Shown: one piece after another, positions 1 through 64,000 of the stretch
Numbering within the stretch: the first letter of the stretch is position 1
Layout of the letters: every line of letters starts with the position of its first letter
Sequence record: MK327935.1
Direction: 5' to 3' (one strand)
DNA from: Escherichia phage vB_EcoM_G2494
Length of the DNA stretch: 64,000 nt
Notes under the pieces: generated by a model
Told to the model about the DNA's origin: nothing
Seen by the model: only the letters and a program-made list of their open reading frames with translations
The model's database searches: none
Translations under genes and position numbers: made by a program

Positions 1-316
1 CTCTTTGATACAGCACGCATAGACGCACGAAAATCATTAATCATCATCATTGCGCGTTGCTGCTTATTGAGACCCTTTGCGCCTTTCCCTTTTAGTTTTT
101 CAACTTCTATTGCTGTTTTAATTTCGCTGGCATAACGAGACATACTTTTAGTGAAAGTCGCATAGGCTATTCCCTTAGAATCTGCAAATGCTTTAGCTGT
201 CATGCCTTTGGCTTTTGCTTTCGCAAATTCTACACCCAATTCGACCCACTGTTTAGACTTTCGTTTTTGGGGAGACGGCTTTTCGTCTTCTGTGATTATT
301 TCAAATACGCTCATAA
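1..316 (-). CDS. partial ORF, N-terminal ~105 codons, continues past window start; occupies the position of T4 gene 2 (DNA end protector) by synteny only
   Basis: ATG at 314-316 on minus strand with open frame to position 1 (MSVFEIITEDEKPSPQKRKSK...); absent from ORF track because no stop in window. Confidence 0.35.
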
Positions 317-325
317 TATTATCCT

Positions 326-802
326 CTATTTGTTAAGCCCTTTAAAGCCAAACACTTTCTTTAATGCATGTTCGGTGATGATCTTAAACTCCATGTTATG
401 CTTTTGACATAAATCAACCGCAGCTTTCCACTTTTCCGTGTTTACAGTATATGTGTAACACTCTTGCATATATCTTTGCTTAGTCTTAGTGGTTATTCTT
501 TTTGGCCTTTCTGGTGGCCTTGTCTCTTTTGCTGGTTTTATTTCCCATAAATGCTCTTTACCATCATCAAACTTAACGTATATATCCATGTAGTAGCGCC
601 TTTTTTTGTTATCGGCGCTGGACCAGTATGGAATCACTACGGTCTCTGACCCCCATTTAGCGACTCTAGGGTTACGGTCTAGCCACTTAAAAATGTGCAA
701 CTCCCAGCTTGACCTATACGTTATTTTATGCAAGTTATTCCCTTTGTACTTCTCAGGATTTTCCGGTCTATACTTGCCCTTATAAGTGTTAGATCCTCCC
801 AT
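326..802 (-). CDS. gp4-position protein (head completion by synteny) with Vsr/PD-(D/E)XK-like nuclease motifs
   Basis: 158 aa, divergently oriented next to gp53 as in T4; motifs YRSSWE ... YMDIYV ... EIKPAKE resemble the endonuclease module attached to the gp17 intein. Confidence 0.5.
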   Translation of the reverse strand: MGGSNTYKGKYRPENPEKYKGNNLHKITYRSSWELHIFKWLDRNPRVAKWGSETVVIPYWSSADNKKRRYYMDIYVKFDDGKEHLWEIKPAKETRPPERPKRITTKTKQRYMQECYTYTVNTEKWKAAVDLCQKHNMEFKIITEHALKKVFGFKGLNK

Positions 803-817
803 TTTAGCACCCTTTAT

Positions 818-825
818 TATAAATA
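818..825 (+). promoter_or_regulatory. T4-type late promoter TATAAATA upstream of gp53
   Basis: exact TATAAATA about 30 nt upstream of the 858 start. Confidence 0.5.
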
Positions 826-857
826 CATAATACTATTTATCAATTGAGGGTGCTAAA

Positions 858-1412
858 ATGCTCTTTTCTTTCTTCCCTGCCATTGAATACAACGGCAAGA
901 TGATTACTGACATTGTGCGCAATTACCGCGCATATTTCAACGCAATAATTTCTGATTATAACATACAAACATATTACATTCAAGGTAGTCCACGACCGGA
1001 ACAAGTTGCATATGAAGTATACGGAAACCAACAACTTTATTGGATCTTGCTGATGCTTAATGACGTATACGATCCGTTCCATGACTGGATCACCGATCAA
1101 GAGACAGCATATGAATCAGCCGAACAGCGATATGCAAATGTAGGAGGAAATCAAGTATTATACCATGTTGATATTGACGGAAACAAGTATTGGAATCTTA
1201 CCGAATATCCGAAAGGATCAAGCAATTGGTATGATAAAGGGGATATTCATCACCGTTATTTGCAGTTTCAGGGTGCATTGTCGGCAGTAGACACACTGGA
1301 AGATGCGATCCTCCGCAATGAGGAACGACGCAAGATCAAGATCATAGATCCTACACAAATTAAACAATTTATTAACGCATTCATTCGAGAAATGGAAAAG
1401 GCTGATGTGTAA
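858..1412 (+). CDS. 53: baseplate wedge protein gp53
   Basis: 184 aa, immediately upstream of gp5; size and position match T4 gp53. Confidence 0.6.
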   Translation: MLFSFFPAIEYNGKMITDIVRNYRAYFNAIISDYNIQTYYIQGSPRPEQVAYEVYGNQQLYWILLMLNDVYDPFHDWITDQETAYESAEQRYANVGGNQVLYHVDIDGNKYWNLTEYPKGSSNWYDKGDIHHRYLQFQGALSAVDTLEDAILRNEERRKIKIIDPTQIKQFINAFIREMEKADV

Positions 1413-1423
1413 GGTGATTAATT

Positions 1424-3223
1424 ATGCTAATGTTTAATAACTCCGTTAAATGGTTTACCGGAATTGTAGAAAACAGGGAAGACCCATTAATGCTGGGGCG
1501 TGTTCAGGTTAGGATTCATGGTATACATCCCTCGCTATCCGCGCACGGTGACATTCAAGGTCTTCCAACCGAAGATCTATTATGGATTACGCCAGTACAA
1601 GATATTACAAGCGCGGCGATCTCCGGTATAGGTCAAAGCCCTACTGGTATTGTTGAAGGTTCAATGGTATTTGGTTTGGCTTTAGATGAACGTTATTTAA
1701 ACTGCGTTATTCTGGGTACTATTGCCGGACAATATACAGAGAAACCACTCACTACAGAGGGTTTTTGTGACCCTTCTGGTGCATATCCTCGTTATATTGG
1801 TAATGATGTTAATATTCTTGCTCGTGGCGGTATTAACCCAGAAACCGGGCAAACAACAAAACCTGATAGTGTCTATATTCGAGATGAAAACACTGGAGTT
1901 GCAGTAAATCCAGACGACGAGCCATTAGACCAAATTCCGGTTGATGATAATCCTGATTTTACAATAGAAAAAATGCTGCGGGGCGATGAGGGATATCGCG
2001 AGAAATGGTATCTTGATTCAGAAGGATATCCGACAATAGGCATCGGGCATTTGATCATTTATAAGAAAACCAGTGATCTGGGTATTATCAATAATGAACT
2101 TTCTAAGCTGGTAGGGCGTGAAGTTACAAACGGAAGACTTACAGCCGAAGAAGTTAGTAAAGTATTTGCTGACGATATAGAAAAGACTCGTCGTGATATG
2201 CGCAAACATCCACGAATTGCACCTGTCTATAATAAATGTAATGCCTCACGTCGTATGGCATTAGAAAATATGGCGTTTCAAATGGGTGTTAGTGGATTGG
2301 GTAAATTTAAGAATAGTCTTGCTGCGATGTTAGCGGAAGAATGGAAACAAGCCTATGATGGATTACGTCAATCGGTGTGGGCTAACCAAACTCCAGGACG
2401 TTCAAGCCGTGTTTCTAAAATTATTCTTACCGGTAACTTAGAATCATATGGCGTAATTGCTCCAAAGAAAGAGGAATCTGTTTCTGAGGATCCGCGAGCA
2501 CGTTTGAGAAATGCCCGTATTGCTGCCTATAAGACGCAGAGAGCAGAAGAAGACCCAGAAGCACCGTTTACCCCACAAGACACACGAATCATGTTTAAAG
2601 AGCCTAAGAGTTCGTATTCTGCAAGGTATCCATATAACCATGTGTACGAGTCAGAGAGCGGTCATATTATCGAGATTGATGATACTCCTTCTCATGAGCG
2701 ATATCATCGTAAACATCCTTCGGGTACATTTGAAGAAACCAGACCGGACGGAACGAGGGTAGAAAAGATTGAAGGTGATGATTATCTGATCGTTAAGCAA
2801 GGCCGTAAAGTAAACGTTAAGGGTAATTTGCAAGTTGTTGTTGAAGGTGACGCGCAAGTTTATTATATGGGTAATGTGATGCAAACCGTTGATGGTAACG
2901 TCACTGAATTTATTCGTGGCAATGTTAATCAGACCGTTGAAGGTACTGCTAACATGCATGTTGTCGGTGATGTTATCGCACAGCTTGACGCTAATTTAAC
3001 GGCTAATGTCAAGGGTAATGCTGAATTAATGATCGAGGGTAACACTACCGAAACAATTAAAGGTAACTATGATTTAACCGTTGAGGGTAATTTTAATATG
3101 ACCGTCAATGGCACTAAATCAGATCAGGTTAATGGTGACTGGTCCCGTAATTGTGGTGCAAGCGTTAAAGATATTGCATCTGGCACAGTTAAAATTGATG
3201 GTAGCCGTATTGATCTTGGGTGA
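1424..3223 (+). CDS. 5: baseplate hub/central spike with tail lysozyme domain, gp5
   Basis: 599 aa; lysozyme motif EGYREKWYLDSEGYPTIGIGHLI matches T4 lysozyme family; C-terminal VxGxxxxx beta-helix repeats (VKGNLQVVVEGDAQV...). Confidence 0.9.
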   Translation: MLMFNNSVKWFTGIVENREDPLMLGRVQVRIHGIHPSLSAHGDIQGLPTEDLLWITPVQDITSAAISGIGQSPTGIVEGSMVFGLALDERYLNCVILGTIAGQYTEKPLTTEGFCDPSGAYPRYIGNDVNILARGGINPETGQTTKPDSVYIRDENTGVAVNPDDEPLDQIPVDDNPDFTIEKMLRGDEGYREKWYLDSEGYPTIGIGHLIIYKKTSDLGIINNELSKLVGREVTNGRLTAEEVSKVFADDIEKTRRDMRKHPRIAPVYNKCNASRRMALENMAFQMGVSGLGKFKNSLAAMLAEEWKQAYDGLRQSVWANQTPGRSSRVSKIILTGNLESYGVIAPKKEESVSEDPRARLRNARIAAYKTQRAEEDPEAPFTPQDTRIMFKEPKSSYSARYPYNHVYESESGHIIEIDDTPSHERYHRKHPSGTFEETRPDGTRVEKIEGDDYLIVKQGRKVNVKGNLQVVVEGDAQVYYMGNVMQTVDGNVTEFIRGNVNQTVEGTANMHVVGDVIAQLDANLTANVKGNAELMIEGNTTETIKGNYDLTVEGNFNMTVNGTKSDQVNGDWSRNCGASVKDIASGTVKIDGSRIDLG

Positions 3224-3231
3224 GGTAACTA

Positions 3232-3798
3232 ATGGTTGAAATTCTTCCGATGAGTTCAAAATTGGAGGATATCAGCGAGCGAGAAATCTTTGAGGTGGTG
3301 TTCTCTTATAAAGCAACGCCACCGGATGCAAATACCACATACACGATTAAAGAGTTTAAGATCAGCGAGTATCGCCCTAATAAGGGCGTTACCGTTGAAG
3401 AAACTAAAATATCTGGTGAGTATCGTGATAGTTTTTCGCTTGGCGCGGATTCTCTTAAATATATAACGAAAGATCGAATTAAAAAATCTGCCGGAAGTTT
3501 TGATGATTTACCAGATCCAACTACCGCAGATCTATATTATTTTAACGCTCCTACACGTCTACAGGAGGTTTATACTTATAAAGTAACCCTAACCTATATC
3601 CAATCTGTTTCAGAGTCTTCTGGGGGTTCTGGTGAAGGAAATAGTGGTGGTTCCAATAGCCGAGAGGGTGCTGGTGAAACTAATCCGCCTCCGGTAGTAA
3701 CAGAACACACAATAGAGAAAGTTTATACTCAAACCGTTTTTGGAAATTGGGATGTGTGGGCGCAGCAACTAAGAGATTATGTACATAGGGGTGTTTAA
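3232..3798 (+). CDS. hypothetical protein at the gp5.1 position
   Basis: 188 aa ORF between gp5 and gp5.4; Gly/Ser-rich linker; no recognised motif. Confidence 0.4.
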   Translation: MVEILPMSSKLEDISEREIFEVVFSYKATPPDANTTYTIKEFKISEYRPNKGVTVEETKISGEYRDSFSLGADSLKYITKDRIKKSAGSFDDLPDPTTADLYYFNAPTRLQEVYTYKVTLTYIQSVSESSGGSGEGNSGGSNSREGAGETNPPPVVTEHTIEKVYTQTVFGNWDVWAQQLRDYVHRGV

Positions 3799-3852
3799 TG
3801 GCTGGCGGGTGTCGATGCCCCGCCGTCATAAATAGTTATATAATGATTTAAT

Positions 3853-4605
3853 ATGAGGTGTTTTATGATTAAAGTGCATGACGATTTCAAAGAACTTTAT
3901 AATGTATGCTCTGAACGTTTTTATTATGATGAAACGAGCGGAACAATTAGACGAAAATATGATTGTAAGAGCAATCATTATAAAGCGGGTGATGTAGTAG
4001 GATATAAAAGAAAACAAAAAAGAACAAATAGTGAAGATGATGTGTTCTATATGTTTACTAAGATTGATGGAGTTTCTTATTCAATTCAACAAATTGTCTT
4101 CTTGCTTACCGAAGGGTATATACCCAATTGCATCGATCATATTAACAGAGACACACTAGATAATCACCGTGAAAATCTTCGTGATGCATCGCGAAGCGGA
4201 AATGCTCGCAATAAATGCAAGGTATATAAAAATGGTTTCGCCTCTTCCGATTACATTGGTGTGTCTAAGCGGGGTTCTGGATTTAGGTGTCGTATTAGAA
4301 TAGACCATGTTATTGCATATGATGAAACGTTCGAAAATGAAACATCTGCCGCATATGCATATAACGTAGAATGTATAAAATTAGGTGTCAGTGAGTATAC
4401 CAACTTTAATAAATTTGAAGACGAAGAATCTGTTAGGAAACTTTACGAAAAAGAGAAAGAAAATAAAGAGTTTCAAGAATATTGGAAGGGAACACATAAA
4501 CAGGGTAAACGATGGGGCGCTAAAGTTAAGAGTGTGCGTTTGGGTACATTCGAAACAAGGGAAGAAGCTAGACTAGCTATAATTCGCTACAAAGAGGGGT
4601 TTTGA
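3853..4605 (+). CDS. free-standing HNH homing endonuclease with AP2-type DNA-binding domains
   Basis: HNH motif [18 protein letters not shown]; AP2-like segments [15 protein letters not shown] and [23 protein letters not shown]; inserted between gp5.1-like and gp5.4. Confidence 0.8.
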
Positions 4606-4898
4606 TGGCTGGTTTATCATATGACAAAGCAAAAACTACTGGACATGGTAATTACGGTCCGACAATAATTAATGCAACTCAATCTAAGGTATTTGTTGAG
4701 GGTATCCCTGTATTAGTCGAAGGAGACCCAATTACACCACATACAAAAACAACAAAGCCTTATGATACACACGGGGGAACTACGGTCGCCAGTACCCCGA
4801 AAGTATTTGTTACCGGAAAGAAAGCAATTCAAATGGCAGATCGTATTAGCTGTGGCGATACCGTCGCTATGGCATCACCGAAGGTATTCATAAAATGA
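4602..4898 (+). CDS. 5.4: PAAR-type spike tip protein gp5.4
   Basis: 98 aa, Gly/Thr/Pro/Val-rich, sits between gp5 region and gp6 as T4 gp5.4. Confidence 0.7.
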
Positions 4899-6799
4899 CA
4901 AAGCAAAAGATTACACAAATTCCTGATATTTTTAATGCTGCTACATTCGATGAAATTAAAAGCGCATTAACAGACTGGATGAGAAACCAGGAAGAATTTA
5001 AAGATTTTGATTTTAATGGTGCTGGTATTAACGTATTGATGGACTTGCTCGCATATAACACTCTGTATATTCAGCAATTCGCTAACGCCGCGCTATATGA
5101 ATCTTTTATCAGAACGGCAATTAAGCGTAGTTCAGTTGTTCAAGCCGCGCAAGATTTAGGATATTTGCCAGCAAGTAAAACTAGTGCATCGACCACAATT
5201 ATGTTGCACGTATCACATCCGCGAAATCCGGCAAGTATTCGAATCCCACGAGGAACTAAATTTATTGCAAGTGTGGATCGCCAGACTTCTTACCCGTTTG
5301 TGACTACAGAAGACGTTGTGAGCGTTTTAGGTTCAAATGGTTTATATACGCCTATGCTTAAAGTCGCACAAGGTCGTATTGTTCGTACAGAAATGTTATT
5401 TGATCCGAAGAAACAAATTCTGATCCGTGATCCTGATATTGACCGCGCTCAGGTTAAGTTGTGGGTAGATGGTGCTGAATGGAAAGACTGGACACGAGAA
5501 AGCATTGTTAACGCAACTGGCGCTAGTAATATTTTCTATATGCGTGAAACCGTAGACGGTCATACAGAAATCTTCTTTGGTGAAGGTGAATCAACTTTAT
5601 CTGCTGCTGGCGGGGCGCTGGAAGCAAATTATATTGGTGGACTTAAGCCGTCAACTGGTGCTAATATTGTTATCGAATATATTAGCACTAAAGGCGCGGA
5701 AGCAAACGGTTCAGTTAATTTTACATATGCGGATACCCTTGCATCTATCTCTATTGTTAAAATTATTGAGAATCCGACAAATGATCGTGATTATGTCGGT
5801 GCAGATGGTGGTGGTGATCCTGAATCAATCGAACGTATCCGTGAACTTGCTCCGGTAATGCGTGAATCTCAGCGTCGTTGTGTGACTGCTTCCGACTATG
5901 AGGCTTTTGTGTCTAGCCGTTTTGGTAGTATTGTTCAGGCGGTACAATGTTTCACCGACCGAGAAAAACCGGGTTATGCTTTTGTTGCTGTTAAGCCTAA
6001 ATCTGGCTTGCGCTTGACAACCGTTCAAAAAGAAGATATGCGGGATTATCTGGCAAAATATAACCTTGCCCCTATCACGCCGAGCATCATTGACCCTAAC
6101 TATCTGTATATTAAACAGAATATTAAAGTTTCCTATTCAATCAACGACTTGTCAGAATCAGAGCAGTGGTTGCGCGGTGCGGTTATTGATCAGATTGATG
6201 CATATTATACCGACGAAGTGGAAATTTTTAACCAGACCTTTAGTAAGTCTAAAATGCTTGCGCGTATTGACAAAGCTGATGTATCTGTGATAGGTTCTAG
6301 TGCAGAAATCGAGATGGTGCGCGAGATCGACAACTTCTATAAAGCACCGATGGCGGGAATCAAGTTTTTAAACCAGTATAAGAGCGGAATCAAGTCTAGT
6401 TCATTCAACTTCGAAAAGGACGACAAGCAATATCCGATCCATTATGTAAGTACAGAAATGAACAAAGAATCAGGTTTAGCTAAATTGTTGGTTGGACCTT
6501 TCCCTGTTGATTCTACAATCGCTTTACCGCACTATTCCGGCACTGATTTTGATAAAGAGGTTATTGACGGGGCGGACCTATACTTTGAGGTTGGAGAAGT
6601 TCAGCATTATGACGACCTTATTTCATGGGATCTGGGTAAACTGAATATCAATAGCGATCGCTTTACTGGTTCATATATTGAGTTGACAGCTAAACCGATT
6701 GCTGATAACATCTTTACTAAAGACGGTTCTTTGATCGTGTTTGAAAACGATCTCCGTCCTCAGTACACAACTATTAGTCTGGAGGCAATTGCTCAATGA
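4895..6799 (+). CDS. 6: baseplate wedge subunit gp6
   Basis: 634 aa; long conserved blocks vs T4 gp6 ([50 protein letters not shown]). Confidence 0.9.
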
Positions 6800-9700
6800 T
6801 TAAAGCGCCTAGTGTAACTAGCTTGACAATAGAAAAATTGTCTGCTAATCAGGCGTATATCACATGGGATGACGTAGGCGAAAACTTCTTTTATTTTGTG
6901 GAGTTAGCCGAAACCAGAACACGAGACGGGGAGATCATCCCCGTCGATGAGTTAAGCTGGGTAAACCTGGGATATACTGCCGACCAAAACTGGTTTGAGG
7001 ATAAAAACCTTTTTCCAGAATATTATTACAAATTTCGTGTAGCAGTAGCCGCAGAAGGATTTGAACAAAGTAAATGGATTGAAACCGAAGAGTTTCAGAC
7101 ATTTAAAACAAACGCATATAATTTTTCTATGATGCGAGAGTTCAACCTTGCAAACGAGTTTATAAAGGAAAAATTTACATACGATAATCGAGAGTATGTC
7201 AAGTTTAATACCGACCTTATTCAAGCATCATTGATGAAGGAAGATTTTGTCTTTAGTCCTGAATATGCAAACATGACAAATATCTCAAACTACATTGTAG
7301 TTGATGAGAACTTTCATGAAATACAGGATCACATAGAAAAAGTTTGTATTGATATAAACCGCACTATGTTAGCGGAAATGAACGGTGTTTTGTACCTTTT
7401 CGAACGGTTCCAGCCGATTGTGAAAGTGTCAAATGATAAAGGTCAATCATGGAAAGCATACAAGGCTTTTAATGACCGTGTAGGAAATCCGGTTTCCCGC
7501 ACATGCGTTTATCAGTCTAAAACCACTACTTACGTTTTAGGATATGACCGAATCTTTTACGGACGACAAGCTAGCGATACTCGATGGAGCGCGGACGATG
7601 TTCGATTTAGTGATGATACGATCACTTTTGCAAAGGTTGGTGACGAGAACGATTTAGGCATTGACGTTGAGGTCTTTGGTGTATTTTCCAGATTAACAGG
7701 GGACACCACAAAATACGCCGAAGCTATGGCGTGCAGTGATGACTATTTGTGGGTTGGTGCTAAAGATGTTATTCGCCGGATTCGTCTTAAGAATACTCCA
7801 GTTGATACCGTACAGGGTTCGCCTACGTTTGGAGAAAAAATATTCGATCCTGATGTTATCCGAGTAACAGGAAATGATAAAGCTGTCATTCAGAAAATGG
7901 ATGTGATCGACGGTAAATTGCTTGTATTTGTTACTGGTGAAGTTAAACAGCGTTATCAAGATCCAACCAAACCAGAAAACGTTGTTCCGTCAGATGATGC
8001 GGGTGTATACTTAATAGGGAGTGATGGTCTGTCTTTTCAGAGAGTATTTGGCAACACTCCGCAGGAAAGGGAATATATTCAGCATGGGTTCAGTAATATG
8101 TCAACCAATGGTGATGAGGTGTTTATAAGCCATTATAATCATCACTTCGAAAGCATTTTACCTGATCCAGAAACTGCCGCGAAATATGAATTGGGCGAAG
8201 CTGTAAAATATTCTCAGGAGCCAACTTATCTAACTGATAAGAAAATACATCAAACTACTTTCAGAGCAAGTTATGATGATTTGCGTATTTGGGAGTTAGG
8301 ACCGCAAGCGTATTATAATGAGGCCGACTATACATGGATGCGTCGAAACGGTGTTCGTGTATGGATCACAAATGATAATCGCCCGTTGGTTGTTTATCCA
8401 GAAGTTGTCTATACGCAGGAAGTTGATACTTCCGGCATTCTTGATAAAAACAGAATTAACCGTGAAGTTTATGATAAAGGGACCGTGACCTGTTATCTTA
8501 ACAATGTTAAATTTGAAGGATTCAAACAATATGCATCCGGTGTAATGTTCCATAAAAACACGGGAGAGATCATTGGATTCTATCAATTTAATTATCGTGT
8601 TCGTGACCAAGTTGGTGTATATTGGAAACCTACAAATGTAGCATTTGTTGCTGAATTGCAAAATCAGGTTCGAGAGGTTCCCTGGGTTCCGGTTCACTAC
8701 GATCGAGAGCAAGATCCAGATTTGCGACCTTTACTGAATAAGATGACACCTGATAGCTTTTTACTTGAGAACGAAAATTTCAGAAAATTCTCTGAATATT
8801 ATCTGCAATTCTTAAGTGATGGTTCAGGAACATATTATAATAAACTAAAAAATCTGATTAAAAACAAATATCCACGCGAGCAAGATGCATATGAGTATCT
8901 TTGGTCAGAGATGAACAAACGAAACATCTATGCAGATAAAAACAAGCGAGATGCGGTAGTAAGATTCTTTGAATCCCGCAAATCAGATTTTTATTCCACT
9001 AAGGGCGTGGAGGCTTCTTATAAGTTCTTGTTTAAGTTACTTTATAATGAAGATGTGGAAATTGAGGTTGAATCACAAGCCGGACTAGAGTATGATATTG
9101 TTGTTAGTTCAACGAACATTGACGAGGATATCGTAGGTCGCACGATTTATACCCCGACCGGACGGGCTAACGTGACTTATCTTGAAAGGGAATATGAAGG
9201 TGGACGTCTACGCTGGCGAGTAACCATTCATAACCTGATCGGGCGGTTCGAAGAAGGTCAAGTGATCAAATCAGAGAAAACAGCGTTTGAAGGGATGATC
9301 CTTGTTGGTGTGCGTGGTAAAGAGTTGTTGAGTAGTTCAATCGACTATATCAACCGCTCACGAAGCCAATACACCATGAAGATTAAAAGTGCATTGCCAG
9401 TTTCGCGCTATGCAAATGATGTAATGCGATTCGTTCATCCTGTCGGCTTTGGGTTTATCGGTGTTACCCTGCTTACGATGTTCATTAACAGCGGGTTGAG
9501 CATGAAGCACACCGAGACGATAATTCAATCTCTGAAAAATTATAAGTTTGACAGCGGATTGCCTAGCGTGTATCCTGATCGGGTGGCAGACCTTGACGTT
9601 GACGGAAACATTAAGAAAGACCCACTAACAGGGAAACCATTATACTTAACGTCACCGACAATGGGCGAAGAGTTCCCCGTTCCTCCTGAATATGATCAGG

Positions 9701-9882
9701 AGAACAGCGAATTGTTCCACGGACTTAAAGCAAGCGAACGAAGATTTGCAATGAGTCCACTGTTTGACCAGTCGGCGGTAACATTCTCTATGTTCCGTGA
9801 ACTTGTAGATAAACGGTTGAAGGATAATATAGGGAATCCACGCGATCCGAAGAATCCGACACAGAGGAAAATTAATGGCTAA
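6796..9882 (+). CDS. 7: baseplate wedge initiator gp7
   Basis: 1028 aa, size and position as T4 gp7 (1032 aa). Confidence 0.85.
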   Translation: MIKAPSVTSLTIEKLSANQAYITWDDVGENFFYFVELAETRTRDGEIIPVDELSWVNLGYTADQNWFEDKNLFPEYYYKFRVAVAAEGFEQSKWIETEEFQTFKTNAYNFSMMREFNLANEFIKEKFTYDNREYVKFNTDLIQASLMKEDFVFSPEYANMTNISNYIVVDENFHEIQDHIEKVCIDINRTMLAEMNGVLYLFERFQPIVKVSNDKGQSWKAYKAFNDRVGNPVSRTCVYQSKTTTYVLGYDRIFYGRQASDTRWSADDVRFSDDTITFAKVGDENDLGIDVEVFGVFSRLTGDTTKYAEAMACSDDYLWVGAKDVIRRIRLKNTPVDTVQGSPTFGEKIFDPDVIRVTGNDKAVIQKMDVIDGKLLVFVTGEVKQRYQDPTKPENVVPSDDAGVYLIGSDGLSFQRVFGNTPQEREYIQHGFSNMSTNGDEVFISHYNHHFESILPDPETAAKYELGEAVKYSQEPTYLTDKKIHQTTFRASYDDLRIWELGPQAYYNEADYTWMRRNGVRVWITNDNRPLVVYPEVVYTQEVDTSGILDKNRINREVYDKGTVTCYLNNVKFEGFKQYASGVMFHKNTGEIIGFYQFNYRVRDQVGVYWKPTNVAFVAELQNQVREVPWVPVHYDREQDPDLRPLLNKMTPDSFLLENENFRKFSEYYLQFLSDGSGTYYNKLKNLIKNKYPREQDAYEYLWSEMNKRNIYADKNKRDAVVRFFESRKSDFYSTKGVEASYKFLFKLLYNEDVEIEVESQAGLEYDIVVSSTNIDEDIVGRTIYTPTGRANVTYLEREYEGGRLRWRVTIHNLIGRFEEGQVIKSEKTAFEGMILVGVRGKELLSSSIDYINRSRSQYTMKIKSALPVSRYANDVMRFVHPVGFGFIGVTLLTMFINSGLSMKHTETIIQSLKNYKFDSGLPSVYPDRVADLDVDGNIKKDPLTGKPLYLTSPTMGEEFPVPPEYDQENSELFHGLKASERRFAMSPLFDQSAVTFSMFRELVDKRLKDNIGNPRDPKNPTQRKING

Positions 9883-10870
9883 TGAAAATAGTGTGATCTA
9901 TCGCTCAATCATTACTAGTAAATTCAGAACGGAAAAACTTCTGAATTTCTATAATTCTGTAGGCGATGAGGCAAATCAAATTACAATTTATGGAACGTTT
10001 GGACGTTCGGAGCCGTGGTCAGAAAACGAAAAAGAGGTGGGCTTTGCCCCACCTTATCCGACCGATTCAACGGCTGGTGTTGTTGACATGTGGACCCATA
10101 TGATGGGGGCGGTTAAGATTAACAAATCACTTCTTGATGCGGTTATCCCTCGTAAAGATTGGGGTGATACCGGACAGGATAACCCGCGCACATTCTTTAT
10201 CAATGACATTGTTGTTGTCAACTCAGCACCATATAACCGAACTGATGTTGGTAGCGGCTGGATGGTGTATCGCGTAACCGATGTTCCTGATCGCGGTTAC
10301 TGCTCGATTTCAAGCATTGACGCTAAAGTAGAGTGTTTGAAGTTGGGCGGAAAGTGGACACCCACTCATGAATCAATTGCGCCACCTGTAGGAAAGGGCG
10401 ATTCTATTGATATGGGTGATGGGTATCGTTGGGAATATCTGTACACAATTCCACCTGATGCGGCGATCAACCGTTGCACCAATGAACATATTGTTGTACC
10501 GTTCCCCGATGAACTGCGACAAGATCCGGCGCGTTGGGGCTATGACAATGTGATCACATGGTATAATGACTATAATCTTCTTTATCGGCTGAAAGTAGTA
10601 ACTTTGCGTTTTCAGGCTTATATGGACTCTGCGCAATTCCCAACTACCGCGTTAGTGGGTAATACTGGTTTCCGTCAGTTAAGCATTATCCTTAACCCAT
10701 TGGAAAAGAAAGCACGCCCTAGCGATCCAGACGTTAAAGCGGTCAAAGATAAGTACCGACCGCAAGACTTAGAGCCACACTCAGGCGAAATGATCTACAT
10801 GGAAAACCGACAACCTATCGTTCGGTCATTAGATCAAACAGAACTTGTTTCTGTATTGTTTGAGTTCTAA
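9875..10870 (+). CDS. 8: baseplate wedge subunit gp8
   Basis: 331 aa; near-collinear with T4 gp8 (VIYRSIITSKFRTEKLLNFYNS, GEMIYMENRQPI). Confidence 0.9.
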   Translation: MANENSVIYRSIITSKFRTEKLLNFYNSVGDEANQITIYGTFGRSEPWSENEKEVGFAPPYPTDSTAGVVDMWTHMMGAVKINKSLLDAVIPRKDWGDTGQDNPRTFFINDIVVVNSAPYNRTDVGSGWMVYRVTDVPDRGYCSISSIDAKVECLKLGGKWTPTHESIAPPVGKGDSIDMGDGYRWEYLYTIPPDAAINRCTNEHIVVPFPDELRQDPARWGYDNVITWYNDYNLLYRLKVVTLRFQAYMDSAQFPTTALVGNTGFRQLSIILNPLEKKARPSDPDVKAVKDKYRPQDLEPHSGEMIYMENRQPIVRSLDQTELVSVLFEF

Positions 10871-10883
10871 GTGTATGATTTTA

Positions 10884-10913
10884 AAAGCCAATTCGAGAGA
10901 GTTGGCTTTTTCT
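10884..10913 (+). terminator. rho-independent terminator after gp8
   Basis: stem AAGCCAA/TTGGCTT followed by T-run. Confidence 0.6.
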
Positions 10914-10923
10914 ATTTTGAGTG

Positions 10924-10951
10924 TTGACAATCTTATTTGGTAAGGTATAAT
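10924..10951 (+). promoter_or_regulatory. sigma70-type early promoter
   Basis: GTGTTGACA, ~16-nt spacer, TATAAT, then ACACAC; same architecture as the minus-strand early promoters at 54-62 kb. Confidence 0.7.
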
Positions 10952-10980
10952 ACACACATCTAAACAACGGAGGATAAATT

Positions 10981-11238
10981 ATGGCACGTCGTAAATTTAC
11001 AGATAATTGTGAAGCAATTCAGGTATCCCCTTGCGGTTGGGATGTGATCGCGAACGGTGAAAAGATCGGAGAGATCATCGATCATACTCATTCATCATTA
11101 GCCGATTACACCGATGAACTGTGGGAGGGTATCAACTTCATGAATGACACTAAACGATTCAAGACTATCGACGAAGCTATCTATTTTGTGTATAATCCAA
11201 CTTTCGGTATGTGGGGAACTAGAAAATGGCACGCGTAA
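10981..11238 (+). CDS. hypothetical early protein
   Basis: 85 aa; strong SD GGAGGA; first gene of three-gene cassette; starts MAR. Confidence 0.5.
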   Translation: MARRKFTDNCEAIQVSPCGWDVIANGEKIGEIIDHTHSSLADYTDELWEGINFMNDTKRFKTIDEAIYFVYNPTFGMWGTRKWHA

Positions 11239-11558
11239 ATATTAAATTGCATTACACAATGAATAAAGCTAAGTTCCCAATGCAAAAGCATTACTATGGT
11301 CTACGTGCACAAGATCCTAAACTCTATGGTACTCATTGGTTTTGTAAACATGATAACCAATGGCACACATACGAAGAAATGCACGAGATGATGAAACAGG
11401 GTATTGAATTTAGTTATTCTAATTATGACCATCGTATAACTTGCATTCGAAAATTGAAACGATGGATTCGTAAGAATCCGCAATTTAAAAACTTTGTGTT
11501 CTTTATGTCTCATGTTTATTTGGGACATAGCGTTACCGTCACAGCAAAGGTTAAATAA
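11226..11558 (+). CDS. hypothetical early protein
   Basis: 110 aa; overlaps previous gene; starts MAR. Confidence 0.5.
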   Translation: MARVNIKLHYTMNKAKFPMQKHYYGLRAQDPKLYGTHWFCKHDNQWHTYEEMHEMMKQGIEFSYSNYDHRITCIRKLKRWIRKNPQFKNFVFFMSHVYLGHSVTVTAKVK

Positions 11559-12397
11559 TGGCACGACTTTCTAAACAAGAACAAAAATTACACGATCGGG
11601 CGATGGAGTTGATTAATTCAGATCGTCCATTGACATTTGAAGAAAAAGAATTTTGCTATAACAATTATCATGGCGATGGACTAGGTGGTTCCGGTGCATT
11701 CTTTACCCCAGAATGGCTTGCCTGGGATTTTACCATTGATGCACACTGCACCGGAAAAGTATTAGATCTTTGTGCGGGGATCGGTCGCTTATCTTTTTGT
11801 ATGTTACATCGTTGTAAGCCAGAAAAGATCGTATGCGTCGAACTCAATCCAGAATTTGCGCGGATTGGCAAGCGACTATTACCGGAGGCAGAATGGATCA
11901 CCAGCGATGTATTCGAATTTGAGTCAAACGAAAAATTCGATGTGGTGATCAGCAATCCACCTTTCGGTAAAATCAATACTACAGACACAAAGGATGTATT
12001 TGAATATACTGGCGGTGAGTTTGAATTTAAGGTTATGACGTTAGGCCAGAAGTTTGCCGATGTAGGTTATTTTATTGTTCCTGCTAGTTCCGCTGGGTTT
12101 GCTTATTCCGGTAGACCTTATTATGATGAATCAGTGAAGTCTAATAAATATCTAAAATGGAGCAAACAAACTGGTTTGGTGACTTACGCCGGATGTGGGA
12201 TCGATACATCAATCTATCGCGATGAATGGCATAGTACCAACGTTTTAACAGAAGTGGTTGAGGTTCGGTATTACGAGAAAGAAGCCGTAGAAGCGCCTAA
12301 ATCACGTCCTAACGAACAAATAGAAGAAAGTAAGGAGATCACCTTACCGAAACAGGAAAGCGAGTCTGGGACGCTCTCAGATTTGTTTGACATTTAA
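11558..12397 (+). CDS. gamma-class N6-adenine DNA methyltransferase (orphan)
   Basis: 279 aa; motif X GAFFTP, motif I VLDLCAGIGRLS, motif IV ISNPPFG in gamma order; TAATG start overlap with upstream gene. Confidence 0.65.
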   Translation: MARLSKQEQKLHDRAMELINSDRPLTFEEKEFCYNNYHGDGLGGSGAFFTPEWLAWDFTIDAHCTGKVLDLCAGIGRLSFCMLHRCKPEKIVCVELNPEFARIGKRLLPEAEWITSDVFEFESNEKFDVVISNPPFGKINTTDTKDVFEYTGGEFEFKVMTLGQKFADVGYFIVPASSAGFAYSGRPYYDESVKSNKYLKWSKQTGLVTYAGCGIDTSIYRDEWHSTNVLTEVVEVRYYEKEAVEAPKSRPNEQIEESKEITLPKQESESGTLSDLFDI

Positions 12398-12401
12398 TTA
12401 T

Positions 12402-12428
12402 AAGCCGTCCTTGTGGGCGGCTTTTTTG
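12402..12428 (+). terminator. rho-independent terminator after methyltransferase cassette
   Basis: GC hairpin AAGCCGTCC...GGGCGGCTT followed by TTTTTT. Confidence 0.6.
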
Positions 12429-12437
12429 TATGTATTT

Positions 12438-12445
12438 TATAAATA
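12438..12445 (+). promoter_or_regulatory. T4-type late promoter TATAAATA upstream of gp9
   Basis: exact TATAAATA ~28 nt upstream of ATG. Confidence 0.55.
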
Positions 12446-12472
12446 ATACATCATAACATGAGGAATTAAACA

Positions 12473-13327
12473 ATGGCACAAGTTCCAAAGAAAAGAATAG
12501 ACACAGGTACTGTCGGCAATCCATCGACTGGCGATATCTTATATGATGGCGGTAATAAAATTAACGATAACTTTGATTCAATATATGACGCATTTGCTGA
12601 TCAACGGTTTAAAGACGTAGACCACGGCGTAGGAAGAATGGTTATTCATGCAACCGGATACTATCAGAAACATCCACGTCAAAGCTACTCTGGGTCCGCT
12701 GTTGAGATTGGGAGTCTACACGATATCGATACAACTCAAGGCGCACTTATTGCTATTCTACCTAAAGCAAAGGTTGGTGAGGGTGTTGTATTCATAAATA
12801 GTAACGGTAGCTTTTCAACGACGACACCGCTCAATATTAGAACTCAAGCAGGTGATTCTATTAGCGGGTATTCCGGTGATGCTATAATAACACAACCATT
12901 TTCAAAAGTCACTGTTTGGTGTACTGCCGTTGAAGGTAGTCGCGTAACATGGCGATTGGGTATCGAAAGTATGTTTACCGATACAACAACGCCATTAGAT
13001 AAAACAGTTAACGTAACTGGAGTAGCAACAAACGTTGCTATTGCCGCAAAAACAGAATACGTTTCCATCAAATTATTAACTACCGCTAGCAATACATCCG
13101 GTTCAAAAATGCGTTCAAGTGAAACGCTACTGATGATTGATTCTAAAGCCGGAAAAGTTTATGCGACGGAATATGCAGTTTTGCAGAAGACAGAAGACGA
13201 ATTATACACGGTTCGTTATTTCATCGGTTCCGGCGATAAAGTATATGCAGAGTATAAGGCTACTGGCGAAAATATTCGTTTAGCAGTTAAAGCCGTAGAC
13301 ACTATTAAAATCGGGGTTGCTACATGA
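12473..13327 (+). CDS. 9: baseplate wedge / long tail fiber connector gp9
   Basis: 284 aa; strong similarity to T4 gp9 (IDTG..GN.STGDIL.DGGNKIN, HATGYYQKH, VFINSNGS, SIESMF, KIGVA). Confidence 0.9.
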   Translation: MAQVPKKRIDTGTVGNPSTGDILYDGGNKINDNFDSIYDAFADQRFKDVDHGVGRMVIHATGYYQKHPRQSYSGSAVEIGSLHDIDTTQGALIAILPKAKVGEGVVFINSNGSFSTTTPLNIRTQAGDSISGYSGDAIITQPFSKVTVWCTAVEGSRVTWRLGIESMFTDTTTPLDKTVNVTGVATNVAIAAKTEYVSIKLLTTASNTSGSKMRSSETLLMIDSKAGKVYATEYAVLQKTEDELYTVRYFIGSGDKVYAEYKATGENIRLAVKAVDTIKIGVAT

Positions 13328-15126
13328 AACAATTAATTAATATCGGTAACGTTGTTGATGACGGTACAGGTGATTATCTAAGAAAAGGCGGTCAAAAGAT
13401 TAATGACAACTTTTCTGAACTTTATACTAAGCTGGGGGATGGTGATATCCCTCATGCATCCGGCGCGTGGAAAACTCACACACAACCAGTATTAAAACCA
13501 AATTTTGGTGATGCATGGGCAATTAATACAACGAACAACGCTGTTTCTGTTGAATTGCCTAAAGGAAGCGCGAGTGATTACAATAAAACAATTAAACTTC
13601 GTGATGTTTGGCGCTCATGGGCTGCACATAACGTAACATTGAAGCCAGCACAAGGTGATACCATTAAGGGATCTCCAATCGACCGTGAGTTGTATAAAGA
13701 TTTTATGGATGTTGAACTGGTTTATTGTGCGCCTGGACGCTGGGAATATATCGAAAACAAGCGAGTTGACACGATCACCACGTCTGACCTAAGCACAGTA
13801 GCTAAGGAAGTTTATATTGCCACAGAAGGGCAAACAGATTTCCCTAATGTATTTGGTTCTAACACATATAACACTCGAAATGTTGAAGTATATTATCGAG
13901 GAAACCTTTTATATTATGGCAAGTCTTTTAGTAATGACTCTAACTACGGTTCAATTGGTGAGGATGGATCACTTGTTGAACTTGATGGCAAAAGCATAAA
14001 ACTTCGTTTTCCTTGTTCGGCTGGGGACACCGTTCAAATTATTACATATATGGACGGAATTGCATCATTCCGATCTAGTTATATCACACACACAATTAGA
14101 GTGTATGATACCGGAATGACAGCACTAGAAACTATTCCGGGTGAAGTGTGGGTAGGTGATTTATCGACGAAAAAAGAATTTACCAATGCTGATTTGGGAG
14201 TTAGTAAACGTGATATAATTAACCCAAATTCATTTGAGTTATTAATAAATGGCACTCAAATGATTAAAGCTGGTGATGCTGATCTTCCTTCGTTTGTTTG
14301 TGAAGGTGCTGACGGAGAAACCGAAGAGAGTTGCGCACTTGCTGGCGGTCAGTGGGTACAGTCTGGAGAAGATTATTCACTGGTATTTGATGAGAATAGC
14401 ATTGTAACAGGGATTAAATTAGCTAAAGCGTTGGACAATAGAGATACTATAACAATTCGTTGGTTTAATAACGATATCGGAACTCTATTAGAATGGGATG
14501 GTGTCGGCGGAATTAAAGAAAAAGCAGACAAGATTTATCTCAATAACGAAGACGAAGTTAATTTAACAAAACAAATTGAATATACAGACTTCCAGAATCC
14601 TAGTCAGAAAAACACTCGTCCGGCAGAAGAGTATTCAGGTCGAATTATGGATATATATTCACTGTTTGATATTTTTCATCCGGTCGGCACGATATACGAA
14701 AACGCACATAACCCAGCTAACCCAGCGACCTATATGGGGTTTGGTATCTGGGTTCGGTATGCGGAAGGAGAATTTCTTGCTGGTTGGTCTTCCGATGCCA
14801 GCGACCAGAATTTTGCATTAAACAATAACGATCTTGATATTCATGGACAACCTACACACACCGCTGGTGGTACTGGTGGTGAAGTTGCCTATCAAATCAA
14901 GAAAGATATGATTCCTGAATTACAATCCAGCGATCGTGTTTTGGTGAAAGACGATACAGGGTCAATTATCATTGGTGGCTGTCAAGTTGATCCTGATGCG
15001 GCAGGTCCAGCGTTTACGAAATATAGAGAGGATATCGTAAAAGTTAATTCTGGAAATGCTGATCCATCAATGATGGGCATTCTTCCTCCATATCGCACCG
15101 TTCATCGCTGGTTAAGGGTAGGTTAA
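13324..15126 (+). CDS. 10: baseplate wedge subunit and tail pin gp10
   Basis: 600 aa; N-terminal domain resembles gp9 N-terminus; size as T4 gp10. Confidence 0.8.
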   Translation: MKQLINIGNVVDDGTGDYLRKGGQKINDNFSELYTKLGDGDIPHASGAWKTHTQPVLKPNFGDAWAINTTNNAVSVELPKGSASDYNKTIKLRDVWRSWAAHNVTLKPAQGDTIKGSPIDRELYKDFMDVELVYCAPGRWEYIENKRVDTITTSDLSTVAKEVYIATEGQTDFPNVFGSNTYNTRNVEVYYRGNLLYYGKSFSNDSNYGSIGEDGSLVELDGKSIKLRFPCSAGDTVQIITYMDGIASFRSSYITHTIRVYDTGMTALETIPGEVWVGDLSTKKEFTNADLGVSKRDIINPNSFELLINGTQMIKAGDADLPSFVCEGADGETEESCALAGGQWVQSGEDYSLVFDENSIVTGIKLAKALDNRDTITIRWFNNDIGTLLEWDGVGGIKEKADKIYLNNEDEVNLTKQIEYTDFQNPSQKNTRPAEEYSGRIMDIYSLFDIFHPVGTIYENAHNPANPATYMGFGIWVRYAEGEFLAGWSSDASDQNFALNNNDLDIHGQPTHTAGGTGGEVAYQIKKDMIPELQSSDRVLVKDDTGSIIIGGCQVDPDAAGPAFTKYREDIVKVNSGNADPSMMGILPPYRTVHRWLRVG

Positions 15127-15127
15127 T

Positions 15128-15772
15128 ATGATTTCTAAAACACGTTCTAAAGCAAGCGTATTTTCTAGCGACGCAGCATTCATTTCATACGATCCGGGGT
15201 CTAAAGACCCCATTATTGGTGACATTCGCCCAATTGGTGGATTAAACGTAGACCAATCTCGCAAAGGTTCTTTTATTAACAACGTACAATCAGCCATTGA
15301 TGATTTGTATAGCATTTCTATGCTTAATGTCGGTGATGTATTGGTAACTACAAATTCAACTCCACCGGAAGCGGCGGGACAAATAGAAACTCTTTCTTTC
15401 ACTGGAACGGTAACAAATAAACACGATCCAGCCGCGAAAAAAGTTGTGATTGAAGTTTTGGGTTATCCATTTGTTGTTAATGTTGGAACATCGAATGTTG
15501 CATTATGCGAAATGGTCACAACAAAATTTACTGAATTGAAAGACAAAAGTATCTTATTCTCTAGAGTTGAGAGGAAAGGTACTGGCAACGATAAAATAGA
15601 GATTCAGTATATTGATTCAAATGCACACGAAGCAACGGTCGTAGAAAAATATGGTATTAGCGTTCGTGGGGAAATAAATTCCCCTGCTCGTTATGGTTAT
15701 GGTGCATGGTCCAGAATGGGAACGGAAGAAAAATTTGGTTCAACACTATTTTATTTTAAGCGTATTGCGTAA
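15128..15772 (+). CDS. 11: baseplate wedge subunit and tail pin gp11
   Basis: 214 aa, position and size. Confidence 0.7.
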   Translation: MISKTRSKASVFSSDAAFISYDPGSKDPIIGDIRPIGGLNVDQSRKGSFINNVQSAIDDLYSISMLNVGDVLVTTNSTPPEAAGQIETLSFTGTVTNKHDPAAKKVVIEVLGYPFVVNVGTSNVALCEMVTTKFTELKDKSILFSRVERKGTGNDKIEIQYIDSNAHEATVVEKYGISVRGEINSPARYGYGAWSRMGTEEKFGSTLFYFKRIA

Positions 15773-15782
15773 GGTGTAAATT

Positions 15783-17186
15783 ATGAATAACACTATTAAT
15801 CACGTAAAAGACGATGCACAGTATGTTAAGTTTGACCCTACCGGAAATTGGCCTAGCAATATAAAAAACGTACAAGCGGCATTAGCCGCTATTCAGGGGT
15901 TTGCTATTGCAGGTCTTCCAACGGCAACCGAAGAAACAGCGGGTATTGCTGAAATTGCTACTCAAAAAGAAGTAGATGATGGGTTGGATGGAACTAAAAT
16001 TGTTACCCCAAAAACATTGGCTGTTAAGCTGTCAAGACCGGACGCAACAAAACTTGTCAAAGGGATCACTCGCTATGCTAATAACGATGAAGCTATGGGC
16101 GATACTCCAAATATTGCAATTGGTCCTGATACATTAACCCATGTATTCGAGAAGAAGAAGGCAACGGAAACCGTACAGGGTACAATTAAAATTTGTTCTA
16201 TGGATGCGGCAAAAATAGGTAGCGATGACACTATGGCAGTAACGCCTAAAAAGATGCACGCTGCGATTGCTCAGATTGTTCCTGGATTGATCCCAGAGCA
16301 AAATACCGCTTCCGAATCCCGTGAGGGTCTAGTTAGGCTGGCAACAAGCCAACAAACGCTTGCTGGTACTATCAGAGAAGGATTTGCCGTTAGCCCATAT
16401 GCATTTTCCAACGCAAGAGCCAATGAAAATCAGGCGGGTACTGTTAAAATTGCGTCATCCCAACAAATGATTGACGGTAATGACAACACAGTAGTAGTAT
16501 CAGCACAAAAATTTGCGAACACTAAAGCAACCACTGGACAATTCGGTGTTGTTAAGCTAACAGATAATCCCAGTTCCGGTGAAGCAAATGCTGCGTTATC
16601 TGCAAATGCTCGTGTATTGCCTCTAAGCGGTGGTGTCGTTACTGGTGATGTGTATCGTCATAGTGGAGGTGACGGAAACCAGTTTACCACTAAAAACGAA
16701 ATGGATGCATGGTGTATGCCAATTGGTGCAATTATTCTAACTGCATTCAATAGCAATGATCACGGCGCATTTAAAATTTGTAACGGTCAATGGTTAAATA
16801 AACACCAATATCCAGTATTATTTTCACGAATCGGTTTCACTTACGGCGGAGATGGCGGAGACAACTTTGCTCTACCCGATATGCGAGGGCTTGTTGCTAG
16901 AGGATGCGACCACGGTCGAGGACTAGACCCAGGTCGTGGATTTGGTACTTATCAAGACGACACCATGCAACATATGACAGGTAACTTCCCTGTAGCTAAC
17001 CGTTGGCGCGGTTGGACTGGTGGTGCATTTGCCATCACAGGCGGTCAATGGAGCACGAACTATAAAAACGGTGGTGGTGATGATTGGGGTAGTATTGTTA
17101 ACTTTGACAGCGCAAGACAGGTTAGAACGTCTGGCGAAACTCGCGTTAAAAGCCTTGCATTAAACTACATGATAAGGGTACAATAA
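15783..17186 (+). CDS. 12: short tail fiber gp12
   Basis: 467 aa; blocks shared with T4 gp12 (YVKFDP, LATSQ..AGTIREGFAVSPYAF, NFALPDMRGL, SLALNYMIRV). Confidence 0.85.
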   Translation: MNNTINHVKDDAQYVKFDPTGNWPSNIKNVQAALAAIQGFAIAGLPTATEETAGIAEIATQKEVDDGLDGTKIVTPKTLAVKLSRPDATKLVKGITRYANNDEAMGDTPNIAIGPDTLTHVFEKKKATETVQGTIKICSMDAAKIGSDDTMAVTPKKMHAAIAQIVPGLIPEQNTASESREGLVRLATSQQTLAGTIREGFAVSPYAFSNARANENQAGTVKIASSQQMIDGNDNTVVVSAQKFANTKATTGQFGVVKLTDNPSSGEANAALSANARVLPLSGGVVTGDVYRHSGGDGNQFTTKNEMDAWCMPIGAIILTAFNSNDHGAFKICNGQWLNKHQYPVLFSRIGFTYGGDGGDNFALPDMRGLVARGCDHGRGLDPGRGFGTYQDDTMQHMTGNFPVANRWRGWTGGAFAITGGQWSTNYKNGGGDDWGSIVNFDSARQVRTSGETRVKSLALNYMIRVQ

Positions 17187-18955
17187 TGATCGAACAGTTA
17201 AACATTCGAAAGATCCCTAACGTCGATGGTGTCCCTGGAGAGGGACAGCATTCTATTAGCTGGATTAAAAATGGTGAATGTCTAAGCGCAGCAACCACAG
17301 AAACAGGACACGAGGGGACGCTTAACCGCGCCCCTTATGCGATTCAAGAAAATATTGTTCGTCTGGATGAAAATTCTAAGACAACGGTAACAAAAGTTAA
17401 CGAAGTTGTTACAGCAGTTAATGATATTAAAACTACTTTAGGCGCGGTTGCTGATGGTAGTATTATTGATATTGTCAATCAAACTATTGCAAAGGTTGAG
17501 TCTGTAGAAGAAAATTTAGGAGAAACTTCAAGGACATTACAAACCACAGTAGATGAACTGGCAGAAACAGGAAAGAAAATTGGTGTTCGTCCGGCAGCAG
17601 ATCCGAGTACACGAACAATATATGATGATATTTCTTTCATCAAACAAGAATTGGGTGCTTTCCCTAACTTCACTATCAACGGTTCTCCAGATCCGGGTAG
17701 TTCAGGTTCCGGTATCAAATATCGAGTTATCCAGAATACGGAAGCATTAAACAACCACGATCAGCGAATCCGCCAACTAGAAAACGACTGGCAAGATTCT
17801 GACGTTGGAGAGCTAACAAAACAAGTTAACAAAATACGAAGCGAGCTAGGCGATACATCACTAGCAACACAGGACAATGTTTATCTTCGTCTTCGCACAA
17901 ACACTAGCAATATCGCTAGTATATCAAACGAAGTTCAGGAAGTAAAGAAAGCGATTCTATTTGAATCAATTCCTGATATCGGGACTAAAGTAACTAAGCT
18001 ACAATCTGATTATACACAGCTTAATGATGAAGTCAACGGCTTTGACGCTGGTATCCGTCCTCGTTTAACTCTTCTGGAAAATACGATTGGCAATCCTCAA
18101 GCCGCTGGAAGTATTGATTATCGATTGACTAATCAAGAACGGGAATTTGTAGATCTTAAATCTATTGTCGGTGTTAGTGGTGCTGATGGCCTACGTGGTG
18201 AGGTTGCACGAATCTCTAACACAGTTGGTACTGATAGTGAGCGTCATACTATCGCAGGTCGTCTAAAAATTGTAGAAAATACACAGGGACGACTAGAAGC
18301 TAGCGTACAGGATATCGAGCAAATGATCGGAGATCGAGATTCCGGTCTAACCGCCGGGGTTATTAAGCTGTCAAGCGACATGTACGGCAATCCAGAAGGA
18401 AGCACGCAGCTTGAACAAGATGGGGTCGTGAAAACTGTTAAGGAATTGAGCACATCAAATGCAAGCAAGGTAACAGACGTTCCTGATGATGGTTTCCATT
18501 ATCTACGTAAGCACGGGGAATGGGTTCAGGTCGCATGGGCGGCTGGTACATTTAAAAACACCGCTCAGATTGATATTACTCTCGACGGACAAGATCAATA
18601 CAAAGGAATCCCGCTAAACGATATGACCGAAGAAGTTCCTGCGCGTGGAATGGTTAAGAGCGAATCTCTTGTTACGGTTAACGACAAAGGCTTATTCCGT
18701 TGTGATTTCCGTTGTTCTGTACATGCGGCAAATAACGCTACTTTCGTAGTCGGTATTGCTAAAAATGGTCTGATTGTACATGAGGTACGAAATGGTCATT
18801 ATGGAACTGATGATTTAATTAGCTATTCTACCAGTGCTTTCCTAAATATTGAAAAGGGCGACCGGATCGATATTCGCATTAAGGGCGTATCCGAAGAAGC
18901 ATTAGCGCAACAGCTACAAATTAAAGAGTTCCTCTTTGGAATTTCTCCGGTATAA
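17186..18955 (+). CDS. wac: fibritin (wac) with ~130-aa extension beyond the foldon-like segment
   Basis: N-terminus SISWIKNGE as T4 fibritin; coiled-coil heptads; foldon-like HYLRKHGEWVQV followed by extra C-terminal domain. Confidence 0.8.
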   Translation: MIEQLNIRKIPNVDGVPGEGQHSISWIKNGECLSAATTETGHEGTLNRAPYAIQENIVRLDENSKTTVTKVNEVVTAVNDIKTTLGAVADGSIIDIVNQTIAKVESVEENLGETSRTLQTTVDELAETGKKIGVRPAADPSTRTIYDDISFIKQELGAFPNFTINGSPDPGSSGSGIKYRVIQNTEALNNHDQRIRQLENDWQDSDVGELTKQVNKIRSELGDTSLATQDNVYLRLRTNTSNIASISNEVQEVKKAILFESIPDIGTKVTKLQSDYTQLNDEVNGFDAGIRPRLTLLENTIGNPQAAGSIDYRLTNQEREFVDLKSIVGVSGADGLRGEVARISNTVGTDSERHTIAGRLKIVENTQGRLEASVQDIEQMIGDRDSGLTAGVIKLSSDMYGNPEGSTQLEQDGVVKTVKELSTSNASKVTDVPDDGFHYLRKHGEWVQVAWAAGTFKNTAQIDITLDGQDQYKGIPLNDMTEEVPARGMVKSESLVTVNDKGLFRCDFRCSVHAANNATFVVGIAKNGLIVHEVRNGHYGTDDLISYSTSAFLNIEKGDRIDIRIKGVSEEALAQQLQIKEFLFGISPV

Positions 18956-18961
18956 GAAATT

Positions 18962-18984
18962 AAAGGGGCGTTAAGCCCCTTTTC
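18962..18984 (+). terminator. terminator hairpin after wac
   Basis: GGGGCGTTAAGCCCC followed by TTTT. Confidence 0.55.
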
Positions 18985-19001
18985 CGTTTATAGGTGATAT
19001 T

Positions 19002-19934
19002 ATGTCAGGATATGTAACCAATAACCCAAGAGAATTAAAAGACGCTATTCTGCGTCGTTTAGGCGCACCAGTAATTAACGTAGAAGTCACAGAAGACCAG
19101 ATTTACGATTGTATTCAGAGAGCACTAGAACTCTATGGGGAATATCATTTCGATGGTGTGAATAAAGGATATAAAGTATTTCGTGTTAGTGCAGAGCAAG
19201 CGCAACATGGGGTATTTGATTTAAGCGATTCTGGTGTATTCGCAGTAACTAAAATAATTCGAACAAACGTAGGTAGCGCGGCTACGATGGATGGCACTGC
19301 CGTTTATCCGTGGTTTACCGACTTTCTGTTGGGTTTAGCGGGTGTAAATGGCGGTTTAGGATCTGGCTGTAGTAAATTTTATGGTCCAAATGCAATGGGC
19401 GGTGATCTAGGATATTTCGAACAGCTTATGAGCTATCGAGCCACTATGCAAAATATGCTCAATCCGCTGCCAGACTATTGGTATAATAGCGCAAACGGAC
19501 AACTTAAGATTACAGGAAACTTCCGAGAAGGTGATCTCATTGTTGTTGAATTATATGTTAAAAGCTATATAGACGTTCCTGATATGATCGGCGCGGTTGC
19601 TGGTTATGCTCATGCAGGAGGATGTTCTACCGCTGGCGGGATTAGCGCCGTTTATGATAATCCAACTGCTGGTTTAAGCGGGATTGTTGCTGGAATGGGA
19701 CCGATCCGTGATAACAAGCAGGGCGCATATAATAACCGTTGGGTTAAAGACATGGCAACCGCTTTCACTAAGGAGGTTTGGGGGTCCATCATGGCTAAAC
19801 ATCAAGGTCTGCAATTACCCGGCGGTGTCACTGTTGATGGTATCCGAATCATTGAAGAAGCACGCGCCGACATTGAGAAATTGCGACAAGAACTAGAATT
19901 ATTAGATCCTCCGTTCGGCATCCTCATGATTTGA
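19002..19934 (+). CDS. 13: neck protein gp13
   Basis: 310 aa; highly similar to T4 gp13 ([62 protein letters not shown]). Confidence 0.9.
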
Positions 19935-19970
19935 TTTATTGGGGGAGTATTCCCCCATTTGGAGTAACAT

Positions 19971-20711
19971 ATGTTTAACAACACTCTTTTTGCTCGCCTT
20001 GAATCGCAGAAGGACTACGAGAATACACGACAAACAGAGATTCTTAATCCTTATGTGAACTTTCACAAATATACAAATACTCAGACGTTAGCCGACGTTA
20101 TGGTCGCCGAAGCTATTCAGATGCGAGGTGTAGAATTATATTACATCCCTCGTGAATTTGTCAAACCAGATATGATCTTTGGTGAGGATGTTCAAAGCAA
20201 ATTTACTAAAGCATGGAAATTTGCGGCTTATATTAACTCATTTGATGGGTATGAAGGAGCGGGTAATTTCTTCTCTAGTTTCGGGTATCAAGCTAATGAT
20301 GAACTAACTTTTACGGTTAACCCCAACCTATTCAAGCATCAAGTAGATGATCAAGAGCCAAAATCAGGTGACTTAATTTATATTCCAATGAGTAATGATC
20401 TCTTTGAAATTAATTACGTCGAGCCATATCAGCCGTTTTTTCAGGCTGGAAAAAATGCCATGCGTAAAATTATTGCAGAGAAATTCGTGTATAGCGGTGA
20501 GGAATTGCGACCAGAATTACAACGCAATGAGGGAATTAATGTTGATGAGTTTGCGGATCTGGATCTTGCACCGATCACTAATCTGGACGGGTTAACAGAT
20601 ATCAACTTAGATCAGTACAAAGAAGATAAGCAATTCAGAAGCGAAGGACAAGATTTTATTGATCCGTTTGATCCTATTAATGGCAAGGGTTCACCTTTCG
20701 CCGATTTTTGA
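19971..20711 (+). CDS. 14: neck protein gp14
   Basis: 246 aa, position and size. Confidence 0.7.
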
Positions 20712-20751
20712 TAAATACTTGTATTGATATAATATAAGGATCTAATGACTT

Positions 20752-21507
20752 ATGAAAAACTATTATCTATACGAAATAAAGAACAATATAAATGGTAAGA
20801 TATATGTTGGCATTCGTGGGTATGATGGTGACATAAGTCAAGATCCTTATATGGGTAGTGGATTGACTCTTAAGAGGTCTATTAAAAAGAACGGGATAGA
20901 AAACTTCACAAAAACAATTCTCAAAACGTTTGACTCATGGAAAGAGGCAAGGAAAGCAGAAAGAGAAATAGTTACAGAGGAATTTGTAAAAAGAGAAGAT
21001 ACCTATAATGTTTCGGTTGGTGGACAAGGTGGAAATACTCACGCTGGGATGAGCGAAGAACGAAGAAAACTTGCAAGCGAAAGACACGCAGAAGCAAACC
21101 GAAATAGAGTATGGAAGCAAGAATCTAGAGATAAGGTTAGCGCAAGATTCAAAGGTCATAAGCTATCACAGAAGCAGATAGACGCGCTAAAGAAGGCAAA
21201 CACAGGAAGAAAGTTCACAGAAGAACACAAGTTCAAAATAGGTAAAACGTGGCGAGGAAAGAAACGACCAGATATAGGAGAGAAGGTTGCGGCAAAATTA
21301 ACAGGGAGAAAACTACCCCCAGAACATGTGGCAGCAATAACGCAAAATACACCGAGAGGAAAACAACACTTTAGGGCAAAAAGATTCTTCATCGACGATA
21401 TGGAATTTTATATTTTGAGTGACGCAGCTAAAATGTTTGGTATAAGTTATAAAACGGTTAAAGCTAGACTTCTCTCAGATAAGTTTCCTACATGGAGATA
21501 TGAATAA
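20752..21507 (+). CDS. free-standing GIY-YIG homing endonuclease (Seg-like)
   Basis: GIY-YIG motif YLYEIKNNINGKIYVGI; NUMOD-like repeats; C-terminal HTH ILSDAAKMFGISYKTVKARL; inserted between gp14 and gp15. Confidence 0.8.
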   Translation: MKNYYLYEIKNNINGKIYVGIRGYDGDISQDPYMGSGLTLKRSIKKNGIENFTKTILKTFDSWKEARKAEREIVTEEFVKREDTYNVSVGGQGGNTHAGMSEERRKLASERHAEANRNRVWKQESRDKVSARFKGHKLSQKQIDALKKANTGRKFTEEHKFKIGKTWRGKKRPDIGEKVAAKLTGRKLPPEHVAAITQNTPRGKQHFRAKRFFIDDMEFYILSDAAKMFGISYKTVKARLLSDKFPTWRYE

Positions 21508-22396
21508 ATGTTTTCACATTTTTACAATTCGTCAATTAGACGGTATATTGTATTGCTGGGTAATTTATTCTCCGGCGTACAAATTAAAAGGGTGCGTAGC
21601 GACGGTGAGCGTTTTATTAAAGTTCCTATCACCTACGCAAAGAAAGAAAAATTCATGATGAGTCTGGACAAATATAACAATATCTCAAGTGAGGAAGACG
21701 TAGCAAAGGTAGAAACTATTTTACCGCGTATGTGTCTTTCTTTGATTGATATGACATACGCCCAGAACTTTAAAACAAATATTGCAAATAAGACAGTACC
21801 AAAATATACGGCTGATGGAATCAGGAGCGTAACACAATATAATCCTGTACCATATAAGTTTACTTTCGAGTTAGGGATTTATACGCGTACAATATAATCC
21901 TGTACCATATAAGTTTACTTTCGAGTTAGGGATTTATACGCGTAACGAAGATGATATGTTTCAGATAATTGAACAGATTCTTCCTTACTTCCAGCCTCAT
22001 TTTAACTGTAAGATTAAAGAACTACACGGTAATGATGTATGGATTGATCGAGATATTCAGGTCACTATTAGTTCTATTACTCCAGATGAACAGGTAGGCG
22101 AAGATAAGTTTTCTCGTCGTCGTCTTGAGTGGACCATTATGTTCGAATTTATCGGCTTTATATATCCTCCAGCTACCGACGTTAAGGGGGAAATTAGAAC
22201 GATTTATCTTGATTTTCATGCTAATTCTCGTGAATTAAATCCTAGCGGTAATTTTGAATCAGTGGATCACGAGGTCGTTAAACGTGACGTCGAGCAAGAA
22301 GATTGGGACGGAACAATCAAAGAATCATATTCTAGTGATATTCCAATACCAGTTGCACCAACTCCACCGGGTCCACGTATTGTAAGAGAATTTTAA
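21508..22396 (+). pseudogene. 15: gene 15 (tail sheath stabiliser/tail completion) split into two ORFs (21508..21897 and 21956..22396) by a frameshifting tandem duplication
   Basis: N-part ends ...ELGIYTRTI*, C-part starts MFQIIEQILPYFQPHF; removing one 55-bp repeat copy restores the continuous T4-like sequence ...GIYTRNEDDMFQIIEQ... Confidence 0.7.
21835..21944 (+). repeat. perfect 55-bp tandem direct duplication inside gene 15
   Basis: caatataatcctgtaccatataagtttactttcgagttagggatttatacgcgta present twice back to back (21835-21889 and 21890-21944). Confidence 0.85.
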
Positions 22397-22409
22397 GAGG
22401 TATTTTATT

Positions 22410-26015
<3,606 letters not shown>

Positions 26016-26049
26016 ATACGATAATGCATAAAAAGATGAGGAAATTCTA

Positions 26050-28053
26050 ATGACTCTATTATCACCGGGTTTCGAAACGAAAGAAACTACTCTCTCCACT
26101 ACCATTGTGCAATCTGCGAGTGGTCGCGCGGCGATGGTAGGTAAATTTCAATGGGGTCCAGCTTTCCAGATTGTTCAAGTAACTAATGAAGTTGAATTAG
26201 TTAATAAATTTGGTCAGCCGGATAATAACACCGCAGACTATTTCATGAGCGGGGCTAACTTCCTCCAGTATGGCAATGACCTGCGTGTTGTTCGTGTACT
26301 CAATAAAGAAAAAGCAAAAAACGCAACCGCACTGGCTGGTAACGTCGAGTTTGAAATCACAAACGAAGGTTCAAACTATGAAGTAGGCGATACCATCAAG
26401 ATTAAACATAACCGTCAAGATATTGAAACGGCTGGTAAAGTAACTAAAGTTGATGGTGATGGTAAAGTTAAGGGCGTATTTATCCCAACTGGTAAAATTA
26501 TCGCTCACGCTAAAGCAATCGGTGTATATCCAGAACTTGATGGCGGTTGGACGGCAGAGTTCACTTCTTCGTCAGGTAACGGTAGTGCGGCGCTGTCAGT
26601 AACTAAAATTGTTACTGATTCCGGTCTTCTGTTAACGGATCTGGAAACTTCCCGCGCCAATATCACAAATCAAACTTTCTTGACTAAACTCCAGAAGTAT
26701 GATATGCCAGCGGTAAGCGCGATCTATGCTGGTGAGATTGGCAACTCGCTGGAAGTTGAAATTCTGGCACGTAGCTCGTTCAGTGGCGCGGTAGCACCTG
26801 AATTAACTATGTATCCGTTCGGCGGAACTCGTTCCGCAGCACGCAACCTAATTCCATATGCACCGCAGAATGATAATCAATATGCGTTTATTGTTCGTCG
26901 AGATGGTGTTGTGGTAGAATCCTATGTACTGTCTACTCTGAAAGGGGATAAAGACGTATACGGCAATTCTATCTACATGGACGACTTCTTTGCTCGTGGT
27001 TCTAGCCAGTACATCTATGCAACCGCTCAGGGCTGGGTCGATGGTTTCAGTGGTATTATCTCTCTCGCTGGTGGTGTTTCTGCTAACGAAGCAACGACTG
27101 GTGGAGTTGGTTCTGATCCGTTCATCGGTGCGATGATGCAAGGTTGGGATCTGTTTGCTGAACGAGAATCTATTCACGTAAACCTGTTGATCGCTGGTGC
27201 ATGTGCTGGCGAAGGCGATGCGTTCTCTACCGTACAGAAACATGCTGTTTCCATCGGTGATGAGCGTCAGGATTGCTTAGTAATAGTTTCTCCGCCGCGT
27301 AGCACTGTTGTTAATATTCCGGTGACTACCGCAATTGATAACCTGATTGCATGGCGCGAAGGTTCAGGAAACTATAATGAAAACAACATGAACATTAATA
27401 CCACTTACGCGGTTATTGATGGTAACTACAAGTATCAGTATGACAAATACAACGACGTAAACCGTTGGGTTCCGTTGGCTGCTGATATTGCTGGTTTGTG
27501 CGCTCGTACTGATGCTGTATCCCAGCCGTGGATGAGTCCGGCAGGTTATAACCGTGGTCAGATCATGAACGTGGTTAAACTGGCTATTGAGCCTCGCAAG
27601 GCACACCGTGATCGTCTGTATCAGGCTGCAATTAACCCGGTGATCGGTGCTGGTGGTGAAGGGTTTATCCTGATGGGTGATAAAACCGCTACGACTGTTC
27701 CTAGCCCGTTTGACCGCATTAACGTTCGTCGTCTGTTTAACATGCTGAAAAAGAATATCGGCGATTCAAGCAAATACAAACTGTTTGAAAACAACGATAA
27801 CTTTACTCGCGCTTCCTTCCGTATGGAGGTTTCGCAATATCTCAGCACGATTCGCTCTCTTGGTGGCATTTATGACTTCCGAGTACAATGCGACACCACG
27901 AACAACACGCCGGATGTAATTGATCGTAACGAATTTGTTGCTAGTATGTTCATCAAACCAGCAAAATCGATCAACTATATCATGCTCAATTTCACTGCTG
28001 TTGCAACTGGTTCTGATTTTGACGAAATTATCGGTCCAGCTAACCAGGCATAA
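26050..28053 (+). CDS. 18: tail sheath protein gp18
   Basis: 667 aa, position and size; follows gp17. Confidence 0.85.
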   Translation: MTLLSPGFETKETTLSTTIVQSASGRAAMVGKFQWGPAFQIVQVTNEVELVNKFGQPDNNTADYFMSGANFLQYGNDLRVVRVLNKEKAKNATALAGNVEFEITNEGSNYEVGDTIKIKHNRQDIETAGKVTKVDGDGKVKGVFIPTGKIIAHAKAIGVYPELDGGWTAEFTSSSGNGSAALSVTKIVTDSGLLLTDLETSRANITNQTFLTKLQKYDMPAVSAIYAGEIGNSLEVEILARSSFSGAVAPELTMYPFGGTRSAARNLIPYAPQNDNQYAFIVRRDGVVVESYVLSTLKGDKDVYGNSIYMDDFFARGSSQYIYATAQGWVDGFSGIISLAGGVSANEATTGGVGSDPFIGAMMQGWDLFAERESIHVNLLIAGACAGEGDAFSTVQKHAVSIGDERQDCLVIVSPPRSTVVNIPVTTAIDNLIAWREGSGNYNENNMNINTTYAVIDGNYKYQYDKYNDVNRWVPLAADIAGLCARTDAVSQPWMSPAGYNRGQIMNVVKLAIEPRKAHRDRLYQAAINPVIGAGGEGFILMGDKTATTVPSPFDRINVRRLFNMLKKNIGDSSKYKLFENNDNFTRASFRMEVSQYLSTIRSLGGIYDFRVQCDTTNNTPDVIDRNEFVASMFIKPAKSINYIMLNFTAVATGSDFDEIIGPANQA

Positions 28054-28126
28054 TCAGTAAATTAGCATAGATTAAAAGTTAAATCAAGCGGGGAGAAAAT
28101 CCCCGCTCTATTAAGGAATATCAATT

Positions 28127-28621
28127 ATGGCACTCGATTTGAATGATATTACACGCGGTTTCGAGTCTGGCGATTTTGCTCGTCCTAACCTGTTTGAAGT
28201 TGAGATCCCGTATCTGGGGCAAAACTTTAAGCTGATGTGTAAGGCTGCGACTGTCCCTGCTGCTACCGTAGAAAAAATTGCTGTAGGCTATCAAAACCGT
28301 AAAATTAACATCGCTGGCGACCGTGTATACGACGACTGGACCATCACTGTATTCAACGATGACGCACACAAGATCCGTGATGCTATCGTTGCATGGAGCG
28401 ATCAGACACATGGCACAGGTTCGGCGATCACTGGTGCAACTCCTGCACAATATAAGAAACAAGCTATTGTTCGTCAACTTAACCGTAACACCGAATCAAC
28501 TAGCGAAAAAACATTGTACGGTATTTTCCCGACCAACGTTGGTGAAGTAACCCTCGATTGGGAACAAAACAACGAAGTTGAAACGTTTGAAGTTACTTTT
28601 GCTATCGATTGGGTAGAATAA
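28127..28621 (+). CDS. 19: tail tube protein gp19
   Basis: 164 aa, position and size. Confidence 0.85.
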   Translation: MALDLNDITRGFESGDFARPNLFEVEIPYLGQNFKLMCKAATVPAATVEKIAVGYQNRKINIAGDRVYDDWTITVFNDDAHKIRDAIVAWSDQTHGTGSAITGATPAQYKKQAIVRQLNRNTESTSEKTLYGIFPTNVGEVTLDWEQNNEVETFEVTFAIDWVE

Positions 28622-28679
28622 ATATATTATCATGCGGGGAGAAGTTCCCCGCCTAATTTCTCCCAATTCGAGGTGAATA

Positions 28680-30245
28680 ATGTTTAGTAGATTAAAAATG
28701 CTTGCGCGTTGGGCTGATTTTGACAACGACAAATACGAAGAACAAATTAAAGATAAAGCAGAGTCTATCGCCGCACCTAAAAACAATGATGGTGCTACGG
28801 AAGTAGAAATTAATGATAATTTACCTGCTAGCGCGTGGAACTCTCTTACCCAGCAATTTTACAGCACCGACCAGAAAATCAGCACAACTAAGCAATTAGT
28901 TAACACATATCGCGGTTTGATGAATAACCATGAAGTCGAAAACGCTGTACAAAATATCGTTAACGATGCGATTGTATTTGAAGAAGGTCATGAAGTTGTT
29001 TCATTAAATCTTGAGGAGACTGGCTTTAGTGAATCTGTAAAAGAGCGCATTCATGAAGAATTTAAAGATCTTTTAAACACTATCCAGTTTGATAGGCGCG
29101 GTCAGGATATGTTCCGTCGCTGGTATGTCGATTCTCGTATTTTCTTCCATAAAATCATCGGCAAAAATCCAAAAGATGGTATCGTAGAATTACGCCAGCT
29201 TGACCCACGTAATCTTGAATATGTTCGCGAGATCATTACAGAAGACACACCGGAAGGTAAAATTTATAAAGCAACGAAAGAATATTTCATTTACACTGTA
29301 GGCAATAGCTCTTATTGCGCAGGTGGTCAAGTATTCTCTCCTAATAGTCGCGTTAAAATCCCGCGTAGTGCTATTACATACGCTCACAGCGGCTTGATGG
29401 ATTGCGATGATAAATATATCATTGGTTATTTGCATCGGGCTGTTAAGCCAGCAAACCAGCTTAAATTGTTGGAAGACGCAATGGTCGTTTATCGTATCAC
29501 GCGTGCACCGGAACGCCGAGTGTTCTTTATTGATACCGGAAACATGAACAACCGCAAGGCTGCACAGCACATGAACTCAGTGGCACAGTCTTTTAAAAAC
29601 CGCGTTGTTTATGATGCATCGACTGGTAAACTTAAAAACCAGCAAGCAAATCTATCAATGACAGAGGACTACTGGTTACAGCGTCGAGATGGTAAAGCAA
29701 TAACCGACGTTACTACTTTACCCGGTGCATCCGGTATGAGTGATATCGATGATATTCGCTACTTTAACCGTAAATTGTATGAAGCGTTGCGTGTACCATT
29801 GTCCCGTAGTAATCTCTCTGATGCTAATATGGTTATTGGTGGTGACGGTTCAGAAATTACTCGCGATGAGTTGGAATTTTCGAAATTCATTAGAACTCTG
29901 CAATCACAGTTTTCGGAAGTATTGCGCGATCCACTTAAATATAATCTGATCCTTAAAAATGTAATTACGGAAGACGATTGGGATCGTGAAATAAATAATA
30001 TCAAGGTGGTTTTCCATCGGGACTCTTATTATACAGAAGTTAAAGACGCGGAAATTTTAGAACGTCGAATCGGTCTAATCGAACGTATCGCCCCTTACAT
30101 TGGTAAGTATTTCTCTAACCAGACAGTGATGCGTGACATTCTGAAATATACCGATGACCAGATGGACACCGAGAAGAAACAGATCGAAGAAGAAGCGAAC
30201 GATCCGCGCTTTAAACAAACTCCCGATGAAATAGAGGATTTTTAA
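28680..30245 (+). CDS. 20: portal vertex protein gp20
   Basis: 521 aa, position and size. Confidence 0.85.
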   Translation: MFSRLKMLARWADFDNDKYEEQIKDKAESIAAPKNNDGATEVEINDNLPASAWNSLTQQFYSTDQKISTTKQLVNTYRGLMNNHEVENAVQNIVNDAIVFEEGHEVVSLNLEETGFSESVKERIHEEFKDLLNTIQFDRRGQDMFRRWYVDSRIFFHKIIGKNPKDGIVELRQLDPRNLEYVREIITEDTPEGKIYKATKEYFIYTVGNSSYCAGGQVFSPNSRVKIPRSAITYAHSGLMDCDDKYIIGYLHRAVKPANQLKLLEDAMVVYRITRAPERRVFFIDTGNMNNRKAAQHMNSVAQSFKNRVVYDASTGKLKNQQANLSMTEDYWLQRRDGKAITDVTTLPGASGMSDIDDIRYFNRKLYEALRVPLSRSNLSDANMVIGGDGSEITRDELEFSKFIRTLQSQFSEVLRDPLKYNLILKNVITEDDWDREINNIKVVFHRDSYYTEVKDAEILERRIGLIERIAPYIGKYFSNQTVMRDILKYTDDQMDTEKKQIEEEANDPRFKQTPDEIEDF

Positions 30246-30485
30246 ATGAAACAATTTATCGAAGCAATTAAAACTCGCGATCTAACGCTGATCGAAAAAG
30301 AATTTGATAAGATCATGGAGGCTAAAAAAGCCCAGATCATCGAATCCCAGCGTGTCGAAATCGCATCCAGCGTCATGATCGAAGGTGAAGAAGAAAAAGA
30401 CCGCGATGATGAAGATATGGAAGATGAGGACGACGAAGACGAAGATCGCAAAGACGATAAAAAAGACAAAGAAGACGACGAATAA
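30246..30485 (+). CDS. 67: prohead core protein gp67
   Basis: 79 aa with highly acidic C-terminus (EDEDDEDEDRKDDKKDKEDDE) as T4 gp67. Confidence 0.7.
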   Translation: MKQFIEAIKTRDLTLIEKEFDKIMEAKKAQIIESQRVEIASSVMIEGEEEKDRDDEDMEDEDDEDEDRKDDKKDKEDDE

Positions 30486-30497
30486 TAGGAAGCCAAC

Positions 30498-30905
30498 ATG
30501 ATTAAAGATTTTACTCCTAAAGCTGACTTAGAAACTTTTCTGCCGGAAGCACAGGAAAAATTGGACATGTTGGCTATGTTTGAGTCAGAAGAACTATTGA
30601 AAATCGTTGAAGGTATCTCCGAGGATGAGCCGGAACTGGCGGTAGCAATGCTGTCTATCATCGACGGAATTACTGTAAATGAAGCAATGGTTAAACATGT
30701 AAACGCACGCGGGGAAGTTGCACGTAAGAAAGATCGCAAAACCCGTGAGCGTAATGCTTACATGACTACTGGCCTAAGCAAAGCTAAACGCCGTCAAATT
30801 GCCCGTCGTGCTGCAAAAACCAAACGTGCAAATCCATCTATCGAACGTCATGCGGAACGTAAGCGCAAAAAAGCAATGCGTAAACGTAAGGCGTTAGGAT
30901 TATAA
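30498..30905 (+). CDS. 68: prohead core protein gp68
   Basis: 135 aa, basic C-terminus, position between 67 and 21. Confidence 0.65.
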   Translation: MIKDFTPKADLETFLPEAQEKLDMLAMFESEELLKIVEGISEDEPELAVAMLSIIDGITVNEAMVKHVNARGEVARKKDRKTRERNAYMTTGLSKAKRRQIARRAAKTKRANPSIERHAERKRKKAMRKRKALGL

Positions 30906-30916
30906 CAGGAAACAAC

Positions 30917-31612
30917 ATGGAAAAGAACGAATTACTGATCGAACAATGGGGCGTTCCTTGTGCTCGCGGTAGTTCGTCATTGCTTGAATCATTTGATGAT
31001 AAGGCTACAGGAAATCTCTATATTCAAGGGATTTTCCTGCAAGCCGAAACAGTAAACCGTAATAAACGCTGGTATCCTCGCAGTGTTCTAGAAAATGCGG
31101 TTACTAAATACATACATGAACAAGTTGAGACACATCAAGCTCTAGGCGAACTTAATCACCCAGCAAGAGCAATGCCAGATCCATCCAATGCTTGCATCAT
31201 AATTGAAAAATTATGGTGGGAAGGTAATAACGTGATGGGTAAAGCCCGTGTTATTGAAGGGGATAAAGGCGCAGGTGATAAACTTGCTGCACTGATTCGC
31301 GCTGGCTGGATTCCTGGCGTTTCCTCCCGTGGGTTGGGTCGGTTGAAAGACTCTGGTCGCGGATACAATATTGTACAGGAAGGTTTTGTGTTGACGGTTG
31401 GTGTTGATGTTGTATGGGGTCCGAGCGCACCAGATGCGTGGGTAACTCCTGTGGTTGAGTCAACGGATAGCGATTCTAGCGCGTCAGACGCACCAGAAAG
31501 CGATAAAACCGAAAAAGTGATTAACCCTACAGCCTCACAACAAAACATCGTAGAATCGAATAATAGCGCGTTTATGGCGCTCGCAGAAGCGTTATCTAAA
31601 CGCTATAAATAA
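30917..31612 (+). CDS. 21: prohead core scaffold protease gp21
   Basis: 231 aa, position; LIEQWG N-terminus. Confidence 0.8.
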   Translation: MEKNELLIEQWGVPCARGSSSLLESFDDKATGNLYIQGIFLQAETVNRNKRWYPRSVLENAVTKYIHEQVETHQALGELNHPARAMPDPSNACIIIEKLWWEGNNVMGKARVIEGDKGAGDKLAALIRAGWIPGVSSRGLGRLKDSGRGYNIVQEGFVLTVGVDVVWGPSAPDAWVTPVVESTDSDSSASDAPESDKTEKVINPTASQQNIVESNNSAFMALAEALSKRYK

Positions 31613-31643
31613 TAACGTCGTTATCAACAAGAAGGTTATAACC

Positions 31644-32438
31644 ATGCTTAAAGAAATGCTGCTCGAAGAAGCAAAACAGATCACCGTAGACGTTGCTCTC
31701 GATGACCTGTTTGAATCCGTCGAACTGTCGCCGGAAGTAAAAGAAAATTTTGGTACTATCTACGCTCAGGCGGTAAAAGCTAATGCTGTTGCACTGGCAG
31801 AAAGCCACATTGAAAAAATCGCCGCTAAAGCCGATGAACTGGTAGAATCAAAGGTCGAAGAAGCACGCACCGAGATTGAAACCAAACTGTACGAAGATGC
31901 AGATAAATTCCTGAATCACTTAGGCGCTAAATGGCTGGCGGAAAATAAAGAAGCCGTTACCCGTAATATTAAAGCGGATCTGTGCGAATCCCTGATTGGT
32001 TCTCTGAAAGATGTTTTCGTTACTCACAATGTTGTAGTACCGGAAGAATCTGTAGACGTTGTTTCTGAACTTGACGAAGCACTCAAAGAAGAAAAAGAAA
32101 AAACCTCCGAACTCTTTGATGCCAAACTGCAACTTGAAAGCGAAATTCGTGGCATGAAGCGCGAACAAGCGATCAATGAAAGCACTCGTGATCTTTCCGA
32201 TACTCAGAAAGAAAAAGTAACCGCGCTGATTGAAGGTCTGGAATATAGCGAAACTTTCGATAAGAAATTAACTGCAATTGTCGAAATGGTTGCTAAGAAA
32301 GAAGACAAACCAGCGAAGATTGAAGAATCACTAAATACTGATGCCGACAAGCTGAATGTTATTGCAGAAGCTGTCGAAGAATCAGAGAAAAAGGCAACTG
32401 TAGATTCCGGCGTATCCCGCTACCTGAATTTCATCTAA
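31644..32438 (+). CDS. 22: prohead core scaffold protein gp22
   Basis: 264 aa, Glu/Lys-rich helical scaffold-like, position. Confidence 0.8.
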   Translation: MLKEMLLEEAKQITVDVALDDLFESVELSPEVKENFGTIYAQAVKANAVALAESHIEKIAAKADELVESKVEEARTEIETKLYEDADKFLNHLGAKWLAENKEAVTRNIKADLCESLIGSLKDVFVTHNVVVPEESVDVVSELDEALKEEKEKTSELFDAKLQLESEIRGMKREQAINESTRDLSDTQKEKVTALIEGLEYSETFDKKLTAIVEMVAKKEDKPAKIEESLNTDADKLNVIAEAVEESEKKATVDSGVSRYLNFI

Positions 32439-32456
32439 TGTAATTCAAATCTACTT

Positions 32457-32464
32457 TATAAATA
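32457..32464 (+). promoter_or_regulatory. T4-type late promoter TATAAATA upstream of gp23
   Basis: exact TATAAATA ~34 nt upstream of ATG. Confidence 0.6.
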
Positions 32465-32497
32465 CTTTAGGTTAACAACAAACAAGGTTTAAAGAAC

Positions 32498-34081
32498 ATG
32501 AAAACTACCAAAGAACTGATGGAAAAATGGTCCCCGCTGCTGGAGAACGAAAAACTGCCGGAAATCGCAACTGCGTCTAAGCAGAAACTGGTTGCTAAAA
32601 TTCTGGAATCTCAGGAAGCGGATTTTGCTGTAGACCCGATCTATAAGGATGAAAAAGTTGTTGAAGCATTTGGTGGCTTTATCACCGAAGCAGAAGTTGC
32701 TGGCGACCACGGTTACGATGCATCCAAAATCGCCGCAGGTCAGACCACTGGTGCAATCACCAACGTAGGTCCGGCTGTTATCGGTATGGTTCGCCGTGCT
32801 ATCCCTAACCTGATCGCATTTGATATTTGTGGCGTTCAGCCGATGAGCACTCCGACTAGCCAGATCTTTGCAATCCGTTCTGTATACGGTGGCGATCCGC
32901 TGAAATCCGATGCTCGCGAAGCATTCCACCCGATGTTTGCGCCGGATGTATATCATAGCTCTCTTGCCGCTAAAGACGCAACCGCAAGCTCTCCGACTGG
33001 TACTGCATTCCAGAAACTGCAAAACAGCCAAGCAATCAACGAAGGTGATATTGTATATCACGTATTCGAACAGACTGGTATTGCATATCTGCAAAACGTT
33101 AAAGGTTCTACCGTAACACCTACTCAGGCGGGAGATACCCTTGATGAATGCGTAATGAAGCTGATCGAAAAAGGCGAACTGGCTGAAATTGCTGCTGGTA
33201 TGGCTACTTCCATCGCTGAATTGCAGCAAGGGTTTAATGGTTCTCAGAATAACCCGTGGAACGAAATGTCAATGCGTATTGACAAACAGGTTGTTGAAGC
33301 GAAATCTCGCCAACTGAAAGCCCGTTACTCTATCGAAGTTGCGCAGGATCTGCGTGCTGTACACGGTATGGATGCTGACGCTGAACTGAATGCTATCCTG
33401 GCTAACGAAGTTCTGCTGGAAATCAACCGTGAAATCGTTGACGTCATCAACTTTACCGCTCAGGTTGGTAAGACTGGTATGACTCAGACCGTTGGTTCTA
33501 AAGCTGGTGTATTTGACCTGCAAGACCCGATCGATACTCGCGGTGCTCGTTGGGCTGGTGAATCCTTCAAATCTCTGATCTATCAGATCGACAAAGAAGC
33601 TGCTGAAATCGCTCGTCAGACTGGTCGCGGTGCTGGTAACTTTATTATCGCTTCCCGTAACGTTGTAAACATTCTGGCTTCTGCTGATCAGGGTATCAGT
33701 CTTGCTATGCAGGGTGCTGCACAGGGTCTGAACACCGACACCACTAAAGCTGTTTTCGCTGGTGTTCTGGCTGGTAAGTATAAAGTATTCATCGACCAGT
33801 ATGCTCGTCAGGACTACTTCACCGTAGGTTACAAAGGCGACAACGAAATGGATGCTGGTATCTACTATGCTCCGTATGTTGCTCTGACTCCGCTGCGTGC
33901 AACTGATCCGCAGTCTTTCCACCCGGTTCTGGGCTTCAAGACTCGCTACGGCATCGGTATTAACCCGTTTGCAGACAGCAAATCCCAGGCACCGTCCGCT
34001 CGCATCACCTCCGGTATGTTGAGCAAAGACAGCGTAGGTAAAAACGCATACTTCCGTCGTGTATGGGTTAAAGGTTGCTAA
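32498..34081 (+). CDS. 23: major capsid protein gp23
   Basis: 527 aa; near-collinear identity to T4 gp23 (PLLENEKLPEI, GDHGYDASKIAAGQT, MVRRAIPNLIAFDICGVQPM, GIYYAPYVALTPLR, KTRYGIGINPFA, NAYFRRV). Confidence 0.95.
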   Translation: MKTTKELMEKWSPLLENEKLPEIATASKQKLVAKILESQEADFAVDPIYKDEKVVEAFGGFITEAEVAGDHGYDASKIAAGQTTGAITNVGPAVIGMVRRAIPNLIAFDICGVQPMSTPTSQIFAIRSVYGGDPLKSDAREAFHPMFAPDVYHSSLAAKDATASSPTGTAFQKLQNSQAINEGDIVYHVFEQTGIAYLQNVKGSTVTPTQAGDTLDECVMKLIEKGELAEIAAGMATSIAELQQGFNGSQNNPWNEMSMRIDKQVVEAKSRQLKARYSIEVAQDLRAVHGMDADAELNAILANEVLLEINREIVDVINFTAQVGKTGMTQTVGSKAGVFDLQDPIDTRGARWAGESFKSLIYQIDKEAAEIARQTGRGAGNFIIASRNVVNILASADQGISLAMQGAAQGLNTDTTKAVFAGVLAGKYKVFIDQYARQDYFTVGYKGDNEMDAGIYYAPYVALTPLRATDPQSFHPVLGFKTRYGIGINPFADSKSQAPSARITSGMLSKDSVGKNAYFRRVWVKGC

Positions 34082-34166
34082 TATAAGCCAATTCCTGAAA
34101 ACTCCGGTCGGGTGCAATACCCGACTTATCATAAACCTTATGACAGTGTAAAGTGTTAATTCCAAA

Positions 34167-34196
34167 GGGAAGACTCGAAAGGGTCTTCCCTTTTTG
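34167..34196 (+). terminator. rho-independent terminator after gp23
   Basis: GGGAAGAC...GTCTTCCC hairpin followed by TTTTT. Confidence 0.7.
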
Positions 34197-34211
34197 CGTA
34201 TTATATCCCGT

Positions 34212-34219
34212 TATAAATA
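34212..34219 (+). promoter_or_regulatory. late promoter-like TATAAATA
   Basis: exact motif in gp23-gp24 spacer. Confidence 0.4.
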
Positions 34220-34394
34220 AGGTTGCAAGCCTATATTCTATTGGGAGCGAAAATAGATACACACAACAAAGACAGGAAGATGCAGAACATCGGTGGGTTG
34301 CTAGCCTAAATCCGGTGGCTATAATATGTGATTTCTTTTGATGCTGGATTTATTAAAACACAACAAACAATTCCACCAATTTTCGTAGTAACTG

Positions 34395-34547
34395 CATGGC
34401 AAAGGGACAAATGAATGAAATGAGCGTTCATGTTGATATTGGGTCGGATAGATTTTGTAGATATACAGATCTGGTGTATGCCGACCTTGTTATGACATTC
34501 CAGCGTGACGCTAGCGGTAATTTTTGGTTTTGGTACGCTGTTCCCTG
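34395..34547 (+). CDS. small hypothetical ORF (50 aa)
   Basis: ATG..TGA open frame in gp23-gp24 spacer; weak support. Confidence 0.25.
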
Positions 34548-34580
34548 AATTAACCCAAAATTCTCCATAAGGAGGAATGC

Positions 34581-34733
34581 ATGAGTAAGAAAGAAAACAG
34601 CTATGTTATGACTCGTAAGGAATACAACGAATTGATGTTAGCATTAGCTTATGCAATTATTCGTTCTGATCATGCAATTAATCTGGTAAACAAAGTTAAC
34701 CGTAGCGTTGATAATGTTTCTAGGAAGAAGTAA
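34581..34733 (+). CDS. small hypothetical ORF (50 aa)
   Basis: strong SD AAGGAGG before ATG; followed by hairpin GGAATCCTTCGGATTCC plus T-run. Confidence 0.4.
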   Translation: MSKKENSYVMTRKEYNELMLALAYAIIRSDHAINLVNKVNRSVDNVSRKK

Positions 34734-34742
34734 GTTTATTTT

Positions 34743-34770
34743 GGAATCCTTCGGATTCCTTTTTCTTTTT
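34743..34770 (+). terminator. rho-independent terminator
   Basis: GGAATCC-TTCG-GATTCC followed by TTTTTCTTTTT. Confidence 0.65.
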
Positions 34771-34771
34771 G

Positions 34772-34779
34772 TATAAATA
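34772..34779 (+). promoter_or_regulatory. T4-type late promoter TATAAATA upstream of gp24
   Basis: exact motif ~38 nt upstream of the MTHIF start. Confidence 0.55.
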
Positions 34780-34816
34780 TGATATATCCATTAAGGCAAA
34801 TACAGGATTCATAAAC

Positions 34817-36058
34817 ATGACTCATATTTTTACTGAACTGTTGCGGGAATCTACTTCCTCAGTAGCTAACCAGACAGCGCGACCGCAACTATTATCATTA
34901 ACTCGCGCGGTAAACAACCTGATTTTCTCTGATCTGGTAGCAATCCAGCCAACGGATCAACCAGTATCTGCATTGTACGGCCTACGTTATCTTAATCGTG
35001 ATGGTCAGATGACTTTCCGAACTGCTGCGACCTACGGTGGCGCGGCTGGTGATCGCACAGAGATTGAAGAGTTTTCAAAAGAAAAATCTTATGACGAAGG
35101 CGCACTGTTCAAATCAGGCGATGTTGTATACGAAGTTGTGACCGCTGGTACAGTCGGTGAAGATGCCGAAACTCCAGAATCTGCAATCTTTAAAGGCGTA
35201 ATGACAAACAAAATTCGTTTCTATAGCGATTGTGCATCGGTAGAATACTTTGAAGATAAAAACACCGAAATTGCGTCTACCTCTATGCAGTTTGACAAGT
35301 GGCAAGTTAATGTAGGTTCTCGTAAACTGAAAACCTCGTTCACCACTGAATTAATGCAGGATCTTGAGGCAAGCCAAATCAACTCTGAAAACTCTGTAAT
35401 TGATCTTCTGGCTACTGTTGCTTCCGAAGAGATCAACAAAGATATTATTCAGAAGTTGATCACTGTATCATCTCGCTATAAAATTAAAGGGATCACCCCT
35501 GATGGCGTACTTTCTCTCGTTAGCGTTCAGGATGCACCAACACAATCGCGTGAACTTTACCGCTATGCTTGCGAGATGAGCAATCAAATGTTGCGGACTT
35601 CCTCCTTTGCTGGTACATACGTTTTGGCGTCTTCTCGCGTGGTTGGCCTCCTGCAATCATCCGGTTGGATGGAAGAAACCGACAATGCTCTAAGCGAAGG
35701 TCGTCTACGTTGCGGTCTGGAAGTGTACGCAGACACGACAACACCTTTCGATTATATGCTCGTTGGTTGTAAGCACATGATCGGTGATATGGAGAGTGTC
35801 GGTTCTCTGTTCTACTCCCCATATACAGAAGCCGACGGCGCTGGCGCGTATAAGAGCGTAATTGACCCTAATAGCTTCCAGCATCATGTAGCTATTATGA
35901 ATCGTTATTCACTCTCTGTCAACCCATACACATCAAAAGTTGATCAGGAAGAACACCAGGTCATCAAGGGTGACGATTGGGGTAAAATGGCTGGACGTTC
36001 AGAAATGTCCTACATTTTAGGAATCGAACTGCCACCACTTGAGATTGACAACGCTTAA
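34817..36058 (+). CDS. 24: capsid vertex protein gp24
   Basis: 413 aa from ATG at 34817 (track ORF starts earlier at 34769); ELLRESTSS N-terminus and overall similarity to gp23/T4 gp24. Confidence 0.85.
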   Translation: MTHIFTELLRESTSSVANQTARPQLLSLTRAVNNLIFSDLVAIQPTDQPVSALYGLRYLNRDGQMTFRTAATYGGAAGDRTEIEEFSKEKSYDEGALFKSGDVVYEVVTAGTVGEDAETPESAIFKGVMTNKIRFYSDCASVEYFEDKNTEIASTSMQFDKWQVNVGSRKLKTSFTTELMQDLEASQINSENSVIDLLATVASEEINKDIIQKLITVSSRYKIKGITPDGVLSLVSVQDAPTQSRELYRYACEMSNQMLRTSSFAGTYVLASSRVVGLLQSSGWMEETDNALSEGRLRCGLEVYADTTTPFDYMLVGCKHMIGDMESVGSLFYSPYTEADGAGAYKSVIDPNSFQHHVAIMNRYSLSVNPYTSKVDQEEHQVIKGDDWGKMAGRSEMSYILGIELPPLEIDNA

Positions 36059-36646
36059 CTAAATATCTAACCAAGACAAGTCAGATCCGCCAAAGATTTT
36101 TTCGACGGCGGATCTATTTTCTTGATGATATAAGTTAAAACATGGTATCCCATGTCTACGGGCAACATAAACAGCAATTCTAGTTCCTCCCGAAACGATT
36201 CCATTAACTTCTTTCGCCCAAAATATCACACAATCTACAGGGTCATCAAGTGTCTCACCTAAGACTTGAGCAACATTTCTAGAAAACAGATTTTGCATGT
36301 ATAACGGTATAGAACGAGGATTATCATAAACGTGTTCTAATTCATCCATCGCCAGATTTTTTTGTTCTAAGGTTTGCCATGCAATCACATCATGACCGTT
36401 ATGCTTGTGGTCATAAAACTTCCAATTTGGAATGAAAATTTTTCTATAATCTGGATCGTAATACTTCATGAAAGCATTGTCCATACCGTAAGCCCCTCCA
36501 GAATGCGCTACAACGCGATTTTCTGACAATACCCTCCCAATGGTACTAGCCATTATCAAAATGTCGCTAGGCGCTTTTCTAGAGCCTATTAAAGCACATC
36601 TACGAAGTGGTTTTACTCCAAATAGATCTTGTAACTGGTCAAACAT
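36059..36646 (-). CDS. DprA/SLOG-like Rossmann-fold protein
   Basis: 195 aa; ALIGSRKAP...VVAHSGGAYGMDNAF resembles DprA/Smf-type nucleotide-binding motif; occupies the slot where T4 has rnlB. Confidence 0.45.
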   Translation of the reverse strand: MFDQLQDLFGVKPLRRCALIGSRKAPSDILIMASTIGRVLSENRVVAHSGGAYGMDNAFMKYYDPDYRKIFIPNWKFYDHKHNGHDVIAWQTLEQKNLAMDELEHVYDNPRSIPLYMQNLFSRNVAQVLGETLDDPVDCVIFWAKEVNGIVSGGTRIAVYVARRHGIPCFNLYHQENRSAVEKIFGGSDLSWLDI

Positions 36647-36800
36647 AATATTTCCTCCATAGAAAGCAATATCATACTACAAGTTAATAACAAATACAAG
36701 TATCCGCGTAGCGGAAGCGAGCACAGCGAGCAATAAAAACACTTCCAGTAATTGATTAATAAATGTTCGAAACAAATTTTTATTATTCTATAAGATAAGT

Positions 36801-36974
36801 CTTCGTTTTGATCATAATTTAATCACACATGTAAAAACTACACAAAAGGATATCGCTTCGCGAACTCCTACGGAGTATAACATTTGTGTTACAATATGTA
36901 GTGATTAATAATTAACCAAAGATACATTTTCTATGTTCTAAAGATCTTTCTTCGTTTTGATCATAATTTAATCA
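36801..36974. repeat. pair of 25-bp direct repeats (cttcgttttgatcataatttaatca) ~150 bp apart in AT-rich intergenic region
   Basis: copies at 36801-36825 and 36950-36974, each followed by cacatgtaaa. Confidence 0.6.
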
Positions 36975-37025
36975 AACAGTATTAATATCGTGCACATGTA
37001 AACTAAAATTATGTTAATAACATAT

Positions 37026-37053
37026 ACAAAAAAAGCCGCCCCGAAGGACGGCT
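37026..37053 (-). terminator. rho-independent terminator (minus strand)
   Basis: GCCGTCCTTCGGGGCGGC hairpin followed by U-run on minus strand. Confidence 0.65.
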
Positions 37054-37061
37054 AATGTTAA

Positions 37062-37499
37062 TTATTTGTTGATAACGATCTGATTTCGGCGAATGGTAAC
37101 ATTACTCTTAGAGATGATCAGATCATCCGGCACTACGTTAGTTTTGTATGGTTGGAAGCGAACAAGCATCTGATTGCGTTTAGACCCTTCCTTAATCTTG
37201 ATTTCCATCTGGATATTGTTGCCTACGTGAGCAACCGCAATTTCACCTTTATTCTCATAGACCCACTTGCTGGTAACGTCTCCAGCAAAAGCCTTAATAA
37301 CTTGCAATGCTTCGTCGTATGCGGTAGAGCTGTGAACTTTCAGAAGGCCAGCCGTAGCAAGACGGGAGCAGGTGATCGCCGGAGATTGCCAAACATCAAC
37401 ATTAATTTGCTCAATCAGAGTAACACCGCCCTGATCAACTGCTTTGAATGCTTCGAACATTGCCTTTTTCATTGCTACGTGGGTTTTACGGAATTTCAT
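37062..37499 (-). CDS. hypothetical protein
   Basis: 145 aa ORF with terminator downstream. Confidence 0.5.
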   Translation of the reverse strand: MKFRKTHVAMKKAMFEAFKAVDQGGVTLIEQINVDVWQSPAITCSRLATAGLLKVHSSTAYDEALQVIKAFAGDVTSKWVYENKGEIAVAHVGNNIQMEIKIKEGSKRNQMLVRFQPYKTNVVPDDLIISKSNVTIRRNQIVINK

Positions 37500-37545
37500 A
37501 ATTAGTCACCTCTATTGATTAGTTATTCAGAATATTAATTACAAA

Positions 37546-37821
37546 TCAGGACATTGCCCGTTTGAATGCGTCCATTATAACAGTGTTATTTGGCTTGTCA
37601 ACACGTTTTTGAACTTTATTTTTAAATTTTTTGTTGATGTGGTGTTTACGATAAACAACCTTTTCACGGTTGGCGTAAGCCTCGCGTGCATCTTTTACCA
37701 TCAACCATGCCTTAGCCGCATCTTGTCCGCTGATCCCGCCAATCTTTTTAGCAATATCAACAAAATTAAGACCGTGGTCTTCTCGTAGCATGTAAACCAT
37801 TAACGCTGTTTTCTTGTCCAT
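37546..37821 (-). CDS. hypothetical protein (91 aa, starting MDKKTAL)
   Basis: ATGA overlap with stop of upstream membrane-protein ORF; longer track ORF (to 37929) overlaps that gene out of frame. Confidence 0.4.
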   Translation of the reverse strand: MDKKTALMVYMLREDHGLNFVDIAKKIGGISGQDAAKAWLMVKDAREAYANREKVVYRKHHINKKFKNKVQKRVDKPNNTVIMDAFKRAMS

Positions 37822-38018
37822 CACTTCGCCCCATTGACGATTAACAGGATAGTGATCAGCACCGGAAACTGGATCATGATAGTGCCAATAAACCGGATAA
37901 ACGCATTTTCTGACTTCCACACATGACATGCGACTAGCTGATATACCATTGTTGCCACCAAAGCCAGAAAATACATCTCGATTGGTGTTTCTTTGATCAA
38001 TCGTACAATCTCATTCAT
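37821..38018 (-). CDS. small hydrophobic membrane protein
   Basis: 65 aa, two hydrophobic segments; SD GAGGTG upstream. Confidence 0.45.
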   Translation of the reverse strand: MNEIVRLIKETPIEMYFLALVATMVYQLVACHVWKSENAFIRFIGTIMIQFPVLITILLIVNGAK

Positions 38019-38145
38019 ACTTCACCTCATACATTCATAAACACAACAACGAATAGGACAGTAACAGTTATCAACGCCATTTTCAACCCCACATTCATAA
38101 TATTTTCTTCGCCTCACTATGGACAGTAGCATGTCGATGTGTGCC

Positions 38146-38173
38146 ATTATAGGCATCTAAATCGCTCTGTCAA
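38146..38173 (-). promoter_or_regulatory. sigma70-type early promoter (minus strand)
   Basis: TTGACA, 16-nt spacer, TATAAT on minus strand, downstream of hoc terminator. Confidence 0.6.
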
Positions 38174-38183
38174 GCACAAAAAC

Positions 38184-38209
38184 AAAAAAGCCACCCCGAA
38201 GGATGGCTG
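38184..38209 (-). terminator. rho-independent terminator after hoc (minus strand)
   Basis: AGCCATCCTTCGGGGTGGCT hairpin followed by U-run. Confidence 0.65.
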
Positions 38210-38219
38210 ATATATTTCA

Positions 38220-39434
38220 TTAAGCAGGATGCATTTCACGAATGCGTAGAACTCGCTCTAACGTCTCTCGGTCCAGTTTATGTAACTCTTTGGAATGATA
38301 CATGAAACCATTGCGAGATTCCATGCAAGTGCAATCACTATATTTTTCTTCCGCTGCCGCGATTGTCTCCAGATCTTTGGCGTACTTGCTTGTTGAATAA
38401 ACTTCTCGATCACGCCACTCTAACCCAGCCTCATTGAATTTAACAATCTCGTCAAATACCCACCATCCAATGTAGATAAATGAAGTTTTGCGCCACGGGA
38501 TCGGGTGTACGTAACGAAACATTTTAACAACTTCCATCGAACATTTTCGGCTTGTACTTGCTGCAACTTCTACTGTTTCATCTTCGATCTGTTGATATAG
38601 TTTAGCAACACACCAGAATTTGGCTGTGTCATCGTAAGTAGCACTCTCTTTGAACAGATGACCGTCTGGAGTGATAGAAAATCCTTCCAGTGCTTCGCCG
38701 ACCTCACTACCGATCAGAGTCGGTGACATTTGCCCTTCGCGCTGCAAATACCAGTTATATTTGATCGTCAAATTAGGCATACCGCTAGAATCGCCTACAA
38801 TGTTCTCTGACACAACATAATTAAGTAAGATCTCATTACCTAGTGCCACGGTCTTTGATTCCACCACATCCTGATCTAAGTTCATTGTTGCCAGCATTAT
38901 TTTAGTCGATGCGCTAGCGGCTGAATCTTCCGACTCACCCCACACTTTTACAGTATACACGCCGTTTTTATCTGCTGTAAATTCTTGGATTGTAATATCT
39001 TTTTTTGTGTCTATAACGTCTTCGCCCTTACTCCAACTATAATGTAGTTCATAGTTGTCTGCTGGAGTCTTCCCACCAGAAAATTTTACTGTTGCATGTA
39101 ATTCTACGTCTGTTTGTGATGATACGTAGAAATGCTGCGGTTCGGTGATATTTACGATTAATTCAGCTTCTTCCATGAGAAAAACTTCAGATTCTACTGA
39201 TTCCATCGTATCGGTATCCTGTACCGTTACTTTATAGATACCCGCATTTTCACTTGTTGCGTCTGCTACAGATAGCGTAGCTGTGCTATTTTCATGTGGT
39301 TGGTCGTCTTTTGTCCATGTATATGTCAAATTGCTGGGTAATGGTTCGTCACCCGATACAGTCGCCGTTAAGGTGAAACCATCGCCAGCAAGAAAACATC
39401 TTTTGTCAGATTTAATTGATACTGTGAAAGCCAT
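38220..39434 (-). CDS. hoc: highly immunogenic outer capsid protein Hoc
   Basis: 404 aa; Ig-like repeat region plus C-terminal capsid-binding block (YVHPIPWRKTSFIYIGWWVFDEI ... ESRNGFMYH) matching T4 Hoc. Confidence 0.85.
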   Translation of the reverse strand: MAFTVSIKSDKRCFLAGDGFTLTATVSGDEPLPSNLTYTWTKDDQPHENSTATLSVADATSENAGIYKVTVQDTDTMESVESEVFLMEEAELIVNITEPQHFYVSSQTDVELHATVKFSGGKTPADNYELHYSWSKGEDVIDTKKDITIQEFTADKNGVYTVKVWGESEDSAASASTKIMLATMNLDQDVVESKTVALGNEILLNYVVSENIVGDSSGMPNLTIKYNWYLQREGQMSPTLIGSEVGEALEGFSITPDGHLFKESATYDDTAKFWCVAKLYQQIEDETVEVAASTSRKCSMEVVKMFRYVHPIPWRKTSFIYIGWWVFDEIVKFNEAGLEWRDREVYSTSKYAKDLETIAAAEEKYSDCTCMESRNGFMYHSKELHKLDRETLERVLRIREMHPA

Positions 39435-39603
39435 ATAAAGCCACTCCCATAGAAAATCCGAATTTAATTAATTGAAATAGTTGATTGCCATCAACCAGAT
39501 AACCATTGCGAGATTCCAATACATGAGTATTAGAATAGTGATGCAACGAGGCCGAAATAGTATCGATCTCGTCTGGGTATTTGTTCTGTTTGATGTAATA
39601 CAT
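39412..39603 (-). pseudogene. hoc C-terminal-like fragment
   Basis: YYIKQNKYPDEID...HVLESRNGYLVDGNQ parallels the last ~45 residues of Hoc; no good RBS; overlaps hoc start. Confidence 0.4.
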
Positions 39604-39699
39604 TTATTTTGTTAGACATGTAGTATCCTCTTTTTAATTGCATAACGGAACTACAATTAAAATTATAACAAATATTTCACAACTTTTATCACCCAAAAA

Positions 39700-40425
39700 T
39701 TACTTGAGTGTGTGGAATTGGCTGTGTTTAGTCTCTCGCACCTTGACAGACCCATCGCGTTTGATATAATAGATCAGTGACTTGAGTGTGTCGTGTACAT
39801 ACGCGTGCGGGAAACGCTCTGGATACTTCTTCCAATCTGGAGTATTAACGATCCAGTCGAAAATCCACCACGGGCAGGAGTAGTAACCACGACCGCCACC
39901 GATCAAGCAAATGGTCGGACGGAAACCAGTAAGATCGCAAAATGAATCAGTGTCATGTGCTGGGGAACGATGCTCTGCTTCGTTAGAGAAAATGTTGGCT
40001 ACCGGAGATTCCACTTTAACTTCCGGTGCTTCTTCAACATCTGACTTAACTTCTTCGACCACTGGTTCAACTGCCGGAGATTCTTCTTTTGTTTCTTCAA
40101 TGACGATCTCAGGTTCTTTCATTGCTTCAACCAGAGACGGATCAACTTCGTCGAATACCACTTTATCATCTGCGGTGTCTGTTGCCAGAATAAGATCGTT
40201 AATACTGGTTCCTTCTGCCGGAGTTTCTTCTTCCATTTCGGAAGCCAGTTTAGTTAATTCTGTTTCTACGAACTCGATCATGTTCTCTAGCGAGAGCGTC
40301 TTTTTGACCTTTATATCAAATTGTTTTGCGTAGTCCGCTAATTCTGTTTTAGCGGCTTTCTGTGATTCTTTGTCGTCGGACGCCGCAATAGCGCGGAGTT
40401 CTTCGAAATATTCTTTATCAAACAT
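39700..40425 (-). CDS. acidic protein with Hoc-C-terminal-like segment (inh position by synteny)
   Basis: 241 aa; acidic low-complexity middle; C-terminal CPWWIFDWIV...DWKKYPERFPHAYVHDTLK resembles Hoc capsid-binding region. Confidence 0.45.
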   Translation of the reverse strand: MFDKEYFEELRAIAASDDKESQKAAKTELADYAKQFDIKVKKTLSLENMIEFVETELTKLASEMEEETPAEGTSINDLILATDTADDKVVFDEVDPSLVEAMKEPEIVIEETKEESPAVEPVVEEVKSDVEEAPEVKVESPVANIFSNEAEHRSPAHDTDSFCDLTGFRPTICLIGGGRGYYSCPWWIFDWIVNTPDWKKYPERFPHAYVHDTLKSLIYYIKRDGSVKVRETKHSQFHTLK

Positions 40426-40451
40426 GTTATTCTCCTGATTGGTGGTGTTTG

Positions 40452-40459
40452 TATAAATA
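40452..40459 (+). promoter_or_regulatory. late promoter-like TATAAATA upstream of uvsW
   Basis: exact motif ~22 nt upstream of start. Confidence 0.45.
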
Positions 40460-40480
40460 TTTGTATACTGTATTTATTGA

Positions 40481-41998
40481 GTGAGGCTATTCGCTATGCA
40501 AGATATTAAAATTCACTTTCTGAACTACTCCCATGTTCAAATTGAATGTAGCGATTCAATTTTATTAGAAATGCGAGATTATTTTAGTTTTGAAGTCGAG
40601 GGAGCGCGGTTTCAAAAAAGATTTAAGTATGGTGGATGGGATGGGCGTATTCGTCTTTTAGATTACAACGGAAAGCTGCCAATCGGCCTAACTAAAACCG
40701 TGGGAATCTTCGCTAAAAATATGGGCTATAGCGTATGGGTAGATCCTCGCTTATTCGAAAAAGAACAAGTTACAGAAGAAGAAATTACAAAATGGTGTAA
40801 TGACTTAGAATTATATTCCGGTGCTAACAGGATCACCCCGCATTGGTATCAATCAAAGGCTGTCTTTGAAGGTATTCATCATAAACGCCGTATGTTAGTT
40901 TTGCCTACGTCCGCTGGTAAATCTGCGATTGCTTGTATGTTGTCTCGCTGGTACTTAGAGAACTACGAAGGGAAAGTGCTGATCATCGTTCCTACCACGT
41001 CGCTAGTGCTGCAAATGCGTGATGACTTTGTTGATTATCGCCAGTTTCCTTATGAAGCAATTCATACTATCATGAGCGGTACTAGTAAACACGTAGGTGA
41101 TCGCCTGATCGTTGTTAGTACGTGGCAATCAGCATGTAAACAGCCTCGTGAGTGGTTCCAGCAATTTGGGATGGTTATTGTTGACGAATGTCACAAAGCC
41201 ACTGCTAAAAACCTGCTAAACATCGTTACTGATATGGATCATTGCCAATTTAAGATCGGCATGACTGGTTCCCCTCGTGACGGGAAAGCTAACATGATGC
41301 AGTATGTCGGGCTTTTCGGTGATATTTCTAAGATCGTGAGTATTGACCGCCTGATGGAAGAAGGGCAGGTGACAAAACTGAAAATTAACTGTCTTTTCCT
41401 TCGTTATACCGATGATGAATGTAGCGCGGTTAAGGGGCGAGAATATGCGGAAGAGATCAAGTATATTACGTCTAACCCACGACGAAATAAGTTTGCTTGT
41501 AATTTGGCGCTAAAACTCGCTAAGAAGGGCGAAAACGTATTCCTGATGTTCCGCAATACTAAGCACGGAAAACTTATGTATGATGCGTTACAGAAGGTAC
41601 ACGACAAGGTTTATTATATTGACGGTGGAGTTAAGACAGAAGAACGTGATGAATTTAAGAAATTAGCGGAAGGGGAAACCGGGATCATTTGCGTTGCATC
41701 CTATGGTGTGTTCTCTACTGGTGTTTCAATTAAGAATTTGCATCATGTTATTTTCGGTCATCCAGTGAAGGAATCAACTATCGTTCGTCAGAGTATCGGT
41801 CGTGCATTGCGTAAACATGGTTCTAAGGATATTGCAACGGTCTGGGATCTTATAGATCATCTGGCGGTGAAGACAAAGAGCAAGAATGCTAAGAAACAGT
41901 TTAGTCACCTTAATTATGCTCTTAAACATGCCATTGAAAGAATAAAAATTTACAACACCGACCGATTCGAATATGCCACGAAAACCATCGAGATTTAA
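40481..41998 (+). CDS. uvsW: UvsW DNA/RNA helicase
   Basis: 505 aa; extensive identity to T4 UvsW (GGWDGRIRLLDYN, LPTSAGKS, VDECH, GMTGSPRDGKANIMQYVG, ASYGVFSTG, HLNYALKH). Confidence 0.9.
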   Translation: MRLFAMQDIKIHFLNYSHVQIECSDSILLEMRDYFSFEVEGARFQKRFKYGGWDGRIRLLDYNGKLPIGLTKTVGIFAKNMGYSVWVDPRLFEKEQVTEEEITKWCNDLELYSGANRITPHWYQSKAVFEGIHHKRRMLVLPTSAGKSAIACMLSRWYLENYEGKVLIIVPTTSLVLQMRDDFVDYRQFPYEAIHTIMSGTSKHVGDRLIVVSTWQSACKQPREWFQQFGMVIVDECHKATAKNLLNIVTDMDHCQFKIGMTGSPRDGKANMMQYVGLFGDISKIVSIDRLMEEGQVTKLKINCLFLRYTDDECSAVKGREYAEEIKYITSNPRRNKFACNLALKLAKKGENVFLMFRNTKHGKLMYDALQKVHDKVYYIDGGVKTEERDEFKKLAEGETGIICVASYGVFSTGVSIKNLHHVIFGHPVKESTIVRQSIGRALRKHGSKDIATVWDLIDHLAVKTKSKNAKKQFSHLNYALKHAIERIKIYNTDRFEYATKTIEI

Positions 41999-42041
41999 TA
42001 AATAGGGGATTTAATGCCCCTTTATTCTACGGAGATTAAAA

Positions 42042-42278
42042 ATGATTAGCTTTAAACGTTTTTTGGTTGAGGCCGCTATTGACGGTTTCATGAGTAAGAT
42101 TTATTCTTGTAATACTATCGAGGGATTAAATGAACTTGAGGCATATTATGAGAAGCGCAAGAAAGAAACAGAATTGAAACCTGCTGATGATATTTCGATC
42201 CGTGATGCCATCGCTGGACGCCGTAAGCAATTGGAAGCGGACAACGAGCCAGAAGAGGAGCCGGAAGAGGATTTTTAA
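42042..42278 (+). CDS. uvsW.1: UvsW.1
   Basis: 78 aa directly after uvsW, acidic C-terminus. Confidence 0.65.
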   Translation: MISFKRFLVEAAIDGFMSKIYSCNTIEGLNELEAYYEKRKKETELKPADDISIRDAIAGRRKQLEADNEPEEEPEEDF

Positions 42279-42289
42279 GATATAAAAAA

Positions 42290-42308
42290 GCCCCATCAAT
42301 GATGGGGC
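42290..42308. terminator. bidirectional hairpin between convergent uvsW.1 and uvsY-side genes
   Basis: GCCCCATCA-ATGATGGGGC flanked by A/T runs on both sides. Confidence 0.55.
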
Positions 42309-42341
42309 AAAATAAACCAATTAAAATCGGTTATCAACAAA

Positions 42342-42518
42342 TTACATTAACAGCATTGTTTGCTCTACGAGTTGTTCTTGTTCTTCGCCGTTCGCATCTT
42401 CACTAATCGAACGTTCTGTTACTAGCTGTAAGCAGTAGCCAGTGTGAACAACGCCGTTTTCTGTCTGGACGGCTAACGCATCCTCGACAGGTTGTTTACA
42501 ACAAATACAGATTTTCAT
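42342..42518 (-). CDS. small Cys-rich protein (58 aa) downstream of uvsY
   Basis: MKICICCKQPVED...; SD AGGAGG 8 nt upstream; below ORF-track length cutoff. Confidence 0.45.
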   Translation of the reverse strand: MKICICCKQPVEDALAVQTENGVVHTGYCLQLVTERSISEDANGEEQEQLVEQTMLLM

Positions 42519-42539
42519 AAAAATTCCTCCTGCATGTAT

Positions 42540-42947
42540 TTAGCGTCCAGATTCCAGCATACGCAATTCTATAGCATTCTTGATCGCAAATCCACGAGAT
42601 TTAACGATATCAAGTGCGCGACCAGCAAAATCCATTACCATCTGGTAATATGCAATTTTCGTATCAAGCGGTAAGATCTCGTCGTCTGCTGCCATGACAA
42701 CTTTCAATTCTGATTTCTCATATTCAGCGCGACACCAGTCATCACTACGGTTAGTGTAAAAGTCAAGACGATTTTTCATAGCCTTTTTCTTTTTAGCCTC
42801 AAGAGCAATCGTCTCTCTTTTCGCCTCGCTGTAAATCCTTAACCACTTTGAGTATACTACCGGATTATTCAGCGCCTCCCATTGCAACTTAGTCGCATCG
42901 ATCTTCATGTCAGCTTCTAATTGTTCTTTCAAATCGTTTAGGTCCAT
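42540..42947 (-). CDS. uvsY: UvsY recombination mediator
   Basis: 135 aa; similar to T4 UvsY (KLQWEALNN..YSKW, KSELK, SRGFAIK). Confidence 0.85.
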   Translation of the reverse strand: MDLNDLKEQLEADMKIDATKLQWEALNNPVVYSKWLRIYSEAKRETIALEAKKKKAMKNRLDFYTNRSDDWCRAEYEKSELKVVMAADDEILPLDTKIAYYQMVMDFAGRALDIVKSRGFAIKNAIELRMLESGR

Positions 42948-42994
42948 AATATCCCCTTATTCACACTAAGACCTATATCATATCACACACAAAA

Positions 42995-43393
42995 TCACTT
43001 TGCAAGTCTTATGCGTAGTTGTTCAAGATCATCTGGGTTATCTATTACTGAAAAGTAGATTGATACTATGATTGAGTTATCGTCGTACTGCGGAGTTACT
43101 TCTACTGTCAGGTTTCGGACCCGTGGTTCATAGTTTCGGATCGCCTCATTGATGTTTTTTGATAAGGTGTCCACTGTCAGTGGGTTCATGTTCTCAAACA
43201 GTGATTTATTGAGATCGCATCCAAACAGTGGATCAAATGGACGAGATCCCTTGCGAGTAGTCACGATCAGTAGAATAGAATCCTTAACCGCTTTAATCCC
43301 TATGTTCTTTTTAACGTCGTTATTCCACGATCTGGATATATTGAGATCCAAATCAGTATACATCTGATTAATAGTTGCCATGTTATACCTCAA
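42995..43393 (-). CDS. 25: baseplate wedge protein gp25
   Basis: 132 aa; strong similarity to T4 gp25 (TTRKGSRPFDP.FGCDL, FENM.PLT.DT, IRNYEPR, FSVIDNPDD). Confidence 0.85.
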   Translation of the reverse strand: MRYNMATINQMYTDLDLNISRSWNNDVKKNIGIKAVKDSILLIVTTRKGSRPFDPLFGCDLNKSLFENMNPLTVDTLSKNINEAIRNYEPRVRNLTVEVTPQYDDNSIIVSIYFSVIDNPDDLEQLRIRLAK

Positions 43394-44019
43394 AGAATTT
43401 TAAGGAAACTGGATAGACCTGATAATGAATATACACCAGATTCCCCGCATTCGCACTTGATCGGTACTGCCAGCGTGATTTGATTTCTTGTTAGCTCGTC
43501 GATCACTTCTTCCACTTTATCCGTGGTAAGCATATCCAGCACGCGGTCAAAGTCCTGTGCGTTCAGGTCGTCTATATTGAATTGCTGATCGCCGATCACG
43601 ATATATTCGATACATGCAATTACCATCTGCATAATATCAACATCTTCTGTAAACTTAGGTTGACGAAATTTGATTTTTACTTGCCCTAAGTCCAGAATAT
43701 ACGGTTCAACTTCTGGTATCTGTGTGCGTGAAACATCAAGAGAATATACTTTCTCTTTATTGCATACACCACATACCCAAGTAGCATCAATTTTCATCTT
43801 ATTGAGGCTGTGACACCATAAGAGAAGAAAAATATATTCTGCTTCGCATTTCTCTAGCTCTAATGCATTGATCCCCGTACATTCATGTATGATCTCTATA
43901 ACAACCTCTGACAGCTTGCCAGTCTCTTTTGCTGCTACCAGTTTTTGAAATTCGCCGAAGGTGAAAGCACGGGCGTGTATCAACTTTTCGCCTAATTGGA
44001 TCTTGAAAAAGTATTGCAT
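43390..44019 (-). CDS. 26: baseplate hub subunit gp26
   Basis: 209 aa, position and size. Confidence 0.65.
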   Translation of the reverse strand: MQYFFKIQLGEKLIHARAFTFGEFQKLVAAKETGKLSEVVIEIIHECTGINALELEKCEAEYIFLLLWCHSLNKMKIDATWVCGVCNKEKVYSLDVSRTQIPEVEPYILDLGQVKIKFRQPKFTEDVDIMQMVIACIEYIVIGDQQFNIDDLNAQDFDRVLDMLTTDKVEEVIDELTRNQITLAVPIKCECGESGVYSLSGLSSFLKIL

Positions 44020-44061
44020 AATAAAACACCCTTTATAAACACATAGAATTATTTAGTATTT

Positions 44062-44069
44062 TATAAATA
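44062..44069 (+). promoter_or_regulatory. T4-type late promoter TATAAATA upstream of gp51
   Basis: exact motif ~20 nt upstream of ATG. Confidence 0.55.
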
Positions 44070-44089
44070 CCCGAAAGGGGGATTATACC

Positions 44090-44860
44090 ATGAATATTAT
44101 CCGAATAAAACTACCGGAAGGTGTGCAGAGATTTAAACCATTCACGGTAAAAGATTATAGAGATTTCCTTCTGGTGTCAACTGAAATTAAGATGAATCCA
44201 GAAGAAGAACAAACGATTCTGGATGAGCTATTAGAAGAAATATATCCAGAAGTAGATCCGGCATTTCGTGAATATATTTTCCTGAATGTCTTTACTAGTT
44301 CAATTGGTAAAACAAAGATACCGCTTTGTTTTACTTGCCCGACTTGCAACAAAGAAAGAAAAATGTTGCTTAACTTACAGGTTGAAGCACTAAAACCAAT
44401 CGTTCTAGAGGCCGCAGGGCTTAAAATAACTTTCCGGTATGTTAAACCATCAACCGACTATGCAAAAACGTTTCTGGATGCGATAGAGCGTGTATCTGAT
44501 GGTGTTAATGATTATCTATGGACTGAATTACCGGAAGAAGTTAGAGAACAGGTTATAGATTCAATCTCATTTGCTGAATTTGAAGAAGTTGTTAAGCAGA
44601 TGCACACAATCAAGATCGAACAAAAGATATCTTGTTGTGAAAGTCATGACCTGAAATACATAGGTCTTCTTCCATTATTCAAATTGTTGTTGAATCCAGA
44701 TGAGTTATTCATCTTTTATCGAATAAACCATCTATTGGCAAAATCAAATTATTCTATCAGTGATCTTATGGATATGTTACCGATTGAGAGAAACATTGCA
44801 CTGACACTGGTCGAGAAAGACGTAAAAGAGGCAAATAATGCAAAGAACGGGGTTTCCTAA
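44090..44860 (+). CDS. 51: baseplate hub assembly protein gp51
   Basis: 256 aa, position and size. Confidence 0.65.
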   Translation: MNIIRIKLPEGVQRFKPFTVKDYRDFLLVSTEIKMNPEEEQTILDELLEEIYPEVDPAFREYIFLNVFTSSIGKTKIPLCFTCPTCNKERKMLLNLQVEALKPIVLEAAGLKITFRYVKPSTDYAKTFLDAIERVSDGVNDYLWTELPEEVREQVIDSISFAEFEEVVKQMHTIKIEQKISCCESHDLKYIGLLPLFKLLLNPDELFIFYRINHLLAKSNYSISDLMDMLPIERNIALTLVEKDVKEANNAKNGVS

Positions 44861-45947
44861 TGTCTCAATAAAACTTTATCAGGATTATGAGGCATTTCTA
44901 AATCATCGCTTTATAGAATTGGGTGCTACCTTTGTTACAATGACTCTGCGTGATTCGATTCGTGGGGTGAACGAAGGATTGTTGCAATTCTATGATAATA
45001 AGGCGATGCATACAAAATTAAATGGACGAGAGATCATTCAGATTTCGCTATCCACTGCTAATACAGATGAAGTGTTTAACCGAATCTATGGGATCTCTCA
45101 TAGTAATGTAACAATTGACCAAAAATCCGACAACATTTTAACATTCCAGTTAAAGAGCTATCACGAAACACTAAACCTTAAATTTTCTCGCTCATTGACA
45201 AATAACGCTGTTAATAACGTAACTAGCATGATTGATGCCATCTATAAGGAAGTTCCTTTATGGAAACCTACTATAAAGGGTGATAACGTTGTTATTCCTC
45301 GTTGTCCGTGGGTTAGTACCATAAATGACTATATGGATTTTGTGAGGGCATACGGGCAAAGCGTAGAAACAGAGTCTTTCGTGTATTGCTGGGAAGATTT
45401 TGATGGTATAACGATCGCTGGACACGATACAATATTAAAAAATGAGCCAATACCAGCTATAATCTGTGAGCCTAGACTCATGGGGCAATTTATTGATATG
45501 TCGCCTAATCTGATGGTTTTTAATTTCGAGTGGCAGACTAAGAGCAATGCTAAAGTTAAAAATTCATTTAGCAATGTGACATACACAACTATTGATTTTG
45601 TTACTAAGCAGTATAATAAAATTATTGTTGGTAATGGAGATAATATTGCACACTTTGCTCATGGTGGCGCTTATGGCGATTTAACTTATAAGAATGCGTT
45701 TTTGGAAGGTTCTAAACTTGCCACAATAGAACAATATGATTCATATGCTACCGCCGTGTGTCACGGTAATTTCTCGTTGCGCCCCGGTATGGTTATTCGA
45801 TTCTTTGATGAGAAGCAACAAGCACGCAATGATTTTATTGTTGACGAAGTGGTGCATGAAATTAGCCGAGAGCAATCATTAACTCACCTGTATATGATCG
45901 GTAACAGCGAAGAATTACAGGAAGTCAAATTTGAAGGTAAGATATAA
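44838..45947 (+). CDS. 27: baseplate hub subunit gp27
   Basis: 369 aa; similar to T4 gp27 (GFPNVSIKL, MTLRDS, NEG.LQFYD, EIIQIS, THLYM). Confidence 0.85.
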   Translation: MQRTGFPNVSIKLYQDYEAFLNHRFIELGATFVTMTLRDSIRGVNEGLLQFYDNKAMHTKLNGREIIQISLSTANTDEVFNRIYGISHSNVTIDQKSDNILTFQLKSYHETLNLKFSRSLTNNAVNNVTSMIDAIYKEVPLWKPTIKGDNVVIPRCPWVSTINDYMDFVRAYGQSVETESFVYCWEDFDGITIAGHDTILKNEPIPAIICEPRLMGQFIDMSPNLMVFNFEWQTKSNAKVKNSFSNVTYTTIDFVTKQYNKIIVGNGDNIAHFAHGGAYGDLTYKNAFLEGSKLATIEQYDSYATAVCHGNFSLRPGMVIRFFDEKQQARNDFIVDEVVHEISREQSLTHLYMIGNSEELQEVKFEGKI

Positions 45948-46465
45948 TGACAGAAACTAAACCTATGCTAAAATTTGTTGTTCCTGTAAAAAAATTAGAG
46001 ATAAACGGGAAACATATCAAGATCCCAAAAATGGGGATTAAGCAACATCGATTATTAAAAGATGTTCGTAGCTGTGATGAAACATTAAAGATTCTTCTTG
46101 ATTCAATCTGTCCTGGGTTAAACGCTGCCGAGTCTGAATTGGTTATGCTTAACCTTTGTGCGTTTAATGGCAAGTGTCTGGAAGAAAAAGATGGTCTTAA
46201 GCTGTCTGATGTGTATATTTGTACAGAGACTGAATTTACTTTAAATGGTAAAGTCTTTAAATTTAAAAATCCAGTGTATACTTCTGACCCCATTATCGAT
46301 GACGCTGATTTCTTGAGTCATCATTATCACGATCCTAGCGTAGACTTCCATGATTTCCCCGCTTTTATTATGGATTGGGCTACAGGATTAAGAAAAACTA
46401 TTGCACTGGATACACCGGAAGGTACTATCTATGGTGGAATTAACATATTGGATCGCCTATCATGA
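45947..46465 (+). CDS. 28: baseplate hub distal subunit gp28
   Basis: 172 aa, position and size. Confidence 0.65.
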   Translation: MTETKPMLKFVVPVKKLEINGKHIKIPKMGIKQHRLLKDVRSCDETLKILLDSICPGLNAAESELVMLNLCAFNGKCLEEKDGLKLSDVYICTETEFTLNGKVFKFKNPVYTSDPIIDDADFLSHHYHDPSVDFHDFPAFIMDWATGLRKTIALDTPEGTIYGGINILDRLS

Positions 46466-48195
46466 ATAACGCATTAACATCATTTCGCGGGATGCGCAAG
46501 GAAGCGGAAGAAAACCCGATTGATAAACTTAACAAATTAGATAAACTTGATTCTATTGATAATTTGCAAGCTGCTACCGAATTGGTGGCAGAGACAGTAG
46601 AACAAAAATCTAATGAAGTTGTTGGTGCGGTCGAGGATAACACCGCAGCCAATGAATTGACGGCAGAAAATACACAATCTACCGCTGGCAATACCCAAAA
46701 AACTTATGAAGAATTGCAAAAACTCAATAATTTCTCTTCTCAGATGAATGAGAAATTACGTGGTTTTGGTGTTATGATGGAACGTAGATTTGGTGTTGTC
46801 AGTAAAATGGCTAGCGGTATTGGTGCGATTGAAGAAGCATTGAAAAAACCGGAACAACCGCAAACAATGCCATCACCTCAGCCAGTTTTGCCTACTGTAC
46901 CGGAACAGCCTAACAATGACAACTATCAAGGTCTTCCAAAGAAAAAACCAGATGCTGATGACCGAAAGAAAAAGAACGTCACAGATAAGCGTAATGCTGA
47001 TTCTATGGAAAATCTTCTTAAAGTTGTTCGTGGAGGATTTAAAGAAACCATAGGTATCTCTAATAAGGTCTTAGGGATGTTATTTAAGATCACCTTGACC
47101 GCTATGGCAGAAGCCGCAAAATGGGGTGCCATTTTGATGGGTATTGTTTTTGTCATTGATACCCTGATGGTTCATTTCAGATATTGGAGCGATTTATTCG
47201 AGACAAAATTCAGTGAATTTATGGATAAAGCCGGAGAATGGGCTGGACCAATTAGTGATATTCTAACAACTATTCGTCAAGTTCGAGATTATTGGTCTAA
47301 AGGCGAATATGGAGAGTTAATTAAATCTCTTGTTATGGGTATTGGTGATGCATTCTATAAAACCTTTATCCAACTTGATCGAATTATCACTACTGGTATT
47401 GCTAAAATTCTTCGCATGATCCCTGGTATGGGTGATTATGCCGATAAGTTAGAATATGGTGCTTTAAAATCTGCTGTCGCTCAAGGCTATACGCCAAATG
47501 AAAGAGAACTCGAATTAATGGATAAGGTCGAGTCTGAACACGAAGAGGACAAATACGGGGAGCGTACTGGTTGGGCCGGAAAAGCCCGTGATATTGGTGA
47601 GGCTATCGGTGACTCCATTAAAGATAAAGTTAATGAAGGACTTGTTAGTCTGGGATGGAGAGATCAAAAGGATGTTGACGCAGAGAAGCGACAAGAAGAA
47701 TTAAAGCGCGGGGAATATGAGTCTGTTTCTGCTGAACAACGATCTGCTAGTCGTAAACTTAGAATTAAAAGTGAGGGCGCGATCAATAATATTAATGAAG
47801 TTATGGAGAACTTGAGCGGTGACTATGACAAAGAAAGAATGGGAGAGTTGAAAAGGGATATTGATGTTTACCGTGAGAAAGTTCAAGATCCTACATTAGT
47901 TGAAAGTGATCGTTCTCAGTTAGAGCGTCTTATTGAAAAATTTGATGAGATGTATGCTGATAAGACTAAGGGTGTTGTGCAAACACAGCCGGTTCCTGCA
48001 ACTGAAACGGAAACAGCAAAACAAGCGGAGCGTACTGAACAAATGCAGAAACAAGCTGCAATCCAGCAACAAACGACAAATCAGACCTCAAACGTAAATA
48101 ATACACAAATTGTAACAAACAATAGAACTATTAAACAGGGTGCACCAACAACTAGAATTGATGCCCCCGGTACAATTAATATGGGGAACTTTTAA
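46462..48195 (+). CDS. 29: baseplate hub / tail length determinator gp29
   Basis: 577 aa, position and size. Confidence 0.7.
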   Translation: MNNALTSFRGMRKEAEENPIDKLNKLDKLDSIDNLQAATELVAETVEQKSNEVVGAVEDNTAANELTAENTQSTAGNTQKTYEELQKLNNFSSQMNEKLRGFGVMMERRFGVVSKMASGIGAIEEALKKPEQPQTMPSPQPVLPTVPEQPNNDNYQGLPKKKPDADDRKKKNVTDKRNADSMENLLKVVRGGFKETIGISNKVLGMLFKITLTAMAEAAKWGAILMGIVFVIDTLMVHFRYWSDLFETKFSEFMDKAGEWAGPISDILTTIRQVRDYWSKGEYGELIKSLVMGIGDAFYKTFIQLDRIITTGIAKILRMIPGMGDYADKLEYGALKSAVAQGYTPNERELELMDKVESEHEEDKYGERTGWAGKARDIGEAIGDSIKDKVNEGLVSLGWRDQKDVDAEKRQEELKRGEYESVSAEQRSASRKLRIKSEGAINNINEVMENLSGDYDKERMGELKRDIDVYREKVQDPTLVESDRSQLERLIEKFDEMYADKTKGVVQTQPVPATETETAKQAERTEQMQKQAAIQQQTTNQTSNVNNTQIVTNNRTIKQGAPTTRIDAPGTINMGNF

Positions 48196-49253
48196 TGAAA
48201 ATTAGTGTTATCAATGATGCCGTTGATAGCTTTAAAGCGGGGGTTAAAACCTCCGCTGGTTTTACCTCAAAAAATAAAGGGAAAACATTAACCGCTCAAT
48301 TCCCCGCTGAACGTGCTAGCGGTAATGATGCTAGCGGTTATTATATCAACGACTTATATAATAATGGTCTGTTATTCACTGCATACGATTACACATCTCG
48401 TACTACTGGATCGCTGCGTGATTTCAGGAAAAAGAAAAATGTTGCTAGCGGTTTTGGCGGTAGCGTTAATATCGCTGGTTTTGATTTAAATTTGGGTGGG
48501 AGAAATGCTGCATTTGACCGAGAGGCAATTGCTAATATTCTTCTTCCTCGTAGTCAATCTGACGTTGACGCTGCCAGCCATAAGTTTAATGATGTTGGTG
48601 AATCTGTTATTTCTCGCGGCGGTGGTACTTTAGGCGGTGCTCTTTCTAATATGGCATCTACTGCCGTTTTTGGTGGTATCGAAAGTATTACTGGTGGATA
48701 CCTTGCCGATCACGGTGAACAGATTTATAATACTGCGCGAAGCATGTATGCGGGTGCTGACGCACGAACGAAAAACTACGTATGGCATCTAACCCCACGT
48801 AGTATTGAAGACCTTCGCAATATTCTGATCATATACGAAACGTTTTTAGAATTGTCTTATGGTTCTAGTGGTATTTCCAGCACCGCAAAAGAATTAAAAG
48901 CGGAAGTTGATGCGTGGTATAAAAATACACTATTGAGAAAATCCACTCCAGAGGAAGCGAAGAGAAATGATACTCTGTTTGAAGGGATCACCGATTTTCT
49001 ATCAAACGTAATTACTGTATCTAACCCGACAATATGGATGATCTCTAACTTCGGCAAGCGTACATCGTTTGAAGGGCGTAGCGATGCATTTGGTCCCGCT
49101 CAGATCTCAAGTGTACGTCTGGACAAGTCGCCTGATGGTAAGTTTAATGGCCTTGCTATTTCTCCTAACTTGCCGAGTACCTTTGTTCTGGAAGTAACAT
49201 TTAGAGAGATCTTGACACTTTCCCGTGGTACTATATTTGGGAGTGCGGCATAA
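48195..49253 (+). CDS. 48: baseplate tail tube cap gp48
   Basis: 352 aa, position and size. Confidence 0.7.
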   Translation: MKISVINDAVDSFKAGVKTSAGFTSKNKGKTLTAQFPAERASGNDASGYYINDLYNNGLLFTAYDYTSRTTGSLRDFRKKKNVASGFGGSVNIAGFDLNLGGRNAAFDREAIANILLPRSQSDVDAASHKFNDVGESVISRGGGTLGGALSNMASTAVFGGIESITGGYLADHGEQIYNTARSMYAGADARTKNYVWHLTPRSIEDLRNILIIYETFLELSYGSSGISSTAKELKAEVDAWYKNTLLRKSTPEEAKRNDTLFEGITDFLSNVITVSNPTIWMISNFGKRTSFEGRSDAFGPAQISSVRLDKSPDGKFNGLAISPNLPSTFVLEVTFREILTLSRGTIFGSAA

Positions 49254-50185
49254 TGTTTGATTTAAATGACTTTAACGAACAAGCCGCTAACCTTGACTTT
49301 CAGCGATCTAACTTATTCAGCGTGGCATTTGCCACCACTCCAAGTAATAAGACACAAGCGATCCTAGAAAGTATGGGTGGTGCGGTATATGATATTATAC
49401 CAAATGCATTAAATGACTATTTCGGGATTACTCGTGGTGATTATACTGACGCATTAACAAATCTTGCTGTACAGGGTGTTAGGCGTGCTGTTGATTCATC
49501 TGGTGTCAAAAAGTATCTTTTAGGTGCAATGTCATCCCGCGTAGTTCAATCTCTTCTGGGGCAATTTGATGTTGGTACGTATGCTCTTGACTGGTTCAAT
49601 ATGGCATATAAGACAAGCGGTCTTCTGGTGTATGCTGTTAAGGTTCCAGAAAACAGATTGAATTATGAAATGGACCGCAACCACAATGCGCCAAACATTC
49701 GAATTACCGGACGTGATTTTGATCCGCTTGTATTGAGCTTTAGAATGGACTCTAGCGCATCAAACTATAGAGCAATGCAGGATTGGGTTAACTCAGTAGA
49801 AGACCCCGTTACAGGGCTTCGTGCGCTTCCTGTTGACGTTGAAGCAGATATTCAGGTTAACTTACATAACCGAATGGGAGTTCCTCACACGATCATGATG
49901 TTTAATGGTTGTGTTCCTGTTGGTGTGAGTGCACCGGAATTAACCTATGAAAATAACAACGAAATTACAACATTCGATGTTACTTTCGCATATCGTTCTA
50001 TGCAAACTGGTGCTGTAGGAGAGCAAGCCGCGCGAGAATGGATTGAGGATAAGGCAATAAACGCAATAACAAACACTTTCGGCAATAATTTACTTGATAG
50101 TGGGTTATCTGCTGCTGGTAATGCTTTATCGCGTCTAAATGGCGTTGGTGGGCGTGTGGTGAATACTGTCACTAACTGGTTCTGA
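49253..50185 (+). CDS. 54: baseplate tail tube initiator gp54
   Basis: 310 aa, position and size. Confidence 0.7.
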   Translation: MFDLNDFNEQAANLDFQRSNLFSVAFATTPSNKTQAILESMGGAVYDIIPNALNDYFGITRGDYTDALTNLAVQGVRRAVDSSGVKKYLLGAMSSRVVQSLLGQFDVGTYALDWFNMAYKTSGLLVYAVKVPENRLNYEMDRNHNAPNIRITGRDFDPLVLSFRMDSSASNYRAMQDWVNSVEDPVTGLRALPVDVEADIQVNLHNRMGVPHTIMMFNGCVPVGVSAPELTYENNNEITTFDVTFAYRSMQTGAVGEQAAREWIEDKAINAITNTFGNNLLDSGLSAAGNALSRLNGVGGRVVNTVTNWF

Positions 50186-50194
50186 TAAGCGAAA

Positions 50195-50220
50195 GGCGGG
50201 GATTATCCCCCGCCTTTTTA
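50195..50220. terminator. terminator hairpin between convergent gp54 and lipoprotein gene
   Basis: GGCGGGGATTATCCCCCGCC followed by TTTTT. Confidence 0.65.
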
Positions 50221-50703
50221 TTTTGCTAAATCATTGCAATATTTTAGTGCCTTAGTTTGAAATTCTGCGCTGTTAAGTTCTTCATAACGGTCATAATCAC
50301 CGTTTAATGCTGCCTTTCTTGCTTCTTGCTCTATCTGCATGTCAGACATGATAATACAGCGATCCCGTGCTTTCATCTTCTCAAGTTGTATAGACTCTTC
50401 TTTCTGCTTGCGCAATTCTTCTTGACGCTTCTTTTCTTCTTGTGCTTTCTCTTCCCGCGCTTCTTTGATTGCATCCTTGAACATCTGCGTTTGTGGTGCT
50501 AAACCAACTTTAACGCGATCTACGTCTCGACGTTCCATTTTAGAAATAAAGCATGATTCGATCTTATCATCACTTGCATATGTTGCTTTACATTCACGAA
50601 GCAAGAAAACCGGATCTGATTTAGCATTCATCATAGCTTCCATGTTAGCACAACCAGTAAGCATGAATACAGCCGCAAGACCAATTAGTTTAATCATTTT
50701 CAT
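50218..50703 (-). CDS. lipoprotein
   Basis: 161 aa; signal peptide with lipobox LTGC; Glu/Lys-rich helical middle. Confidence 0.6.
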   Translation of the reverse strand: MKMIKLIGLAAVFMLTGCANMEAMMNAKSDPVFLLRECKATYASDDKIESCFISKMERRDVDRVKVGLAPQTQMFKDAIKEAREEKAQEEKKRQEELRKQKEESIQLEKMKARDRCIIMSDMQIEQEARKAALNGDYDRYEELNSAEFQTKALKYCNDLAK

Positions 50704-51524
50704 TTAGTCACCTCACCGAAAATTGTAAATTGTCTACGATTCTCATCGCCGAAAGATTCTACTACGTCGTTTACCTTGACGCAAGTCCCGCGCGGTAAAA
50801 TTACTTCACATTCGCAAGGGTTCCATGCAATGGACCCAACAACAAAACCTTTATGATCTTTTACATCAATCACCCATGATACATTACAAGAATGTTGCAT
50901 CTTTCCGGTCATTGATTCATATCGATTCTCACAATAAAGGCTAGTGCTGTTTGAAAGCCATCCTCCAAAGATGATCGGTGTCATGCTAGTAGATACAAAG
51001 TTTTTAAAGGTAAATTCCTTATCTTCAATAATACGCTCTATTGTCTGAATGTCAAGATGTTGACCGCGATAAAGAGTACCGTTTAACTTTTCGGTTTTAT
51101 CCATGACACAATCCATCAAATCAACAATCTCTGATATCTCATCGGTCATGTCTTCTTCCCCTAAGAGAGCACCATTTACCCATTCGTATTGTTCAGACAC
51201 ATAATCACAGATTGCATTATATTCTGCTGGGGTTATGTTGTTATGTTTGTAATGTTTGAATACATTATCTCCAAAGTCTTCGGAGTGTACTTCATACATC
51301 ACATTAATGATTTTCTTTACAAATCCATAATCTTGTGTCTCGCGCTCAAGGAAGCGGATAACCTTCACATAATCATCAAAGTTAATCTGATCGCTGATCA
51401 TTTCAGTGATCATGTAACCATTAATACCATCAATGTCATATGTTTCGATGTAATTATCCATACGTTCCATCATTGATTCGCGTGATTCTTCCGAAAGACG
51501 AAAATCCTGTAATTTCTTGAACAT
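50700..51524 (-). CDS. ADP-ribosyltransferase, short Alt/Mod-like paralog
   Basis: 274 aa; R-S-ExE motifs (LYRGQ, FVSTS, ECEVILPRG). Confidence 0.7.
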   Translation of the reverse strand: MFKKLQDFRLSEESRESMMERMDNYIETYDIDGINGYMITEMISDQINFDDYVKVIRFLERETQDYGFVKKIINVMYEVHSEDFGDNVFKHYKHNNITPAEYNAICDYVSEQYEWVNGALLGEEDMTDEISEIVDLMDCVMDKTEKLNGTLYRGQHLDIQTIERIIEDKEFTFKNFVSTSMTPIIFGGWLSNSTSLYCENRYESMTGKMQHSCNVSWVIDVKDHKGFVVGSIAWNPCECEVILPRGTCVKVNDVVESFGDENRRQFTIFGEVTK

Positions 51525-51546
51525 TTTAAACCTCCCATATAACAGA

Positions 51547-51585
51547 AAACGGGGCTAGTATAAAACTAGTCCCCGTTTGAGTCAA
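51547..51585 (-). promoter_or_regulatory. overlapping terminator hairpin and sigma70-type promoter
   Basis: minus strand TTGACT, 17-nt spacer, TATACT; spacer and -10 lie inside hairpin AAACGGGGCTAGT...ACTAGTCCCCGTTT. Confidence 0.5.
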
Positions 51586-51602
51586 CCATTATTTCTTAAA
51601 AA

Positions 51603-53654
51603 TTACATTTTAAATTTATCTGGCATTGCGTCTACCGATACCAGATCAGCGATAAGCTGACGTAGAGTTGCCTTATCTGCTTTCTTACGTTCGGTTTTAG
51701 CTTCGGTAATAAATCTGGAGAAAGACAGGTCAGAAGCAGGTTTAACAACACCTTCACGGATGAATGCATCACCGTCCGCGATCATCTCACCAGATTCTTG
51801 TAATGCTGCCAGTTCATTTTTGTTCATAATATGTGCCTCAATGTAATAAGTTTCTTGTGAATCCGTCGATGCCGTAGCACGAGTTACCGTATCAAAGGAT
51901 AACACAACACCGCGAGGAAGTAAAATCTCGCATTCTTTGTAAGCAAATGCTTTGTTACCTACTGGCAACACAGGGATGTTTTCCGCGCCAGCAATGGAGA
52001 AAGCAACATTAGCGCCACCTTCACCGCGAGAGCCAGCCATAGAATCAACACCAGCAACGGCACTAGCCACGTTTGCATTCCAGCCGCCAAAAATGTTAGG
52101 TGCAAGGGAAGTGCTCACATAGTTTTTAAAGTAAAACGCTTTTTGCTTACGTGCAGTTTCCCACATTTGCGACCGGAAGTCCATACCACGATACAGAATA
52201 GTACCCGGATCAAGTTTAACGCCATAGTTGGAGAAGGCATTATCCAGTGCATCACACATCTTGACCAATTCTTCTGGATCTGCGATGCCTTCAAACTCTT
52301 CCAGCTTACGGTCGGTTAGGAAGTTGTTCATATTGATGTATGCTGCATCGGCATATTCGCTCAACACAAAACCTTCCGCGCCTGGCAGATCAAGATCAAT
52401 ATTTGCCATCATTTCACCCATGTTGCTAGCAATTGCTTCAAACATACCGGAAGCAACATTACGTAGGGCATCGGTTTTAATCTGGGTGATATGACTACGC
52501 AGCATTTCAGCTTTTACATCTGCTGGCATAGACTGGTCTACTCGATCCATTGCCAGGGCGGTGATCTTGTTTTCGAATACTTCCTCGCTCATGATTTCTT
52601 TTAAGCGTTTGATTGATGCTGCGATAACTTCCGCAGACAACGGATCATATTGATCCTGAACTTTTACCAGTTCGCTTACTGCGTATTTTGCATCGGCTTC
52701 GCTTTCAAAAATAGTACGCATGAAACCATAGCGAGTGATAATATCACTTGTCCATTCATTCAGAGAACGGGCGGTTGAACGTTCTAAGGCTTGACGATCA
52801 ATCAGAGTATTAAACTGTTTCTTAGGTTCGGCTTCGGTGATATCTTCTTCCGGTTTAAGATTAATTTTTTCTGGATGATTCACATAGTCGCTGTTATAGG
52901 TCGCTTGAGTTTTCAGCATTTCTTCTTTAGTCAAACGAGATTTAGCCGCTACGCGTTGTTCCGCTTCCGCGTTTCGTTCTTCTTCTGACACCAGACTAGC
53001 CGCATACGCCTCATCTTTAGTCAGAGATTCACCAGTAGCCTTAGATACCCAGCGATCACCTAAATCACTTTCTACTTTAGTGAACAAGGAATCATCAAGT
53101 TTAATCCCTTTAATCTTATCAATCGCCATACCGCGACGTTTGACAACAACTAAAGCGATCTTTTTGCTGGTCATTACTTCCTGCTGGAATACTTCAAACT
53201 TCGGTGTACGACGCACCAAACGCTCTATAACGCGCTTAACCAGTTCGGTCTTACCTTTCATGCGGGATACGTTAAAACGGAACATAACAGCGTCTAATTG
53301 CGCTTTACGGGCTGTTTCCATAACCACATCAAAAGCACTTGCCATAACTGCAATCGGGTTATCGCCTAGACCATTTTTAAGCTGTACAATACGACCGCTT
53401 TTGTTCATTTCGCACAGTACAACATGTGCGGTCTTGTCACCCATACGAATGATTTTAGGTGTTTTGTTGGTGAAGTTACAAAGACGGACAATCACATCTT
53501 TATCGCGTGTCTGTACTGCAAAAAGCTGTTTAGGATTCTGCTTAGGCTTTAAGCACTGTACCGGAGCAATACTGCCAAAGTTTTCTTCCTCTTCCGTCAA
53601 CAGCCATTTCTCGAAAGATTCAATCATTAGATCGTCGATTTCTAAGTTAAACAT
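51603..53654 (-). CDS. alt: Alt ADP-ribosyltransferase
   Basis: 683 aa (T4 Alt 682 aa); C-terminal ART motifs ILYRGMDF, YVSTSL, ECEILLPRG. Confidence 0.8.
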   Translation of the reverse strand: MFNLEIDDLMIESFEKWLLTEEEENFGSIAPVQCLKPKQNPKQLFAVQTRDKDVIVRLCNFTNKTPKIIRMGDKTAHVVLCEMNKSGRIVQLKNGLGDNPIAVMASAFDVVMETARKAQLDAVMFRFNVSRMKGKTELVKRVIERLVRRTPKFEVFQQEVMTSKKIALVVVKRRGMAIDKIKGIKLDDSLFTKVESDLGDRWVSKATGESLTKDEAYAASLVSEEERNAEAEQRVAAKSRLTKEEMLKTQATYNSDYVNHPEKINLKPEEDITEAEPKKQFNTLIDRQALERSTARSLNEWTSDIITRYGFMRTIFESEADAKYAVSELVKVQDQYDPLSAEVIAASIKRLKEIMSEEVFENKITALAMDRVDQSMPADVKAEMLRSHITQIKTDALRNVASGMFEAIASNMGEMMANIDLDLPGAEGFVLSEYADAAYINMNNFLTDRKLEEFEGIADPEELVKMCDALDNAFSNYGVKLDPGTILYRGMDFRSQMWETARKQKAFYFKNYVSTSLAPNIFGGWNANVASAVAGVDSMAGSRGEGGANVAFSIAGAENIPVLPVGNKAFAYKECEILLPRGVVLSFDTVTRATASTDSQETYYIEAHIMNKNELAALQESGEMIADGDAFIREGVVKPASDLSFSRFITEAKTERKKADKATLRQLIADLVSVDAMPDKFKM

Positions 53655-53722
53655 TTTATATCCTCTAGTTGATAACCTATAAACCTATATTTATGAAAAC
53701 GGGGCTTAACGCCCCCTTTTTA

Positions 53723-53935
53723 TTATAATGCACCATCGAGCAATTGCTCTAAGGTGTATCCTGAATAGTCTTTTTCAATCAGGATATATTTTCCTACTCG
53801 TTTAATACAACCGCGCATTTCAACGTATTCTGCGTAGTTGATGGTACGAGTTGTTCCATCTTCCAGTAATGCAGTACCGATTTCGTTAATGCGGTCATAA
53901 GTTACGTCGGTAATGATGATTTCGATGTTAGCCAT
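53723..53935 (-). CDS. hypothetical small early protein
   Basis: 70 aa; early promoter and SD upstream. Confidence 0.4.
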   Translation of the reverse strand: MANIEIIITDVTYDRINEIGTALLEDGTTRTINYAEYVEMRGCIKRVGKYILIEKDYSGYTLEQLLDGAL

Positions 53936-53961
53936 TTGATACTCCTTAGTAGTTCGTTTCT

Positions 53962-53990
53962 GTATGTGTGTATTATGATATACACCCTCT
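53962..53990 (-). promoter_or_regulatory. sigma70-type early promoter
   Basis: minus strand GTTGTTGACA, 17 nt, CATAAT. Confidence 0.6.
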
Positions 53991-54005
53991 GTTATGTCAA
54001 CAACT

Positions 54006-54185
54006 TTTAGAACATTTTTGAAATTAATTCTGCTTTGATTTCGCAGAGAACATCTAAAGATTTCTCGTCACCCGCTTTTGCTGCTTCTGCTTGCATTTTT
54101 GAAATGGCTTCAATCTCAGTGCAATTATAAGCCGCTTGAACTTTAGCGATTGCGAGGATTGCCGATTCGATGGTTAAGTGTTTTA
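54006..54185 (-). CDS. small early ORF lacking a canonical start codon (ATA where paralogous contexts have ATG)
   Basis: conserved RBS GGAGAATCAAAC then ATA AAA CAC...; 60-codon open frame; early promoter upstream. Confidence 0.3.
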
Positions 54186-54217
54186 TGTTTGATTCTCCTT
54201 TCGTTTCGGTATGTGTG

Positions 54218-54246
54218 TATTATAGGGGATCGATGATCCCCTGTCA
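54218..54246 (-). promoter_or_regulatory. sigma70-type early promoter with palindromic spacer
   Basis: TTGACA-ggggatcatcgatcccc-TATAAT on minus strand. Confidence 0.65.
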
Positions 54247-54255
54247 ACAACTTTT

Positions 54256-54810
54256 TTAGTTATTTTTTAATTGCTCATCTTGCAATAGGGCAATCACATG
54301 CTGGCGATGTTCTTCCGATTGAGGCACACCGAAAAAGTTTGTTTTGTAGAAATACTCTAATCGGTCTTCTCGTGTGCTCTCTTCCATCATGATCGCGGGT
54401 AGTCCGAGATTTCGGAAACGTCGCTTTTCTGCTGGCGTAAAATCACTGTAATACATCATAGAATCATCATTACCAGCAATGCTAAACTCATCCTTCATGA
54501 AGGAGAATATTGCGTTTAAACGCTGTTTACCGTCCACGATTTCGATCTCATAGCGAGAGCCATCATCAATCTTAGCCATTGCGATAGCACCAACCGGAAA
54601 ATCATTAATCAGGTTTTCGATAAACATACGTTTGTTTTCGGTGTCCCATACTAAAGGACGCTGATAATCTGGGTTCATGTTGATATAGCCATCTTCTAAC
54701 CATGCATCATAAACAGAGATGACAAAGTTTTTAGTATTGGTATAGTAACGGCGTTTAGGCGTTAAACGGTTCATGTTATAGTCTCCTGAATGGATCATCA
54801 CGTAAATCAA
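54256..54810 (-). CDS. DUF262 / ParB-like nuclease-domain protein
   Basis: 184 aa; NPDYQRPLVW ... IVDGKQRLNAIFSF match the DUF262 N-terminal and DGQQR-type motifs. Confidence 0.55.
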   Translation of the reverse strand: MIYVMIHSGDYNMNRLTPKRRYYTNTKNFVISVYDAWLEDGYINMNPDYQRPLVWDTENKRMFIENLINDFPVGAIAMAKIDDGSRYEIEIVDGKQRLNAIFSFMKDEFSIAGNDDSMMYYSDFTPAEKRRFRNLGLPAIMMEESTREDRLEYFYKTNFFGVPQSEEHRQHVIALLQDEQLKNN

Positions 54811-55105
54811 TATCTTTTAAGAACTCATCCCATGAATGGCGGATATTGTTCTTAATTCTCCAGATAAGAGCAGGGATTGAACGCTCTCCCATCTGGAAGT
54901 ATGGATCATATGATCCGTATGCCCAATATGCTACTACAATTCCACAATCAGCGCAATAGTATTCTATTTCACTTGCTGGCGACAAAAGTCCATCAATATG
55001 ATCGGTGATCTTGCTTTCGATGTTATGGCTATGACAATCAGGGCAACGGATGCAATGACCTTGTTTATCGTAATTTGATGTTAGTGAATACTTAAACAAT
55101 CTCAT
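54776..55105 (-). CDS. zinc-ribbon protein
   Basis: 109 aa; CIRCPDC...CADCG. Confidence 0.45.
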   Translation of the reverse strand: MRLFKYSLTSNYDKQGHCIRCPDCHSHNIESKITDHIDGLLSPASEIEYYCADCGIVVAYWAYGSYDPYFQMGERSIPALIWRIKNNIRHSWDEFLKDIDLRDDPFRRL

Positions 55106-55821
55106 TATAGATCCTTATTTGCTTCAAATACTGCCTTTGCGAATCCTCGCGGGGTAAGTGACCTTATAGTCTTTGTTTTCGTTCCTTTCCCGCCTAGCTT
55201 AGAATGCTGTTTACTGTACCCTTTATTAATCTGCAACGGTTTCTTTTCTGGCATTATAAAGCCTTGTCCGGTCCATAAGCAAGTCTTTTTTGGGTACATA
55301 TCACGGGCGGCAATATACTCAGGAAACGTAGGATGCTTATCATCTTCCGGCAAATAACCGCCATATTCCCACGGATGGAACATATAATCAGGCTTACGCC
55401 ACATGCTAGAGATAACGCTTACAGGATTCTCTATCATGTAGGGAACTCCTAGCCATTCACCCAAATAAGCGGTTATTTTGGCTGCCCTTACATCATGAAC
55501 TTGAATCAATGGTCCTTGTTCTCGTTTCTTTCGTTCAAAGTGCGCAGCGCCACTAACAGCTAAATTGGTGCATGGTGGGAATGCAAAGATAATATCCGGT
55601 TTCCCCCATTCAAGGTCCATTGCTCTTTCTAGCCAGTTAAAATCAATCCATGTGTTTACATAGGTAATGTTTGGATGTTCAAATCTGGTATTATACTTTT
55701 TGTATGTTCCGTGGTCGCCATCGTCAGCATTAAAGCAGATCACCTTATGACCTGCTTTAGCCCATTCTAACCCCATTATCCCCGATCCGTCAAAGTTACA
55801 GAATATTAATTTTTGTTTCAT
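55105..55821 (-). CDS. C5-cytosine methyltransferase-like protein (divergent, short)
   Basis: 238 aa; motif I-like FCNFDGSGIMG, motif IV-like FAFPPCTNLAVSG (PCT instead of PCQ), motif VI-like YMIENPVS, C-terminal RSLTPRGFAKAV; no obvious target recognition domain. Confidence 0.45.
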   Translation of the reverse strand: MKQKLIFCNFDGSGIMGLEWAKAGHKVICFNADDGDHGTYKKYNTRFEHPNITYVNTWIDFNWLERAMDLEWGKPDIIFAFPPCTNLAVSGAAHFERKKREQGPLIQVHDVRAAKITAYLGEWLGVPYMIENPVSVISSMWRKPDYMFHPWEYGGYLPEDDKHPTFPEYIAARDMYPKKTCLWTGQGFIMPEKKPLQINKGYSKQHSKLGGKGTKTKTIRSLTPRGFAKAVFEANKDL

Positions 55822-56063
55822 ATACGCCCCTTTAATCCAACACAGATTTTAGAAGGTTCTTTGCCGTGCCACATTAAGTAAAGTCCGTTAATGCGGCCTT
55901 GTTTTGTATATGATTCTTTTCTGATCTTCTTATAGTGTCGTGCTTCCTCAGCCGATTGTTTAGAATACCAATCATAAAGGAAGAGGCACAAAGGCCACCC
56001 ATTAGCGGCCTTAATGCAGTTATTAAGAAATTCCTTATTGCGTTTAATTAATTTTCTTTTCAC
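55818..56063 (-). CDS. hypothetical early protein
   Basis: 81 aa, overlapping start/stop with neighbours (operon). Confidence 0.4.
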   Translation of the reverse strand: MKRKLIKRNKEFLNNCIKAANGWPLCLFLYDWYSKQSAEEARHYKKIRKESYTKQGRINGLYLMWHGKEPSKICVGLKGRI

Positions 56064-56311
56064 GCTGCCCCCATTGGTTTGATAGTAACAGAATCTAAAA
56101 GACCTTTGTTAGCCAGTTCGCGGCAAGTTTTCAGATCCGCAACTTCCCAGCCAGCCGCAATCAGGTTATCAATGAGGCTGTTAGCAACTTCTTCGCTCAT
56201 GAAAGAGCACTGTTTGCCGATGGTGTAGCGTACACGCTGTAATTTCAGTTTACGGAAGCCTTTAACGTTCAGGTCTTTAGCGATTTTCTTTGCGGTTTCG
56301 ATGTTAGCCAT
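56060..56311 (-). CDS. hypothetical early protein
   Basis: 83 aa, first gene behind the promoter at 56352-56380. Confidence 0.4.
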   Translation of the reverse strand: MANIETAKKIAKDLNVKGFRKLKLQRVRYTIGKQCSFMSEEVANSLIDNLIAAGWEVADLKTCRELANKGLLDSVTIKPMGAA

Positions 56312-56351
56312 TGTTTGATTCTCCTAAGTGGTATCTCGTCTTGATGGTTGT

Positions 56352-56380
56352 ATTGTAGGGGAGTTATCCTCCCCTGTCAA
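56352..56380 (-). promoter_or_regulatory. sigma70-type early promoter with palindromic spacer
   Basis: TTGACA-ggggaggataactcccc-TACAAT on minus strand. Confidence 0.6.
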
Positions 56381-56394
56381 CACTTTTTATAAAA

Positions 56395-56562
56395 TTATTT
56401 GTTAATTTCCGGTGCGTTGCTTGGATAGTAACCTTCTTTAACACCCAGGTATTTCGCAACCATCCCTACAATCTTCTGTGCTACTACAATGTCAAATTTC
56501 AGATAATCTTCGCCGTGGGTTTCAATGATATATGCTTCACATGCTGCTTTAGTCTCGAACAT
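56395..56562 (-). CDS. small early protein (55 aa), paralog of 60188..60355
   Basis: MFETKAACEAYIIETHGEDYLKFDIVVAQKIVGMVAKYLGVKEGYYPSNAPEINK; below ORF-track cutoff; conserved RBS GGAGAATCAAA. Confidence 0.5.
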   Translation of the reverse strand: MFETKAACEAYIIETHGEDYLKFDIVVAQKIVGMVAKYLGVKEGYYPSNAPEINK

Positions 56563-56595
56563 TTTGATTCTCCTATTTCGTTTCGTTATGTGTGT

Positions 56596-56624
56596 ATTAT
56601 AGGGGATCTCCCGATCCCCGTCAA
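56596..56624 (-). promoter_or_regulatory. sigma70-type early promoter with palindromic spacer
   Basis: TTGACG-gggatcgggagatcccc-TATAAT on minus strand. Confidence 0.6.
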
Positions 56625-56637
56625 CAACTTTTTAAAA

Positions 56638-57111
56638 TTATTTGCACCAAATTCGAATGATTTCGTCTCGTTCAAATTTTTGCCAGATTACTCGGTCGCC
56701 CGCTGCCATAATCCTGACAAATCCAGTTATATTTCCGGTGTACTTGCTTTTAGTTTCTGCATCATATTCAAAGAATGGAGCTTTAAGATCGCTAAACTCA
56801 TCTTTTCCCACAAACTTCATAACATGACGGTGTGCGTAATATTCGCTTCTTAGTGTTGTTGTGATAGTTCCGTCATCATTTGATTTCAGATGCAATTCGG
56901 CATCTTCATAAAGACTTGCATCTCGTTGTTTACTTTCGATACCATCATTATATGTTGATTTGGTTGCACTCCAACATTGATATGTCTTATCTACATTTTC
57001 GATCTTTTCCTGTGTCATGTCAAAAAGCGGCGCAACCTTTTTCTTAGCCGCGTGCGCAACGTTGGTCATAGACAGTGCCGCAACAACCGCAATAGCAATA
57101 ATTTTCTTCAT
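56638..57111 (-). CDS. secreted/periplasmic protein
   Basis: 157 aa; N-terminal signal peptide MKKIIAIAVVAALSMTNVAHA. Confidence 0.55.
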   Translation of the reverse strand: MKKIIAIAVVAALSMTNVAHAAKKKVAPLFDMTQEKIENVDKTYQCWSATKSTYNDGIESKQRDASLYEDAELHLKSNDDGTITTTLRSEYYAHRHVMKFVGKDEFSDLKAPFFEYDAETKSKYTGNITGFVRIMAAGDRVIWQKFERDEIIRIWCK

Positions 57112-57172
57112 AATATCATCTCCTTTGGTTTATATGGCGGGAGTATCTTAGCAATACTCCCTTAATACTATA

Positions 57173-57454
57173 TTATTCGTGATTAGTTTCGATGTTGTGC
57201 ATTTTGCACCAGTTCAGCCAATCGCCCAGATCTTGATAGTTGATGCTTTTATCTGCTGCCATCGTTTTTGTCTTGATACCCATATGTGCGTTATGAGTAA
57301 GCATTTTTACAGTGAACTCAATTTTATCACCTTTAGCTTTAACATCAACCAGTTTGGTCCACTGGCTACCAGCGCCGCGAATGTTCATACCAACGATGTT
57401 TCCGATGTATGCTTCTTTGTTTTTCAGGATTTCGGTTGCTTTGATGAATTTCAT
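57173..57454 (-). CDS. hypothetical early protein
   Basis: 93 aa; promoter 57488-57516 and RBS upstream. Confidence 0.45.
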   Translation of the reverse strand: MKFIKATEILKNKEAYIGNIVGMNIRGAGSQWTKLVDVKAKGDKIEFTVKMLTHNAHMGIKTKTMAADKSINYQDLGDWLNWCKMHNIETNHE

Positions 57455-57487
57455 TTTTGATTCTCCAGTTCGTTTCGGTATGGGTGT

Positions 57488-57516
57488 ATTATGCTATGTT
57501 CTTACTTTGGTGTCAA
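57488..57516 (-). promoter_or_regulatory. sigma70-type early promoter
   Basis: TTGACA, 17 nt, CATAAT on minus strand. Confidence 0.55.
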
Positions 57517-57524
57517 CAACTTTT

Positions 57525-57794
57525 TTAGATATTTTCAGAAATAAATTTTAAAACTTGACGTAAATGTTTCTCGTCTTTGATAGTCGCCGGAAGTTCTTCT
57601 TTTACTTCCTGTGCAAGATAGATATTTCCGTTCCAAGTGAAAGATCCGTCTTCGTTTACGCGATAGCTGAACATCCACTCGCAATCATTTTCGATTTCAT
57701 ATACACACAGAAGGGTGTAATCTTCAAAGCTATTGATTTCAAGGTCGAAGCCGTGACGTTTTGCAAAGTTGGTAGTGGTTTTAGTCAGTGCCAT
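57525..57794 (-). CDS. hypothetical early protein
   Basis: 89 aa; RBS GGAGAATCAAACA-ATG. Confidence 0.45.
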   Translation of the reverse strand: MALTKTTTNFAKRHGFDLEINSFEDYTLLCVYEIENDCEWMFSYRVNEDGSFTWNGNIYLAQEVKEELPATIKDEKHLRQVLKFISENI

Positions 57795-57834
57795 TGTTTG
57801 ATTCTCCTAAGTGGTATCTCGTTTCGATGTGTGT

Positions 57835-57863
57835 ATTATGCTATAGGCGTGATCTGGTGTCAA
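57835..57863 (-). promoter_or_regulatory. sigma70-type early promoter
   Basis: TTGACA, 17 nt, CATAAT on minus strand. Confidence 0.55.
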
Positions 57864-57920
57864 TGCCTTTTTTAAAATTTTATGCAATAAAAAAGCCGAC
57901 ACTAAGGTCGGCTAATAAAA

Positions 57921-58229
57921 TCATTTAGACAAATAATCATTCTGTGCAATCCGGTCGGCGTATGCTGGTGTTATGTCAATCGCCAGCACTTTAACGCGTG
58001 CTTTCTTGCGACCTGGGTTTTCTCGTAACCAGTGCTCATGACCGTGAACATTTTTATACTGCGATGCTTCTTCGAAGGTACGGATCGGACCTGGGTAATC
58101 AGCGTAAAGGATCTCTAGATCTTCGGTGATGTAAAAATATACATCGTAATTGCTGTTCTCTAGCTTAAGCAGAGACTTTCGGAACATTGGGAGATTTTCG
58201 CGGGTAAATTCAAAGATATTATCTTTCAT
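57921..58229 (-). CDS. HxHW-family small early protein (paralog 1 of 7)
   Basis: 102 aa; YFYITEDLEILY ... HGHEHW ... VLAIDI. Confidence 0.5.
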   Translation of the reverse strand: MKDNIFEFTRENLPMFRKSLLKLENSNYDVYFYITEDLEILYADYPGPIRTFEEASQYKNVHGHEHWLRENPGRKKARVKVLAIDITPAYADRIAQNDYLSK

Positions 58230-58279
58230 AGTATTATCCTCAATAGTTGGATGAAAAGGGGGGCTTAACGCCCCGTATA

Positions 58280-58567
58280 TTAAAACAGTCCTTCCTGTAC
58301 ACCGTAGTAGAGTTCATCGCTGATAATTTCATTAATGCGACGGTGTGCATATTCCTGATTTGCGAAGTTGTCAGCAAGTTCTACTTTAGTTTCGCCGTCA
58401 TGAGTCCATTTAGTGATAACTTTACCATCTGCAAATTTGAAGTTGAACTCTTTAGCTACCGCATCGCGTACCAGACGTGCAAACTTATTGTTGCGGATTG
58501 CATTGTCGGTTTCGTGTTCAGCGTGAGCGAATTTGTTAACTTTCAGAGTGATAGTAATGTATGCCAT
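58280..58567 (-). CDS. small early protein, AKEFN-motif family (paralog of 61845..62156)
   Basis: 95 aa; ARLVRDAVAKEFNFKF vs AILIREVRKALAKEFNTKI in the other copy. Confidence 0.45.
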   Translation of the reverse strand: MAYITITLKVNKFAHAEHETDNAIRNNKFARLVRDAVAKEFNFKFADGKVITKWTHDGETKVELADNFANQEYAHRRINEIISDELYYGVQEGLF

Positions 58568-58613
58568 AATTTGATTCTCCTAGTTAGAAAGTGTATCTCG
58601 TTTCGATGGGTGT

Positions 58614-58642
58614 ATTATGCTATACACCCGATCTTATGTCAA
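58614..58642 (-). promoter_or_regulatory. sigma70-type early promoter
   Basis: TTGACA, 17 nt, CATAAT on minus strand. Confidence 0.55.
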
Positions 58643-58648
58643 CACTTT

Positions 58649-58927
58649 TTATAAAATAATTTTTTGATATTTTTCTATGATGTTTGTGTAGGTCACATCA
58701 ACCGCGAGCACCGTTGCTTCGAATCCACCGTTTAGCCAATGGCTATGATCGTGATCGTTAAAGAAACCGAGGCCAGTGCGAAGACCTTCTTTATATTCGG
58801 CGCGTACATTCAGTTTGTCGTCGATAAACAGATAAAACCATGAATTTTTACTAGGATTGATGATACAACCTTTCAGATTAGGGAGAATATCACGACTAAG
58901 AATAAACTTATCACCTACTTTGAACAT
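58649..58927 (-). CDS. HxHW-family small early protein (paralog 2)
   Basis: start taken at ATG 58925-58927 (MFKVG; track ORF starts at a GTG at 58942); FYLFIDDKLNV ... HDHSHW ... VLAVDV. Confidence 0.5.
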   Translation of the reverse strand: MFKVGDKFILSRDILPNLKGCIINPSKNSWFYLFIDDKLNVRAEYKEGLRTGLGFFNDHDHSHWLNGGFEATVLAVDVTYTNIIEKYQKIIL

Positions 58928-58931
58928 AATA

Positions 58932-59252
58932 TTAGTCCTCACTTATAAGGTCAAACCAATTGTTTTTCGCATAATGCTTAATGCGTGCTTGATCTGCTTC
59001 CGCTGGTGATAGATTCCATGCGATCACTACAACTTCTGACGCATCGTCATCCGTTTCTGATATCCAATGATTGTGATTCATACAGTTATTTGCTATCGCG
59101 TGAGCAAATGATCTCATTACTGGAGACGTATAATCATAGTAACGGATTTTCAGATTTTCATCAACGTACAAATAGATCGTATAAGGTTTATATTCAGTAA
59201 CCAGTAACAGACAGTTACGCAATTCTGGGAAAATCTTTTTAGTTAATTTCAT
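58932..59252 (-). CDS. HxHW-family small early protein (paralog 3)
   Basis: 106 aa; IYLYVDENLKI ... NHNHW ... VVVIAWNL. Confidence 0.5.
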   Translation of the reverse strand: MKLTKKIFPELRNCLLLVTEYKPYTIYLYVDENLKIRYYDYTSPVMRSFAHAIANNCMNHNHWISETDDDASEVVVIAWNLSPAEADQARIKHYAKNNWFDLISED

Positions 59253-59454
59253 AGTCTATTTCTCCGTAATACACGGTAATCCATTTTTCTTCATACTTTG
59301 TATCTTTCCAACACACAATCCCGTTTACTGTGCAATCTTTGGAATTGACGAATGATTCATATTGTTCTGCGTCTTCCATCATTGCATGAGCGGTCTTTTC
59401 ATCGAATATATCGCAGATCGCTTTATATGCTCAATAATCTTTAAATTTGCTCAT
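59239..59454 (-). pseudogene. tandem paralog of 59457..59666 with in-frame TGA at codon 8
   Basis: MSKFKDY-TGA-AYKAICDIF...AMMEDAEQYESF... parallels MSKFKDYKAYQQILRVY...KMMEDASKCPSF... of upstream copy. Confidence 0.4.
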
Positions 59455-59456
59455 AA

Positions 59457-59666
59457 TTAAGACCACTCAAGAGTTTTTGAAAACACATCTATCCATTGTT
59501 GAGTATATGCGGTTTCTTTCCATGATACAATACCAGTAGAATAATGGTTTTTGTTTCCAGAAAAGGACGGGCATTTTGATGCGTCTTCCATCATCTTTTC
59601 GGCGAACTCTGGTTCGTATACTCGCAAGATCTGTTGATATGCTTTGTAGTCTTTAAATTTGCTCAT
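59457..59666 (-). CDS. small early protein (69 aa)
   Basis: intact copy of a tandem gene pair. Confidence 0.45.
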   Translation of the reverse strand: MSKFKDYKAYQQILRVYEPEFAEKMMEDASKCPSFSGNKNHYSTGIVSWKETAYTQQWIDVFSKTLEWS

Positions 59667-59931
59667 AATCGTTAACTACCTTATCAGCTTCTTTTATTGT
59701 TTTTACATCAACTGCGATAACCCGTAAAGGTTCGTCATGGTTCCACCAATGATCGTGAATATCGGCTTGTGATTTATCACCAAAGGAATCACGAATATCA
59801 TTTTTACATTTATAGCTAATGTGACCTTCATAGTCAACATAAAGGTAATTATCGAAAATCGGCGTTTTTAAGATCATACCGAAAAATCTTTCTTTGTGTG
59901 TCTTATCCAGTGTTGCAGTAATTCGCATCAT
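59653..59931 (-). CDS. HxHW-family small early protein (paralog 4)
   Basis: 92 aa; NYLYVDYEGHI ... HDHWW ... VIAVDV. Confidence 0.5.
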   Translation of the reverse strand: MMRITATLDKTHKERFFGMILKTPIFDNYLYVDYEGHISYKCKNDIRDSFGDKSQADIHDHWWNHDEPLRVIAVDVKTIKEADKVVNDYEQI

Positions 59932-59943
59932 AATATATTCCTC

Positions 59944-60123
59944 TTAGAAAGGGATGGTCATTTCTTGAGCTTGTACATTCTCGTTAGGATTAAACTTCAT
60001 CCAACCGATATTGTCTACCAGCATATGCACATTTTTATCATATCCTACGTGAGTAGTCAACACTAAATGTGATTTACCTTCAACGATGATTTCCATGTAC
60101 TTCTGAACTTCGATAGCTTTCAT
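59944..60123 (-). CDS. small early protein (59 aa)
   Basis: RBS GGAGAATCAAA-ATG; MKAIEVQKYMEIIVEGK...; below ORF-track cutoff. Confidence 0.4.
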   Translation of the reverse strand: MKAIEVQKYMEIIVEGKSHLVLTTHVGYDKNVHMLVDNIGWMKFNPNENVQAQEMTIPF

Positions 60124-60155
60124 TTTGATTCTCCGTTTGTTGTCTTGATGGGAGT

Positions 60156-60184
60156 ATCTTACTACTCCCTTTAATCATTGTCAA
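60156..60184 (-). promoter_or_regulatory. sigma70-type early promoter
   Basis: TTGACA, 17 nt, TAAGAT on minus strand. Confidence 0.4.
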
Positions 60185-60187
60185 CGA

Positions 60188-60355
60188 TTATTTGTTAATT
60201 TCCGGTGCGTTGCTTGGATAGTAGCCTTCTTTAACACCCAGATATTTTGCAACCATTCCGGTGATCTTCTGTGCTACTACGATATCGAATTTCAGGTAGT
60301 CTTCACCGTGGTTTGCTACAATGTATGCTTCGCATTCTGCTTTAGTCTGGAACAT
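60188..60355 (-). CDS. small early protein (55 aa), paralog of 56395..56562
   Basis: MFQTKAECEAYIVANHGEDYLKFDIVVAQKITGMVAKYLGVKEGYYPSNAPEINK; track ORF extended to 60448 runs through the promoter and is rejected. Confidence 0.5.
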   Translation of the reverse strand: MFQTKAECEAYIVANHGEDYLKFDIVVAQKITGMVAKYLGVKEGYYPSNAPEINK

Positions 60356-60389
60356 TTTTGATTCTCCTATATCTCGTTGGTATGTGTGT

Positions 60390-60418
60390 AGTATAGGGGA
60401 TCGGTGATCCCCTGTCAA
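60390..60418 (-). promoter_or_regulatory. sigma70-type early promoter with palindromic spacer
   Basis: TTGACA-ggggatcaccgatcccc-TATACT on minus strand. Confidence 0.6.
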
Positions 60419-60428
60419 CAACTTTTTT

Positions 60429-60737
60429 TTATTCTTCATCTTCATCATTATCTTTATATGCGTACTTCATAAATTTGTCTGCTACTTCGTCCGCGTTTTC
60501 AGGTTCTACGTCTGACGCTAGGACAACAGCTAGTTCGGTTTTGTCGTTTCCATCATACCAATGATTATGAGTGTCGTTTTCTTCGATATAAAACGAATCA
60601 GTTGGAGTTGTGCGACAATATACGTCTAAATTCCCATCGATATAAAAGATCCAATCCGAATACAAAATGATTGTTTTAGCAAGATTTTTATTGTCTCTCA
60701 CAAAAGGTTCTGAGACAAATAGCTTAGTTTGTTCCAT
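60429..60737 (-). CDS. HxHW-family small early protein (paralog 5)
   Basis: start at ATG 60735-60737 (MEQTK) with SD GAGGA; IFYIDGNLDVY ... HNHW ... VVLASDV; acidic tail. Confidence 0.5.
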   Translation of the reverse strand: MEQTKLFVSEPFVRDNKNLAKTIILYSDWIFYIDGNLDVYCRTTPTDSFYIEENDTHNHWYDGNDKTELAVVLASDVEPENADEVADKFMKYAYKDNDEDEE

Positions 60738-60753
60738 AACATTTTCCTCAAAA

Positions 60754-60945
60754 TTATACAGCTTCGTAAACTTCCCAATGTCCAGCGCCAACACGCTTAA
60801 CGAAAAGGTTTTCTTTGATGTTATTCATAAACGTCTGGATGGATTTAATGCGGTTTGAAGGTTTCCAGTCTTCGTTGGAATTGCGTCGATACATCATAAC
60901 ATTACCAGTTCGCTTATATTCAGCAACCATTTTAAGACCATACAT
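60754..60945 (-). CDS. hypothetical small early protein
   Basis: 63 aa ORF ending immediately before RBS of next gene. Confidence 0.35.
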   Translation of the reverse strand: MYGLKMVAEYKRTGNVMMYRRNSNEDWKPSNRIKSIQTFMNNIKENLFVKRVGAGHWEVYEAV

Positions 60946-60996
60946 AATATTATCATCAATTTGTGGGAGAGTATTACCCTCCCGATTATTGTTATA

Positions 60997-61305
60997 CTAC
61001 ATTACGCAAAATGGCGTGTCAATACTTCTTTTTGCTGTTCCGCTAAGATTCTCGATCTCTCCTGGCATAACATCAACCGCCAGAACTTCTACAACATCCT
61101 CTGATCCTAACCAGTGAGTATGACCTTTGTAGAACTTGATATCCCATTTATCGCTATCGCTAGCCCACCACACATCACCGTCTATAAAGTTGATGTAAAG
61201 CACACTACGACACATTGAATTAGTTACTTTCAATACTGCGCCTTTCATCTCTTCCACGGTATGGTCTTCCATTTTGAAGACCTCGCCTACCTTAACTTTT
61301 GCCAT
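60997..61305 (-). CDS. HxHW-family small early protein (paralog 6)
   Basis: start at ATG 61303-61305 (MAKVKVG); LYINFIDGDVWW ... HTHW ... VLAVDV. Confidence 0.5.
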   Translation of the reverse strand: MAKVKVGEVFKMEDHTVEEMKGAVLKVTNSMCRSVLYINFIDGDVWWASDSDKWDIKFYKGHTHWLGSEDVVEVLAVDVMPGEIENLSGTAKRSIDTPFCVM

Positions 61306-61306
61306 G

Positions 61307-61573
61307 TTACATGTTCCGAATATGTTTAGATGCATCTTCCAGTTCGTCGATAGTGACACTGTGAGCCAGTAAGTGTACTGGTTGTGGTTCTTCACCTTCC
61401 ATAGTATTGATCAGATGACCGTTTCCTGGGTGGAATGTATCGTTGCCGTTCCAAATAGCATACACATCATCTTCTGTTACGTAGATAATAAGTCCAATCG
61501 GTGATTCTGGTAATTGAAAAATTTTACCCACTGCATCTTTGCGATTGTCTACGATATCTTTGACTGTCTTCAT
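61307..61573 (-). CDS. HxHW-family-related small early protein (paralog 7, motif degenerate)
   Basis: 88 aa; LIIYVTEDDVYAI conserved strand, GNGHLI in place of HxHW. Confidence 0.45.
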   Translation of the reverse strand: MKTVKDIVDNRKDAVGKIFQLPESPIGLIIYVTEDDVYAIWNGNDTFHPGNGHLINTMEGEEPQPVHLLAHSVTIDELEDASKHIRNM

Positions 61574-61582
61574 TTAGTTACC

Positions 61583-61762
61583 TCTCTTTAAATTACATCA
61601 CAATCACGCCAGCCGTAGAAAGTTGATGTTTCAACTGAGCATTTTCTGCTACTGTCAAATCAATAATTTCTTGTGACGCTGCAATCATATAGCCATTGGT
61701 GATATTGTTTTGCATCAGTTCAATGGTTTCTTCGTTGTAGCGGATTTTAGCGATGATTTCGT
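61583..61762 (-). CDS. small early protein (59 aa)
   Basis: RBS GGAGAATCAATT-ATG; MNFNEIIAKIRYNEETIELMQ...; below ORF-track cutoff. Confidence 0.4.
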
Positions 61763-61806
61763 TGAAGTTCATAATTGATTCTCCTAGTTCGTTTCGGTAT
61801 GTGTGT

Positions 61807-61836
61807 ATTATAGGGGAGTTTAACCTCCCCTGTCAA
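61807..61836 (-). promoter_or_regulatory. sigma70-type early promoter with palindromic spacer
   Basis: TTGACA-ggggaggttaaactcccc-TATAAT on minus strand. Confidence 0.6.
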
Positions 61837-61844
61837 CAACTTTT

Positions 61845-62156
61845 TTAAAGTTTTTCCATGATAACGGTCATAATTACATCTTCTGCGCGAGCGGTCAGAT
61901 TATCAGCGTCAGCATGTGGGCGGTTGGTTGTTACAGAGATAACACCGTTGCGCACTGGTTTGATATTGATATCAAGATGATCCGCGAAACGTTCGCCAGT
62001 TACAGAATGAATTTTGGTGTTAAATTCTTTTGCCAGTGCCTTGCGAACTTCACGAATCAGGATAGCGTTTTTCAGTTGGTTCTCCGCGCTCATGGTCTTC
62101 TGGGTGTTCATGGTTCCGTCGAAGTCAATCATTGGCAGCGTTACGATGTATTTCAT
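61845..62156 (-). CDS. small early protein, AKEFN-motif family
   Basis: 103 aa; paralog of 58280..58567. Confidence 0.45.
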   Translation of the reverse strand: MKYIVTLPMIDFDGTMNTQKTMSAENQLKNAILIREVRKALAKEFNTKIHSVTGERFADHLDINIKPVRNGVISVTTNRPHADADNLTARAEDVIMTVIMEKL

Positions 62157-62201
62157 TTTTGATTCTCCGTTTAAGAAAGTGTGTTTCGTTTTGATGTGTG
62201 T

Positions 62202-62230
62202 AGTATAGGGGATACGTGATCCCCTGTCAA
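62202..62230 (-). promoter_or_regulatory. sigma70-type early promoter with palindromic spacer
   Basis: TTGACA-ggggatcacgtatcccc-TATACT on minus strand. Confidence 0.6.
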
Positions 62231-62322
62231 CAACTTTTTTGAATTATTTTTTCATGAGCTTAATGGCTTCTTCCATAGCCAGCACATTTCGATAGTTAGG
62301 GTATCGTGTTAGATCGTCATAC

Positions 62323-62354
62323 ATTCGCTTAAGGGTGGATTCGCTTAAGGGTGG
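62323..62354. repeat. perfect 16-bp tandem duplication (attcgcttaagggtgg x2)
   Basis: copies at 62323-62338 and 62339-62354. Confidence 0.8.
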
Positions 62355-62589
62355 AAACTTCCTCAAACTCTGGGTTTTCTAGATACAGTTGAACAAATTG
62401 TTTCTCTACCATCTCGGCTTTTAGCTTGTCTGCTTGTTCCTGTTCATATGATTTAGTTGGACCCAACACCAACAAAATGATAAAGGTGATCAACGATAGG
62501 AGAACATAACCGATAACGCTACGGTTTAAACGGCTTGCGTACATGCCTACCAGGAAAACAAAAAGGATATAGATAAACAGAAAGAACAT
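62329..62589 (-). CDS. small membrane protein, C-terminus truncated by a 16-bp tandem duplication
   Basis: 86 aa with two hydrophobic segments; removing one repeat copy extends the frame to ~109 aa ending at ~62244. Confidence 0.5.
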   Translation of the reverse strand: MFFLFIYILFVFLVGMYASRLNRSVIGYVLLSLITFIILLVLGPTKSYEQEQADKLKAEMVEKQFVQLYLENPEFEEVSTLKRIHP

Positions 62590-62596
62590 ATAATGG

Positions 62597-63070
62597 TTAC
62601 TCCTTATTTTCGCGCTCGTACTTTTCGAAATAAAATTCTACTGGCTGGTCGTGGATTGACAGTAAGCCAAAGCGTTTAGCCGCTCGCAATCCCATATTGC
62701 GCTGAATGTACTTCTGGAAGTTCTCGCGTATACACTTACGCCAGTATTCTAAGCCCATACAGCTTTTGTAAAGATTGCATTGCACACAAGCCGGATTCAT
62801 ATTATCAAGTATATCGTGCTCCGGTTTATGCATTCCTACAACCTTATACTTCCACGATCCATCATCATTACGGGCAATTCGTCCATTTTCATCATAGACT
62901 ACCTTTGAGCGTCGCAATACTGGTTTGATGTGGTCTGCGTGCCATCGGTCCCCTAGTTCCTCGCCACAATAGGCACAACGCCCACCGTATTTCATTTTCA
63001 GGATCTGGCGTTGCTCTTTCTTTGACAATTTTTTAGGTTTAGGGGCTTTCGCCCCTTCATTATCACACAT
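62597..63070 (-). CDS. HNH endonuclease
   Basis: 157 aa; CAYCGEELGDRWHADHIKP ... NMNPACVQCNLYK HNH/zinc-finger motifs; basic N-terminus. Confidence 0.65.
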   Translation of the reverse strand: MCDNEGAKAPKPKKLSKKEQRQILKMKYGGRCAYCGEELGDRWHADHIKPVLRRSKVVYDENGRIARNDDGSWKYKVVGMHKPEHDILDNMNPACVQCNLYKSCMGLEYWRKCIRENFQKYIQRNMGLRAAKRFGLLSIHDQPVEFYFEKYERENKE

Positions 63071-64000
63071 CGAATACCTCTTTTACTGTATTTGCAGTGG
63101 TCTTGTCGTAGCGAATACGTTTGATGATCGGGAGAAATAAAGAGAACTCCGGTTCATCTTCTTTACGTGATTTGCTGCGGATATACCCGTTGCATGTCAT
63201 CTCAATGACTTTTCCAATCAGGTTATGACGGTCAGCCCATAACATTTCTCGGTCGAGTTCATTTCGACGATCGAACGGAATTACACGTTCAGTACCATCA
63301 TCACCTTTTTCGGTTGTAGTGTCGGTTAATCCCGATCCGGTGTTAGTCATCATTCGTCCGCACGCACTACGGACAGTAAAACCGCCTACCTTATTGGGGT
63401 CTTTACTATGCGGATATGCATCAACAATTTCCGCGTCGAAGTCAATCACTTCTTTAAATTTAACCTGATCTTTACTACGGCGATCTTCAAATACACCATG
63501 TAAATTTTTAAGGATAATACCTTCTAAGCCCATGTTTACATAGCGATGATATACTTCGCGAGCTTCATCGATATTGTTAACTACAGTGTTTTCGATTATC
63601 TGAACACGAGGATCGTTAAGTTCTTCAACAATCTGTTTTAGTTCTTCGAATCGATCTTTATATTGCTTCGTTGCTTTCTCGTTTCCGTAATACACATCAC
63701 GGTCGATAACATCCCAGACAGTGTAAACAATACATTGGGCTTCTTCTTTTGGAATAGTTCCTTTAAGTGATTTGTTGAGGATACCATTTCCGGTCTGACG
63801 ATCTGCAACAACGGATTCTTTCACTGCTTCCGCTACTGGCGTTAATGGCATTTCCTCTTCTTCAAATATCCATGACAGAGTACCATCATAAACGCTTTCA
63901 ACGAAGTTCTGCGCTGGTGTTTGCGAAAGGGTAGGCATATATACCAATTCGCCATCTAGAACAATTCCACGGCCTCGTAGACGCTCTAAAACCGCAAACA
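63063..64000 (-). CDS. 30: ATP-dependent DNA ligase gp30, C-terminal part (gene continues beyond window end)
   Basis: ligase motifs EGIILKN and DQVKFK; track ORF starts at an internal Met (63947) but the frame is open to the window edge. Confidence 0.7.
   Translation of the reverse strand, partial: FAVLERLRGRGIVLDGELVYMPTLSQTPAQNFVESVYDGTLSWIFEEEEMPLTPVAEAVKESVVADRQTGNGILNKSLKGTIPKEEAQCIVYTVWDVIDRDVYYGNEKATKQYKDRFEELKQIVEELNDPRVQIIENTVVNNIDEAREVYHRYVNMGLEGIILKNLHGVFEDRRSKDQVKFKEVIDFDAEIVDAYPHSKDPNKVGGFTVRSACGRMMTNTGSGLTDTTTEKGDDGTERVIPFDRRNELDREMLWADRHNLIGKVIEMTCNGYIRSKSRKEDEPEFSLFLPIIKRIRYDKTTANTVKEVFDV

Follow-up and report, generated by a model that had tools for sequence, protein, structure and literature searches.

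The head completion protein gp4 of T4 has been described as a TnsA-like nuclease of the REase fold that is needed for morphogenesis (Iyer et al., PMC7824862). As cited in that paper, Benler et al. 2020 (Virology 543:7) showed that the activity of T4 gp4 as a non-specific DNase is required, and this requirement was restated in a 2025 paper. Gene 4 is a core gene among T4 relatives (PMC2993671), and gp4 homologues bear the name 'Head completion nuclease' in UniProt. Thus, gp4 is already known as a PD-(D/E)XK nuclease, a fact that also shows in the names used by Pfam, PHROG and UniProt, and the nuclease signature of this protein is not new since it has already been published.

Other phage nucleases reside in genes that are split by inteins. 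A terminase split intein with an unusual break point was reported by Dassa et al. 2009 (PMC2677866), as was the 'fractured gene' arrangement, in which a separate ORF lies between the two halves of a gene. Atypical TerL split inteins are known from the literature to carry out protein trans-splicing. The phage endonuclease Hef was assigned by Taylor et al. 2011 (PMC3239194) to the EDxHD nucleases, which are Vsr-like.

Here, we analyzed a stretch of 64,000 nucleotides of Escherichia phage vB_EcoM_G2494 (MK327935.1), hereafter the window. It contains an ORF at the position of gene 4, and a gene 17 that is split by an intein and carries a fused nuclease domain, hereafter the module. An original prediction, made from the sequence, had pointed to motifs common to these two proteins.

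Identity and Variability of Gene 4

The window belongs to a Krischvirus, a T4-like coliphage of the RB49 / Phi1 / GEC-3S group, and its bases 1-6000 showed 96.5-97.4% identity to JEP8, GEC-3S, and Phi1. The ORF at 326..802 lies on the minus strand, starts with ATG and encodes 158 aa. On one side it is flanked by the 5' part of gene 2 (DNA end protector, 1..314, minus strand), which is 99-100% identical to the annotated gene 2 of JEP8 and RB49. On the other side lie gene 53 (baseplate wedge, 858..1412, plus strand), a conserved neighbor, and then gene 5 (1424-3223), both divergently transcribed from gene 4. This order (2 / 4 / 53 / 5) matches the annotation of T4, RB49, JEP8, phiS, and GEC-3S and bears out the original placement of the 158-aa ORF at the T4 gene 4 position.

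By tblastn, gp4 was matched in 2577 phage records, nearly all of them annotated 'head completion' or 'head closure', and at least 80% of its length was covered in 2550 of these records. Identity to the proteins of T4-type phages was ~54% over 95% of the length. The best PHROG was phrog_218 'head closure' (E = 5.4e-59). In Pfam, gp4 reached 73.6 bits with PF08722 (Tn7_TnsA-like_N), above the gathering cut-off of 26.5, and it did not reach the threshold of PF05367 (phage endonuclease I). The domain scan returned a single TnsA/endonuclease-I-like PD-(D/E)XK domain over the 158 aa and no extension of the NUMOD, zinc-ribbon or HTH type. A sequence search for a solved structure of gp4 gave none, the sole match being a spurious one to an Affimer (E = 0.016). 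As the locus, the tblastn records, phrog_218 and the core-gene listing agree, the ORF is to be read as the gp4 orthologue. We are thus highly confident that it is the resident, vertically inherited T4 gene 4, encoding a PD-(D/E)XK head completion nuclease.

Gene 4 is not mobile, the polymorphism seen at this locus being allelic and not one of presence or absence. The gene was found at full length in 58 Krischvirus records, and its position was unchanged in all relatives that we examined. Its G+C content is 0.394 vs. 0.405 in the window, and that of three homing endonuclease inserts is 0.35-0.38. The dN/dS ratio of ~0.1 in codons 1-100 indicates purifying selection.

We also observed a feature that lies outside the account of gene 4 as a resident orthologue. 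Sliding identity against RB49, JEP8, and GEC-3S revealed a sharply bounded divergent patch at 400..800 (minus strand, ~aa 1-135), in which nucleotide identity to these three phages is 67-85%, with flanks at 99-100%. Over the first 50 kb, divergence from RB49 and GEC-3S is confined to a few short stretches, and gene 4 is among them. In codons 1-100, dS exceeds 1.3 and synonymous sites are saturated, and at least four allele classes of the gene exist among Krischvirus. The patch looks like a recombinational import of old alleles. Which allele of gene 4 a phage has is not correlated with the terL insert described below: kaaroe, SAP, TB34, JK32, and GoldenSnicker, which carry this insert, have other alleles of gene 4 (84-86% identical).

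The Split gp17 Intein and Its Endonuclease

Gene 17, which encodes gp17 (TerL), is distributed over two ORFs on the plus strand. The first (22904-24655) encodes 583 aa and begins with the N-extein (22904..23665, aa 1-254), which ends with the Walker B sequence ...IYIDE, matches Terminase_6N (E = 1.4e-25) and is colinear with the intact gene 17 of RB49. The insert (~23666-24953) is placed directly after this Walker B motif. It opens with a short N-intein fragment (23666..23743, plus strand) of ~26 aa from Cys255 onward, whose start was set by the start of the insert relative to RB49 and whose C-terminal limit is approximate. The N-intein fragment is joined in frame to the nuclease by a linker with a Cys-rich zinc-ribbon-like region (23744..24265, plus strand), in which we found no Pfam domain apart from a weak Zn_ribbon_3 match. 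Its part from ~aa 384 onward has a homologue in the N-terminus of the free-standing HY03-type endonuclease. The C-terminal 129 aa of the ORF constitute the module, a gp4-like/TnsA-like nuclease domain of an intein-associated homing endonuclease (24266..24655, plus strand, aa 455-583 and stop).

The second ORF (24636-26015) starts with a long C-intein fragment of ~106 aa (24636..24953, plus strand, aa 1-106) ending in VESHN, which by phmmer matched PDB 6DSL_B, 'Consensus engineered intein CatC' (E = 1e-12). The C-extein follows directly and begins with Cys+1 (24954..26015, plus strand); it contains the C-terminal part of Terminase_6N and Terminase_6C, and is also colinear with RB49 gene 17. Both hallmarks of a split intein are present, namely Cys255 after IYIDE and the terminal Asn-Cys+1 of the second ORF. 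The CatC match fits the terminase break point of Dassa et al. and the literature on AceL-TerL and GOS-TerL. The N-intein fragment would presumably still splice despite its C-terminal tail of ~300 aa.

The insert was detected in 6 of the ~64 Krischvirus records (kaaroe, SAP, TB34, phiS, JK32, GoldenSnicker) and is absent from RB49 and GEC-3S, where gene 17 is intact. Relatives of the nuclease at ~50% identity are encoded by separate 199-aa 'endonuclease' ORFs located between the terL halves of HY03, SG1, phiR1-RT, TG1, and PspYZU05. A word-indexed search with the module returned 3 proteins only, and the family became visible by an exhaustive profile search of cluster representatives, which gave 2491 representatives at E ≤ 1e-3 and 794 at E ≤ 1e-10. 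When 68 members were scanned, PF08722 was found in 59 and NUMOD3 in 16, while 4 were fused to Terminase_6N and 2 to UvsW and Hint/intein domains. The N-termini of the family are formed either by NUMOD3 or by a Cys-rich, zinc-ribbon-like region. Two metagenomic members were examined in their context, and each was flanked by a Terminase_6N and a Terminase_6C ORF. The phoH gene of Campylobacter phage CP21 is interrupted by a copy, one fragment of which is named 'head closure' in RefSeq (CP21_059). The family also extends outside the T4-like phages, for example to Lak megaphages and to Bacillus phage SP-15.

The sporadic presence of the module, its context between terL halves, the NUMOD3 or zinc-ribbon N-termini and the CatC match indicate that it is a homing-type endonuclease in an atypical TerL split intein; its G+C content is 0.376 vs. 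0.405 for the window. It would cut intein-free terL alleles, which would drive homing. Judged by sequence, this family of terL-resident endonucleases is large, with a DNA-binding N-terminus of the NUMOD3 or zinc-ribbon type and a predicted gp4/TnsA-like nuclease C-terminus. It is not the phage 'Hef' family, as Hef belongs to the Vsr-like EDxHD nucleases and the module has no sequence similarity to I-Bth0305I or Vsr. When the literature was searched for homing endonucleases of the TnsA-like type (TnsA combined with NUMOD or intein), nothing relevant came up. The link of gp4 to this large terL-resident family is a modest extension of previous work, apparently undescribed in the literature searched.

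Homology of gp4 and the Module

The likeness first noted between the two proteins concerned three short strings, and these are indeed present: YRSSWEL, YMDIYV and EIKPAKE in gp4, and in the module a motif I segment at aa 488-497 (RSSWE starting at nt 24368), YITDFVDHD (aa 525-533) and YEVKPKRL (aa 538-545). By BLASTP, gp4 aligned with the 583-aa ORF at 29% identity over 83 aa (E = 2e-4), and T4 gp4 aligned with the gp17 insert at E = 5e-4. The Smith-Waterman score of gp4 and the module was 74, against 32.2 ± 5.5 in shuffled sequences (z = 7.6; 0 of 3000 shuffles reached 74). Comparison of profiles by hhalign gave E = 5.8e-14 for gp4 vs. a 4-sequence module profile, and E = 1.1e-20 with 99.3% probability over 115 columns when 43 gp4 sequences and 34 module sequences were used. 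These 115 columns span nearly the whole of both domains, from the G-x-[FY]-x-P segment at the N-terminus through to the helix-strand at the C-terminus. The alignment of T4 gp4 showed YRSNWE, SET..IPY, YFMDIW and IEIKPKKE, the same set as in the window. Since the pairwise and profile alignments are significant nearly end to end, and since T4 gp4, to which the ORF is related at ~54% identity, carries the motifs, the observation behind the original prediction stands.

The similarity was then placed among related nucleases by hhalign. The gp4 profile matched single module members with E-values of 1e-7 to 8e-13 (~108 columns), T7 endonuclease I with 3.4e-5 (59 columns) and Tn7 TnsA with 3e-3 (56 columns). 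Reciprocally, the module profile matched single gp4 sequences with 1e-8 to 1e-11 (90-112 columns), T7 endonuclease I with 1.1e-5 (90 columns) and Tn7 TnsA with 5.6e-3 (61 columns). A TnsA profile of 67 sequences gave 4e-5 with the gp4 profile (99 columns) and 4e-4 with the module profile (62 columns). In PHROG, the module's own families are 15427, 22417, and 22215; the next best is phrog_218 'head closure' (1.7e-10), and endonuclease-I-type PHROGs rank below it (8e-8 to 1e-4). Conversely, phrog_15427 is the only match of the window gp4 other than gp4 itself, and T4 gp4 matches phrog_22215 and one further endonuclease family, phrog_15137. By these profile comparisons, gp4 and the module family thus each appear as the other's best non-self match, far closer than TnsA.

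Over 127 common columns, mean identity was 25% between gp4 and the module, 26% between the module and endonuclease I, 23% between gp4 and endonuclease I, and 16-19% to TnsA. Neighbor-joining on the same columns separated gp4, the module and endonuclease I from TnsA in 100 of 100 bootstraps; within this trio, gp4 grouped with the module in 51 of 100 replicates vs. 43 of 100 for the module with endonuclease I. A Foldseek search of viral models with a model of the module placed several 'Endonuclease I' entries ahead of the 'Head completion nuclease', which was at rank 20 (E = 8e-7). Also, gp4 contains a 22-residue insertion after ExK, which the module, TnsA and endonuclease I do not have. On this evidence, gp4, the endonuclease family and T7 endonuclease I are assigned to one subgroup of the restriction-endonuclease fold, apart from TnsA proper.

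A recent duplication or gene conversion within the genome between gene 4 and the insert was ruled out by blastn, which found only chance matches of 9-14 nt between them (E ≥ 0.9). We read gp4 and the module as true and fairly close relatives. A direct recruitment in either direction may have occurred and, if it took place, it was ancient.

Active Site and Nuclease Family

The predicted active site of gp4 is formed by four segments, all on the minus strand. Motif I is YRSSWE (701..718, aa 29-34; YRSSWEL, aa 29-35, nt 698-718), in which E34 is the predicted first metal-binding carboxylate; this Glu does not vary among 43 gp4 sequences or within the module family, and the motif aligns with FRSGLE of T7 endonuclease I, E34 being the equivalent of E20. 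Then comes SET (641..649, aa 52-54), whose Glu53, an invariant column of the gp4, module and five-way alignments, stands before the conserved IPY strand. Motif II is YMDIY (578..592, aa 71-75; YMDIYV, aa 71-76, nt 575-592), in which the invariant D73 is the 'D' of PD-(D/E)XK and the equivalent of T7 endonuclease I D55 and TnsA D114; by hhalign, it falls on STDF of TnsA. Motif III is WEIKPAKE (524..547, aa 86-93; EIKPAKE, aa 87-93, nt 524-544), with E87-x-K89 as '(D/E)XK'. Its E, K and P are invariant, it aligns to QVKP of TnsA, and E87/K89 correspond to E65/K67 of T7 endonuclease I and to Q130/K132 of TnsA. Over the 43 gp4 sequences, E34, E53, D73, E87, and K89 are all invariant. The predicted catalytic residues of the module are E493, E510, D528, E539, and K541. 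The T7 numbering was taken from the translation of T7 gene 3, and we take E20, D55, E65, and K67 to be the catalytic residues of that enzyme. As E, D and E-x-K align on the T7 endonuclease I and TnsA residues, the active site of gp4 and of the module is a canonical PD-(D/E)XK site.

TnsA was the top structural match for both gp4 and the module, and it is the nearest solved structure, of the restriction-endonuclease fold. The module also passed the PF08722 cut-off of 26.5 (34.5 bits) and nearly reached PF05367 (phage endonuclease I). In a PDB sequence search, the module profile matched T7 endonuclease I alone, even at E ≤ 10. Neither gp4 nor the module matched the Vsr and DUF559 profiles of Pfam (PF03852, PF04480) at E ≤ 1, and the Vsr-type structures 1cw0 and 3r3p gave no match to gp4 at E ≤ 1 or to the module at E ≤ 10. 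The Asp/His-based site of the Vsr type is absent, the invariant residues being E, D and E-x-K with Lys, vs. Asp/His/Asp in Vsr. The original prediction of a PD-(D/E)XK/Vsr-type site is therefore correct in its first half and not in its second, and gp4 and the module are 'Vsr-like' only at the level of a common fold. Also, gp4 is not a TnsA subunit of the Tn7 type, as the PF08721 C-terminal domain is lacking and the context is that of phage structural genes instead of tnsBCD.

These residues suggest that gp4 is a single-domain, metal-dependent nuclease of the TnsA / T7-endonuclease-I type, with E34, D73, E87, and K89 (and E53) as predicted active-site residues. By analogy with T4 gp4 as known from the literature, it would act on DNA in a non-specific manner when packaging ends, probably cutting at the portal once packaging is complete. 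This cleavage would give filled heads able to join tails.

Discussion

The common YRSSWE / D / ExK signature reflects true common ancestry within one nuclease subgroup, and neither mobility of gene 4 nor a Vsr-type site. That the motif likeness arose by chance or convergence, or that both proteins belong to the Vsr/DUF559 family, is very improbable, as the alignment statistics exclude chance, no sequence match to Vsr, DUF559, or I-Bth0305I was obtained, TnsA was the top structural match of both, and the E-D-ExK site with its invariant Lys differs from Asp/His/Asp. We give no more credit to the earlier suggestion of a free-standing homing-endonuclease-like gene at 326-802, which would make gene 4 itself mobile. 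The protein does share a nuclease family with a homing endonuclease, and the gene does show a sharply bounded divergent patch among near-identical Krischvirus genomes. However, the gene is missing from none of the relatives examined and has the same position in all of them, at least 80% of the protein is covered in 2550 phage records, and gene 4 is a core gene (PMC2993671); its product is a single domain without NUMOD, zinc-ribbon or HTH, and its G+C content equal to that of the genome, its dN/dS of ~0.1 and its allelic polymorphism do not fit a mobile element. The ORF is thus best read as the resident gene 4.

The direction of the relationship is a more speculative matter. It may be, though it is less likely than not, that the homing endonucleases in the atypical TerL split inteins of T4-like phages took their catalytic domain from gp4, or that gp4 is a domesticated descendant of such an endonuclease. 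The first of these histories, in which a gp4-like gene was duplicated in an ancestral T4-like phage and its product then fused to DNA-binding modules, corresponds to the recruitment named in the original prediction and is possible, though on balance doubtful. It agrees with the full-length alignment of the two families, mutual best non-self matches whose similarity is far above that of either to TnsA, with the universal occurrence of gp4 in T4-like phages vs. the sporadic occurrence of the endonuclease, and with the many family members found in T4-type terL genes. Nevertheless, the ~25% identity of gp4 and the module is no higher than the 26% between the module and T7 endonuclease I, the bootstrap values (51 vs. 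43) are close, and the 22-residue insertion of gp4 is missing from the module, as it is from TnsA and endonuclease I. The presence of the family in Lak megaphages and SP-15, which are not T4-like, and the lack of DNA similarity between gene 4 and the insert in this genome also weigh against it. The reverse history, in which gp4 descends from a homing-endonuclease or resolvase-type nuclease that shed its DNA-binding module and was co-opted for head completion, appears rather unlikely. The same homology data would agree with it, the insertion specific to gp4 looks derived, and there is a precedent in the HEG-like nucleases co-opted into packaging (PMC10448857), but nothing polarizes the neighbor-joining tree. 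Also, gp4 is monophyletic and occurs throughout the T4-like and related jumbo phages, and for this reason such a domestication would have to be very ancient.

If either history were true, an essential nuclease of the packaging stage and a selfish element that targets the gene of the packaging ATPase would be direct evolutionary siblings, and the mosaic patch of gene 4 might reflect a nuclease-driven exchange of alleles at this locus. Once polarized, the sibling relationship would add one more case of exchange between selfish nucleases and the essential machinery of phages. The analysis corrects the family assignment to TnsA/endonuclease-I-like and not Vsr-like. By sequence-profile comparison (PHROG, hhalign), gp4 is the closest other phage family to the terL-resident endonucleases, and overall it ranks among their nearest relatives. 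The analysis also accounts for the label 'head closure' that annotation pipelines sometimes give to endonuclease fragments, as in RefSeq for CP21_059.

Compared with T4 gp4 (genes 4/50/65; PHROG 218), the protein of the window is a full-length orthologue of 158 aa instead of 150 aa with the same invariant E/D/ExK; it represents a Krischvirus allele whose N-terminal two-thirds form a locally divergent mosaic patch among Krischvirus. The N-terminal catalytic domain of Tn7 TnsA (PF08722; PDB 1t0f) is more distant, with 16-19% identity, and here there is neither PF08721 nor a transposon context. With T7 endonuclease I (gene 3, a Holliday junction resolvase; PF05367; 1fzr, 1m0d, 2pfj), the block FRSxxE...EYE...PY...(T/P)DF...E-x-K aligns residue for residue, although only the N-terminal 59-90 columns align with gp4 or the module. 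This likeness is one of a sequence block, and the domain-swapped dimer and junction specificity of T7 endonuclease I are not claimed for either protein. The HNH nuclease of the HK97 gp74 type, which works with terminase, is a precedent for a homing-type nuclease domain that is essential in the packaging/head module (PMC10448857), but its fold is unrelated and it acts in cos cleavage and not in head completion.

The module resembles I-Bth0305I and Hef (PMC2677866, PMC3239194) in its broad fold and in its life-style, with a gene, either free-standing or associated with an intein or intron, that lies between the halves of split phage genes, and with DNA-binding modules of the NUMOD type. The closest arrangement is that of the atypical TerL split inteins (GOS-TerL, AceL-TerL, Cat-TerL; 6DSL), which likewise have TerL as host, a short N-fragment, a long C-fragment and an endonuclease at the break. 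Here, the endonuclease is gp4/TnsA-like and not GIY-YIG or Vsr-like and, in contrast to HY03, where it is encoded by a separate ORF, it is fused in frame to the N-intein fragment in one ORF of 583 aa.

Sequence Mosaicism in Gene 4

Gene 4, which encodes the orthologue of the gp4 head completion nuclease, is mosaic. Between positions 400 and 800 of the window, identity to RB49, JEP8 and GEC-3S falls to 67-85%, while the flanks remain at 99-100%, and the edges of this patch within the gene are sharp. At least four allele classes of gene 4 exist in Krischvirus. The patch is saturated at synonymous sites (dS>1.3), with a dN/dS of about 0.1. No correlation was found between the gene 4 allele and the terL insert, the intein fragments and nuclease domain which split gp17. 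Phage phiS is the only phage sharing the gene 4 allele of the window (96.4%), and it is also the bearer of an extra HNH_3 + AP2 endonuclease gene. In the phiS locus, this additional gene occupies positions 1207-1740, flanked by gene 3 and ORF130w and lying about 1.3 kb away from gene 4; the corresponding site precedes the start of the window.

Other stretches also diverged from RB49 and GEC-3S. Two are short patches, one in a small ORF (11201-11400) and one within gene 23, encoding the major capsid protein (33001-33200). The gp10-gp11-gp12-wac block (13800-19000) forms a third, long stretch, with 67-86% identity, where divergence is expected because these are adsorption proteins.

Homing Endonuclease Genes and Gene 15

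An HNH_3 + AP2-like homing endonuclease gene was detected at 3853-4605, between genes 5.1 and 5.4, roughly where T4 carries segC. GEC-3S and JEP8 share this gene, and RB49 and Phi1 lack it. A free-standing GIY-YIG (SegE-like) homing endonuclease gene, whose product carries an I-TevI-type DNA-binding domain and NUMOD3, lies between genes 14 and 15 (20752-21507); RB49 and GEC-3S are both devoid of it. The adjacent gene 15 (tail sheath stabilizer, 21508-22396) carries a 56-nt tandem duplication (approximately 21834-21944), in which nt 327-382 of RB49 gene 15 occur twice and which leaves the gene as two separate ORFs (129 and 146 aa). The duplication is located about 330-440 nt downstream of the end of the GIY-YIG gene (21507), and it could be an assembly error, a repair footprint or a real lesion.

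The Split gp17 and Related Endonucleases

A member of the endonuclease family of the gp17 insert interrupts phoH in Campylobacter phage CP21 (3400-4522 of this locus), where it is in turn divided between two ORFs. Its C-terminal fragment is labelled "head closure" in RefSeq, a label which is an annotation carry-over from gp4.

In the window, gp17 (22904-26015) is interrupted by an atypical TerL split intein, the C-half of which matches CatC of PDB 6DSL (E=1e-12). The first ORF (583 aa) is an in-frame fusion in which a short N-intein fragment is followed by a linker (about 130 aa), a zinc-ribbon-like region and then the nuclease, and the final 20 nt of its 3' end overlap the beginning of the C-half ORF. 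In phage HY03 the endonuclease is a separate ORF, whereas here it is fused in frame to the N-intein fragment. The arrangement of gp17 in the window is a half-fused state, intermediate between fractured genes and bifunctional inteins.

Follow-up and report, generated by a model that had tools for sequence, protein, structure and literature searches.

A free-standing gene for a probable HNH-AP2 homing endonuclease at the 5.1/5.4 junction of a Krischvirus

Intronless homing and marker exclusion have reportedly been described for the endonucleases SegF, SegG and MobE of phage T4 (Belle 2002, Liu 2003, and Wilson and Edgell, as cited in PMC2993671). In the case of SegF and SegG, donor polymorphisms usually confer resistance. 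We know of no HNH-AP2 nuclease for which the target has been mapped. Genes for HNH-AP2 homing endonucleases have been tabulated in RB49, JSE, RB16 and RB43 (Petrov et al., 2010; PMC2993671, Table 5), KP15 is also listed among the T4-related phages that carry them (PMC2993671), and the passage of PMC5318435 that cites Magnani (2004) reports enzymes of this type for RB49 and Felix 01 and also for Trichodesmium and Tetrahymena. The finding of one more such gene, here called HEG-A, is correct but ordinary, homing genes of the HNH-AP2 type being an established category in T4-related phages. It is also already known in that orthologues have been deposited in GenBank, three of them labelled "(putative) HNH homing endonuclease"; a literature search found no papers dealing with the HEG-A locus.

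HEG-A was studied in a window of 64,000 nt, i.e., the whole stretch of Escherichia phage vB_EcoM_G2494 (MK327935.1) that was analysed. The window is from a Krischvirus (RB49-like coliphage), and a megablast search with positions 3000-5500 returned 59 phage records, all of them Krischvirus, at 97-99% identity. An ORF of 250 aa on the + strand at 3853..4605, which the first-pass annotation had placed in the baseplate hub operon, between a gp5.1-like gene and the PAAR gene 5.4, was confirmed from the ORF list and the sequence, and both of its neighbours were matched (Table 1). Since gp53, gp5, gp6 and gp7 surround it, HEG-A is assigned to the baseplate hub/wedge operon. Translation is likely to begin at ATG 3865, giving a protein of 246 aa, rather than at ATG 3853, the mechanical start of the ORF. 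The former codon is preceded by GAGGTG at 3856-3861, a Shine-Dalgarno sequence is absent before the latter, and the GenBank orthologues from Skers, GEC-3S, W115, JEP8 and Whisky are all annotated from the equivalent of ATG 3865 as a CDS of 741 nt. The gene is therefore taken as 3865..4605, a Shine-Dalgarno sequence being found only at the second ATG and all orthologues beginning there. Its TGA stop (4603-4605) shares the A with the ATG of 5.4 at 4605 in a TGATG overlap, this ATG and not the TTG at 4602 of the ORF list being the true start of 5.4. HEG-A is a separate ORF that has a Shine-Dalgarno sequence, lies 66 nt past the 5.1 stop and overlaps the 5.4 start. A group I intron or intein context was rejected on account of this separateness and the short spacer, and because the window contains no Rfam families.

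Table 1. Positions of the features discussed in the text; coordinates refer to the window unless another locus is named.
Feature	Position	Strand	Remarks
Late promoter motif TATAAATA (T4-type)	818..825	+	Upstream of gene 53; nearest upstream of the operon containing HEG-A; next downstream 12438
gp53	858..1412		Surrounding gene
gp5	1424..3223		Surrounding gene
Gene 5.1	3232..3798	+	Upstream neighbour; PHROG_1168; PF26906 Phage_T4_Y07E in homologous contigs
Left copy of imperfect 17-nt direct repeat, GGGTGTTTAATGGCTGG	3789..3805	.	Spacing 807
Vestigial 17-codon ORF	3798..3851	+	From old 5.4 ATG (overlaps 5.1 TAA); read from sequence
GC-rich hairpin GGCGGG-N-CCCGCC	3804..3824	+	Left edge of insertion
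Insertion relative to empty-site Krischviruses (RB49, JSE, Phi1, others)	3805..4611	+	807 bp
HEG-A (HNH-AP2 homing endonuclease CDS)	3865..4605	+	Domain matches, 741-nt orthologue CDSs, six intact copies
HNH (beta-beta-alpha-metal) catalytic core	4120..4215	+	aa 86-117; D91, H92, N104, N113 kept
AP2 module 1	4249..4398	+	~aa 129-178; three strands and helix
AP2 module 2	4477..4593	+	~aa 205-243; shortened three-strand-plus-helix unit
Right copy of repeat, GGGGTTTTGATGGCTGG	4596..4612	.	Spacing 807
Gene 5.4, PAAR spike-tip protein	4605..4898	+	Downstream neighbour; PF05488, 41.2 bits
Recoded tract, gene 5.4 nt 9-61	4613..4665	+	16 substitutions vs RB49
gp6	4895..6799		Surrounding gene; gp7 also nearby
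seg-like homing endonuclease gene	20752..21507	+	Between gp14 and gp15; PHROG_314 "homing endonuclease" 1e-46
gp17 (terminase large subunit)	22904..24655 and 24636..26015	+	Interrupted by ~1.29 kb; two ORFs in different frames
HEG-B loci	L003 (KFS-EC) 2513-3066; L014 (Makalu_003) 1513-2068; L015 (G37-3)		
HEG-C, third HNH-AP2 gene	L007 (Whisky) 2104-2658		Between 5.4 and gene 6; 184 aa

HEG-A had been described as free-standing and complete, its product being an HNH endonuclease with two AP2 modules, and this domain assignment stands, the nuclease part by a Pfam match above threshold and the AP2 part through profile and fold. HNH_3 (PF13392) scored 32.2 bits against a gathering cut-off of 24.8 over aa 79-119 of the 250-aa ORF, and PHROG_99, "HNH endonuclease", was matched at 1e-39. 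The residues that are invariant across homologues in a 32-sequence alignment, D91, H92, N104 and N113, are all present in HEG-A, which has the beta-beta-alpha-metal core with a catalytic His and conserved Asp/Asn. No Pfam AP2 (PF00847) match exceeded the gathering score; the C-terminal module reached 15.9 bits against a cut-off of 33.3, and module 1 gave nothing at E<=0.1. Module 1 is divergent, the conserved Trp being replaced by Phe and YLG by AYD, and module 2, which is ~4 residues shorter than plant AP2/ERF domains, is preceded by a long linker helix (aa 187-208). A family profile made from the 32-sequence alignment of HEG-A relatives detected, among PDB sequences, WRI1 (7wq5, 2.6e-21), TEM1 (7et4, 7.8e-14), ERF096 and AtERF1, as well as the HNH homing endonuclease I-HmuI (1u3e, 7.2e-9). 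The family profile was required for this, since a phmmer search of the PDB with the single sequence yielded chance matches to Mos1 transposase alone. In the AF2 model of HEG-A (pLDDT 91.8), DSSP delineates two beta3-alpha units, the two-AP2 structure of WRI1 aligns with HEG-A over 100 residues, and an hhalign comparison of the module-1 family profile with the C-terminal 50 residues of HEG-A gave a probability of 91% (E 1.1e-6). Both AP2 modules hold at profile level and in the predicted three-strand-plus-helix fold, despite the sub-threshold Pfam scores. The protein is composed of an I-HmuI-like N-terminal DNA-contact region, the HNH core, and two AP2 modules joined by the long helix. A word-indexed search for homologues returned 10 proteins and an exhaustive HMMER search 14,746 relatives, the closest of which outside HEG-A's own cluster is 37% identical; a scan with the family HMM found no further HNH-AP2 genes in the window.

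In Krischviruses with an empty site, RB49 among them, 5.1 ends and 5.4 begins in a shared TAATG. Relative to these genomes the exact register of the insertion in the window is ambiguous inside the repeated ATGGCTGG, and the insert has a GC content of 0.358 vs 0.405 for the whole window. The left copy of the flanking 17-nt direct repeat is the original junction of the 5.1 stop and 5.4 start, and the right copy supplies the last codons and stop of HEG-A together with the Shine-Dalgarno sequence and ATG of 5.4. Homologous repair by itself does not explain this repeat, which counts against the homing explanation set out below. The stop of the vestigial ORF that reads from the old 5.4 ATG (3849-3851) is located 1 nt before ATG 3853, and this short frame could hand ribosomes from 5.1 to HEG-A; to judge from these arrangements, the chain formed by 5.1, the short ORF, HEG-A and 5.4 could be translationally coupled throughout. 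The hairpin at the left edge is unique in the window and is kept in metagenome copies of the insertion. It has no U-tract and is not called by a terminator scan, and no function was assigned to it, the 91-nt region folding no better than shuffles (z -1.46).

The first-pass annotation also credited HEG-A with a promoter of its own, represented by an upstream -10-like TATAAT. This claim is rejected because a sigma-70 scan found no -35/-10 pair upstream of HEG-A, because the hexamer, although present at 3839-3844, occurs in the window at chance level (83 observed vs 73 +/- 8 expected), and because no T4-type late promoter motif, TATAAATA, is present inside the insertion. In the window, TATAAATA is found at 818, 12438, 26011, 31604, 32457, 34212, 34772, 40452 and 44062, nine copies that all lie on the + strand. 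A total of 9 does not exceed the chance expectation of 6.3; those motifs that were compared with the ORF list sit just upstream of late genes, and the strand bias and the positions checked fit T4-type late promoters. Lacking a recognisable promoter, HEG-A is probably transcribed late as part of the baseplate operon, with read-through as the simplest expectation, and it seems more likely to be read from the operon transcript and translationally coupled.

HEG-A is far from universal at this locus. The insertion is present in 6/59 Krischvirus records, namely those of Skers, GEC-3S (two records), W115, JEP8 and Whisky, the other Krischvirus records aligning in two pieces that skip ~807 bp, and 46 of the 59 relatives are without any endonuclease gene at the 5.1/5.4 locus. 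A tblastn search of 50,697 phage records detected no HEG-A copies elsewhere at >60% identity, and a protein of 99% identity is encoded by four metagenome/SRA contigs, in which its gene likewise lies at the 5.1/5.4 junction. None of the six GenBank copies is disrupted, and among them 22 positions vary, 14 synonymously and 8 non-synonymously, for a pN/pS of ~0.14; the protein is therefore under purifying selection. M63 is found in the HEG-A of the window alone among the copies. At a locus 17 kb away, identity to the window is 99.1% for W115, 98.6% for RB49, 98.4% for GEC-3S, 98.3% for Skers and 98.1% for Whisky, and the best matches there, SAP and TB34, are without HEG-A. Carriers and non-carriers are intermixed in this ranking, which is the mosaic pattern expected of a mobile cassette. 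HEG-A is sporadic and site-specific, being present or absent at one fixed site among near-identical genomes, and the mobility that had been claimed for it is borne out by the fixed site, the sporadic occurrence and the mosaic distribution of carriers.

The 5' part of gene 5.4 that follows the insertion is recoded relative to RB49. In this tract 14/19 codons (3-21) are changed, 12 of them synonymously, the other changes being P18G (three base changes) and V21I. Over the rest of 5.4 (233 nt) there is 1 substitution vs RB49, and the 16 substitutions in the 53-nt tract compare with 40 over the following 1843 nt (Fisher p 2e-13); divergence from RB49 across gp6, the next 1.6 kb, is ~2%. An identical tract is found in the six carrier records and the four metagenome copies, i.e., in 10/10 carriers, and in 0/7 sampled empty-site phages (RB49, JSE, Phi1, kaaroe, Sf20, Brandy and PTE-Eco09). 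When the whole phage collection was searched by blastn with 86 nt of junction and tract, the tract was recovered from no records other than the six carrier records and KFS-EC, and no comparable split between carriers and non-carriers was seen in other flank segments. Tract and gene are separable, since KFS-EC carries the former without HEG-A. The tract fits a candidate target site in resistant form, or a co-conversion tract, and its near-wholly synonymous recoding may have made the carrier's own DNA a poor substrate.

The explanation that best accounts for the locus overall is that HEG-A is, very probably, a free-standing ("intronless") HNH-AP2 homing endonuclease gene resident in Krischvirus. 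For this gene we infer a cleavage activity, a target position, a role of the tract in immunity and a mode of expression. In a mixed infection the enzyme, with its two AP2 modules acting as sequence-reading heads, would nick or cut the genome of a gene-less relative close to the 5.1/5.4 junction, most likely in the opening ~60 nt of gene 5.4. Repair by recombination on the carrier template would then copy the 807-bp cassette and adjacent DNA into the recipient. The recoding of the carrier's 5.4 (nt 9-61) would spare its own DNA from cutting, and the cassette is so placed that the essential PAAR gene retains its Shine-Dalgarno sequence and a stop/start overlap (TGATG). Enzymes of the I-HmuI type nick one strand, which counts against this explanation.

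It is possible, if short of probable, that HEG-A is a homing endonuclease gene and that the 53-nt tract is a co-conversion remnant of the 5.4 gene of a divergent donor, the cleavage site lying elsewhere, e.g., at the 5.1/5.4 junction disrupted by the insertion. A conversion tract would be expected to begin right at the insertion and to break off sharply, as this tract does, and the right junction copy, GGGGTTTTGATGG, likewise departs from the RB49 sequence. A donor origin would also agree with the retention of the tract in KFS-EC beside a different endonuclease gene and with its GC content, which at 0.35 is below that of the RB49 allele (0.44), that of the cassette (0.358) being low as well. 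However, a tract-like 5.4 is found in no phage of the collection beyond the carriers and KFS-EC, and the left flank has no comparable tract, being RB49-like in the window up to the junction. Moreover, a co-conversion remnant and an immunity allele are compatible, as the usually protective donor polymorphisms of SegF and SegG illustrate.

The endonuclease gene of KFS-EC, HEG-B, encodes a protein of 179 aa with an HNH domain and one AP2 module that is ~30% identical to HEG-A. It was found in seven records from six phages (KFS-EC, Makalu_003, MIZ4, MIZ5, G5211 and G37-3), and its site is 18 bp upstream of that of HEG-A, in front of GGGGTGTTTAATGG, where it replaces the last codons of 5.1. Makalu_003 and G37-3 have an RB49-type 5.4 allele behind HEG-B, and in KFS-EC HEG-B is joined to the variant junction and recoded 5.4 tract of HEG-A, an arrangement that makes KFS-EC a hybrid. 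One possibility is that HEG-B displaced HEG-A in KFS-EC by repair that crossed over in the GGGG run. A third gene, HEG-C, the product of which is 41% identical to HEG-B, is found in Whisky together with HEG-A, so that the PAAR gene of this phage has an endonuclease gene on either side. In G37-3 nothing is inserted between 5.4 and 6, yet three Whisky-like substitutions are present at the 5.4 3' end (T.AT), which may be a conversion scar. Only tentatively can the 5.1/5.4/6 junctions be regarded as a contested site for which HEG-A, HEG-B and HEG-C compete and where one can displace another, KFS-EC being the scar of an event in which a genome with HEG-A was cut by HEG-B at its intact left junction copy and HEG-B took the place of HEG-A during repair. 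If true, the saturating synonymous recoding of 5.4 nt 9-61 would mark the recognition site of HEG-A and represent a defined natural substrate for an AP2-guided nuclease.

The occurrence of two other HNH-AP2 genes that target the same small region is one of several observations that make it unlikely that HEG-A is an inert or domesticated passenger, e.g., a DNA-binding regulator, which is inherited vertically in one sublineage, was lost or never gained elsewhere, and has no present homing. All known copies are at one site and >=98.4% identical, and a single recent ancestor could account for this, but the catalytic residues are intact under a pN/pS of 0.14, carriers fall among non-carriers when another locus is compared, and HEG-A is accompanied in the window by two elements that W115, GEC-3S, Whisky and Skers lack. 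HNH_3 proteins have several roles in phages, and in HK97-like phages terminase-associated HNH proteins serve phage DNA metabolism, but such a role for HEG-A, or a general attack on host or competitor DNA, in place of site-specific homing is highly improbable given that the gene is not adjacent to terminase genes, that it is found in six records only and 46/59 relatives have no endonuclease gene at the locus, and that two sequence-reading AP2 modules and a fixed insertion site argue for site specificity.

HEG-A, a seg-like gene and a split intein in gp17 together substantiate the proposal in the first-pass annotation that the late structural module carries several mobile elements. The second of these had been called a GIY-YIG gene. 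Its description as a seg-like gene of sporadic occurrence is supported by the PHROG_314 match, by an I-TevI DNA-binding domain (31.7 bits vs a cut-off of 27), with NUMOD3 also matched, and by its distribution, which among Krischviruses is limited to SAP, TB34, FL20, JSE, MIZ4 and MIZ5; the GIY-YIG domain itself is below the Pfam cut-off (SegE_GIY-YIG, 20.1 vs 25 bits). In the adjacent gp15 gene (21508-22396, + strand), a perfect 55-bp tandem duplication at 21834-21944 (2.0 copies, 100% match) frameshifts this essential tail sheath stabiliser into the ORFs 21508..21897 and 21956..22396. TB34 and RB49 have an intact gp15 of 834 nt without the extra 55-bp copy, and the duplication is either an assembly artefact or a real mutation that is probably lethal or compensated.

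The insertion in gp17 opens directly behind the Walker-B DE, and its first residues, CVSGLTKV, look like block A of an intein with Cys1. The N-intein is followed by a zinc-ribbon-like stretch and then by a PD-(D/E)XK domain like those of TnsA-N and endonuclease I (PF08722, 36.7 bits; PHROG_15427, 1e-48). The first 104 residues of the second gp17 ORF, which end with VESHN before a C, match CatC (6dsl_B), an engineered consensus of atypical TerL split inteins, at 8.8e-13. In the AceL-TerL split intein, which has Cys1 and Cys+1, the N-intein measures 25 aa and the C-intein 104 aa (PMC11766414), and the proportions of the gp17 intein resemble these. Because of the two-ORF layout and the CatC match, the gp17 element is interpreted as an atypical TerL intein that is naturally split and has a nuclease fused to the end of its short N-intein; the earlier description as an intein endonuclease is correct as to intein and nuclease, but the intein is not contiguous, being divided over two ORFs. 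The split is annotated in TB34, and product lists indicate the same in SAP, kaaroe, JK32 and phiS. A different gp17 insertion of ~1 kb, which may be a conventional intein, is found in FL15, FL04, ECD7, kvi, Makalu_002/003 and others, and is annotated "DnaB helicase" in FL15, FL04 and PTE-Eco09. The HEG-A carriers W115, GEC-3S, Whisky, Skers and JEP8 have neither the seg-like gene nor the gp17 split intein, and no other Krischvirus in the collection combines these two with HEG-A.

Two further regions of the window drew attention. Upstream of gene 53, the ORF 326-802 (- strand) is labelled "head closure" by PHROGs and has a gp4-like look, and shows the TnsA-like endonuclease N-terminal fold (PF08722, 73.7 bits). 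It shares its matches to PF08722 and PHROG_218 with the nuclease domain of the gp17 intein (24300-24650, + strand), which hints at a relationship between the two. At 11226-12397 (+ strand), two accessory ORFs are flanked by what are presumably gene 8 (9875..10870) and gene 9 (12473..13327). The larger, of 279 aa, is a methyltransferase by its matches to MTS (38.6 bits) and to an Eco57I-type methylase (26.5 bits), and the other, of 110 aa, has no Pfam match.

The importance of the locus beyond annotation is little. What is new is the sharply bounded synonymous recoding of 5.4, the 17-nt repeat that preserves the coupling of the PAAR gene, and the HNH-AP2 genes that appear to compete for the junction. 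The recoded first 60 nt of the PAAR gene provide a precise candidate recognition site, and KFS-EC, as a hybrid, suggests that one endonuclease gene has taken the place of another at this site. A late structural module with several independent selfish elements, in a combination that is unique among sequenced Krischviruses, illustrates the reassortment of homing endonuclease genes in T4-like phages.

The systems closest to HEG-A are its orthologues in GEC-3S (YP_009118820), Skers (QXN69013), W115 (USL84044), JEP8 and Whisky, which encode a 98.4-99.6% identical protein at the same junction. The window phage differs from them in few substitutions and in the addition of the seg-like gene and the gp17 split intein. 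Like the HNH-AP2 genes tabulated in other T4-related phages, HEG-A combines an HNH with AP2 domain(s), is free-standing and is unevenly distributed among close relatives; unlike them it has two AP2 modules and <=37% identity to any other cluster. RB49, which is among the tabulated phages, is without a gene at the HEG-A locus, and the other Krischvirus HNH-AP2 genes sampled, HEG-B (179 aa) and HEG-C (184 aa), have one AP2 module as read from their sequences. I-HmuI of Bacillus phage SPO1 (PDB 1u3e) is an intron-encoded HNH nicking enzyme, whereas HEG-A is free-standing, and the C-terminal DNA-binding modules of I-HmuI are helical and helix-turn-helix where HEG-A has two AP2 modules. In comparison to the plant AP2/ERF domains of AtERF1 (1gcc/2gcc), WRI1 (7wq5) and TEM1 (7et4), those of HEG-A are instead attached to a nuclease, module 1 being without the conserved Trp and module 2 ~4 residues shorter. 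The spread proposed for HEG-A resembles that of SegF, SegG and MobE of T4, which are located between conserved genes, cut the neighbour's allele in gene-less relatives, and are accompanied by co-conversion of the flanks and by carrier polymorphisms that protect, as is envisaged for the recoded 5.4 tract. SegF and SegG are GIY-YIG enzymes and MobE an HNH enzyme without AP2 modules, and their activity has been demonstrated, whereas that of HEG-A is predicted.

Follow-up and report, generated by a model that had tools for sequence, protein, structure and literature searches.

Sliding clamps recruit polymerases, repair enzymes and transposases and, in T4, late-transcription factors. The gp33 and gp55 proteins bind the gp45 clamp via C-terminal LDFL-type motifs, and recruitment of a DNA methyltransferase to a clamp has been described for the maintenance enzyme DNMT1, which is brought to PCNA by a PIP-type motif (PMC9690074). 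At the level of gene organisation the closest described systems are the PeSL and ORFan cassettes of RB49 and phi1, in which a sigma70 early promoter is joined to a stem-loop terminator and which hold accessory genes (PMC2839356); the early promoters of RB49 typically have a G at -33 (PMC1524935). The cassette described below is itself ordinary and, being fixed in Krischvirus and already annotated (its methyltransferase as RB49ORF143w), is not new. The new point, and the most informative feature of the locus, is the clamp-type tail of that methyltransferase.

Organisation of the gp8-gp9 locus

The DNA analysed here is a window of 64,000 nucleotides from Escherichia phage vB_EcoM_G2494 (MK327935.1), to which all coordinates refer; the features described all lie on its + strand. 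It comes from a Krischvirus (RB49-like phage) and has an identity of 99.9% to FL20. The cassette (10924-12428) lies between two late genes, that of the baseplate wedge subunit gp8 (9875..10870; a 331-aa ORF which, along the part that was aligned, is annotated as gene 8 in JSE and other Krischvirus) and that of the baseplate wedge/tail-fibre connector gp9 (12473..13327; a 284-aa ORF annotated as gene 9 in near-identical phages). The order is gp8, promoter, three overlapping genes, terminator, gp9. An initial annotation of this DNA had described a self-contained unit inserted where gp8 and gp9 are otherwise contiguous, and every feature that it described was found in its place. Comparison of the junction in four T4-like lineages bears out the insertion: gp8 and gp9 adjoin without the cassette in Tequatrovirus RB3, Slopekvirus KP15, Tulanevirus Aes508 and Yersinia phage MHG19, and outside Krischvirus the cassette is not conserved at this locus.

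The early sigma70-type promoter of the cassette (10924..10951) consists of TTGACA (10924-10929), a 16-nt spacer and TATAAT (10946-10951), with a G before the first hexamer (GTTGACA). It had been called near-consensus but is in fact perfect, matching at 12/12 positions, and is the single such site in 9500-13500. It also fits the longer pattern GTTGAC-N16-19-TAYAAT, of which the window has nine copies where 0.14 would be expected. From this promoter sequence alone we infer early timing of cassette expression. At the other end the cassette is closed by the intrinsic terminator already noted in the initial annotation (12402..12429), with a 9-bp stem (12402-12423) containing six GC pairs followed by TTTTTTG. 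A second intrinsic terminator follows gp8 (10883..10918; stem-loop 10883-10910, with a 12-bp stem, a 4-nt loop and a T-rich tail), in the same place as the terminator of T4-type phages, and a T4-type late promoter for gene 9, TATAAATA, lies at 12438..12445. In RB3 and MHG19 the gap between gp8 and gp9 likewise holds a hairpin and T-run directly after gp8 and then TATAAATA before gp9. Each of the nine copies of TATAAATA in the window has the + orientation, and where its position was checked (e.g. 12438, 26011, 31604, 32457, 40452, 44062) the next + strand ORF follows shortly after it. As judged from these comparisons, the cassette is placed between the predicted ancestral gp8 terminator and the late promoter of gene 9, and the best explanation is that the two formed a pre-existing operon boundary in the late baseplate cluster at which the cassette lodged. 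In a search of 10700-12600 against Rfam one match, attributed to chance, fell on the 3' end of gp8 and the terminator behind it; at 24 bits it was below threshold, the gathering score being 80.4. The terminator after gp8 and the late promoter before gp9 had been left out of the initial annotation, as had the C-terminal tail of the methyltransferase.

The arrangement resembles PeSL cassettes and morons in that a consensus sigma70 promoter is joined to a stem-loop terminator (10883-10910, 13 nt upstream of the TTGACA at 10924), the unit lying between genes that adjoin in relatives. It differs from PeSLs in its position, which is within a conserved virion module (the gp6-gp12 baseplate block) and not a hyperplastic region, and in its architecture: the stem-loop precedes the -35 hexamer, whereas in the other PeSLs of the window it is inside the spacer, and the 3' end has a plain terminator and a late promoter but no early promoter, so that the cassette is not PeSL-flanked on both sides. 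It is, furthermore, fixed in the genus and compositionally ordinary, being present in all of about 58 Krischvirus records at a DNA identity of 90% or more, with a GC content of 0.36-0.42 compared to 0.37-0.49 in the flanks and no step change. Recent foreign acquisition was rejected on these grounds, there being no anomaly of GC or skew. The earlier suggestion of a moron-type acquisition thus survives in part: the unit has its own promoter and terminator and its flanks are adjacent in relatives, but nothing about it is recent or sporadic.

The methyltransferase

The third gene of the cassette (11558-12397) encodes a protein of 279 aa belonging to phrog_3820. Its catalytic core (aa 1-240; 11558..12277) comprises N-terminal helices, motifs X, I and IV and a small C-terminal subdomain. 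The motifs that had led to its first assignment to the gamma class are all present and occur in the gamma order X-I-IV, with FFTP at aa 48-51, VLDLCAGIG at 68-76 and NPPF at 133-136, and among 26 homologues the residues of FFTP, D/ELCAGIG and NPPF vary little or not at all. This is in agreement with the AF2 model, in which the core is confidently predicted and the catalytic domain has an HsdM/TaqI-like fold; in structural comparison the longest alignments were to DNA methyltransferases, while METTL5 aligned over about 171 core residues. Compared to gamma-class enzymes such as HsdM, M.TaqI, the Eco57I/MmeI type and lmo1582/YtxK-like proteins, the phage protein lacks both a separate specificity subunit and a large target-recognition domain, just about 100 residues being left after NPPF, and its sequence similarity to any solved structure is marginal. 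The protein is most likely a gamma-class SAM-dependent amino-methyltransferase acting on DNA at the N6 of adenine, the substrate and the target both being predicted from motifs and model.

The best profile matches of the protein are to generic or RNA/protein methyltransferases (the MTS domain, PrmC and RsmC). The generic MTS domain scores 38.6 bits, above both DNA-specific Pfam models: Eco57I (PF07669) reaches 26.5 bits against a cut-off of 25.3 over aa 117-171 only, and N6_Mtase (PF02384), at 16.3 bits against 20.4, is below threshold. An alternative reading is an enzyme that remodels host translation early in infection, either an m2G/m6A rRNA methyltransferase like RsmC, RsmD or METTL5 or a PrmC-like glutamine methylase. 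We consider this quite improbable, since the profile matches cover the SAM-binding core only and the equivalog scores fall far under their cut-offs. The name PrmC/HemK, which appears in several GenBank records, was rejected: PrmC (TIGR03534) scores 37.6 bits against 199.1 over aa 64-137 only, the catalytic motif is NPPF and not NPPY, and in place of an RF-binding domain the N-terminus has a helical segment that is particular to the family and carries FFTP. An rRNA enzyme of the RsmC/RsmD/METTL5 type was likewise set aside, as RsmC (NF007023) scores 29.2 bits against 295 and only the domain-level MTS model passes. The presence of FFTP as motif X and the long structural alignments to DNA methyltransferases also speak against an RNA or protein substrate, and the clamp-type tails and replication-module neighbours described below make sense for a DNA substrate only. 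The initial annotation would have given way to an RNA or protein methyltransferase; no such substrate is indicated. Profile searches of PDB sequences with the methyltransferase gave weak matches only, confined to the SAM-binding core, and a literature search found no biochemical or methylome results for any family member and no paper on the family.

In the homologues examined the family is found only in phages and prophages. A nuclease gene was never seen beside its members in the loci examined, nor is there one in the cassette, and the description of the enzyme as an orphan methyltransferase is therefore upheld. The same genome also carries a phage dam, which makes the cassette enzyme a second methyltransferase. 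It resembles the Dam proteins of T4 and RB49 in being phage-encoded, in having no cognate nuclease and in its presumed protection against restriction; an anti-restriction role is plausible. Dam is, however, of a different class from the gamma-class phrog_3820, has GATC specificity and lacks a clamp-type tail (JSE Dam ends ...EVYVTNVD). An unexplained cytosine modification has been described in Krischvirus SAP (PMC13390438). A link to it was set aside because 5-substituted cytosines are not a product expected of an NPPF amino-methyltransferase and because the gene also occurs in lineages treated as unmodified, such as RB49. The treatment of RB49 DNA as unmodified in the literature speaks against the activity proposed below, although it refers to cytosines.

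The C-terminal tail

Beyond the core the protein continues as a disordered acidic linker (aa 241-271; 12278..12370; pLDDT 46-61) and finishes with the peptide TLSDLFDI and the stop codon (12371..12397), which on its likeness to the tail of the DNA polymerase gp43 is a putative gp45 sliding-clamp-binding motif. Linker and motif together (aa 241-279) have a pI of 4.4. The methyltransferase ends GTLSDLFDI* and JSE gp43 ends ASLTDLFDI*; the last eight residues agree at six positions, among them the five final ones (DLFDI), and differ at the remaining two by a conservative exchange of S and T. Across 58 Krischvirus records this tail region of gp43 has an identity of 99% or more, and it occupies the position of T4's clamp-binding SLDFLFG, with which the gp43 of RB3 (T4-type) also ends. 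JSE gp55 and gp33 end SLDQFYEIEN and TNTLDI respectively. Among 222 Krischvirus ORFs the tail motif was found only in gp43, gp55 and the methyltransferase. The bacterial beta-clamp motif QL[SD]LF is absent from the Krischvirus enzyme, TLSDLF having no Q and one residue more. These comparisons suggest that the methyltransferase tail copies the clamp-binding tail of gp43, with binding to the clamp putative.

An orphan DNA methyltransferase moron acting untethered, its gp43-like tail acquired by recombination or chance and having no role at the clamp, is an alternative that we regard as unlikely. In its favour, tail-less homologues are common and presumably functional, and the last 14 nt of the two genes are identical, which is compatible with transfer of a patch. 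The nucleotide comparison with gene 43, with the last 14 nt identical and 21/30 of the last 30, fits transfer and convergence alike, and even a transferred patch would have brought with it the clamp-binding peptide of the polymerase and hence its function. Against an untethered enzyme, the terminal peptide is invariant in Krischvirus while the linker varies, and a 66%-identical relative (P0002) retains the tail as GTLTDLFDI.

Tails and replication context across the family

Elsewhere in the family the tails are of the bacterial beta-clamp type, QLSLF or QLDLF (e.g. QLSLFDAA, QLDLFG.AA, QLTLF*, QLALF*). The strict pattern Q[LFMI]x[LFMI]F occurs within the last 12 aa of 18 of 150 representatives, compared to 0.05 expected, and the looser Q-x-x-[LFMI]-F within the last 12 aa of 27 of 73 methyltransferases but only five of 1651 neighbouring ORFs (Fisher p = 7e-35). 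That independent lineages carry different clamp-type motifs at this excess over their neighbours again speaks against a tail of no function. Pairing of the two tails by lineage also favours a tether: in KP15 gp43 ends SLNDLFGDW and the methyltransferase KSDLFTFTIE, in CfP1 the ends are SLNTLFGDDW and QNLFTFTIE, and in L044 they are SLSDLFDF and SATFDFRIE. Against it, the two proteins have in common only a short LF/FDF core outside Krischvirus. Tail-less homologues are many (enterobacterial prophages, phiM12, Aeromonas and jumbo phages), the acidic linker being absent from the prophage homologues, and tethering is therefore optional. Use of phiM12 as an added point of covariation was abandoned since its methyltransferase is tail-less.

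Outside the cassette, family methyltransferases are often found inside replication modules. In KP15 and CfP1 the gene lies between those for the gp41 helicase and the gp61 primase, in L072 it directly follows a DnaB helicase, and in L087 its module also holds the genes of a beta clamp encoded by the phage, an MT-A70 methyltransferase and a PrimPol. It seems just probable that phrog_3820 represents widespread phage DNA methyltransferases that ride the clamp, with a tail swapped repeatedly to fit it (gp45-type, QLxLF for the DnaN type and none in prophage-edge copies). If this is true, the family would constitute a viral/prokaryotic counterpart of DNMT1-PCNA and a new class of gp45 partner, with protective methylation that is replication-coupled and processive.

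Proposed mechanism and its implications

We consider it fairly probable that the cassette enzyme is an early-made gamma-class N6-adenine DNA methyltransferase tethered to the gp45 clamp, its activity, specificity and clamp binding all being predictions. Host sigma70 RNA polymerase would transcribe the insulated cassette right after infection; ORF1 would be translated from its strong ribosome-binding site, and ORF2 and the methyltransferase by coupling. The flexible acidic linker would present TLSDLFDI as a mimic of the gp43 clamp-binding peptide, and the enzyme, docked on the gp45 clamps of phage DNA in replication, would methylate nascent duplex during its synthesis or immediately afterwards. 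The likely benefit would be that protective methylation of the genome, whose cytosines are unmodified in RB49, is both fast and complete.

A tail that is mainly regulatory, occupying the gp45 pocket to modulate replication or gp45-dependent late transcription while methylation is secondary or lost, appears very improbable. Since gp45 is common to gp43, gp33 and gp55, a protein that is made early and in abundance and competes by means of the polymerase's tail could shift the timing of late transcription; the catalytic motifs are, however, invariant across the family with no sign of degeneration seen, and the enzyme core is conserved in tail-less members, which implies that methyltransferase activity is under selection.

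A tethered methyltransferase would be like DNMT1 with PCNA in combining a DNA methyltransferase with a short clamp-type peptide on a flexible segment and, here by inference, in coupling methylation to replication. The two differ in that DNMT1 is a large C5-cytosine enzyme with its motif in the N-terminal region, whereas the phage protein is a 279-aa gamma-class enzyme with a motif at the extreme C-terminus, for gp45 or, in relatives, the beta clamp. The position of the motif, its hydrophobic/acidic character and the flexible segment before it are shared with the gp45 partners gp43, gp33 and gp55, but these are replication and transcription factors, and no methyltransferase was found among the gp45 partners described in the literature searched. 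Nor was any report found of a clamp-binding motif on a bacterial or phage DNA methyltransferase, although literature coverage was incomplete and an earlier description is possible. If the tail works as proposed, the well-studied gp45 system would gain a client, it would be explained how a phage that replicates within minutes could methylate its DNA fully before packaging or restriction, and the tail sequence would provide a simple rule for which clamp a phage uses. Therapy cocktails make use of Krischvirus, Slopekvirus and Pseudotevenvirus phages, and a third, overlooked methyltransferase would bear on the host range of these phages against restriction systems. Work on KP15 and KP27 that sought the source of an unexplained DNA modification reportedly listed only Dam and Dcm.

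ORF1, ORF2 and the assembly of the cassette

The methyltransferase is preceded by two small genes. ORF1 (10981..11238) encodes an acidic protein of 85 aa (pI 5.2; phrog_16603) and has a strong Shine-Dalgarno sequence, GGAGG, at 10969-10973; ORF2 (11226..11558) encodes a basic protein of 110 aa (pI 9.9; phrog_12630). The two overlap by 13 nt, and ORF2 and the methyltransferase overlap at TAATG, consistent with the three translationally coupled genes of the initial annotation. Neither protein had a match in Pfam or NCBIfam, and the PHROGs families to which they belong have no assigned function; modelled with AF2, ORF2 reached a pLDDT of only 62. ORF1 homologues are restricted to Krischvirus and Vequintavirus. 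Only five ORF2-related protein clusters were found, and within Krischvirus ORF2 occurs as two alleles, one with 95% or more identity and the other with about 72%.

In Vequintavirus FV3 homologues of ORF1 and ORF2 are adjacent and have the same 13-nt overlap with no methyltransferase after them, while KP15, CfP1, prophages and other phages have the methyltransferase without either. This makes it unlikely that ORF1 and ORF2 are partners of the methyltransferase, and on the distribution of its genes the cassette is a composite of two separable modules, ORF1-ORF2 and the methyltransferase.

All three cassette genes start ATGGCACG. By a rough gene call GCA is the second codon in six of 83 genes of the window, and a MAR start is seen only in the cassette. 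This had been attributed to a duplicated initiation region, an explanation that does not hold: MA[KR] opens the methyltransferases of every lineage and is ancestral in their family, and the FV3 homologue of ORF2 already has ATGGCAC together with the 13-nt overlap, both ancestral in the ORF1-ORF2 module of Vequintavirus, while FV3 ORF1 starts MSL. The starts shared by the three genes are thus older than the assembly of the cassette.

The tail of the cassette methyltransferase

T4-like versions of the cassette methyltransferase carry a C-terminal extension that the prophage versions lack, and in the window this extension is a 31-residue acidic, low-confidence linker followed by the peptide TLSDLFDI. 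In Krischvirus JSE the methyltransferase also ends TLSDLFDI and the gp43 DNA polymerase ends SLTDLFDI, with SLDQFYEIEN at the C-terminus of gp55 and TNTLDI at that of gp33. The gp43 tail region is at least 99% identical across 58 of 58 Krischvirus records; the polymerase of the T4-type phage RB3 ends SLDFLFG. In T4 and RB69 it is established that this C-terminal peptide of the polymerase binds the gp45 clamp. LDFL-type motifs at the C-terminus are the means by which gp33 and gp55 bind gp45 (PMC9690074). A scan of 222 ORFs, most of the proteome, for L-x(1,2)-[LFM]-F or LDxF in the final ten residues matched gp43, gp55 and the methyltransferase alone. Within Krischvirus the linker is variable (PKQESES, PEQETAS, PEDKSPS) and SGTLSDLFDI constant, and in a 66%-identical relative with an entirely different linker the terminus is still GTLTDLFDI. 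Gene 43 of JSE is annotated as two CDSs (17062-18468 and 18996-20204) with approximately 530 nt between them; plasticity of the g43 locus has also been noted in the PeSL paper (PMC2839356).

From 1.84 billion representative proteins searched, 354 clusters were returned at E < 1e-30, and the best 150 were examined for tails. Q[LFMI]x[LFMI]F was present in the last 12 residues of 18 of these 150 (0.05 expected) and [LM]F in 50 (4.1 expected), almost all members with such endings having an extension. Typical endings are QLSLFDAA, QLTLF-stop, QLALF-stop and QLDLFGG, in agreement with the bacterial beta-clamp motif QL(S/D)LF (PMC9690074). At 80 IMG/VR loci, Q-x-x-[LFMI]-F lies in the last 12 residues of 27 of 73 methyltransferases and 5 of 1651 neighbouring ORFs (Fisher p = 7e-35). 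A tail is absent from many members of the family. Judged from their tails, the T4-like lineages have gp45-type methyltransferase endings of their own, and outside Krischvirus the core in common with the cognate polymerase is short: gp43 and methyltransferase end DLFGDW and DLFTFTIE in KP15, TLFGDDW and NLFTFTIE in CfP1, and LFDF and TFDFRIE in a further lineage (L044).

Gene neighbourhoods point the same way, towards a link with the clamp and replication. In KP15 and CfP1 the methyltransferase gene is flanked by those for the gp41 helicase and gp61 primase, and at the locus of another relative (L072) it directly follows a DnaB helicase. The replication module of a metagenomic phage (L087, 4132-15626) encodes a three-domain beta clamp, a PrimPol/AAA_25 protein and an MT-A70 methyltransferase, the last directly upstream of the phrog_3820-family methyltransferase. 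This module also contains a 575-aa helicase ending in SSB-like ...LDDDIPF and a PAS/HWE histidine kinase. Two proteins of approximately 223 aa, encoded just upstream of the DnaB helicase in L072 (7891-8562) and of the methyltransferase in a further locus (L074, 9098-9772), end in the clamp-motif-like QGEMFA and QGELFSGEAA. Neither has a Pfam match and both may be further clamp-binding replication proteins.

Family and class of the enzyme

The gamma-class motifs reported in the initial annotation were confirmed, FFTP (motif X), D/ELCAGIG (motif I) and NPPF (motif IV) being in gamma order and invariant or almost so across 26 homologues. Profile searches match the SAM-binding core only (Pfam MTS, 1e-9); the Eco57I profile is marginally over threshold and N6_Mtase under it, and sequence profiles fail to separate DNA from RNA methyltransferases. 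Scores for the PrmC and RsmC equivalogs are 5-10-fold under their cut-offs. The label 'release factor glutamine methyltransferase' in several records was rejected, the PrmC score lying far below the membership cut-off. In an AlphaFold model (mean pLDDT 81.8) the core is well defined to approximately residue 240 and the tail is disordered. Motifs and model favour a gamma-class DNA adenine methyltransferase, the enzymes of this class being the closest structural kin. Dam is also encoded by the phage, and the cassette enzyme is therefore a second methyltransferase.

Homologues of 42-50% identity occur in Slopekvirus, Pseudotevenvirus, Aeromonas T4-like phages, jumbo phages and Sinorhizobium phiM12. 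In enterobacterial prophages, homologues of 53-61% identity lie at the prophage edge as the final gene, where morons are classically found. In the Citrobacter freundii and Mangrovibacter prophages (L002-L006) this gene (8001-8726) encodes a tail-less protein of 238-241 aa at the prophage/chromosome junction. It is very common in C. freundii, where a single exact sequence is found on 887 contigs.

Anatomy and origin of the cassette

The window is a segment of a Krischvirus (RB49-like 'pseudo-T-even' coliphage) genome, 10800-12520 being 99.9% identical to phage FL20 and matching 58 phage records, every one of Krischvirus type, at 90% identity or more. The promoter, three genes and terminator previously described between gp8 and gp9 were borne out in all details. 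On the + strand, gp8 (9875-10870) and an intrinsic terminator (10883-10910) are followed by the promoter TTGACA-16-TATAAT (10924-10951; 12/12 match to consensus), a strong ribosome-binding site GGAGG (10969-10973), ORF1 (85 aa, 10981-11238), ORF2 (110 aa, 11226-11558, overlapping ORF1 by 13 nt), the methyltransferase (279 aa, 11558-12397, in TAATG overlap with ORF2), a second terminator (12402-12423), a T4-type late promoter TATAAATA (12438-12445) and gp9 (12473 onward). The extended early promoter GTTGAC-N16-19-TAYAAT has 9 sites in the window against 0.14 expected, and the cassette promoter agrees with the published RB49 early consensus in having G before TTGAC (PMC1524935). The late-promoter core occurs at 818, 12438, 26011, 31604, 32457, 34212, 34772, 40452 and 44062. 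This number is not enriched in the window (9 against 6.3 expected); the strand bias (9/9 on +) and location ahead of late genes suggest that most copies are functional. Four minus-strand early promoters (54219-54248, 56352-56381, 56596-56625 and 61807-61837) have a G4-C4 palindromic stem-loop between -35 and -10, for example GTTGACAGGGGATCATCGATCCCCTATAAT, in agreement with the PeSL promoter-terminator cassettes of RB49/phi1 (PMC2839356).

That the cassette is an insertion is upheld by the same junction in Tequatrovirus RB3, Slopekvirus KP15, Tulanevirus Aes508 and Yersinia phage MHG19, where the gp8-gp9 gap is just 9-67 nt. In RB3 and MHG19 this gap holds a terminator hairpin and then TATAAATA. 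By this comparison the Krischvirus cassette is placed exactly between two ancestral signals, terminator and late promoter, and would be tolerated within the baseplate cluster because it occupies a pre-existing operon boundary. Nor, on the records compared, is it sporadic: the methyltransferase is at least 95% identical in 58 records, the Krischvirus-type gp43 tail region is also in 58 and the Krischvirus-type gp9 in 57.

The cassette is composite. Homologues of ORF1 (PHROGs 16603; acidic, pI 5.2) and ORF2 (PHROGs 12630; basic, pI 9.9), both of families with function unknown, are confined to Krischvirus and the Vequintavirus group, which is unrelated to it. In FV3, a Vequintavirus (L007, 3256-3830), the two adjoin with the identical 13-nt overlap (...AAATGGCACATGTAA...) in an early small-gene region without a methyltransferase, which indicates horizontal exchange of a two-gene module between Krischvirus and rV5-like Vequintavirus. 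ATG-GCA-CG does begin all three genes. The duplicated initiation region proposed from this is unsupported, since MA(K/R) starts the methyltransferase in every lineage and FV3 ORF2 starts ATGGCACAT and FV3 ORF1 MSL; the starts were inherited separately. Two ORF2 alleles exist in Krischvirus (at least 95% identity in 38 records, approximately 72% in 24 including RB49), while the flanking ORF1 and methyltransferase both stay at least 96% identical, a pattern that suggests a local hotspot of gene replacement within the cassette.

In genomic terms the nearest counterpart is either the RB49/phi1 PeSL + ORFan cassette (PMC2839356) or a classical moron. The Krischvirus cassette functions similarly but departs from their defining features in location, 3' boundary and composition; its borders show no step in GC content. 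The methyltransferase has had the entry RB49ORF143w, 'methyltransferase small domain', since 2006 (PMC1524935), and RefSeq annotates the third gene as a DNA methyltransferase; it is therefore already known as a feature, although no characterisation of it was found. We rate the cassette in itself as known and ordinary, and the possible clamp tether, which is directly testable, as what is new.

A possible route to protective methylation

The insulated cassette would be transcribed early in infection by host RNA polymerase from its consensus promoter, and the methyltransferase would build up ahead of replication. Its C-terminal peptide could then dock on gp45 clamps loaded on phage DNA, and the enzyme may act on adenines of the nascent duplex to give rapid protective methylation against restriction. 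Functionally, DNMT1-PCNA comes nearest to this scheme; the literature searched contained no bacterial or phage methyltransferase with a clamp-binding motif. T4-like lineages lacking hydroxymethylcytosine would gain most from such protection. The T4-like lineages with the family include Krischvirus, Slopekvirus and Pseudotevenvirus, and it is absent from approximately 600 Escherichia T-even-type records with a gp9 homologue.

Reports of base modification in Krischvirus DNA are mixed. A 2026 study reported modified cytosines, made via an unknown pathway, in Krischvirus SAP and canonical cytosines in the 99.96%-identical TB34 (PMC13390438). SAP carries the cassette methyltransferase (96% identity); we see no reason to tie the two. 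In work on the unexplained resistance of KP27 DNA to restriction, only Dam and Dcm were listed for KP15/KP27, and other methyltransferases were reported as not found (PMC3620542, PMC5219037). Contrary to these listings, KP15_25 (L008, 3001-3777), between gp41 and gp61, belongs to the phrog_3820 family.

Follow-up and report, generated by a model that had tools for sequence, protein, structure and literature searches.

The fibritin of Escherichia phage vB_EcoM_G2494 carries an RB49-type C-terminal extension predicted to fold as a C1q/TNF-like knob behind a retained foldon-like hairpin

Fibritin, the neck-whisker protein, does not end at its foldon-like segment in Escherichia phage vB_EcoM_G2494. 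The last 137 residues are predicted to form a C1q/TNF-like β-jelly roll of the ten-strand type that comes straight after a retained foldon hairpin, and the assignment to this group holds at the level of the fold only. The extension itself is the already known "RB49-type" fibritin end (RB49, Phi1 and JSE), and it is common throughout the genus.

We analyzed a stretch of 64,000 nucleotides from this phage (sequence record MK327935.1), hereafter called the window. Its wac gene (fibritin, neck whiskers/collar) is a 1770-nt ORF on the plus strand at 17186..18955, encoding 589 aa plus a stop codon. It is immediately preceded by g12 (short tail fibre; 15783..17186), with g10 (13324..15126) as a further upstream neighbour, and is followed after a gap of 46 nt by g13 (neck; 19002..19934). 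The ORF order g10-g11-g12-wac-g13-g14 is of the T4 type and is identical to that of the annotated JSE and RB49 loci. At the nucleotide level the gene is 99.9% identical to that of Escherichia phage FL20 and 98.7% identical to the annotated wac of JSE, where the homologue is named "wac, fibritin neck whisker"; likewise, phrog_1056 ("fibritin neck whisker") matches aa 1-581 with an E-value of 1e-179. All 57 matching records in the phage collection were RB49-like phages, and the taxonomy, which was read for JSE, RB49 and ECD7 only, is Krischvirus, Straboviridae. None of the ORFs in the window has the size that a long-tail-fibre gene should have.

The first two parts of the protein are those of a fibritin. 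The conserved N-terminal domain, the virion-attachment end (17186..17335, plus strand; approximately aa 1-50), aligns to the N-terminus of T4 fibritin (PDB 1ox3/2ibl, E ~1e-14), and in no comparison was its identity to the homologues below that of the coiled coil; a role in attachment to the neck has been described for the fibritin N-terminal domain (PMC3797505). A segmented α-helical coiled-coil shaft follows (17336..18463, plus strand; approximately aa 51-426), collinear with T4 fibritin 6-436. With phmmer, aa 7-431 matched T4 fibritin 6-436 (PDB 2bsg_A) at an E-value of 1.3e-50, and the Pfam family Fibritin_C was detected on aa 368-450, including the last coiled-coil segments (E 2.6e-24; 85.6 bits versus a cut-off of 21). 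The N-terminal domain and the segmented coiled coil are both homologous to those of T4 wac, placing the protein among the fibritins.

The shaft ends in a foldon-like β-hairpin (18464..18541, plus strand; aa 427-452, SKVTDVPDDGFHYLRKHGEWVQVAWA). Residues 425-449 (..VTDVPDDGFHYLRKHGEWVQV) align with residues 456-480 of the T4 foldon (of 487), and Pro, Asp-Gly, Tyr, Arg-Lys and Gly-Glu-Trp-Val are kept between the two; the hairpin motif, which has its Tyr, Arg and Gly-Glu-Trp where the coiled coil ends, marks the segment as a foldon. Foldon entries of the PDB (1rfo and 4ncv) were also matched in a profile search, and in 12 of the 14 homologue comparisons the identity of the foldon-like segment was at least that of the flanking coiled coil. 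The stretch HYLRKHGEWVQV occupies aa 438-449, after which 140 residues, A450-V589, still follow. Most of them belong to the domain that we call the knob, a predicted C1q/TNF-like (BclA-C-like) β-jelly roll (18542..18952, plus strand; aa 453-589), which is the extension that the first-pass annotation had pointed out.

That annotation, made from the letters of the DNA, had claimed an extra domain of about 130 aa after the foldon-like segment in a protein of 589 aa against 487 in T4. The 140 residues past aa 449 confirm the domain, and the two lengths are those of the wac ORF and of PDB 2bsg_A. The coordinates given for it, 18557..18955, run from N458 to V589 and include the stop codon, and both quoted strings, KGIPLNDMTEEVPARGMV and FRCDFRCSVHAANNATFVVGIAKNG, can be read unchanged in the wac translation. 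The statement that the foldon is the C-terminus in T4 also agrees with our alignment, which stops at T4 residue 480 of 487, essentially the end.

A comparison with the wac genes of related phages, which had been suggested as a check, placed the extension at the end of wac in 57 of 57 RB49-like genomes (tblastn with the last 140 aa; 74-100% amino acid identity at 100% coverage). The homologues are all 587-591 aa long, those of the 17 full-length protein clusters from genomes and metagenomes, with an overall identity down to 30%, being 587-589 aa, and the two distant full-length homologues that we checked are in the same g12-wac-g13 context. Between the window and RB49, pN is 0.14 and pS is 0.53 in the extension; the resulting dN/dS of 0.175 indicates that the extension is under purifying selection, somewhat more relaxed than in the coiled coil (0.09) or in the N-terminal domain, which has the lowest value (0.05). 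These data bear on whether the extension is an artefact, namely a frameshift-derived or read-through tail or additional coiled-coil or foldon sequence, which the first-pass annotation had itself named as the explanation that would overturn its claim. The sole basis for such a reading is the difference in length from T4. Against it stand a reading frame and a length that are kept across 57 phage genomes and in 17 protein clusters, the purifying selection on the tail, the 589-aa wac annotated in both RB49 and JSE, and a confident all-β model free of coiled coil (see below), and we reject an artefact as extremely improbable.

Sequence searches found few relatives of the knob. With the 140-aa tail as a query, a word-indexed protein search returned only two 110-aa fragments, and an exhaustive HMMER search of 1.84 billion representatives returned only two true relatives, both of them fibritins (P0003, 76% identity; P0005, 30% identity). 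Two other hits of that search (P0004 and P0006; E 1e-8 to 1e-6) were internally repetitive and consisted of many short matched stretches, and were rejected as compositional or repeat matches. Sequence and profile searches of the PDB left the knob unmatched, the foldon part being the sole match, and the fold was therefore taken from prediction. An AlphaFold2 monomer model of aa 425-589, calculated with a 14-sequence alignment (pLDDT 88.8, pTM 0.82), has the foldon hairpin with strands at 438-442 and 445-449 and, directly after it, an all-β domain, a compact antiparallel β-jelly roll of ~130-140 aa as in the C1q/TNF-like proteins. Foldseek concurs, with BxpB/ExsFA (2e-7) and also 4-1BBL and C1QL among the matches; PRD1 P5, the TM4 gp23 RBD, the phage 1358 RBP and the Sf6 needle knob were found lower among the structural matches of the model. 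In BFVD the same fold recurs often as the end domain of phage collagen-like and fibre proteins.

At the level of sequence families the signal is fainter. Pfam BclA_C (PF18573) matched 11 of the 14 homologues (best E 3.9e-7) and C1q (PF00386) matched eight of them (best 0.0023), while BclA_C scored 16.4-16.7 bits on the window protein against a curated cut-off of 38, and neither C1q nor BclA_C recognized the window protein at the curated Pfam threshold. The bit score, which was reported for the window sequence alone, lies far below that threshold, and we therefore file the knob at the fold or superfamily level only. An auto-cleaving Peptidase_S74 chaperone domain was ruled out, as Pfam gave no match to such a domain and the predicted fold is C1q-like. 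An Aeh1-type downstream chaperone gene was also ruled out because the 46-nt gap between wac and g13 contains no ORF. Separately, a free-standing 159-aa uncharacterised protein of Klebsiella phage KPV15 (A0A1J0MHA5, in BFVD) aligns structurally with the model of foldon and knob (Foldseek E 4e-10, TM 0.76, 24% identity over 164 alignment columns), and may be a stand-alone version of the foldon-knob module in this T4-like Klebsiella phage.

The combination of foldon and knob extends beyond the RB49-like phages. When the tail of the more distant relative P0005 was used as a tblastn query, it matched the C-terminal ends of the fibritins in Serratia phages 92A1 (E 9e-7) and 4S (1e-3), with weaker matches to PS2 and to Erwinia phages Cronus (E 4) and IT22. 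The fibritins of 92A1 (L007 490..2265) and Cronus (L008 511..2283) contain a foldon-like motif (PDDQFYYVRQGDRWVQI and PNDGRVYARKSKAWVS, respectively) followed by an alignable tail of ~140 aa, and these tails show a weak alignment to the Krischvirus knob. P0022, the most distant relative from metagenomes, still has the tail, but its foldon tryptophan is lost. In L003 (4565..5991; the most distant metagenomic relative) a 402-aa protein without Pfam matches takes the position of g12, and a 72-aa ORF comes after it, directly upstream of wac; the locus may thus encode another type of short fibre together with a small accessory gene.

Judging from sequence similarity, foldon plus knob is spread over several straboviridae lineages, namely Krischvirus, the unclassified Serratia phage 92A1 and deep metagenomic T4-like lineages, and possibly also the Tevenvirinae via Erwinia phage Cronus (Roskildevirus), whose match is weaker. 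Because the combination occurs in several of these lineages, the bare foldon of T4 may be a truncated derivative. We offer tentatively, and with some doubt, the idea that foldon plus C1q-like knob is the older and widespread fibritin C-terminus and that the foldon-only end of T4 is its remnant; the wider distribution suggests that the foldon could be what is left of a once larger module.

In the window, wac is part of a larger divergent block. From ~13800 to 18955 (plus strand, ~5.2 kb), covering the C-terminal part of g10, g11, g12 and wac, the nucleotide identity to RB49 falls to 66-82%, while it is 97-100% in both flanks, and the right edge of the block is exactly the wac stop codon. Since a block of low identity is set between near-identical flanks, wac appears to travel within a g10-g12-wac allele cassette. 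From the sequences, the block looks like an old cassette of baseplate, short-tail-fibre and whisker genes that has been swapped as a unit. In wac, dS versus RB49 is saturated (~1.5-2) and dN/dS is low. The window has the JSE/FL20 allele of wac and not the RB49 allele, to which it is ~76% identical in nucleotides over the whole gene. The wac of ECD7 (L005) is a recombinant: it is RB49-like to approximately nt 18600 (aa ~470-478), and then window-like (93-100% nucleotide identity) through the knob and downstream, dS being 0.13 in the knob versus ~1.5-1.7 in the rest of wac. The breakpoint is near the start of the C-terminal domain.

Several other features of the window were recorded along the way. 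An ORF for a 250-aa HNH endonuclease (3853..4605) lies in a segment without an RB49 counterpart (3806..4594), with the region matching g5.1 on one side and that matching the PAAR gene on the other, and is probably a free-standing homing endonuclease insertion. A gene for a GIY-YIG/I-TevI-type homing endonuclease (20752..21507) is located between g14 and g15, and its JSE counterpart is annotated as a homing endonuclease; RB49 has no endonuclease gene at the g14-g15 site, and ECD7 has a different one (segC) after g13. In gene 15 (tail sheath stabiliser/completion; 21508..22396) we found a perfect 55-nt tandem duplication at 21834..21944 (2.0 copies, 100% match), which shifts the frame and leaves the ORFs 21508..21897 and 21956..22396. 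The gene is intact in JSE, where it is annotated with 834 nt, and the intervals among the matches listed from the phage collection were all 834 or 819 nt; because these intervals are 55 nt shorter than the query, none of the matches listed carries the duplication. Either it arose in the assembly as an artefact, or it is a mutation that disables an essential gene. Two overlapping ORFs make up g17, the gene for the large terminase (22904..26015), the first (583 aa) with positions 5-106 of the Terminase_6N profile fused to a TnsA-like/endonuclease I domain, and the second (459 aa) with positions 105-213 of Terminase_6N and Terminase_6C. This split arrangement is also found in a metagenomic relative (L001).

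What might the knob do on the whisker? Domains of the C1q/TNF fold usually assemble as homotrimers at the end of trimeric stalks, which they cap, and gC1q, collagen NC1 and BclA-CTD nucleate the trimerisation of collagen-like stalks from the C-terminus; in T4, the 27-residue foldon alone does the job of C-terminal trimerisation. The summary by Letarov and Krisch (PMC3797505) states that RB49 fibritin is trimeric, that its foldon-like motif is insufficient and additional sequences of the expanded C-terminal domain are needed to trimerise, and that only the fibritins of T4 and JS98 fold with the small foldon alone; in the same summary, these C-terminal domains are said to start trimerisation without a separate chaperone. 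Because of the behaviour of the fold family and of this summary on RB49 fibritin, we take the knob as a trimerisation and registration nucleus and as the distal tip. It is probable, in our judgement, that the knob is both a trimeric tip of the whisker and a C-terminal nucleus and that it presents a surface to the long tail fibre; the trimer geometry and the fibre contact are what we infer here.

Three copies of the knob would pack round the fibre axis, so that each neck whisker would end distally in a globular knob, as the fold family and the literature suggest. Their primary role would be to join the three chains and set their register, and the segmented coiled coil would then form toward the N-terminus. 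The knob would also take the place of the T4 foldon as the whisker surface facing a partner and, purely by analogy with T4, the partner would be the long tail fibre during its attachment and retraction. In T4, the C-terminal part of fibritin touches the long tail fibre near the knee, aids the attachment of the fibres and keeps them retracted (PMC3797505). According to Efimov et al., the C-terminus of RB49-like Wac is unrelated to that of T4, and the resting conformation of the fibres may differ.

Alternatively, the knob could be a structural cap only, which stabilises the end of the fibre without a specific binding partner, as C1q/TNF-like trimers (BclA, ExsFA) are very stable caps. However, the region NGHYGTDEL...LNIEKGD (aa 536-560) is a putative surface loop that stays nearly invariant in sequences down to 56% identity, and the knob is kept in several genera, both of which suggest more than a cap; the contact of the T4 fibritin C-terminal region with the long tail fibre (PMC3797505) also speaks against it. 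We consider a cap-only function very unlikely.

The first-pass annotation had raised another possibility, that the distal domain is a carbohydrate-binding or environment-sensing module, and this interpretation is partly supported. As an accessory adhesin or lectin, the knob would let the whisker tips bind reversibly to a host glycan (LPS core, O antigen or capsule), concentrating virions or sensing the surface. The fold is compatible with glycan binding, as in the phage 1358 RBP and the TNF-like lectins, and the stem plus head of A-1(L) together bind cells, although the A-1(L) head alone does not. The pattern of variation speaks against a host-specific adhesin. Across the 14 homologues we saw neither hypervariable exposed loops nor mosaic exchange independent of the shaft, as would be expected of a receptor-binding head: the variable positions of the knob are mainly at aa 458-490, its divergence follows that of the coiled coil, its dN/dS versus RB49 is low as given above, and in the single intragenic recombinant, that of ECD7, two alleles of one and the same module have been exchanged. 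The knob showed no sugar-binding motif, and physical linkage to g12 accounts for the k-mer signal of fibritin as well as for the cassette. In addition, published host-range genetics of the RB49-like phages point to gp38, to which both natural host-range differences and selected host-range mutants map. An adhesin is thus unlikely as the main function. A role in trimerisation, the function we favour, is nevertheless compatible with an extra ligand-binding role of the knob and does not exclude it.

The extension was reportedly described as an RB49-type fibritin by Letarov et al. in 2005. RB49 gpwac (AAP04366.2) is one of eight types of fibritin C-terminal module and has been studied biochemically, and its C-terminal domain has been called expanded and alien, with no fold given (Letarov and Krisch, PMC3797505). 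Because the RB49-type fibritin was already published (Letarov 2005, 2013), the observation made in the first-pass annotation is a rediscovery, and because the extension is both published and genus-wide the window holds no discovery on this point. In the searchable literature we found neither the C1q/TNF-like fold of the RB49-type domain, nor the retention of the foldon hairpin before it, nor the wider distribution. These additions (the assigned fold, the foldon kept in front of it, and the wider spread to Serratia, possibly Erwinia, and uncultured T4-like phages) appear new, and they are incremental and could be obtained by anyone with structure prediction. Their practical value is modest, but the fold gives a testable picture of a C1q-like trimeric whisker tip with one strongly conserved loop region and bears on how whiskers of the non-T4 type handle the long tail fibres; for protein engineers, the natural tandem of foldon and C1q-like domain is a possible stronger trimerisation tag.

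Compared with the RB49-type fibritin, the window protein shows nothing essentially different: it belongs to the same family, has the same C-terminal module, the same length of 589 aa and the same synteny, and over the last 140 aa it shares 75.7% identity with RB49 wac (100% coverage, E 4e-65), which places it within this module type, the window having the JSE/FL20 allele. With the T4 foldon (PDB 1rfo, 1aa0, 2bsg) it shares a homologous hairpin ending a homologous coiled coil and, presumably, the nucleation of the trimer at the C-terminus, whereas the foldon of T4 is essentially C-terminal and sufficient to trimerise and that of the window is internal, with a 137-aa domain after it. The C-terminal domain of BclA, ExsFA/BxpB (Bacillus exosporium) and gC1q/collagen VIII NC1 are only 9-18% identical in sequence to the window knob, and their stalk is a collagen triple helix whereas that of the window is an α-helical coiled coil. 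TNF/C1q-like heads of phage fibres are known from the CBD of the short tail fibre gp33 of cyanophage A-1(L) (8ke9), the tail fibre of cyanophage A4 (9k09), PRD1 P5, the tail-needle knob of Sf6/HS1, the RBP of phage 1358 and TM4 gp23. They share with the window knob, whose trimer is presumed, the form of a trimeric distal knob on a fibre, and in A-1(L) gp33 and the Sf6 needle the knob is likewise placed after a helical bundle. These heads, however, sit on host-facing tail fibres, needles and vertex spikes, whereas the knob of the window sits on the neck whiskers.

Follow-up and report, generated by a model that had tools for sequence, protein, structure and literature searches.

The junction between genes 14 and 15 of Escherichia phage vB_EcoM_G2494 (MK327935.1) carries a putative homing endonuclease gene, and gene 15 itself is interrupted a short distance downstream by an exact 55-bp tandem duplication, which raises the question of whether the second feature is a consequence of the first. 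A first-pass annotation of the window (i.e., the whole 64,000-nt stretch of DNA analysed here) had proposed such a connection, reading the duplication as a possible repair footprint of endonuclease cleavage. The reading we favour, at a probability of roughly 78%, is that an endonuclease cassette and an unrelated duplication derived from genome assembly lie side by side. The window was placed in Krischvirus (RB49-like T4-type coliphages, Straboviridae) by megablast of the segments 19900-22500 and 10000-34999, with FL20 as the top overall match in the phage collection (98.4% identity over 95% of 25 kb) and no identical record among those in the collection. The gene order at the locus is wac, 13, 14, endonuclease ORF, 15, 16, 17, and the coordinates of all features discussed below are given in Table 1. 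As a separate observation on this neighbourhood, gene 17 (large terminase) consists of two ORFs that overlap (22904..24655 and 24636..26015), the split following the Walker B motif 'YIDE', and the sequence in between resembles an AceL-TerL-type intein with an atypical split, to which a nuclease domain similar to TnsA/endonuclease I is fused. This arrangement is common to six other Krischvirus records and is a more unusual feature than the nearby endonuclease.

Table 1. Features of the gene 14 to gene 15 region, in coordinates of the window
Feature	Coordinates	Strand	Basis
Gene 14 (neck protein / head closure), upstream neighbour	19971..20711	+	Pfam T4_neck-protein, E=6.8e-102; annotated gp14 in JSE and RB49
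Mobile cassette, ~806 bp (new spacer, endonuclease ORF, and gene 15 start recoded over its first 18 nt)	20720..21525	+	Comparison with endonuclease-free relatives
AAGGA, similar to a Shine-Dalgarno element, 11 nt ahead of the endonuclease ATG	20736..20740	+	Sequence; putative function
Free-standing GIY-YIG homing endonuclease ORF, 251 aa, ATG...TAA	20752..21507	+	Located between gp14 and gene 15
Predicted GIY-YIG catalytic domain, aa 1-95	20752..21036	+	Invariant residues, AF2, Foldseek
Four tandem 17-aa NUMOD3-like helical modules, aa 135-201	21154..21354	+	G[RKH]K at aa 135, 152, 169 and 185; helices in the AF2 model
DNA-binding helix-turn-helix domain of I-TevI type at the C-terminus, aa 203-250	21358..21501	+	Pfam PF20987
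GGAG inside the endonuclease ORF, preceding the ATG of gene 15 by 10 nt	21494..21497	+	Sequence compared with RB49; putative function
Gene 15	start 21508	+	Pfam T4-gp15_tss
Gene 15 5' fragment, 129 aa (native up to residue 127, followed by Thr-Ile and a stop)	21508..21897	+	Pfam T4-gp15_tss model 1-118 of 245
55-bp repeat, copy 1	21834..21888	+	TRF, 100% identity
55-bp repeat, copy 2	21889..21943	+	TRF; native gene 15 frame resumes at 21890
Gene 15 3' part, 146-aa ORF from the first in-frame ATG	21956..22396	+	Pfam T4-gp15_tss model 122-242 of 245

The ORF lies exactly where the first-pass annotation had reported a free-standing, Seg-like GIY-YIG endonuclease, and its GIY...YIG signature is found at the N-terminus as 'YYLYEI...GKIYVGI'. 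In an alignment of 42 sequences (the ORF together with 41 metagenomic or phage homologues), Y7 of the GIY element, Y18 and G20 of the YIG element, E70, and N86 were invariant. In I-TevI, the metal-binding Glu is E75, the corresponding Asn is N90, and the catalytic Arg, R27, is located on helix 1. Judged from motif order and fold rather than from a residue-level superposition, E70 and N86 would be the counterparts of I-TevI E75 and N90. According to the alignment and the AF2 model, helix 1 of the phage protein (aa 38-47) bears K41, R42, K45, and K46, among which K46 alone is near-invariant and R42 is variable. The model reached pLDDT values of 90-98 across aa 1-90, and the top three PDB matches retrieved by Foldseek were all the I-TevI catalytic domain (1MK0/1LN0; probability 1.00, TM-target 0.61-0.65, with 0.65 for 1MK0), at an E-value of only 4e-3, while the I-TevI DNA-binding domain was recovered weakly in the same fold search. 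A single-sequence search of the PDB with the endonuclease gave no match, and a profile search returned a marginal match of 18 residues to I-TevI (I-TevI residues 5-22).

Among the profile collections, PHROG 314 ('homing endonuclease') matched the ORF with an E-value of 1.3e-46. The curated Pfam and NCBIfam thresholds for GIY-YIG families were not reached, the matches to SegE_GIY-YIG (aa 5-79, E=7.8e-4, 20.1 bits against a cut-off of 25) and to TIGR01453 'group I intron endonuclease' (aa 7-246, E=3.7e-10, 40.2 against a cut-off of 56.05) being sub-threshold, as was the match to NUMOD3 (aa 152-173, E=2.8e-3). The only model that passed its gathering score was I-TevI_DNA-bd (E=1.4e-7, 31.7 bits against a cut-off of 27), which corresponds to the C-terminal HTH described from the first reading of the sequence; the NUMOD-like repeats mentioned along with it are likewise present, as four G[RKH]K modules in the linker. 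The motif, profile, and model evidence supports a Seg-like free-standing GIY-YIG homing endonuclease gene, whose product is predicted to cleave DNA. The protein resembles I-TevI, the td intron endonuclease (1MK0/1LN0 for the catalytic part, 1I3J for the DNA-binding part), in its modular build of catalytic domain, linker, and HTH. It differs in not being intron-encoded, in sharing just 23-24% identity, and in having a linker with no evident zinc finger, the place of which is taken by the four NUMOD3-like repeats. The combination of N-terminal GIY-YIG domain, NUMOD3 repeats, and C-terminal HTH is shared with the T4 Seg family, whose members SegA-G mediate intronless homing and marker exclusion (reviewed in PMC2988022).

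As an entity the endonuclease is already known, with annotations going back to JSE. Its 251-aa protein is found, at 99-100% identity, at the same gp14|gp15 junction, together with the recoded start of gene 15 described below, in JSE (EpJSE_00154, YP_002922226), TB34, SAP, FL20, MIZ4, MIZ5, and AV108, in all seven of which it is annotated as 'homing endonuclease'. The copies in FL20 and on one ENA metagenome scaffold are 100% identical to the one studied here. The gene is missing in RB49 and in ~45 further Krischvirus records whose flanks are 98-99% identical, so that 8 carrier records stand against about 45 empty-site records in the genus; in agreement with this pattern, one seg-like GIY-YIG HEG was tabulated for JSE and none for RB49 by Petrov et al. 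2010 (PMC2993671). Outside the genus, the nearest relatives are at most 43% identical, and a SegD-like protein of Mosigvirus JM10 shares 36% identity over 94% of the length (E=6e-32). Members of the same family with 34-42% identity are also located in the neck-gene cluster, at a different junction (13|14), in Phi1 ('segC', phi1p149.1), KFS-EC (gp039), E26, and MIZ4, the last of which has endonuclease genes at both 13|14 and 14|15. The presence of paralogues at 13|14 thus marks the neck-gene cluster as an insertion hot spot, although the window itself holds no endonuclease at this junction, where only a 36-nt spacer (19935-19970) was found.

The first-pass annotation had suggested comparing the gp14-gp15 junction with that of endonuclease-free relatives. 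The limits of the cassette were set by alignment with nine empty-site genomes, RB49 among them: the sequence common to all ends in ...TGATAAATACT (position 20719 of the window) and restarts at AATTCGTCAATTAG (21526), and in place of the cassette the empty-site genomes hold 36 nt, CATAAACAAGGGGGTCAAATGTTCGGTTGGCACTAT. The start of gene 15 in the carriers reads ATGTTTTCACATTTTTAC, which encodes MFSHFY instead of MFGWHY and differs at 10 of 18 nt over codons 1-6, so that the cassette replaces the junction and at the same time recodes codons 2-6 of gene 15. The ORF is intergenic, outside any intron or intein, with a complete gp14 ORF upstream and the gene 15 start codon downstream, and removing the cassette restores the contiguous RB49 arrangement. 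The replaced junction is invariant, as the nine empty-site genomes gave a pi of 0 over a stretch comprising the junction plus the initial 24 nt of gene 15, compared with 0.077 for their gp14. A 33-nt core of it was recovered exactly in 10 of 10 empty-site loci and in no carrier, and no copy with up to 3 mismatches occurs in the whole window; empty site and cassette are hence mutually exclusive.

Among the 7 carriers, pi was 0.0032 in the cassette (0.0026 in the ORF), 0.037 in gp14, and 0.022 in the rest of gene 15, i.e., diversity in the cassette is ~10-fold below that of the flanks. The carriers show at least two gene 15 haplotypes, both of which also occur in non-carriers, and no carrier-specific flank haplotype, such as would be left by a long co-conversion tract, was detected past the cassette. 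This is the signature expected for a recently spreading homing element with short co-conversion tracts on both sides, the junction being its presumed target. Alternatively, the low diversity of the cassette could reflect one recent acquisition that spread via ordinary recombination. On a related reading, the gene would be a domesticated or decaying remnant, with a product that serves in DNA binding or regulation, or else an inactive passenger spreading by ordinary recombination only and not by homing. Such a state would fit the sub-threshold Pfam score for the GIY-YIG domain, the replacement of a His that is near-invariant in most homologues by Arg or Tyr, and the entry 'ND' for the activity of T4 SegD (PMC2988022), whose type is, going by annotation, the nearest among the named relatives (36% identity). 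We nevertheless consider it unlikely, given that the ORF is intact in 7/7 carriers (0-3 nt differences, 0-1 amino-acid changes), that the catalytic Tyr/Tyr/Glu/Asn set is conserved, and that a cassette of such low diversity sits on differing flank haplotypes, as in recent horizontal spread. Moreover, the Arg following YVGx (R22, after YVGI) is common to the endonuclease and two of the 13|14 Krischvirus paralogues and therefore looks like a subfamily trait instead of a sign of decay.

The region upstream of the ORF had been described as AT-rich and belonging to the gene itself. The base composition bears this out, as the 40-nt spacer has 20% GC compared with 40.5% for the window, but no promoter was found there. 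The canonical late promoter TATAAATA is absent between 12445 and 26011, a 7/8 match to it (GATAAATA, 20710-20717) is found in the empty-site genomes too, and sigma-70-like matches were no more frequent than in the shuffled expectation. The stop codon of the endonuclease (TAA, 21505-21507) directly abuts the ATG of gene 15, and the native ribosome-binding site of the empty-site genomes, AAGGGGG, is replaced in the carrier allele, where putative translation signals are found ahead of both start codons (Table 1). The seg and mob genes of T4 are promoter-less cassettes that contain signals serving the essential gene downstream of them (PMC2988022), and the predicted signal layout of the endonuclease matches this pattern. 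Being intergenic, co-oriented with its neighbours, and inserted between essential genes, the cassette is again like those of the T4 Seg family, although T4 segD is inserted at 23/24 and the present gene at 14|15.

Based on these features, a homing cycle can be proposed. In a mixed infection, the NUMOD3/HTH region of the enzyme would bind the unoccupied junction in a relative that lacks the endonuclease, and the GIY-YIG domain would cut at the junction or within a few tens of bp from it, after which recombination-dependent repair would copy the cassette from the carrier genome (intronless homing). The 36 nt that are replaced, together with the recoded codons, would represent the recognition or cleavage site, as we infer from the sequence comparison, and the carrier allele would be immune because its junction is replaced and codons 2-6 of gene 15 are recoded. 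Krischvirus DNA is not known to carry glucosyl-hmC or other modifications, and self-protection would therefore have to be sequence-based. The endonuclease gene, which appears to have no promoter of its own, would be transcribed by read-through from upstream late transcription, and since its 3' end would provide the ribosome-binding site of gene 15, its loss would be disfavoured.

The duplication within gene 15 was confirmed as exact: TRF reported a tandem repeat at 21834..21944 with a period of 55, 2.0 copies, and 100% matches, the sole repeat of its kind in the 64 kb, starting 327 nt after the endonuclease stop (~330 bp in the first-pass annotation). BLAST against FL20 breaks at 21887/21889, and 54 nt of FL20 are covered by both aligned pieces. 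As 55 equals 18 × 3 + 1, the reading frame of gene 15 is shifted, and the gene is divided into the two parts listed in Table 1; deleting one copy restores a gp15 of 277 aa, the length found in every relative. The tail-completion protein gp15 is essential in T4. Between 9800 and 21887, no other frame-breaking indel relative to FL20 was found. The duplication occurs in none of the 55 Krischvirus records covering a 261-nt query, each of which, other carriers included, spans 206 nt (261 minus 55), and gene 15 is intact (277 aa) in the seven other carrier phages and on the ENA metagenome scaffold; it is by this duplication that the window differs from the JSE-type carriers. A 33-mer across the duplication junction had no match in IMG/VR, GTDB genomes, or JGI metagenomes, the truncated 129-aa gp15 had no exact match on record, and a search of E. 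coli complete genomes for another instance of the duplication gave no match. In IMG/VR, the 55-mer occurs on one empty-site Krischvirus contig as a single internal copy, which says nothing on its origin. At the junction (GCGT|ACAAT) the homology is limited to 1 nt (A). A 7-bp flanking microhomology (GCGTAAC), which would favour real slippage, was considered and rejected, as the two heptamers are 58 bp apart and not 55.

The length of the repeat points to its probable source. SPAdes and metaSPAdes go up to a k of 55 by default, and terminal overlaps of one k-mer are typical of circular contigs (PMC12509680). A SPAdes-type assembler could have left a k=55 terminal overlap untrimmed on this circularly permuted genome, and rotating or re-linearising the contig would then have brought both copies of the overlap into tandem, by chance within gene 15, in which case the true gene 15 would be intact and encode 277 aa. 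The exact 55-bp repeat, the arbitrary breakpoints, and the restriction to one assembly are all as in a SPAdes circular overlap. A difference is that such overlaps normally lie at the two ends of a contig, whereas here the copies are adjacent; as the repeat lies inside the window and not at the end of the record, the additional rotation step has to be assumed. The agreement of the length with k could also be a coincidence. On balance, we infer that the duplication is most probably an untrimmed overlap of this type and not a real mutation.

T4-type phages undergo illegitimate recombination and duplication, and the duplication is present and exact in the sequence, so it could also be read as a spontaneous mutation (slippage or illegitimate recombination) that arose independently of the endonuclease, with a sub-population or a defective, complemented stock assembled as the consensus. 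Microhomology junctions have been noted in phages of this type (PMC2988022), but the homology of a single nucleotide in the present case, the uniqueness of the duplication among more than 55 relatives, and the exact coincidence of its length with the k-mer of an assembler make this origin improbable. In addition, the duplication shifts the frame of a tail-completion gene that T4 cannot do without, and it should therefore not become fixed in a plaque-purified lineage.

The remaining explanation is the repair footprint itself, for which the endonuclease would have to cut gene 15 near nt 326-381, leaving the 55-bp duplication as the product of aberrant repair. Its premise, namely that homing enzymes cut in or beside the neighbouring gene of endonuclease-free relatives, agrees with the literature on T4 Seg enzymes, which may cut hundreds of bp from their own gene (SegG in gene 32, SegF in gene 56; PMC2988022), and the duplication is merely 327 nt away from the endonuclease gene. 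Furthermore, a 2026 study showed that, in T6, SegB drives the tandem amplification of a 718-bp unit under Septu selection (PMC13096335), a case that is alike in having a Seg endonuclease near a local tandem repeat of a T-even-type genome. We still regard the footprint as very unlikely. Every other carrier of the cassette has an intact gene 15, carriers and non-carriers do not differ in the 55-bp region, so that no pair of immune and sensitive alleles exists there, and the allele-specific change sits instead at the junction and in codons 2-6 of gene 15. A cut at nt ~326-381 implies that each homing event would co-convert 21508-21833, yet pi for 21527-21833 was 0.019 in carriers and 0.020 in non-carriers, compared with 0.003 in the cassette (a six-fold difference), and it follows from the equal diversity of the two groups that no co-conversion tract reaches the duplication. 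Together with the 1-nt homology and the exact k=55 length, these observations argue against the link between endonuclease and duplication.

A variant of the same idea, that the duplication is real and arose in a SegB-like manner from a break made by the endonuclease in its own genome, the phage surviving with a gp15 produced in two pieces (residues 1-127 plus 2 in one, 132-277 in the other) that would assemble in trans, appears extremely unlikely to us. The SegB amplicons of T6 are multi-copy, include the selected gene (segB + tRNA-Tyr), have microhomology at their junctions, and are positively selected by Septu (PMC13096335), in contrast to a single additional 55-bp copy that lies inside gene 15, lacks microhomology, and would be deleterious.

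Our favoured reading, a cassette next to an unrelated assembly-derived repeat, has consequences of two kinds. In terms of quality control, when a deposited or assembled phage genome shows a frameshift in an essential tail gene, the reads need to be consulted before any biological interpretation, and the exact length of 55 bp hints at a trivial and correctable cause. For the biology of RB49-type phages, the comparison yields a testable prediction of the homing site, i.e., the invariant 36-nt gp14/gp15 junction plus codons 2-6 of gene 15, and JSE, FL20, and TB34 versus RB49, W115, and FL15 would provide natural donor/recipient pairs for intronless homing.

In the relatives, paralogous GIY-YIG endonucleases have a second insertion hot spot at the junction between genes 13 and 14; these enzymes share 34-42% identity with the 251-aa enzyme found between genes 14 and 15 of the window. 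MIZ4 has an endonuclease at both sites. The corresponding spacer of the window is empty. Within gene 14 and antisense to it, a perfect sigma-70 consensus (12/12, TTGACA-18-TATAAT) was the top promoter-like match of the region and may be due to chance. On the other side of gene 13, dense substitutions in the 3′ third of the wac/fibritin ORF, which encodes the C-terminal part of fibritin, set the window and JSE apart from RB49 and TB34, while the adjoining gene 13 is near-identical; a sharp mosaic boundary lies near the wac stop. Elsewhere, small indels relative to FL20 cluster in an apparently non-coding or small-ORF region that lies downstream of the major capsid gene and looks like a hypervariable spacer. 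Besides the 55-bp duplication in gene 15, the 64 kb contain a single perfect tandem repeat, an exact one with the 16-bp unit ATTCGCTTAAGGGTGG in 2.1 copies at 100% identity.

Features of the window and endonucleases at the gene 13-gene 14 junction of its relatives
Feature	Genome	Coordinates	Length	Content
'segC'	Phi1 and phiS		194 aa	
GIY-YIG endonuclease	KFS-EC and MIZ4		271 aa	
GIY-YIG endonuclease	E26		311 aa	
wac/fibritin ORF	window	17186-18955		
wac 3′ third	window	18400-18915		dense substitutions
Gene 13-gene 14 spacer	window	19935-19970		no endonuclease
Sigma-70 match	window	20135-20164 (minus)		
Gene 17	window	22904-26015		two ORFs
Gene 17 ORF 1	window	22904..24655	583 aa	gp17 up to Walker B '...FIYIDE', insert residues, Cys-rich motifs, C-terminal nuclease-like domain
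Gene 17 insert	window	about 23670-24957	1288 nt	
Gene 17 ORF 2	window	24636..26015	459 aa	106 extra residues, remainder of gp17 from 'CAFIKNW...'
Indel cluster	window	32900-33250		
Tandem repeat	window	62323-62355		

Gene 17, coding for the large terminase, consists of two overlapping ORFs in different frames, and the length of its insert is not divisible by 3. The C-terminal domain of the first ORF is TnsA-like/phage endonuclease I-like (Pfam PF08722, E = 3e-8; PF05367, E = 9e-7), and no Pfam match to an intein/Hint domain was obtained. The same split layout is present in JK32, kaaroe, TB34, SAP, phiS, and GoldenSnicker, a plain 1824-nt gene is found in RB49, JSE, and FL20, and FL15 carries another intein, contiguous and placed in the P-loop, that differs from the insert of the window.

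With its short N-part, a C-part of ~106 aa and Cys1/Cys+1, the insert resembles the atypically split AceL-TerL intein, whose N- and C-parts measure 25 and 104 aa, respectively (PMC11766414), and it looks like a putative split intein of this type with a nuclease attached. The two gene 17 products would then be joined by trans-splicing, a step that we only infer. On this reading, the essential gene 17 would be a 'fractured gene' (term from PMC2677866) carried by cultured coliphages.
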